Positions 1 through 427 of a stretch of 427 nucleotides of DNA are shown here, one piece after another. Under the pieces are notes generated by a model. That model saw nothing but the letters and a program-made list of their open reading frames with translations, did no database searches and was not told where the DNA came from. A program made the position numbers and the translations under genes. Numbering within the stretch: the first letter of the stretch is position 1; the number at the start of each line of letters is the position of its first letter. Origin of the DNA: Escherichia coli (GTDB lineage Bacteria; Pseudomonadota; Gammaproteobacteria; Enterobacterales; Enterobacteriaceae); assembly GCF_003334405.1 (NCBI RefSeq), contig NZ_QOWM01000065.1; one strand, written 5' to 3'.

Positions 1-81
1 ACCATCACCGTTAACGCTGCTGGTAACGCGGAAAACACCGTCAAAAACATCGCATTTAACTATATTGTGAGGCTTGCATAA
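1..81 (+). CDS. stf: 3' end of a side tail fibre protein gene (5'-truncated by the window edge). Frame 1 reads [26 protein letters not shown] then stop at 79..81.
   Basis: Frame 1 is open from position 1 to TAA at 79..81. The C-terminal peptide ending ...[11 protein letters not shown] matches, from memory, the end of lambdoid side tail fibre proteins. A tail fibre assembly gene follows immediately downstream, which is the conserved stf-tfa order. The gene is absent from the ORF track only because it has no start inside the window. Confidence 0.8.
66..71 (+). promoter_or_regulatory. Shine-Dalgarno / ribosome-binding site for tfa (GTGAGG), located inside the last codons of the upstream tail fibre gene
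   Basis: The purine-rich GAGG core at 68..71 is 9 nt upstream of the ATG at 81, within the usual spacing for E. coli-type initiation. Called from sequence only. Confidence 0.55.
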
Positions 82-427
82 TGGCATTCAGAATGAGTGA
101 ACAACCACGGACCATAAAAATTTATAATCTGCTGGCCGGAACTAATGAATTTATTGGTGAAGGTGATGCATATATTCCGCCTCATACAGGTCTGCCAGCA
201 AACAGTACCGATATTGCACCGCCAGATATTCCGGCAGGCTTCGTGGCTGTTTTCAACAGTGATGAGGCATCGTGGCATCTCGTTGAAGATCATCGGGGTA
301 AAACGGTTTATGACGTAGCGTCAGGGGACGCGTTATTTATTTCTGAACTCGGTCCGTTACCGGAAAATGTTACCTGGTTATCGCCGGAAGGGGAGTTTCA
401 GAAGTGGAACGGCACAGCCTGGGTGAA
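81..427 (+). CDS. tfa: 5' part of a tail fibre assembly protein gene (3'-truncated; last complete codon ends at 425). N-terminal 115 aa: [115 protein letters not shown]
   Basis: ATG at 81..83 opens a frame with no stop to the window end. The N-terminus [51 protein letters not shown]... is recognisable from memory as the lambda Tfa family (lambda Tfa and the TfaE/TfaR/TfaQ-type paralogues of E. coli K-12 cryptic prophages). GAGG at 68..71 lies 9 nt upstream of the ATG. The gene is absent from the ORF track because its stop lies beyond the window. Confidence 0.9.

Follow-up and report, generated by a model that had tools for sequence, protein, structure and literature searches.

The window analysed here, a stretch of 427 bp, is 100% identical over its whole length (1-427) to a lambdoid prophage of E. 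coli Z0117EC0098 (locus L001), in which the gene order is J, lom, stf (1,023 codons, intact) and tfa. Phage lambda is 95.8% identical to the window, and matches to it were found in 4,441 of 5,426 complete E. coli genomes. The window covers the place where stf meets tfa in a side tail fibre module of lambda type, carried by a prophage in an E. coli chromosome. Its features are the following:

1-81, plus strand: 3' end of stf, comprising the last 26 codons and the TAA stop at 79-81; frame 1 is open over 1-78
67-72, plus strand: Shine-Dalgarno (SD) element for tfa, GTGAGG, with its core GAGG at 69-72; it doubles as the stf Val and Arg codons (GTG AGG)
79-83, plus strand: TAATG, a -1 overlap in which base A81 is common to the stf stop (79-81) and the tfa start ATG (81-83)
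81-427, plus strand: 5' part of tfa, its first 115 codons, in frame 3 and open to the window end; the full gene has 193 codons in L001
93-95, plus strand: second in-frame ATG, Met5 of Tfa, taken as an alternative start in the annotation of Salmonella phage SI7 and probably not the start here

A sequence-only reading of this DNA had named the upstream gene as a tail fibre gene and the downstream one as tfa, and both names were confirmed by profile and structure matches (Caudo_TAP, phrog_105, 5YVQ_B and 2XGF). Tfa matched Pfam Caudo_TAP (PF02413) over residues 72-192 with an i-Evalue of 1.4e-44, and phrog_105 ('tail fiber assembly') over residues 1-192 (1.8e-100), the latter alignment starting at residue 1; in its C-terminal part the protein shows homology to Mu Tfa (5YVQ_B, 9.9e-10). 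The C-terminal 230 residues of Stf matched the tip of T4 gp37 (2XGF_A) up to the last residue, with an E value of 2.4e-85 (query 71-300 aligned to chain 28-242), and the fibre protein also matched Pfam Collar (3.1e-12) and phrog_295, this last match reaching the profile end. In the prophage as in lambda, tfa lies directly downstream of the tail fibre gene on the same strand, a layout that was repeated in 15 other modules. Folding and trimerisation of the fibre are known to need Tfa, both for lambda Tfa and for Mu Tfa; Tfa is reported in mature Ur-lambda virions, it binds the fibre through its variable N-terminal domain, and for a related chaperone the stoichiometry of binding to its fibre is 3:3 (PMC7291167, PMC9608196).

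As judged from their arrangement, stf and tfa appear to form a single operon. A consensus scan of the plus strand over L001 5000-6900, which includes 1 kb upstream, found no sigma-70-like promoter. On the minus strand, a 77-codon ORF at window 60-293 lies antisense to the junction and to the 5' part of tfa; we found no evidence of its being a gene. The lambda annotation has no ORF opposite the stf/tfa junction, the nearest antisense ORF being orf206b, about 1.2 kb upstream in orf-401.

At 66-83 the window reads TGTGAGGCTTGCATAATG. The sequence-only reading had held that stop and start share one base at this place and that the SD of tfa lies inside the upstream coding sequence. On the first point direct reading and the public annotations agree, and the coordinates given were exact; the second is borne out by the position of GAGG within the Val-Arg codons and by conservation at the codon level (see below). 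In RefSeq, the stf CDS of the 100%-identical prophage ends at L001 6081, which corresponds to window 81, and the fibre end and the tfa start fall on one base; in the lambda RefSeq record, orf-314 likewise ends on the base where orf-194 (tfa) starts, base 21973. Annotations of tfa are present in the E. coli prophage L001, in lambda and in the lambda-derived OM418625, and the last of these also carries an RBS at the bases matching window 69-72. The spacing between GAGG and ATG 81 is 8 nt, and the duplex of the SD with the 16S 3' end was calculated at -5.6 kcal/mol, which makes it the sole site that strong in the 20 nt before ATG 81. We consider it nearly certain that tfa starts at ATG 81 using the in-gene GAGG as its SD. 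The stf/tfa overlap is an ordinary, already known feature: the arrangement had been called expected rather than novel, and rightly so, the same junction being already annotated in lambda.

A lone TAATG is not improbable, since after TAA the next two bases will be TG in about 1 case in 16. The commonest distances between co-directional E. coli genes are -4 and -1 (PMC10666635), and overlaps of these two kinds were counted at 6 of about 21 junctions of the lambda late operon, the others being M/L by 1 and A/W, W/B, Z/U and H/M by 4. What exceeds chance, when phages are compared, is the conservation of the overlap. Among 16 divergent fibre/tfa modules from GenBank phages, the one-base overlap was observed in lambda, in a P2-like phage (65% Tfa identity), in Klebsiella RCIP0098 (52%), in Yersinia GCS667 (43%) and in mEp043 (35%), and likewise in the modules of Bordetella IFTN9, Vibrio JSF39 and Salmonella SE4. 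Two of the 16 modules had a -4 overlap, and in P7 and L-413C the fibre and chaperone genes abut, at 0 and +3 nt respectively. The overlap thus recurs in modules whose Tfa is only 35 to 65% identical to that of the window. The 80 loci of close relatives collected from IMG/VR are silent on constraint, since their Tfa is 94 to 100% identical to the query; with a Yersinia-type Tfa as query, a single locus was found.

Because the Val-Arg codons that make up the SD belong to a motif conserved at the C-terminus, (I/L)-V-R-x-x-stop, the role of the SD could be assessed independently of annotation. IMG/VR was scanned for N-[IVM]-A-F-N-[YF]-x-V-R-x-x-stop with any Arg codon, a scan whose AGR:CGN ratio is no population estimate, and a second scan, for CGN Arg only, was complete. 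The sample consisted of 193 distinct contexts of 156 nt among the matches listed, with room to call the next gene, and an overlap was scored when an ORF of at least 100 codons started at -1 or -4. Among these listed matches, 144 of the 193 distinct contexts had the overlap. In all 144 of these, again among the matches listed, the Arg codon was AGG (131) or AGA (13) and never CGN, and the Val codon was GTG (130) or GTA (14), with GTT and GTC never encountered. The flanking codons, among the same listed matches, vary freely, with 9 forms of the preceding Ile/Leu codon and 10 of the codon that comes next. The overlap was absent from all 30 CGN contexts; these had instead an SD of their own downstream, or no tfa. 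The total absence of CGN is telling, since AGG to CGG is one synonymous change.

The contexts share kinship, and cluster counts approximate independence only. When the matches listed were grouped at 70% Tfa identity, all 46 overlapping clusters had both AGR and GTR, compared to 7 of 11 (AGR) and 8 of 11 (GTR) for the non-overlapping clusters (Fisher P = 8e-4 and P = 6e-3, respectively, for overlap versus codon). With clustering at 50% identity, AGR was present in all 11 overlapping clusters among the matches listed, and the 4 CGN clusters were all without an overlap. From this comparison, the SD within stf appears to be under selection exactly where tfa overlaps, and the comparative evidence lends real support to a functional in-gene SD. 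Part of the AGR signal may be ancestry, since invertible fibre cassettes that lack an overlapping tfa retain AGR as well. A rare-codon argument from this stf alone was tried and set aside as weak, 6 of its 30 Arg codons being AGR; it is the comparison of lineages that carries the argument.

At three loci (L001 8146-11744, L125 6944-8579 and L171 487-2621), a recombinase gene was observed beside 2 to 5 tandem and inverted fibre C-terminal cassettes. Each cassette has the shared fibre ending followed by a common AAACGTTGGTTTGGGGGAAGG-like sequence, and the groups resemble invertible tail fibre segments with several cassettes. The Arg codon of these cassettes is kept as AGG or AGA even where there is no overlapping tfa.

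Other lineages provide natural controls, in which the junction is solved differently. In T-even phages, gene 37 ends ...GTT CGT TTA GCA TAA; GGAG follows directly, then a GC-rich hairpin, then the ATG of gene 38, which lies 26 to 30 nt past the stop (L090 1171-1206; L093 1149-1180; also L245 and L267). Here a long distance separates the SD from the start, which the hairpin appears to shorten; it is another way of solving the junction. A lineage of 117-140 kb contigs (L246 7400-7560; also L251 and L252) shares this fibre end, in the form GTG CGT, followed by an 84-nt spacer with a hairpin of -21 kcal/mol and an SD of its own, GAGGG, 8 nt before a lambda-like tfa (MAFEMSD...). The N-terminal half of this tfa product resembles lambda Tfa, and its C-terminal half is unrelated, acidic and coiled-coil-like in appearance. 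In a third lineage, with the fibre ending IVRWG* (L248, L249, L250, L255, L260 and L263), the Arg codon is CGG or CGC, the Trp-Gly codons TGG GGA give a G-rich, SD-like run, and the downstream gene starts 4 nt past the stop; from these sequences, another codon pair seems to have taken over the SD.

A conserved SD implies initiation at this place and not dependence on upstream translation, since it serves independent initiation equally well. The best model for stf/tfa is, in our view, termination-reinitiation, with tfa starting at ATG 81 from the SD within stf, and we regard it as likely to be correct. A ribosome finishing stf would end at UAA with the AUG of tfa next to its P site; the SD would retain either the small subunit or the entire ribosome; and reinitiation on tfa would follow. 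Tfa output would in this way be tied to Stf output, as would suit a fibre-tip-binding chaperone which reportedly stays on the mature Ur-lambda virion. The sequence-only reading had suggested translational coupling, and this is a reasonable interpretation. The anatomy of stf/tfa is that of a coupled pair, with a co-directional -1 overlap and an SD in the upstream 3' end at working distance, and coupling is plausible since the -1 overlaps tested in E. coli are usually coupled. Coupling was demonstrated for 4 of 5 overlapping E. coli pairs, bioB/bioF being the exception, and removal of the SD cut reinitiation by 60 to 100% in 4 of 5 pairs (PMC6728339). For three native -1 pairs of E. coli, 80 to 100% of reinitiation was lost when the stop was moved 38 nt upstream, and genes for heteromeric complexes are enriched in short overlaps (PMC10666635). 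The searchable literature yielded no direct test of stf/tfa coupling. Translation of stf probably boosts that of tfa to a measurable degree; a near-absolute dependence of tfa on stf translation is rather doubtful. Partial rather than absolute coupling is expected, since with a moderate SD and unstructured local RNA some ribosomes probably load directly. In laboratory lambda, stf carries a frameshift, yet functional Tfa is supplied to T4 gene 38 mutants. If frameshifted laboratory lambda indeed supplies functional Tfa, then coupling is not absolute.

The alternative that survives best, which we nevertheless hold to be unlikely, is that tfa is translated independently: the same ATG and SD would be used by ribosomes arriving from solution, and the overlap would be mere compaction or a side effect of locating the SD in C-terminal codons that are fixed. 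In favour of this, the site is accessible (fold z = 0.09) and of moderate strength (-5.6 kcal/mol), and the genes bioB and bioF of E. coli overlap and yet are uncoupled (PMC6728339). The T-even phages and the lineage with the 84-nt spacer use an SD of their own for the homologous chaperone gene, so that fibre assembly does not in general depend on coupling. However, it is the overlap itself (-1 or -4), and not only the SD, that was kept in 46 clusters at 70% Tfa identity among the matches listed. Moreover, the four coupled pairs among the five E. coli overlaps tested include three -1 overlaps (PMC6728339, PMC10666635), and ribosomes elongating on stf would cross the SD site, hindering free loading.

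Coupling by unmasking, in which the start of tfa would be hidden in mRNA structure and opened by ribosomes reaching the end of stf, is in our opinion very improbable. The minimum-energy fold does pair the SD weakly (67-73 with 82-89), but the RNA of positions 31-130 folds at -11.9 kcal/mol against a mean of -12.1 kcal/mol for shuffled sequences, 101 of 200 shuffles being at least as stable; the absence of any match to Rfam families in the window at E <= 1 also counts against it. Further downstream, at window 318-343 in the tfa coding region, we observed a terminator-like hairpin, GCGTCAGGGGACGC then GTTATTTATT. Two terminator-like sites were found in the region compared to 1.6 expected from shuffles, which is not above expectation.

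Just as improbable is a true tfa start at ATG 93-95, which would leave 11 nt between the genes, as in the SI7 annotation. The lambda-type subfamily does conserve Met5 (MAFRM, MTFKM, MTFEM), but SD pairing before ATG 93 is only -2.2 kcal/mol or weaker, and distant Tfa subfamilies without Met5 still start overlapping the stop. The alignment of phrog_105 from residue 1, and the SD-compatible codons kept at the right distance from ATG 81, also speak against the later start. A Stf-Tfa fusion by -1 frameshift was rejected, there being a stop in frame 3 at 57-59 and no slippery heptamer in 60-78.

A more far-reaching version of the termination-reinitiation model would make of the junction a conserved, portable joint. 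The Val-Arg codons would be dual-use, serving both as protein motif and as RBS, and together with the overlap they would allow fibre-tip/chaperone cassettes to be swapped between unrelated phages, with every finished Stf chain strictly governing Tfa synthesis in cis and in quantity, and with Tfa acting preferentially on fibre chains of the same mRNA. We consider this extended proposal, taken as a whole, quite improbable.

Among known systems, the closest is the stf (orf-314)/tfa (orf-194) junction of lambda, where the 41 bases around the junction are identical to the window and the overlap, the GAGG, the fibre C-terminus and the Tfa N-terminus are the same. It differs in that stf of laboratory lambda is split into orf-401 and orf-314, whereas that of the window's prophage is intact, with 1,023 codons. 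The E. coli pairs hyfH-hyfI, ydbH-ynbE and menD-menH (PMC6728339, PMC10666635) resemble stf/tfa in their one-base overlap, their SD located in the upstream gene, their use of the host translation machinery and their complex-forming products. Their coupling was shown by reporters, whereas stf/tfa is known from sequence and its SD is fixed in a conserved Val-Arg motif. The T-even gene 37/38 pair shares with stf/tfa a homologous fibre C-terminus and a chaperone/adhesin gene placed directly after it; in contrast, it has no overlap, a spacer of 26 to 30 nt with GGAG and a GC-rich hairpin, and CGT rather than AGG for Arg. This layout points to independent initiation of gene 38. In P2 (H/G), P1/P7 and Mu (S/U), the chaperone gene again directly follows the fibre gene and the C-terminal domains of Tfa are homologous, but the fibre C-termini are unrelated (...WYNVAQV*) and the two genes stand end to end, at 0 or +3 nt; the fibre-chaperone pair of P1/P7 and of Mu is furthermore located inside an invertible segment.

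Taken alone, the junction carries little weight: lambda annotations have included it for decades, and few kinds of gene joint in E. coli and its phages are commoner than a one-base overlap with an internal SD. What is added here is the comparative evidence for a functional in-gene SD, together with a prediction for recoding the end of stf. On the basis of the natural variation of the SD codons, recoding the last stf codons (AGG to CGT, GTG to GTT), or moving the stop, is predicted to result in less Tfa and less fibre assembly. This would be of practical use for the engineering of side tail fibres, for example when lambda is retargeted or fibre tips are swapped.

Two further observations concern the matches to the window. 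The GenBank entry MW057783.1, 'Campylobacter phage CJLB-4' (48,361 bp, host Campylobacter jejuni), matches it at 21813-22239 with 95.8% identity, the same as lambda. The match lies at lambda-like coordinates; what is listed here with a different host looks to be a lambda genome, perhaps from a sequencing control or a contamination. In E. coli, partial matches that begin at window 126 or 174 had suggested mosaic breakpoints inside tfa; this possibility was discarded, the matches being truncated remnants with either an IS3 element or an integrase pseudogene beside them. Such tfa remnants without a 5' end, beginning at window 174 or 126 (L273 901-1275; L274 904-1434), are present in some E. coli genomes and on a 439-kb plasmid. 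No fibre gene precedes them, their neighbour is an integrase pseudogene or an IS3 element, and the plasmid remnant is still annotated as an intact tail fibre assembly protein of 176 codons.

Follow-up and report, generated by a model that had tools for sequence, protein, structure and literature searches.

Organization of the stf-tfa junction

The window (the whole stretch of DNA analysed, 427 nt in length) carries the 3' end of a tail fibre gene, stf, followed on the same strand by the 5' part of a tail fibre assembly gene, tfa. Its features, read from the sequence, its translation and the alignment of related copies, are the following:

1-81, plus strand: 3' end of stf, the last 26 codons and the TAA stop (79-81), from the frame 1 translation; annotated as a tail fibre protein in every matching record
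67-72, plus strand: Shine-Dalgarno-like GTGAGG (GAGG at 69-72) within the stf coding sequence, from sequence reading
79-83, plus strand: TAATG stop/start overlap of stf and tfa, from sequence reading
81-427, plus strand: 5' part of tfa (codons 1-115 out of 193), encoding the beta-rich N-terminal domain of Tfa, from translation
317-326, plus strand: four adjacent synonymous third-position differences (V, A, S and G codons), from alignment
369-397, plus strand: three residues unlike lambda Tfa, at nt 369 (V97), 388 (E103) and 397 (F106), from alignment

The stop codon of stf (TAA, 79-81) and the start codon of tfa (ATG, 81-83) share one nucleotide, and the frame opened at nt 81 continues through 115 codons to the end of the window. 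Detailed comparison was confined to 14 copies, against more than 8000 places in E. coli genomes, and all 14 have the TAATG overlap; the 1-nt overlap is also annotated in lambda, Rac, JL22, P2_4A7b and 9g. Equally invariant (14/14 copies, including lambda and P1-like phages) is the Shine-Dalgarno-like element, with GAGG 8 nt ahead of the tfa ATG. GAGG may be the ribosome-binding site of tfa, and the overlap suggests that the two genes are probably translationally coupled. The longest other ORF, which covers positions 60-293 of the minus strand (77 aa), was rejected as a chance ORF, since Rac and Qin have a stop codon within it and most of the changes that fall in its frame are non-synonymous. 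No Rfam family matched the window at E<=1, and the promoter and terminator scans returned one candidate each, at the level obtained with shuffled sequences.

The junction can also be recognized in a group of virulent siphoviruses, the nonagvirus group (9g [L012 1501-1592], JenK1 and HdSG1), which match only nt 7-98 of the window at about 80% identity. The match covers just the fibre end and the first tfa codons, and the 1-nt gene overlap is retained.

Identity and distribution of the gene pair

In megablast searches the window matched, with E=0, 42 phage records and 4441 of the 5426 complete E. coli genomes, where each genome has two such places in the median and seven at most. The matches always lie at gene pairs annotated as tail fiber protein and tail fiber assembly protein, so that the identity of the pair as stf-tfa is far beyond chance. 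Identity of 100% was found in three E. coli chromosomes (L001, OkiPb01694 [L002] and GF43 [L003]); the lambdoid phages 2H10, ev099 and mEp460 matched at 98.6-98.8%, and all 14 copies compared were 92.7-100% identical to the window over its length. The comparison with lambda and the K-12 cryptic prophages that the initial annotation had proposed gave 98.6% identity for Qin, 98.4% for Rac and 95.8% for lambda. The e14 (Pin) cassette was rejected as a relative, given that it has no DNA match to the window and that TfaE is only 34% identical in protein.

The encoded proteins lead to the same assignment. Twenty-four of the 26 C-terminal Stf residues in the window are shared with the C-terminus of the T-even TuIa gp37, and the full-length Tfa (193 aa) has 95% amino acid identity to lambda Tfa. 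Profile searches matched Tfa to PHROG 105 'tail fiber assembly' (residues 1-192, E=1.8e-100) and to the Pfam family Caudo_TAP (PF02413, residues 72-192, E=1.4e-44), and no NCBIfam family was found for either Tfa or Stf at E<=0.001. Together with the match of Stf to the solved gp37 tip (2XGF) and the tail-operon context described below, these annotated pairs and profile matches bear out the initial annotation of the window as a lambdoid stf-tfa junction.

Two matching records carry names that deserve attention. 'Campylobacter phage CJLB-4' (MW057783.1, 48,361 bp) matches the window at 95.8%, at near-lambda coordinates, and a 'Salmonella enterica plasmid' (NZ_CP082339.1) with the same 95.8% identity is 48,502 bp long, the exact length of the lambda genome. 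Given this lambda-like identity, these coordinates and this length, both resemble misnamed deposits of lambda DNA, used as a control or present as a contaminant.

Differences from lambda and allele groups

The window differs from lambda at 18 nucleotides, of which 15 are synonymous and three non-synonymous; the tfa frame accounts for 13 of the synonymous differences and for all three amino acid changes. These replace F by V at residue 97, G by E at residue 103 and Y by F at residue 106, in agreement with the initial annotation, which placed a few differences from lambda Tfa near residues 97-105. The version found in the window is present in the stretch of residues 95-107 in 13 of the 14 copies, Rac, Qin and the P1-like JL22 included, and lambda alone has ENFTWLSPGGEYQ, which makes lambda the outlier allele. 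Across the 115 Tfa residues encoded in the window the compared copies showed 0-2 amino acid changes, and the dominance of synonymous substitutions indicates purifying selection.

An additional difference is concentrated at nt 317-326, where the window reads GTA GCG TCA GGG and lambda, Rac, Qin and Ro157 read GTG GCT TCC GGC. This patch marks the allele group of the window, which comprises nine of the 14 copies, with JL22 being intermediate, and it may represent a short conversion tract or clustered mutation. The window pair is closest to the Rac and Qin alleles of lambda stf/tfa.

Genomic context and cargo genes

In all three exact-match genomes the window lies at the end of a tail operon with the order H-M-L-K-I-J-lom-stf-tfa, in which H encodes the tape measure protein and stf is full-length (3.1-3.4 kb). 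The same gene order, from H to tfa, was also found in five further loci (L014-L017 and L019). The initial annotation had pointed to the flanks as decisive for the cassette call, and those of the exact matches do carry lambdoid tail genes. Over about 40 kb, the prophage of OkiPb01694 carries, between tRNA-Arg (argU)/intD on one side and tfa on the other, repressor, Q, lysis, terminase, head and tail genes. The 3' end of the tRNA is repeated over at least 40 nt beyond ompT (L002 ~17775), which marks attR, and the element looks like a complete relative of DLP12. Six further copies at least 99.5% identical to the window belong to prophages at other sites (ssrA, bioA-ybhB, yodB and ompT), one of them in a degraded remnant.

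The genes that follow tfa differ between prophages. In OkiPb01694 and GF43 they encode a Mn catalase, YciE/F-like proteins and a methyltransferase, and are followed by ompT. A cluster of four genes stands directly after tfa, encoding the Mn catalase, two ferritin-like YciE/YciF proteins and a con-10/YciG-like general stress protein (L002 12782-14995; also in L001 and L003, and at L015 5782-7995). Because attR lies beyond ompT, at L002 ~17775, this cluster is inside the prophage, and its presence at 98.8% identity in the prophage at the bioA-ybhB (att-lambda) site indicates that it travels as prophage cargo. The prophages at the ssrA site (L014, L016 5735-9591) carry after tfa the genes of a GIY-YIG (LEM-3-like) nuclease, a Dcm-type methyltransferase and a type II restriction endonuclease; here a defence-type cargo occupies the position taken elsewhere by the catalase cluster.

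Origin of the window copy and the invertible-segment question

The best explanation of the data as a whole, to which we assign a probability of about 0.9, is that the last two genes of a lambda-type tail operon meet in the window, the operon most likely belonging to an E. coli lambdoid prophage. The element of origin could instead be a decayed cryptic remnant, comparable to Qin or to the NWU_3 fragment, whose relic genes would serve as a recombination reservoir only. Such remnants do hold copies at 98.6-99.5% identity (a truncated stfQ adjoins nohA in Qin, and a stf fragment adjoins a partial nohD in NWU_3), and remnant prophages donate DNA to incoming phages (PMC3945230). We consider this origin unlikely nonetheless, because the three 100% matches have full-length stf behind a complete H-M-L-K-I-J-lom, the one exact match inspected end to end retains integrase, repressor, Q, lysis, terminase and head genes, and the mostly synonymous substitutions are those expected under purifying selection. 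A free temperate phage genome or a phage-plasmid, instead of a chromosomal prophage, is a slightly weaker candidate still. The similarity of 2H10, ev099 and mEp460 (98.6-98.8%) and of plasmid-labelled records (up to 99.3%) speaks for it; however, identity of 100% was reached in three chromosomes and in none of the phage records, and several of the 'plasmid' matches are megabase-sized and thus mislabelled chromosomes or fragments. Several PLSDB records with the cassette (H181, H186 and H188) measure 0.7-4.9 Mb and are probably of this kind. Moreover, free phage and prophage are biologically one element in different states.

Far less probable than either of these origins is that the window copy lies within a segment controlled by a DNA invertase of the Cin, Pin, Gin or Min type, whose inversion would alternate two fibre tips with their chaperones. 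As the initial annotation had stated, the window itself contains no invertase gene or crossover site. The idea draws on the 92.7% identical copy of JL22, which is located between 602-nt inverted repeats of 99% complementarity, beside inverted S/U genes and cin, on the presence in L001, 2 kb downstream, of a Pin homologue with 76% identity to PinE, and on pinR and pinQ, about 100 bp from tfa in Rac and Qin. Every 100% match, however, is a lambdoid prophage tail operon, and the invertase of L001, together with its 244-nt inverted repeats (14782-16831), belongs to an adjacent P2/Mu-like prophage, with the window (12001-12427) outside. A tblastn search with PinE detected no homologue within 12 kb on either side of the window in OkiPb01694 or GF43, where the inverted-repeat search, for which JL22 (602-nt repeats, 99% complementarity) served as the positive control, yielded only pairs of 19-23 nt with 76-79% complementarity that bracket nothing sensible, and where an opposed alternative tip with a tfa' gene is absent downstream of tfa. 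The six additional copies at 99.5% identity or more have no recombinase annotated within 5 kb. Thus, there is no invertase-controlled segment around the nine near-identical copies sampled (three exact and six at least 99.5% identical). The possibility of an invertible segment, raised by the initial annotation, is therefore realized in the JL22 relative, whose segment is of the Cin type, and is refuted for the window allele in its own exact-match contexts, with no Pin homologue within 12 kb in L002 and L003 and only short inverted repeats.

Recombinase genes lie near several of these copies. The genes pinR (L005 10085-10675) and pinQ (L007 3623-4213) encode serine recombinases with 38% identity to PinE, on the opposite strand about 100 bp after tfa, and the fibre genes of Rac and Qin have no inverted repeats around them. 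Despite the proximity of pinR, no inverted repeats bracket tfaR in Rac, and pinR was therefore rejected as part of an invertible segment. In L001, a P2/Mu-like myovirus prophage (14146-24427) interrupts one of the cargo genes, the YciF-like one, at 2 kb from the lambdoid tfa, and has its own Pin-like invertase (76% to PinE), inverted repeats (14782-15025 and 16588-16831) and opposed fibre/tfa genes; its fibre end (16352-16397) is an inverted 46-nt match, at 78%, to nt 46-91 of the window. The gene sacF (serine O-acetyltransferase) has a lambda-type tfa on one side and the inverted U gene on the other in the P1-like phages JL22 (L009 7703-8179) and L008 (7703-8275), and in JL22 it thereby sits inside the Cin-invertible segment. 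The segment of the P1-like Ro157c2YLVW appears to be frozen, since S', most of U' and cin have been lost.

Mosaicism of the fibre locus

Sliding identity along the alignment of the 14 copies delimited a conserved block whose limits lie about 60 nt ahead of the window and near position 640, some 20 nt short of the tfa stop (662). Upstream of this block, between -250 and -60, lies a hypervariable patch, a tip insert of 190 nt, which occurs as six mutually unrelated types among the 14 copies (25-54% 'identity'), and downstream of position ~640 the homology to lambda, Rac and Qin ends. The three genomes with 100% identical windows carry three different tip types. The patch of GF43 is 99% identical to that of Qin and the patch of STEC17-183 is 100% identical to that of Rac; the corresponding tfa 3' parts are only 92% identical to those of Qin and Rac, which demonstrates that the tip patch is exchanged independently of tfa. 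In agreement with this, the six tip types are incongruent with the tfa alleles across the 14 copies.

A 1.46-kb query against E. coli genomes produced many partial matches, with recurrent end points, some covering only the C-terminal part of tfa and others only its interior, and the distant matches in the phage collection end at 1-427, 14-235, 1-209, 7-98, 80-427 or exactly 1-81, the last being those of T-even gene 37. A PHI-like test was significant for the conserved block (p=0.001) and non-significant within the 427-nt window (p=0.45), as was the maximum chi-square test of the window against lambda (p=0.12), and for this reason no breakpoint is claimed inside the 427 nt. Homologous recombination of lambda with Rac and Qin across stf and tfa has been measured experimentally, and a third of the junctions formed with Rac were located in the tfa region, where the two are 95% identical (PMC3945230).

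The six tip inserts, the signal in the conserved block and these experimental crossovers in stf/tfa support the initial description of the locus as mosaic and prone to recombination. The accompanying statement, that fibre C-terminus and chaperone are exchanged as a unit, misdescribes recent exchanges among these prophages, in which the tip patch is swapped independently of tfa. The mosaicism is in the flanks, and the window is a conserved scaffold with the chaperone N-domain.

Fibre tip and structure of Tfa

The C-terminal 165 aa of Stf match the tip structure of T4 gp37 (2XGF, gp37 862-1026, E=1.2e-53), and the 26 Stf residues encoded in the window align to gp37 1001-1026. It has been described that the collar domain D10 of gp37 includes a return strand (1010-1026; domain limits, PMC6957217), so that, by homology, nt 1-81 encode the strand returning from the tip and not residues in contact with the receptor. 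The last 17 Stf residues are identical in T4 gp37 (2XGF) and TuIa gp37. HxH metal-binding repeats (iron sites are described in PMC6957217) flank the variable insert in the stf gene of each exact-match locus, close to the window on its upstream side and not within it, and the variable patch aligns to the distal-tip region of gp37 between HxH motifs. Additionally, Ur-lambda attaches to OmpC by its side fibres, which share structural homology with gp37 (PMC12617516).

The AlphaFold model of Tfa (pLDDT 86) consists of strands at residues 10-116 and helices at 118-152 and 158-175, and both the PHROG matches and the partial E. coli matches to Tfa split near residues 105-125. The C-terminal domain (residues 127-192), which is encoded outside the window, matches Mu Tfa (5YVQ, E=1e-9). 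No solved structural relative of the N-domain model was found, Mu Tfa included, and it showed no Mu-like N-fold. For the Tfa family, PMC9608196, in summarising North et al. (2019), assigns fibre binding to a variable N-domain and trimerisation to a conserved C-domain. The N-domain model being without a solved counterpart, the mechanism is extended from Mu to the C-domain alone, on family grounds.

Comparison with known systems

One close counterpart is lambda itself, in which stf (orf-401/orf-314) and tfa (orf-194) form the same pair, in the same order after J-lom and with the same TAATG overlap. Lambda differs from the window loci in its unrelated tip insert (40-44% identity) and in the length of stf, which is longer at the window loci (1023-1133 codons), and its downstream DNA is unrelated, beginning roughly 20 nt ahead of the tfa stop. 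Rac (stfR/tfaR) and Qin (stfQ/tfaQ) have Tfa residues 95-107 identical to those of the window, whereas their tfa 3' parts are 92% identical to the exact-match loci and are followed by pinR or pinQ in place of the Mn-catalase/YciEF cargo cluster.

Among more distant systems, gene 37 of the T-even phages shares 75-79% nucleotide identity with nt 1-81 and HxH repeats with Stf, but the similarity in DNA ends precisely with the fibre gene, and gene 38 follows after a 26-nt gap, with neither overlap nor DNA match. According to Montag et al. (1989; cited in PMC3945230 and PMC9659904), lambda Tfa can take the place of gp38. In the Punavirus JL22 (P1 C segment with S/U and Cin) the 92.7% identical stf-3'/tfa junction constitutes one arm of the invertible segment, from which it follows that the cassette moves between siphovirus and myovirus tails, and the tail fibre genes of the P2-like Peduovirus P24A7b show 74% identity across the junction. 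The P1 C, e14 P (Pin) and Mu G (Gin) segments each have an invertase, inverted repeats and an opposed cassette, unlike the contexts of the window, which lack all three. Mu Tfa (5YVQ) resembles the lambda-type Tfa in its two-domain layout and its C-terminal helical domain, but the N-domain encoded in the window has no sequence or fold match to it or to any solved structure.

Proposed mechanism and implications

On these grounds, Stf would be a trimeric side tail fibre, with nt 1-81 specifying its extreme C-terminus, a strand predicted to run back from the receptor-binding tip to the collar, and Tfa would be the chaperone on which folding and trimerisation of the fibre tip depend, with its own translation probably coupled to that of stf through TAATG. 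Host specificity may be set by the variable insert between the HxH repeats, 60-250 nt upstream of the window, making it the candidate receptor determinant. Prophages exchange this insert through homologous recombination in its two conserved flanks, the right-hand one being the window, and the window copy itself is most likely outside DNA-invertase control. As the insert swaps between conserved flanks, one Tfa allele appears to serve several unrelated tips and would tolerate many tip inserts.

Nearly identical Tfa proteins adjoin at least four unrelated tip inserts, and on this basis we tentatively propose that the Tfa N-domain recognises the invariant Stf return strand (nt 1-81 and the preceding HxH repeats) as its binding partner in the fibre, and not the receptor-binding tip. 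Tfa could then be a universal chaperone that permits free swapping of tips, perhaps through a fold with no solved relative and unlike the N-domain of Mu Tfa. We regard this proposal as possible but somewhat less than an even bet.

The stf-tfa pair, its homology to gp37/gp38, its occurrence across lambdoid, P2-like and P1-like phages and its recombination with the K-12 cryptic prophages are already known from the literature, and the refinements obtained in the current study are modest: the window is a conserved flank, the tip inserts move independently of tfa, and this allele is found without an invertase context. For annotation and engineering, their value is that the variable tip insert, the conserved block and the variable cargo after tfa are now delimited. 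Overall, the combination of one Tfa allele with several tips is useful for designing chimeric lambda side fibres for delivery vectors.

Follow-up and report, generated by a model that had tools for sequence, protein, structure and literature searches.

The junction of a side tail-fibre gene and tfa

The 427-base stretch of Escherichia coli DNA analysed here, which we call the window, is the junction between the side tail-fibre gene and tfa of a lambdoid prophage. Of 5426 complete E. coli genomes, 4441 contain sequence similar to the window. Its DNA identity is 95.8% to positions 21893–22319 of phage lambda and 98.6% to loci annotated as tfaQ/tfaR. Lambda base 21973, which is window position 81, is annotated both as the last base of orf-314 (the 3' part of stf) and as the first of orf-194 (tfa, 21973..22557). 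The same arrangement is given by RefSeq for an E. coli locus that is identical to the window: the upstream gene, annotated as 'prophage tail fiber N-terminal domain-containing protein', ends at the base equivalent to window position 81, and a 193-amino-acid 'tail fiber assembly protein' begins there. The features of the window, with the grounds on which they were assigned, are the following:

1..81, plus strand: final 26 codons of the stf-type side tail-fibre gene, followed by its stop codon TAA at 79–81 (translation; end of lambda orf-314/stf; identical E. coli locus)
69..72, plus strand: Shine-Dalgarno sequence GAGG of tfa, within the fibre codons GTG AGG (Val-Arg) (anti-Shine-Dalgarno pairing; ribosome binding site annotation in Lambda imm21; conserved in diverged loci)
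79..83, plus strand: TAATG, one-base overlap of fibre stop and tfa start (direct reading; same in lambda and in diverged loci)
81..83, plus strand: very probably the tfa start codon, Met1 (Shine-Dalgarno spacing, stop overlap, conservation of codon 3, existing annotation)
81..427, plus strand: tfa, first 115 codons, coding for the N-terminal domain of the tail fibre assembly protein (Pfam Caudo_TAP_N, PF28596) (translation, homologues, PHROG 105, AlphaFold2 model)
87..89, plus strand: codon 3 of tfa, TTC, Phe3 (invariant in an alignment of 30 relatives; 67 of 72 representatives; TTC or TTT between loci)
93..95, plus strand: codon 5 of tfa, ATG, very probably an internal Met5 at a hydrophobic position and no start (tally of homologues; no Shine-Dalgarno sequence)
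94..96, plus strand: TGA in the fibre frame, overlapping the second ATG (ATGA), unused here and the fibre stop in a deletion variant (sequence; junction of loci L015/L016)

The assignment of the downstream gene to the Tfa family is based on both sequence and gene order. PHROG 105 'tail fiber assembly' covers residues 1–192 of the full protein (E = 1.8e-100), the alignment beginning at residue 1, and the full protein of the identical locus matches Pfam Caudo_TAP (PF02413) over residues 72–192 (E = 1.4e-44); the Caudo_TAP_N domain (PF28596) has been precomputed on near-identical proteins. NCBIfam has no family for the protein. A sequence search of the PDB with the N-terminal 115 amino acids gave no match, and with the full-length protein only the C-terminal region of the Mu protein TfaMu was matched. 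With respect to gene order, tfa lies directly downstream of a fibre gene on the same strand, as it does in lambda and in at least 10 diverged loci. Judging by its sequence, the window carries lambda tfa or an allelic form of it. An AlphaFold2 model of residues 1–115 (mean pLDDT 93.4) shows coil for the first ten residues (mean pLDDT 81) and strands from residue 10 onwards.

Tail-fibre chaperones of this kind are modular: the N-terminal domain, which is variable, binds the fibre, and a conserved helical domain at the C-terminus trimerises (PMC9608196). The chaperone activity, in which the protein binds the C-terminus of the fibre and is needed for folding of the fibre trimer, is known for relatives from lambda, Mu and T4, and the Ur-lambda chaperone is present in mature virions (PMC9608196).

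Some further observations on the locus may be recorded. Two open reading frames overlap tfa out of frame, one of 57 amino acids on the plus strand (145–318) and one of 77 amino acids on the minus strand (60–293). The database sequence P0258 (MNLLAKVMHIF...) seems to be the +2-frame ORF called as a gene, and P0133 is a frameshifted tfa; such out-of-frame calls over tfa are most likely spurious. A terminator-like hairpin on the plus strand at 318–341 (GCGTCAGGGGACGC, then GTTATTTATT) falls within the coding part of tfa and is at chance level (1 site versus 0.7 in shuffled sequences). Downstream of tfa in the identical prophage (L003:3782-6427) there are a manganese catalase gene, a ferritin-like pseudogene, a recombinase-family (invertase-like) gene and fragments of tail-protein genes, which suggests cargo genes together with the remains of an invertible fibre segment.

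Translation signals at the two ATG codons

The tfa frame carries two ATG codons close to its beginning, at 81–83 and at 93–95, as an earlier note on this DNA had pointed out and as reading of the sequence and its translation bears out. The Shine-Dalgarno sequence GAGG at 69–72 is predicted to pair with the 3' end of 16S rRNA with −5.6 kcal/mol at spacers of 6–8 nt to ATG81, and it is independently annotated as the ribosome binding site of tfa in the Lambda imm21 record. From the same GAGG to ATG93 the distance is 18–20 nt, and no anti-Shine-Dalgarno pairing better than −1.5 kcal/mol was found for ATG93 at spacers of 3–15 nt. The distances of 9 and about 21 nt given in the earlier note agree with these values, there being 8 and 20 nt in between, and its preference for position 81 as the start with the better Shine-Dalgarno sequence is upheld by the spacing, by the lambda and RefSeq annotations and by the homologues considered below.

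The strongest local signal, which the earlier note omitted, is the overlap by one base of the fibre stop TAA at 79–81 with ATG 81–83, giving TAATG. A stop/start overlap of this type is an arrangement typical of translational coupling, and in lambda itself there are 17 gene junctions with a stop/start overlap of 1 or 4 nt. In the fibre frame a second stop codon, the TGA at 94–96, comes five codons after the TAA, so that both tfa ATGs overlap a fibre-frame stop. Ser6 is encoded by AGY in all Met5-containing loci examined, which keeps this TGA; shared ancestry explains the codon usage equally well.

The predicted opening energy is 8.6 kcal/mol for the region of ATG93 versus 11.1 kcal/mol for that of ATG81, i.e., ATG93 is slightly easier to open. 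The predicted RNA fold of positions 41–140 is no more stable than that of shuffled sequence (z = −0.14), and an RNA switch between the two starts was rejected as a candidate because this fold is unremarkable. A search of Rfam at E ≤ 1 gave no match, and scans for promoters and terminators returned only matches at chance level. Met is found within codons 2–5 in 7 of 72 annotated lambda coding sequences (9.7%) versus an expected 9.2%, computed from the frequency of internal Met in lambda (2.38%). A second Met this close to the start is no more than chance.

The beginning of tfa in homologous loci

The earlier note had proposed comparing start positions across homologues. This was done, and the comparison favours ATG81 on account of Phe3, of the loci that have no Met5 and of the conserved junction. 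A search of 1.84 billion cluster representatives yielded 1513 relatives, of which 30 diverse ones with 35–66% identity to the window were aligned over their first ~115 residues. Only 10 columns of this alignment are invariant (n = 30), among them that of Phe3, the residue encoded between the two ATGs; column 5 holds Met, Phe, Leu or Tyr. A less selected tally was made of 80 representatives with short N-termini, anchored on a conserved strand (TIKIY). Of these, 72 have a residue equivalent to Phe3, and in 67 of the 72 it is Phe; 73 have an equivalent of Met5, namely Met in 51, Phe in 15, Leu in 3, and Ile and Tyr in 2 each, which makes 22 of 73 without Met at position 5. Only one of the 80 representatives has the N-terminus MSEQPR. 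Between loci, codon 3 varies only synonymously (TTC/TTT), and codons 2 (A/T/S) and 4 (R/K/E) change the amino acid. As judged from the homologues, Phe3 is under purifying selection as a protein residue and residues 2–4 are translated, from which it follows that the gene starts at 81.

The loci without Met5 lead to the same codon. Four homologues begin MKFEF..., MFEF..., MNTFTF... and MKFKY..., and in these the ATG aligned with window position 81 is the sole in-frame ATG, GTG or TTG from the upstream stop to codon 25, so that their starts are unambiguous. Another locus (L012, MFTFS...) also has no Met at position 5. Met5 is kept throughout the close lambda-like clade.

The junction itself is conserved. 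The TAATG overlap is found in lambda, in two diverged E. coli loci and in phage and metagenome loci whose Tfa proteins are 36–72% identical to that of the window; it is present also in L023 and L025. The junction sequence ...AACTATATTGTGAGGCTNGCATAATG is found again in loci in which Tfa is only 46–72% identical. Where the upstream gene is unrelated, as in Salmonella phage SEN5, there is a separate Shine-Dalgarno sequence, GGAG, ~7 nt before the first ATG, and in L022 an AAGGAA precedes the only ATG by 7 nt. It was also observed that the last ~13 fibre codons together with the junction (window 41–83; L007, L009–L013, L023–L025) are far better conserved as DNA than the N-terminal domain of tfa, the same 40 nt upstream of tfa being nearly identical in loci with Tfa 46–72% identical. 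Conservation of the ribosome binding site and of the fibre C-terminus would account for this, as would a joint at which modules are exchanged by recombination.

Automated annotations of the start are inconsistent. For the diverged E. coli loci RefSeq calls tfa from the first ATG. In the RefSeq record of Salmonella phage SI7 (NC_049460.1; L010:301-315) tfa is called from the second ATG, although the first overlaps the fibre stop, and the second ATG was also chosen in ENA gene calls (L019:395-410; L020:203-218) at junctions that are identical to that of the window; this shorter form is represented by cluster P0032 with 436 member sequences.

A natural deletion removes the first ATG. In two independent samples of E. 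coli (L015/L016; GCA_012585295.1 and SRR4294805) 610 bp are missing relative to L003:2478-3087, the fibre gene after ...PSGYALMQGQTFDKS (GQTFDKS) being joined to tfa at TCAGAATGAGTGA, the equivalent of window position 88 (L015/L016:540-620). Lost are the C-terminal domain of the fibre and the first tfa ATG; the truncated fibre gene now ends with the TGA of the ATGA at ATG93, the codon from which tfa is called. Because the fibre C-terminal domain is lost too, the deletion looks like prophage decay rather than design. By eye the junction was weighed as a possible DNA-invertase crossover site, a candidate that was rejected because BLAST showed a simple 610-bp deletion with ~2 bp overlap. Other joins were seen in relatives whose tfa frame is open far upstream: in P0121 (443 aa) and P0122 (686 aa) Met1 is precisely the first residue homologous to the window (...V|MAFRM), and in P0123–P0125 an unrelated N-terminal sequence joins at about residues 17–19 (AGTNEFIG), which suggests that recombination has had breakpoints within tfa.

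Choice of the start codon and comparison with related systems

We regard ATG 81–83, with high confidence, as the start codon of tfa and ATG 93–95 as the codon of an ordinary internal Met5. The earlier note had held that the ambiguity of four residues could not be removed from the sequence alone; comparison of the homologues removes it in favour of ATG81. How translation would proceed from there can be outlined. The gene would be translated from the same late mRNA as stf, and with GAGG within the last stf codons and the stop and start codons overlapping, a ribosome ending stf would already be positioned on the tfa AUG. Ribosomes binding de novo would also be placed at ATG81. Reinitiation at the overlapping AUG would then tie the synthesis of Tfa to that of its client fibre. 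That stf and tfa are actually coupled in translation we infer from the established behaviour of such overlaps.

In the protein the beta-rich N-terminal domain would be preceded by a short peptide, M-x-F-x-(M/F/L/I/Y)-S, with Phe3 as the selected residue, which may have a structural role. This peptide is neither indispensable nor universal across the wider family, since members exist that start at the equivalent of residue 12 (MKIY...) and since gp38 of phage T4 aligns only from residue 11–12 onwards. Given that residue 2 is Ala and given the known specificity of methionine aminopeptidase, Met1 is probably removed, and the mature protein would begin at Ala2 (AFRMSEQPR).

That ATG93 is the sole true start, positions 81–92 being untranslated spacer, is extremely improbable. 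One phage record in RefSeq and a minority of the automatic calls do begin there, and shorter members of the family exist; however, an untranslated spacer is difficult to reconcile with a Phe3 that is conserved with purely synonymous codon variation, with homologues that have no Met5 and must start upstream, with a Shine-Dalgarno sequence 18–20 nt away and with a stop/start overlap that is conserved at ATG81. We also consider it very unlikely that both codons are used, either to give two isoforms of Tfa (of 193/194 and 189/190 residues), by analogy with the holin/antiholin pair S107/S105 of lambda, or with Met5 taking over as the start where the fibre/tfa junction has recombined. Both Met codons are kept in the close lambda-like clade, ATG93 overlaps the fibre-frame TGA in a region that is slightly more accessible, and in the 610-bp deletion variant, which has no ATG81, ATG93 is the called start over the stop of the truncated fibre gene. 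Moreover, a dual start has been proven within lambda, for gene S, annotated as S and S'. But ATG93 has no Shine-Dalgarno sequence at working distance, there is no significant RNA structure and no Rfam match, and the spacing of the two Mets is that expected by chance. In 22 representatives F, L, I or Y stands in place of Met5, as is typical where a hydrophobic side chain, and not a start, is conserved. The deletion variant has lost the C-terminal ~200 residues of the fibre as well and so looks like a decaying prophage.

Formulated as a mechanism, ribosomes ending stf would mostly restart at ATG81 and in a fraction of cases at ATG93, giving a Tfa four residues shorter and without Phe3, or else Met5 would serve in the lambda-like clade as a spare start that keeps tfa expressed when ATG81 is lost by recombination or deletion at the highly conserved junction, as in L015/L016; in this form, too, the proposal is very unlikely. 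Ribosomes terminating at stf could in principle reach a start 12 nt downstream; nothing supports minor initiation at ATG93.

With ATG81 as the start, the peptide evidence by which the matter might be judged needs some care. The earlier note had stated that an N-terminal peptide beginning MSEQPR would move the start to position 93. This does not hold, since trypsin cuts after Arg4 and releases MSEQPR from the long form too, so that the test does not discriminate, and a tryptic MSEQPR peptide must not be taken as evidence for a shorter Tfa. From the specificity of methionine aminopeptidase, a protein started at Met5 would probably lose this Met before Ser6 and begin SEQPR; the computed mass difference between the form starting at Ala2 and the SEQPR form is 505.25 Da, the sum of A, F, R and M. 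In the searchable literature we found no experimentally determined N-terminus of Tfa and no usable initiation-site profiling of lambda. It should be added that the biological weight of the result is very small, as tfa, the position where it starts and its presumed coupling with the fibre gene belong to the textbook picture of lambda. Its practical value is in annotation hygiene, namely in showing which of two inconsistent public start calls is right.

The closest known systems are tfa of phage lambda (orf-194, NP_040605.1) and tfaR/tfaQ of E. coli K-12, which are the same gene with the same GAGG, the same TAATG junction and the same annotated start as in the window. Within lambda, the late gene S (S107/S105) likewise begins with two in-frame Mets separated by only a few codons (MKM... 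as compared with MAFRM...), and there both starts are used under the control of an upstream RNA stem-loop. The tfa gene differs from S in having no second Shine-Dalgarno sequence, no significant structure and no conserved second Met. Indeed, of three testable marks of a dual start like that of lambda S, tfa lacks two: it does have two in-frame starts a few codons apart (ATG 81–83 and 93–95), but there is neither a ribosome-binding signal for each start nor a regulatory RNA structure, and, with 22 of 73 representatives non-Met at position 5, the two Met codons are not both conserved.

Assembly proteins of two other phages are related as well. Phage T4 gp38, which catalyses the assembly of the distal long tail fibre, has a homologous N-terminal domain (34.6% identity over query residues 11–114). 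In 1987 Montag and Henning are said to have found that gp38 can be replaced by lambda Tfa. T4 gp38 differs from the Tfa of the window in that the alignment starts only at residue 11–12, gp38 being among the short members (MKIY...) without the M-x-F-x-M-S-... peptide. With the tail fibre assembly protein U of phage Mu (TfaMu, PDB 5YVQ) the C-terminal Caudo_TAP region is held in common (residues 127–192, E = 9.9e-10).

What the first reader, a model, noticed from the sequence alone, without database searches (positions are those of the whole stretch)
60..293. The supplied ORF track misses both real genes and reports only an antisense ORF
Both genuine coding regions are truncated by the window edges, so a complete-ORF finder reports neither. 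The only tracked ORF (77 aa, minus strand) lies antisense inside tfa, and it also overlaps the last 22 nt of stf. Its translation is Cys-rich with no recognisable domain or motif. This is an annotation pitfall, not biology, but automated pipelines could mis-call a hypothetical protein here.
Basis: partly seen in the sequence, partly recalled or inferred. Interest (0 to 1): 0.2.

Follow-up and report, generated by a model that had tools for sequence, protein, structure and literature searches.

The report
Chance antisense ORF inside phage tfa
The window holds the end of a lambda-type side tail fibre gene (stf) and the start of its assembly-chaperone gene (tfa); the only complete ORF, a 77-codon one on the opposite strand, is a by-product of tfa's codon choice and not a gene, although a few deposited genomes have annotated it under a false "integrase" name.

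Summary
The only complete ORF of at least 60 aa is 60..293 on the minus strand (77 aa). The real genes run off the window edges: stf ends at 81, and tfa starts at 81 in a TAATG stop/start overlap. The window is 100% identical to E. coli prophages and 95.8% identical to phage lambda orf-314/orf-194.

The interpretation, an annotation pitfall rather than biology, is supported.
- The ORF is no longer than chance predicts. Synonymous-codon resampling of Tfa gives P = 0.30 for 77 aa or more in this frame and 0.74 in any antisense frame.
- It matches no Pfam, PHROG or NCBIfam family.
- It has no Shine-Dalgarno motif and no promoter-like site upstream.
- All 7 of its Cys codons are the reverse complements of tfa GCA (Ala) or ACA (Thr) codons.
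- 21 of 65 distinct near-identical alleles carry a stop at its codon 9. All 15 divergent homologues have 1 to 3 stops.
- dN/dS is 0.10-0.15 in the tfa frame and about 1 in the antisense frame. Given each allele's effect on Tfa, there is no excess of antisense-synonymous changes.

The pitfall has already happened. E. coli P12b lists this ORF as "Prophage DLP12 integrase" and does not list the intact tfa. The finding is ordinary and of low interest.

The parts
1..81 (+). 3' end of the side tail fibre gene stf: the last 26 codons plus the TAA stop at 79-81.
   Evidence: The frame-1 translation ends ...[11 protein letters not shown]. It matches the extreme C-terminus of phrog_295 'tail fiber protein', profile positions 769-794 of 794, at E = 1.1e-13. 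RefSeq annotates this CDS ending at L001 6081, which is window 81. In lambda it is orf-314, ending at 21973.
69..72 (+). GAGG, a Shine-Dalgarno-like motif 8 nt upstream of the tfa ATG and inside the end of stf. With the TAATG overlap it fits translational coupling of tfa to stf.
   Evidence: Read directly from the sequence. Coupling is an inference from the layout.
81..427 (+). 5' 347 nt of the tail fibre assembly (chaperone) gene tfa. The ATG at 81-83 shares its A with the stf stop (TAATG). The window holds 115 of 193 codons.
   Evidence: The frame is open to the window end. It hits phrog_105 'tail fiber assembly' at E = 1.3e-59. The full-length copy in L001, 6081-6662, has Pfam Caudo_TAP at residues 72-192 with E = 1.4e-44. 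RefSeq names it 'tail fiber assembly protein'. It corresponds to lambda orf-194. This exact protein is seen on 638 contigs.
60..293 (-). 77-codon antisense ORF (ATG at 293-291, TAG at 62-60) in the codon-opposed frame of tfa. It is judged non-coding: a chance 'shadow' ORF.
   Evidence: Searches give the coordinates and frame. It has no family hits. Its length is expected by chance. It is not conserved. It shows no purifying selection. The 30 nt upstream of its ATG (TGACGCTACGTCATAAACCGTTTTACCCCG) contain no SD motif. No promoter-like site lies upstream of it.
267..269 (+). tfa codon 63 (GCA, Ala), which is antisense codon 9 (TGC, Cys). The common allele TCA (Ser) turns it into an antisense TGA stop.
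   Evidence: G267T is present in 21 of 65 distinct close alleles. It changes Tfa A63S and the antisense ORF Cys to stop.
321..323 (+). tfa codon 81 (TCA), the first sense codon whose reverse complement is a stop. It is the in-frame stop that bounds the antisense ORF upstream. TTA codons follow at 333, 357 and 378.

Best explanation
The window is the junction of two well-known lambdoid prophage genes: the 3' end of stf (side tail fibre) and the 5' 60% of tfa (tail fibre assembly chaperone). The two are joined by a TAATG stop/start overlap.

The 77-codon minus-strand ORF is a chance 'shadow' ORF. It lies in the frame whose codons sit exactly opposite tfa's codons. In that frame a stop can arise only where tfa uses TTA, CTA or TCA, and tfa codons 1-80 happen to contain none of these. 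The ATG is the reverse complement of the conserved His71 codon CAT. The Cys residues are reverse complements of GCA (Ala) and ACA (Thr) codons. The ORF's sequence therefore changes passively with tfa's synonymous sites, and it is not a gene. It shows up as the sole 'tracked' ORF only because a complete-ORF finder cannot report genes cut by the window edges.

Shown here: the gene identities, the frame geometry, the chance expectation, the lack of conservation and the lack of selection. Inferred: that the ORF is not translated to any functional effect.
For: 1. Identity. The window is 100% identical to E. coli prophage loci, and a match occurs in 4441 of 5426 complete E. coli genomes. It is 95.8% identical to lambda 21893-22319. 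Annotation is, and family hits are.

2. Chance expectation. TTA, CTA and TCA together make up only 2.6% of lambda codons, and lambda has 37 antisense ORFs of at least 77 aa within 39.9 kb of CDS. In 5000 synonymous resamplings of Tfa, P(>= 77 aa) = 0.30 in this frame and 0.74 in any antisense frame.

3. No signals. The ORF has no Pfam, PHROG or NCBIfam family, no SD motif, no upstream promoter-like site and no Rfam match.

4. Not conserved. Of 65 distinct alleles at 95% nucleotide identity or more, 21 have a stop at codon 9. All 15 homologues at 73-94% nucleotide identity have 1-3 in-frame stops, while their Tfa N-terminus stays well conserved. A neutral simulation predicts stops in 23-30% of sequences at close divergence and 75-80% at far divergence, which matches.

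5. Selection. NG86 dN/dS is 0.10-0.15 in the tfa frame and 0.93-1.01 in the antisense frame. Of the 23 alleles that are silent in Tfa, 21 change the antisense protein. Conditional on the effect in Tfa, antisense-synonymous alleles number 2/23 (expected 0.07-0.08, p about 0.5) and 8/24 (expected 0.23-0.30, p = 0.16-0.43). The ORF region does not differ from the rest of tfa (Fisher p = 1.0 for both classes).

6. Cys content. All 7 Cys derive from sense GCA or ACA codons.

7. Annotation practice. None of the 17 phage records I inspected feature by feature (lambda and 15 divergent phages), and none of the listed RefSeq E. coli records, annotates a CDS on the minus strand here. The exact 77-aa sequence is absent from a collection of about 15 billion proteins, although the exact Tfa occurs on 638 contigs.
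Against: No expression data could be consulted, so low-level antisense transcription or pervasive translation is not excluded. In the source prophage a minus-strand Mn-catalase gene ends 120 nt downstream of tfa, and the simple scan found no terminator-like site between them. Read-through antisense RNA is therefore possible.

Among close alleles, the antisense dN/dS in the ORF region (about 1.0) is lower than a naive uniform-omega simulation predicts (1.6-1.7). It is also lower than in the rest of tfa (1.99). This comes from roughly 2-fold lower synonymous diversity in the 5' part of tfa. That dip is centred on the stf/tfa junction, is deepest at 1-150 including the 59 nt outside the ORF, and has no step at the ORF boundaries. 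At deeper divergence the two regions are alike (0.98 versus 1.13). I therefore attribute the dip to the conserved junction and mosaic recombination history, but that attribution is an inference.

The 21 nonsense alleles share one mutation and may represent a single event.
Confidence: 0.95

Rival explanations
1. The ORF is a young, lineage-restricted antisense overlapping gene that arose by overprinting on tfa. It would be translated in the subset of lambda-like prophages where it is intact.
For: The ORF is intact in 44 of 65 distinct close alleles, including lambda itself. Synonymous diversity in tfa is lower over the ORF than further 3'. Antisense overlapping genes restricted to Escherichia/Shigella have been reported in EHEC (PMC9927249).
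Against: A nonsense allele at codon 9 segregates in 32% of near-identical alleles, and every more distant homologue is interrupted. There is no SD motif and no upstream promoter-like site. There is no excess of antisense-synonymous changes. The diversity dip extends outside the ORF. The ORF length is expected by chance. No term for tail fibre assembly or tfa appears in the 18 supplementary files of the E. coli antisense-OLG survey, and the three EHEC genes lie in yadF, yhbY and ehaG.
Confidence: 0.02
2. The minus strand here produces a functional non-coding antisense RNA that modulates stf/tfa expression, for example by read-through from the convergent downstream gene. On this view the ORF is irrelevant.
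For: A convergent minus-strand gene lies 120-130 nt downstream of tfa: Mn catalase in L001 and ea47 in lambda. The scan found no terminator-like site on the minus strand.
Against: There is no Rfam match at E <= 1. No promoter-like site on the minus strand lies upstream of the ORF start (293); the only one is a 9-of-12 site at 87..59, at the ORF's 3' end, and the site count is at the level of shuffled sequence. Third-position diversity rises to 0.15 across 300-360, so nothing beyond tfa coding is conserved there. The downstream cargo differs between lambda and this prophage, so any read-through would be incidental.
Confidence: 0.03
3. The ORF is an integrase fragment, as named in some GenBank records ('Prophage DLP12 integrase', 'Prophage integrase', 'integrase, partial').
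For: These are the names that sources give to P0016, P0017, P0019 and P0020.
Against: Neither the window ORF, P0016 nor P0017 matches any recombinase profile. The only related protein with PF00589 is P0021. That protein is a chimeric ORF in which about 40 antisense-tfa codons run in frame into an unrelated tyrosine-recombinase fragment at a tfa truncation point corresponding to window 174. The integrase name is most simply explained as a label propagated from such chimeras.
Confidence: 0.003

Closest known systems
Phage lambda stf (orf-401/orf-314) and tfa (orf-194) side tail fibre module
   Same: 95.8% nucleotide identity over the whole window. The gene order and the TAATG stop/start overlap are the same (orf-314 ends at 21973 and orf-194 starts at 21973). 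The PHROG and Pfam families are the same.
   Different: This is an allelic variant with 18 differences in 427 nt. The source is an E. coli prophage with different cargo downstream (Mn catalase in place of ea47) and a single uninterrupted 1023-codon tail fibre CDS where lambda's record has two ORFs, orf-401 and orf-314.
'Shadow' ORFs: long open frames on the strand opposite a real gene, especially in the codon-opposed frame
   Same: Antisense stops require sense TTA, CTA or TCA, which are rare (2.6% of lambda codons). The length is within chance expectation. The amino-acid content mirrors the sense codons. The ORF is not conserved.
   Different: Nothing of substance. This is a typical example.
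Lambda orf206b, a historic hypothetical CDS annotated antisense inside stf orf-401
   Same: It is an antisense ORF embedded in the same tail fibre module and is carried in the lambda RefSeq record as a 'hypothetical protein'.
   Different: It has a different location (20147-20767), length (206 aa) and frame. I did not analyse its conservation.
Experimentally supported antisense overlapping genes of E. coli O157:H7 (for example oloz0137, oloz4542, oloz5029; PMC9927249)
   Same: These are ORFs of about 60-100 codons embedded antisense in annotated genes, restricted to Escherichia/Shigella.
   Different: Those have mapped transcription start sites, Ribo-seq signal and competitive-growth phenotypes of translation-arrest mutants. 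This ORF has none of these. It lacks an SD motif and a promoter, and natural nonsense alleles are common.

Membership tests
Tail fibre assembly protein Tfa (PHROG 105; Pfam Caudo_TAP PF02413) | Significant match to the family profiles | tested here: met
   The window's 115 aa hit phrog_105 at E = 1.3e-59, and the full protein hits it at 1.8e-100. Caudo_TAP matches residues 72-192 at E = 1.4e-44. The C-terminal 66 aa match Mu tail fibre assembly protein U, PDB 5YVQ, at E = 1e-9.
Tail fibre assembly protein Tfa (PHROG 105; Pfam Caudo_TAP PF02413) | Located immediately downstream of, and co-oriented with, the tail fibre gene it serves | tested here: met
   stf ends and tfa starts at the same base (TAATG) in the window, in L001 and in lambda. 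The same arrangement holds in most of the 15 divergent phages.
Tail fibre assembly protein Tfa (PHROG 105; Pfam Caudo_TAP PF02413) | Chaperone activity needed for folding or assembly of the fibre | not testable with these tools
   Inferred from family membership only.
Lambda-type side tail fibre Stf, C-terminus | Match to the C-terminal end of tail fibre profiles | tested here: met
   The 26 aa match phrog_295 at positions 769-794 of 794, E = 1.1e-13. In L001 they form the end of a 1023-aa 'prophage tail fiber N-terminal domain-containing protein'.
Bona fide antisense overlapping protein-coding gene | ORF kept open across homologues of the mother gene, at least within its clade | tested here: not met
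   21 of 65 close alleles have a stop at codon 9. All 15 divergent homologues have 1-3 stops.
Bona fide antisense overlapping protein-coding gene | Purifying selection detectable in its own frame, or suppressed synonymous rate in the mother gene confined to the overlap | tested here: not met
   Antisense dN/dS is 0.93-1.01. There is no excess of antisense-synonymous alleles. The synonymous-diversity dip is not co-extensive with the ORF, and the tfa synonymous difference pS of 0.70 at depth is close to saturation.
Bona fide antisense overlapping protein-coding gene | Own expression signals (promoter, ribosome binding site) | tested here: not met
   No SD-like motif occurs in the 30 nt before the ATG. 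No promoter-like site lies upstream on the minus strand within the window or within 700 nt in L001. These are consensus scans only.
Bona fide antisense overlapping protein-coding gene | Evidence of transcription and translation (RNA-seq, Ribo-seq, MS) | not testable with these tools
   No expression data are available here. The lambda ribosome-profiling paper (Liu et al. 2013) is not in the held library. The supplements of the E. coli OLG survey contain no occurrence of the terms tail fiber assembly or tfa.
Tyrosine recombinase / phage integrase (Pfam PF00589), the name given in some GenBank records | Match to the integrase catalytic-domain profile | tested here: not met
   The window ORF has no Pfam hit at E <= 10. 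It, P0016 and P0017 have no NCBIfam recombinase hit. Only the chimeric P0021 hits, and only in its non-tfa part, residues 44-121.

The most novel reading that the evidence does not exclude
The 77-codon ORF is a very recently born antisense gene, overprinted on the tfa N-terminal domain. It would be expressed from read-through transcription of the convergent downstream cargo gene, functional only in the ORF-intact subset of lambda-like prophages, and already lost by nonsense mutation in about a third of alleles.
Probability: 0.02. Interest if true: 0.4.

Novelty: not a real feature. Interest (0 to 1): 0.06.

Why it matters
The biological content is minimal. stf and tfa are textbook lambdoid genes present in most E. 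coli genomes, and the antisense ORF is a chance by-product.

The practical value is for curation. The case shows how short windows or contig ends make complete-ORF finders report only the shadow ORF. The same ORF has entered public databases under a misleading 'integrase' name, in one genome (E. coli P12b) with the intact tfa missing from the gene list. The name probably spread from chimeric ORFs at tfa/integrase deletion junctions. Anyone counting 'integrases' or 'hypothetical proteins' in E. coli prophages should filter such entries.

Tried and rejected
1. Family searches of the 77-aa product (Pfam, PHROGs, NCBIfam) found nothing except a 12.5-bit noise hit to a radical-SAM maturase, against a cut-off of 720.

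2. An Rfam scan of both strands at E <= 1 found nothing.

3. Promoter and terminator scans found only chance-level sites. These were a minus-strand promoter-like site at 87..59, at the wrong end of the ORF, and a weak plus-strand hairpin at 318-331 inside tfa.

4. Literature:
- The lambda ribosome-profiling paper could not be retrieved by DOI or by my guessed PMC id.
- Full-text searches for antisense or overlapping genes together with tail fibre assembly, or with tfaR, tfaQ or tfaE, gave no relevant paper.
- The 18 supplementary files of the E. coli antisense-OLG survey contain no occurrence of tail fiber assembly or tfa. This is a weak negative, because the tables may use locus tags.
- A review of antisense proteins gave no usable statement on frame-specific stop depletion.

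5. A naive uniform-omega simulation predicted an antisense dN/dS of 1.6-1.7, against about 1.0 observed. I considered this a possible sign of constraint. I rejected it after three checks: the conditional allele test, the region control at deeper divergence and the diversity profile.

6. The 'stf last 197 codons' control was computed in the wrong frame, as its translation check showed stops. It is disregarded.

7. A RefSeq record for E. coli P12b was not in the collection under the accession I tried. I could not compare the PGAP annotation of that locus.

Full report
**What is in the window**

The 427-nt window contains two plus-strand coding regions, both cut by the window edges.
- Frame 1 reads [26 protein letters not shown] and stops at TAA 79-81.
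- The frame that begins at ATG 81-83 stays open for 115 codons to the end of the window.
- The stop and start share one base (TAATG). A GAGG motif lies 8 nt upstream of the ATG. This layout is typical of translationally coupled genes, which is an inference.

The complete-ORF lister reports four ORFs of at least 20 aa. Only one reaches 60 aa: 60..293 on the minus strand, 77 aa, ATG start. It lists neither real gene, because it omits ORFs that run off the ends. Every factual element of the finding is therefore correct, including the 22-nt overlap with stf (60..81). One nuance is that 21 nt of the ORF lie upstream of the tfa start, so it is not strictly inside tfa.

**Identity of the real genes**

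- The window is 100% identical to prophage loci in three complete E. coli genomes, and a match occurs in 4441 of 5426 complete E. coli genomes.
- It is 95.8% identical to phage lambda 21893-22319.
- In the identical E. coli locus (L001), RefSeq annotates a 1023-aa 'prophage tail fiber N-terminal domain-containing protein' ending at the base where a 193-aa 'tail fiber assembly protein' starts.
- In lambda the same positions are orf-314 (tail fibre, stf C-terminal half) and orf-194 (tfa).
- The 115 window residues hit PHROG 105 'tail fiber assembly' at E = 1.3e-59. The 26 stf residues hit the extreme C-terminus of PHROG 295 'tail fiber protein' at E = 1.1e-13.
- The full Tfa has Pfam Caudo_TAP at residues 72-192, E = 1.4e-44. 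Its C-terminal 66 residues match the solved Mu tail fibre assembly protein U, PDB 5YVQ.

**Anatomy of the antisense ORF**

The ORF's codons lie exactly opposite tfa's codons: sense position 3 pairs with antisense position 1, and position 2 pairs with position 2. In this frame an antisense stop can arise only where tfa uses TTA, CTA or TCA.
- tfa codons 1-80 contain none of these. The first is TCA at codon 81 (321-323), followed by TTA at 333, 357 and 378.
- The ATG is the reverse complement of the His71 codon CAT.
- All seven Cys codons are reverse complements of six GCA (Ala) codons and one ACA (Thr) codon. The 'Cys-rich' composition is therefore a mirror image of tfa's codon choice.
- The 30 nt upstream of the ATG (TGACGCTACGTCATAAACCGTTTTACCCCG) hold no Shine-Dalgarno-like motif.
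- No promoter-like site lies upstream of the ORF on the minus strand, either in the window or within 700 nt in L001.
- The product matches no Pfam family even at E <= 10 and no PHROG. In NCBIfam it gives only a 12.5-bit noise hit against a 720-bit cut-off.
- Rfam finds nothing on either strand.

**Is the ORF more than chance would give?**

No.
- In lambda, TTA, CTA and TCA together make up 2.6% of codons.
- Lambda's accepted genes (39.9 kb) contain 37 antisense ORFs of at least 77 aa, about 0.9 per kb.
- I kept the Tfa protein fixed and resampled its codons from lambda usage 5000 times. This gave an ORF of at least 77 aa in this frame in 30% of trials, and in any antisense frame in 74%.

**Conservation**

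A scan of IMG/VR found 438 encoded relatives of Tfa, of which the best 80 were fetched.
- With L001 and lambda these give 82 loci. Eighty align without gaps over the whole window and give 65 distinct sequences, at 95% nucleotide identity or more.
- Among these, 44 keep the ORF and 21 (32%) carry G267T. That change turns Tfa Ala63 into Ser (GCA to TCA) and antisense Cys9 into a TGA stop.
- I then fetched 15 more distant homologues at 73-94% nucleotide identity: P1-like, P2-like, Gifsy-1/2-type, Fels-1, and Citrobacter and Erwinia phages. I codon-aligned their tfa genes to the window.
- The Tfa N-terminal 71 residues are clearly conserved, yet every one of the 15 has 1-3 stops in the antisense frame.
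- A neutral simulation with selection on Tfa only predicts interruption in 23-30% of sequences at the close divergence and 75-80% at the far divergence. The data match this.
- None of the 17 phage records I inspected feature by feature annotates a minus-strand CDS here.

**Selection**

Nei-Gojobori dN/dS in the tfa frame:
- 0.14-0.15 in the close set
- 0.10 in the divergent set

Nei-Gojobori dN/dS in the antisense frame:
- 0.93-1.01 in the close set
- 0.98 in the divergent set

At the allele level, 21 of the 23 alleles that are silent in Tfa change the antisense protein. Conditional on each allele's effect in Tfa, there is no excess of antisense-synonymous changes:
- Sense-synonymous alleles: 2/23 observed against 0.07-0.08 expected (p about 0.5).
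- Sense-nonsynonymous alleles: 8/24 observed against 0.23-0.30 expected (p = 0.16-0.43).
- The ORF region does not differ from tfa codons 72-187, where the same frame is full of stops (Fisher p = 1.0 for both classes).

**A caveat I examined**

A naive uniform-omega simulation predicts an antisense dN/dS of 1.6-1.7, and the 3' control region of the close set gives 1.99. The value of about 1.0 over the ORF is therefore lower than both. The cause is roughly 2-fold lower synonymous diversity in the 5' part of tfa.

Third-position diversity is lowest at 1-150 (0.01-0.03). That stretch includes the 59 nt of stf outside the ORF. Diversity then climbs gradually to 0.15 at 300-360, with no step at either ORF boundary. 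At deeper divergence the two regions are alike (0.98 versus 1.13), and tfa synonymous sites are near saturation (pS = 0.70).

I attribute the dip to the conserved stf/tfa junction and to mosaic recombination history, not to the ORF. This attribution is an inference. The stf control was computed in the wrong frame and is disregarded.

**The pitfall has really happened**

- The exact 77-aa sequence is absent from a collection of about 15 billion proteins, while the exact Tfa is seen on 638 contigs.
- A homology search nevertheless found seven called proteins.
- P0016 (77 aa, 99% identical) is 'Prophage DLP12 integrase' in E. coli P12b, CP002291.1. In that locus the gene list contains the antisense ORF and a 92-aa stf fragment but not tfa, even though an intact 191-codon tfa is present on the other strand.
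- P0017 (71 aa) is 'Prophage integrase' in the O157:H7 records CP008805.1 and CP010304.1 (the source names strain SS52). It sits next to an IS element that truncates tfa.
- P0019 and P0020 are 'integrase, partial'. P0018 is a 'hypothetical protein'.
- None of P0016, P0017 or P0018 matches a recombinase profile.
- The probable origin of the name is P0021 (135 aa, on 19 short metagenomic contigs). There the first roughly 40 antisense-tfa codons run in frame into an unrelated tyrosine-recombinase fragment (PF00589; NCBIfam hit at residues 44-121). The junction lies at a tfa truncation point that corresponds to window position 174.

**Comparison with known systems, and verdict**

The real content is already known: a lambda-type stf/tfa junction. 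The antisense ORF is a standard shadow ORF. Lambda's own record still carries a comparable historic one, orf206b, inside stf.

Experimentally supported antisense overlapping genes of EHEC have mapped transcription start sites, Ribo-seq signal and phenotypes, and lie in other genes (PMC9927249). This ORF fails every testable criterion for that class.

What remains untested is direct expression evidence. Read-through antisense transcription from the convergent downstream gene cannot be excluded, but it would not make the ORF a gene.

The feature is not real biology, and its interest is low (0.06). The residual probability of a young antisense gene is about 2%.

Noticed in passing
window 60..293 (-); L084 3001-3234; L104/L105 2501-2716: Variants of the antisense ORF are deposited in GenBank as 'Prophage DLP12 integrase' (E. 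coli P12b, CP002291.1, where the intact tfa is missing from the gene list), as 'Prophage integrase' (O157:H7 records CP008805.1 and CP010304.1/SS52), and as 'integrase, partial'. None of the three tested (P0016, P0017, P0018) matches a recombinase profile.
   Followed up: yes
L085 2149-2556 (also L086-L088): A 135-aa chimeric ORF, P0021, occurs on 19 short metagenome contigs. About 40 antisense-tfa codons are fused in frame to a tyrosine-recombinase fragment (PF00589) at a tfa truncation point corresponding to window 174. A methyltransferase gene lies upstream. It is the likely seed of the false 'integrase' label.
   Followed up: partly
window 1-150 versus 300-360: Among 65 close alleles, third-codon-position diversity is very low across the stf/tfa junction (0.01-0.03) and rises about 5-fold further into tfa (0.15). 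This suggests a conserved junction, possibly a recombination linker between exchangeable fibre-tip and chaperone modules, or constraint from translational coupling.
   Followed up: partly
L002 1255-1875 (-), which is lambda 20147-20767: The lambda RefSeq record still annotates orf206b, a 206-aa 'hypothetical protein' lying antisense inside stf orf-401. It may be another shadow ORF of the same kind.
   Followed up: no
L001 6370-6627 (-), partly in window 370-427: A second antisense ORF (85 aa, GTG start) lies in the 3' half of tfa, in a different frame class. Codon resampling gives P = 0.035 for that frame alone, which is unremarkable after allowing for three frames.
   Followed up: no
L001 6782-11744: Downstream of tfa this prophage carries, on the minus strand, a manganese catalase gene and a ferritin-like pseudogene where lambda has ea47. 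Beyond these lie a serine-recombinase gene and a second set of tail fibre and tfa genes in opposed orientations. This looks like a Pin-type invertible fibre segment from another prophage remnant.
   Followed up: no
window 145..318 (+) and 318-331 (+): A 57-aa plus-strand ORF lies in an alternative frame inside tfa, and a weak terminator-like hairpin with a T-run lies inside tfa. Both are at chance level (1 terminator-like site found against 0.7 expected).
   Followed up: partly
L104/L105 2135-3737: In the O157:H7 records CP008805.1 and CP010304.1 the homologous tfa is truncated to 176 aa by an IS element (HTH_Tnp_1 plus rve transposase genes). Precomputed Pfam hits there list a separate N-terminal family, Caudo_TAP_N (PF28596). 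My own Pfam scan of the full Tfa did not report that family.
   Followed up: no
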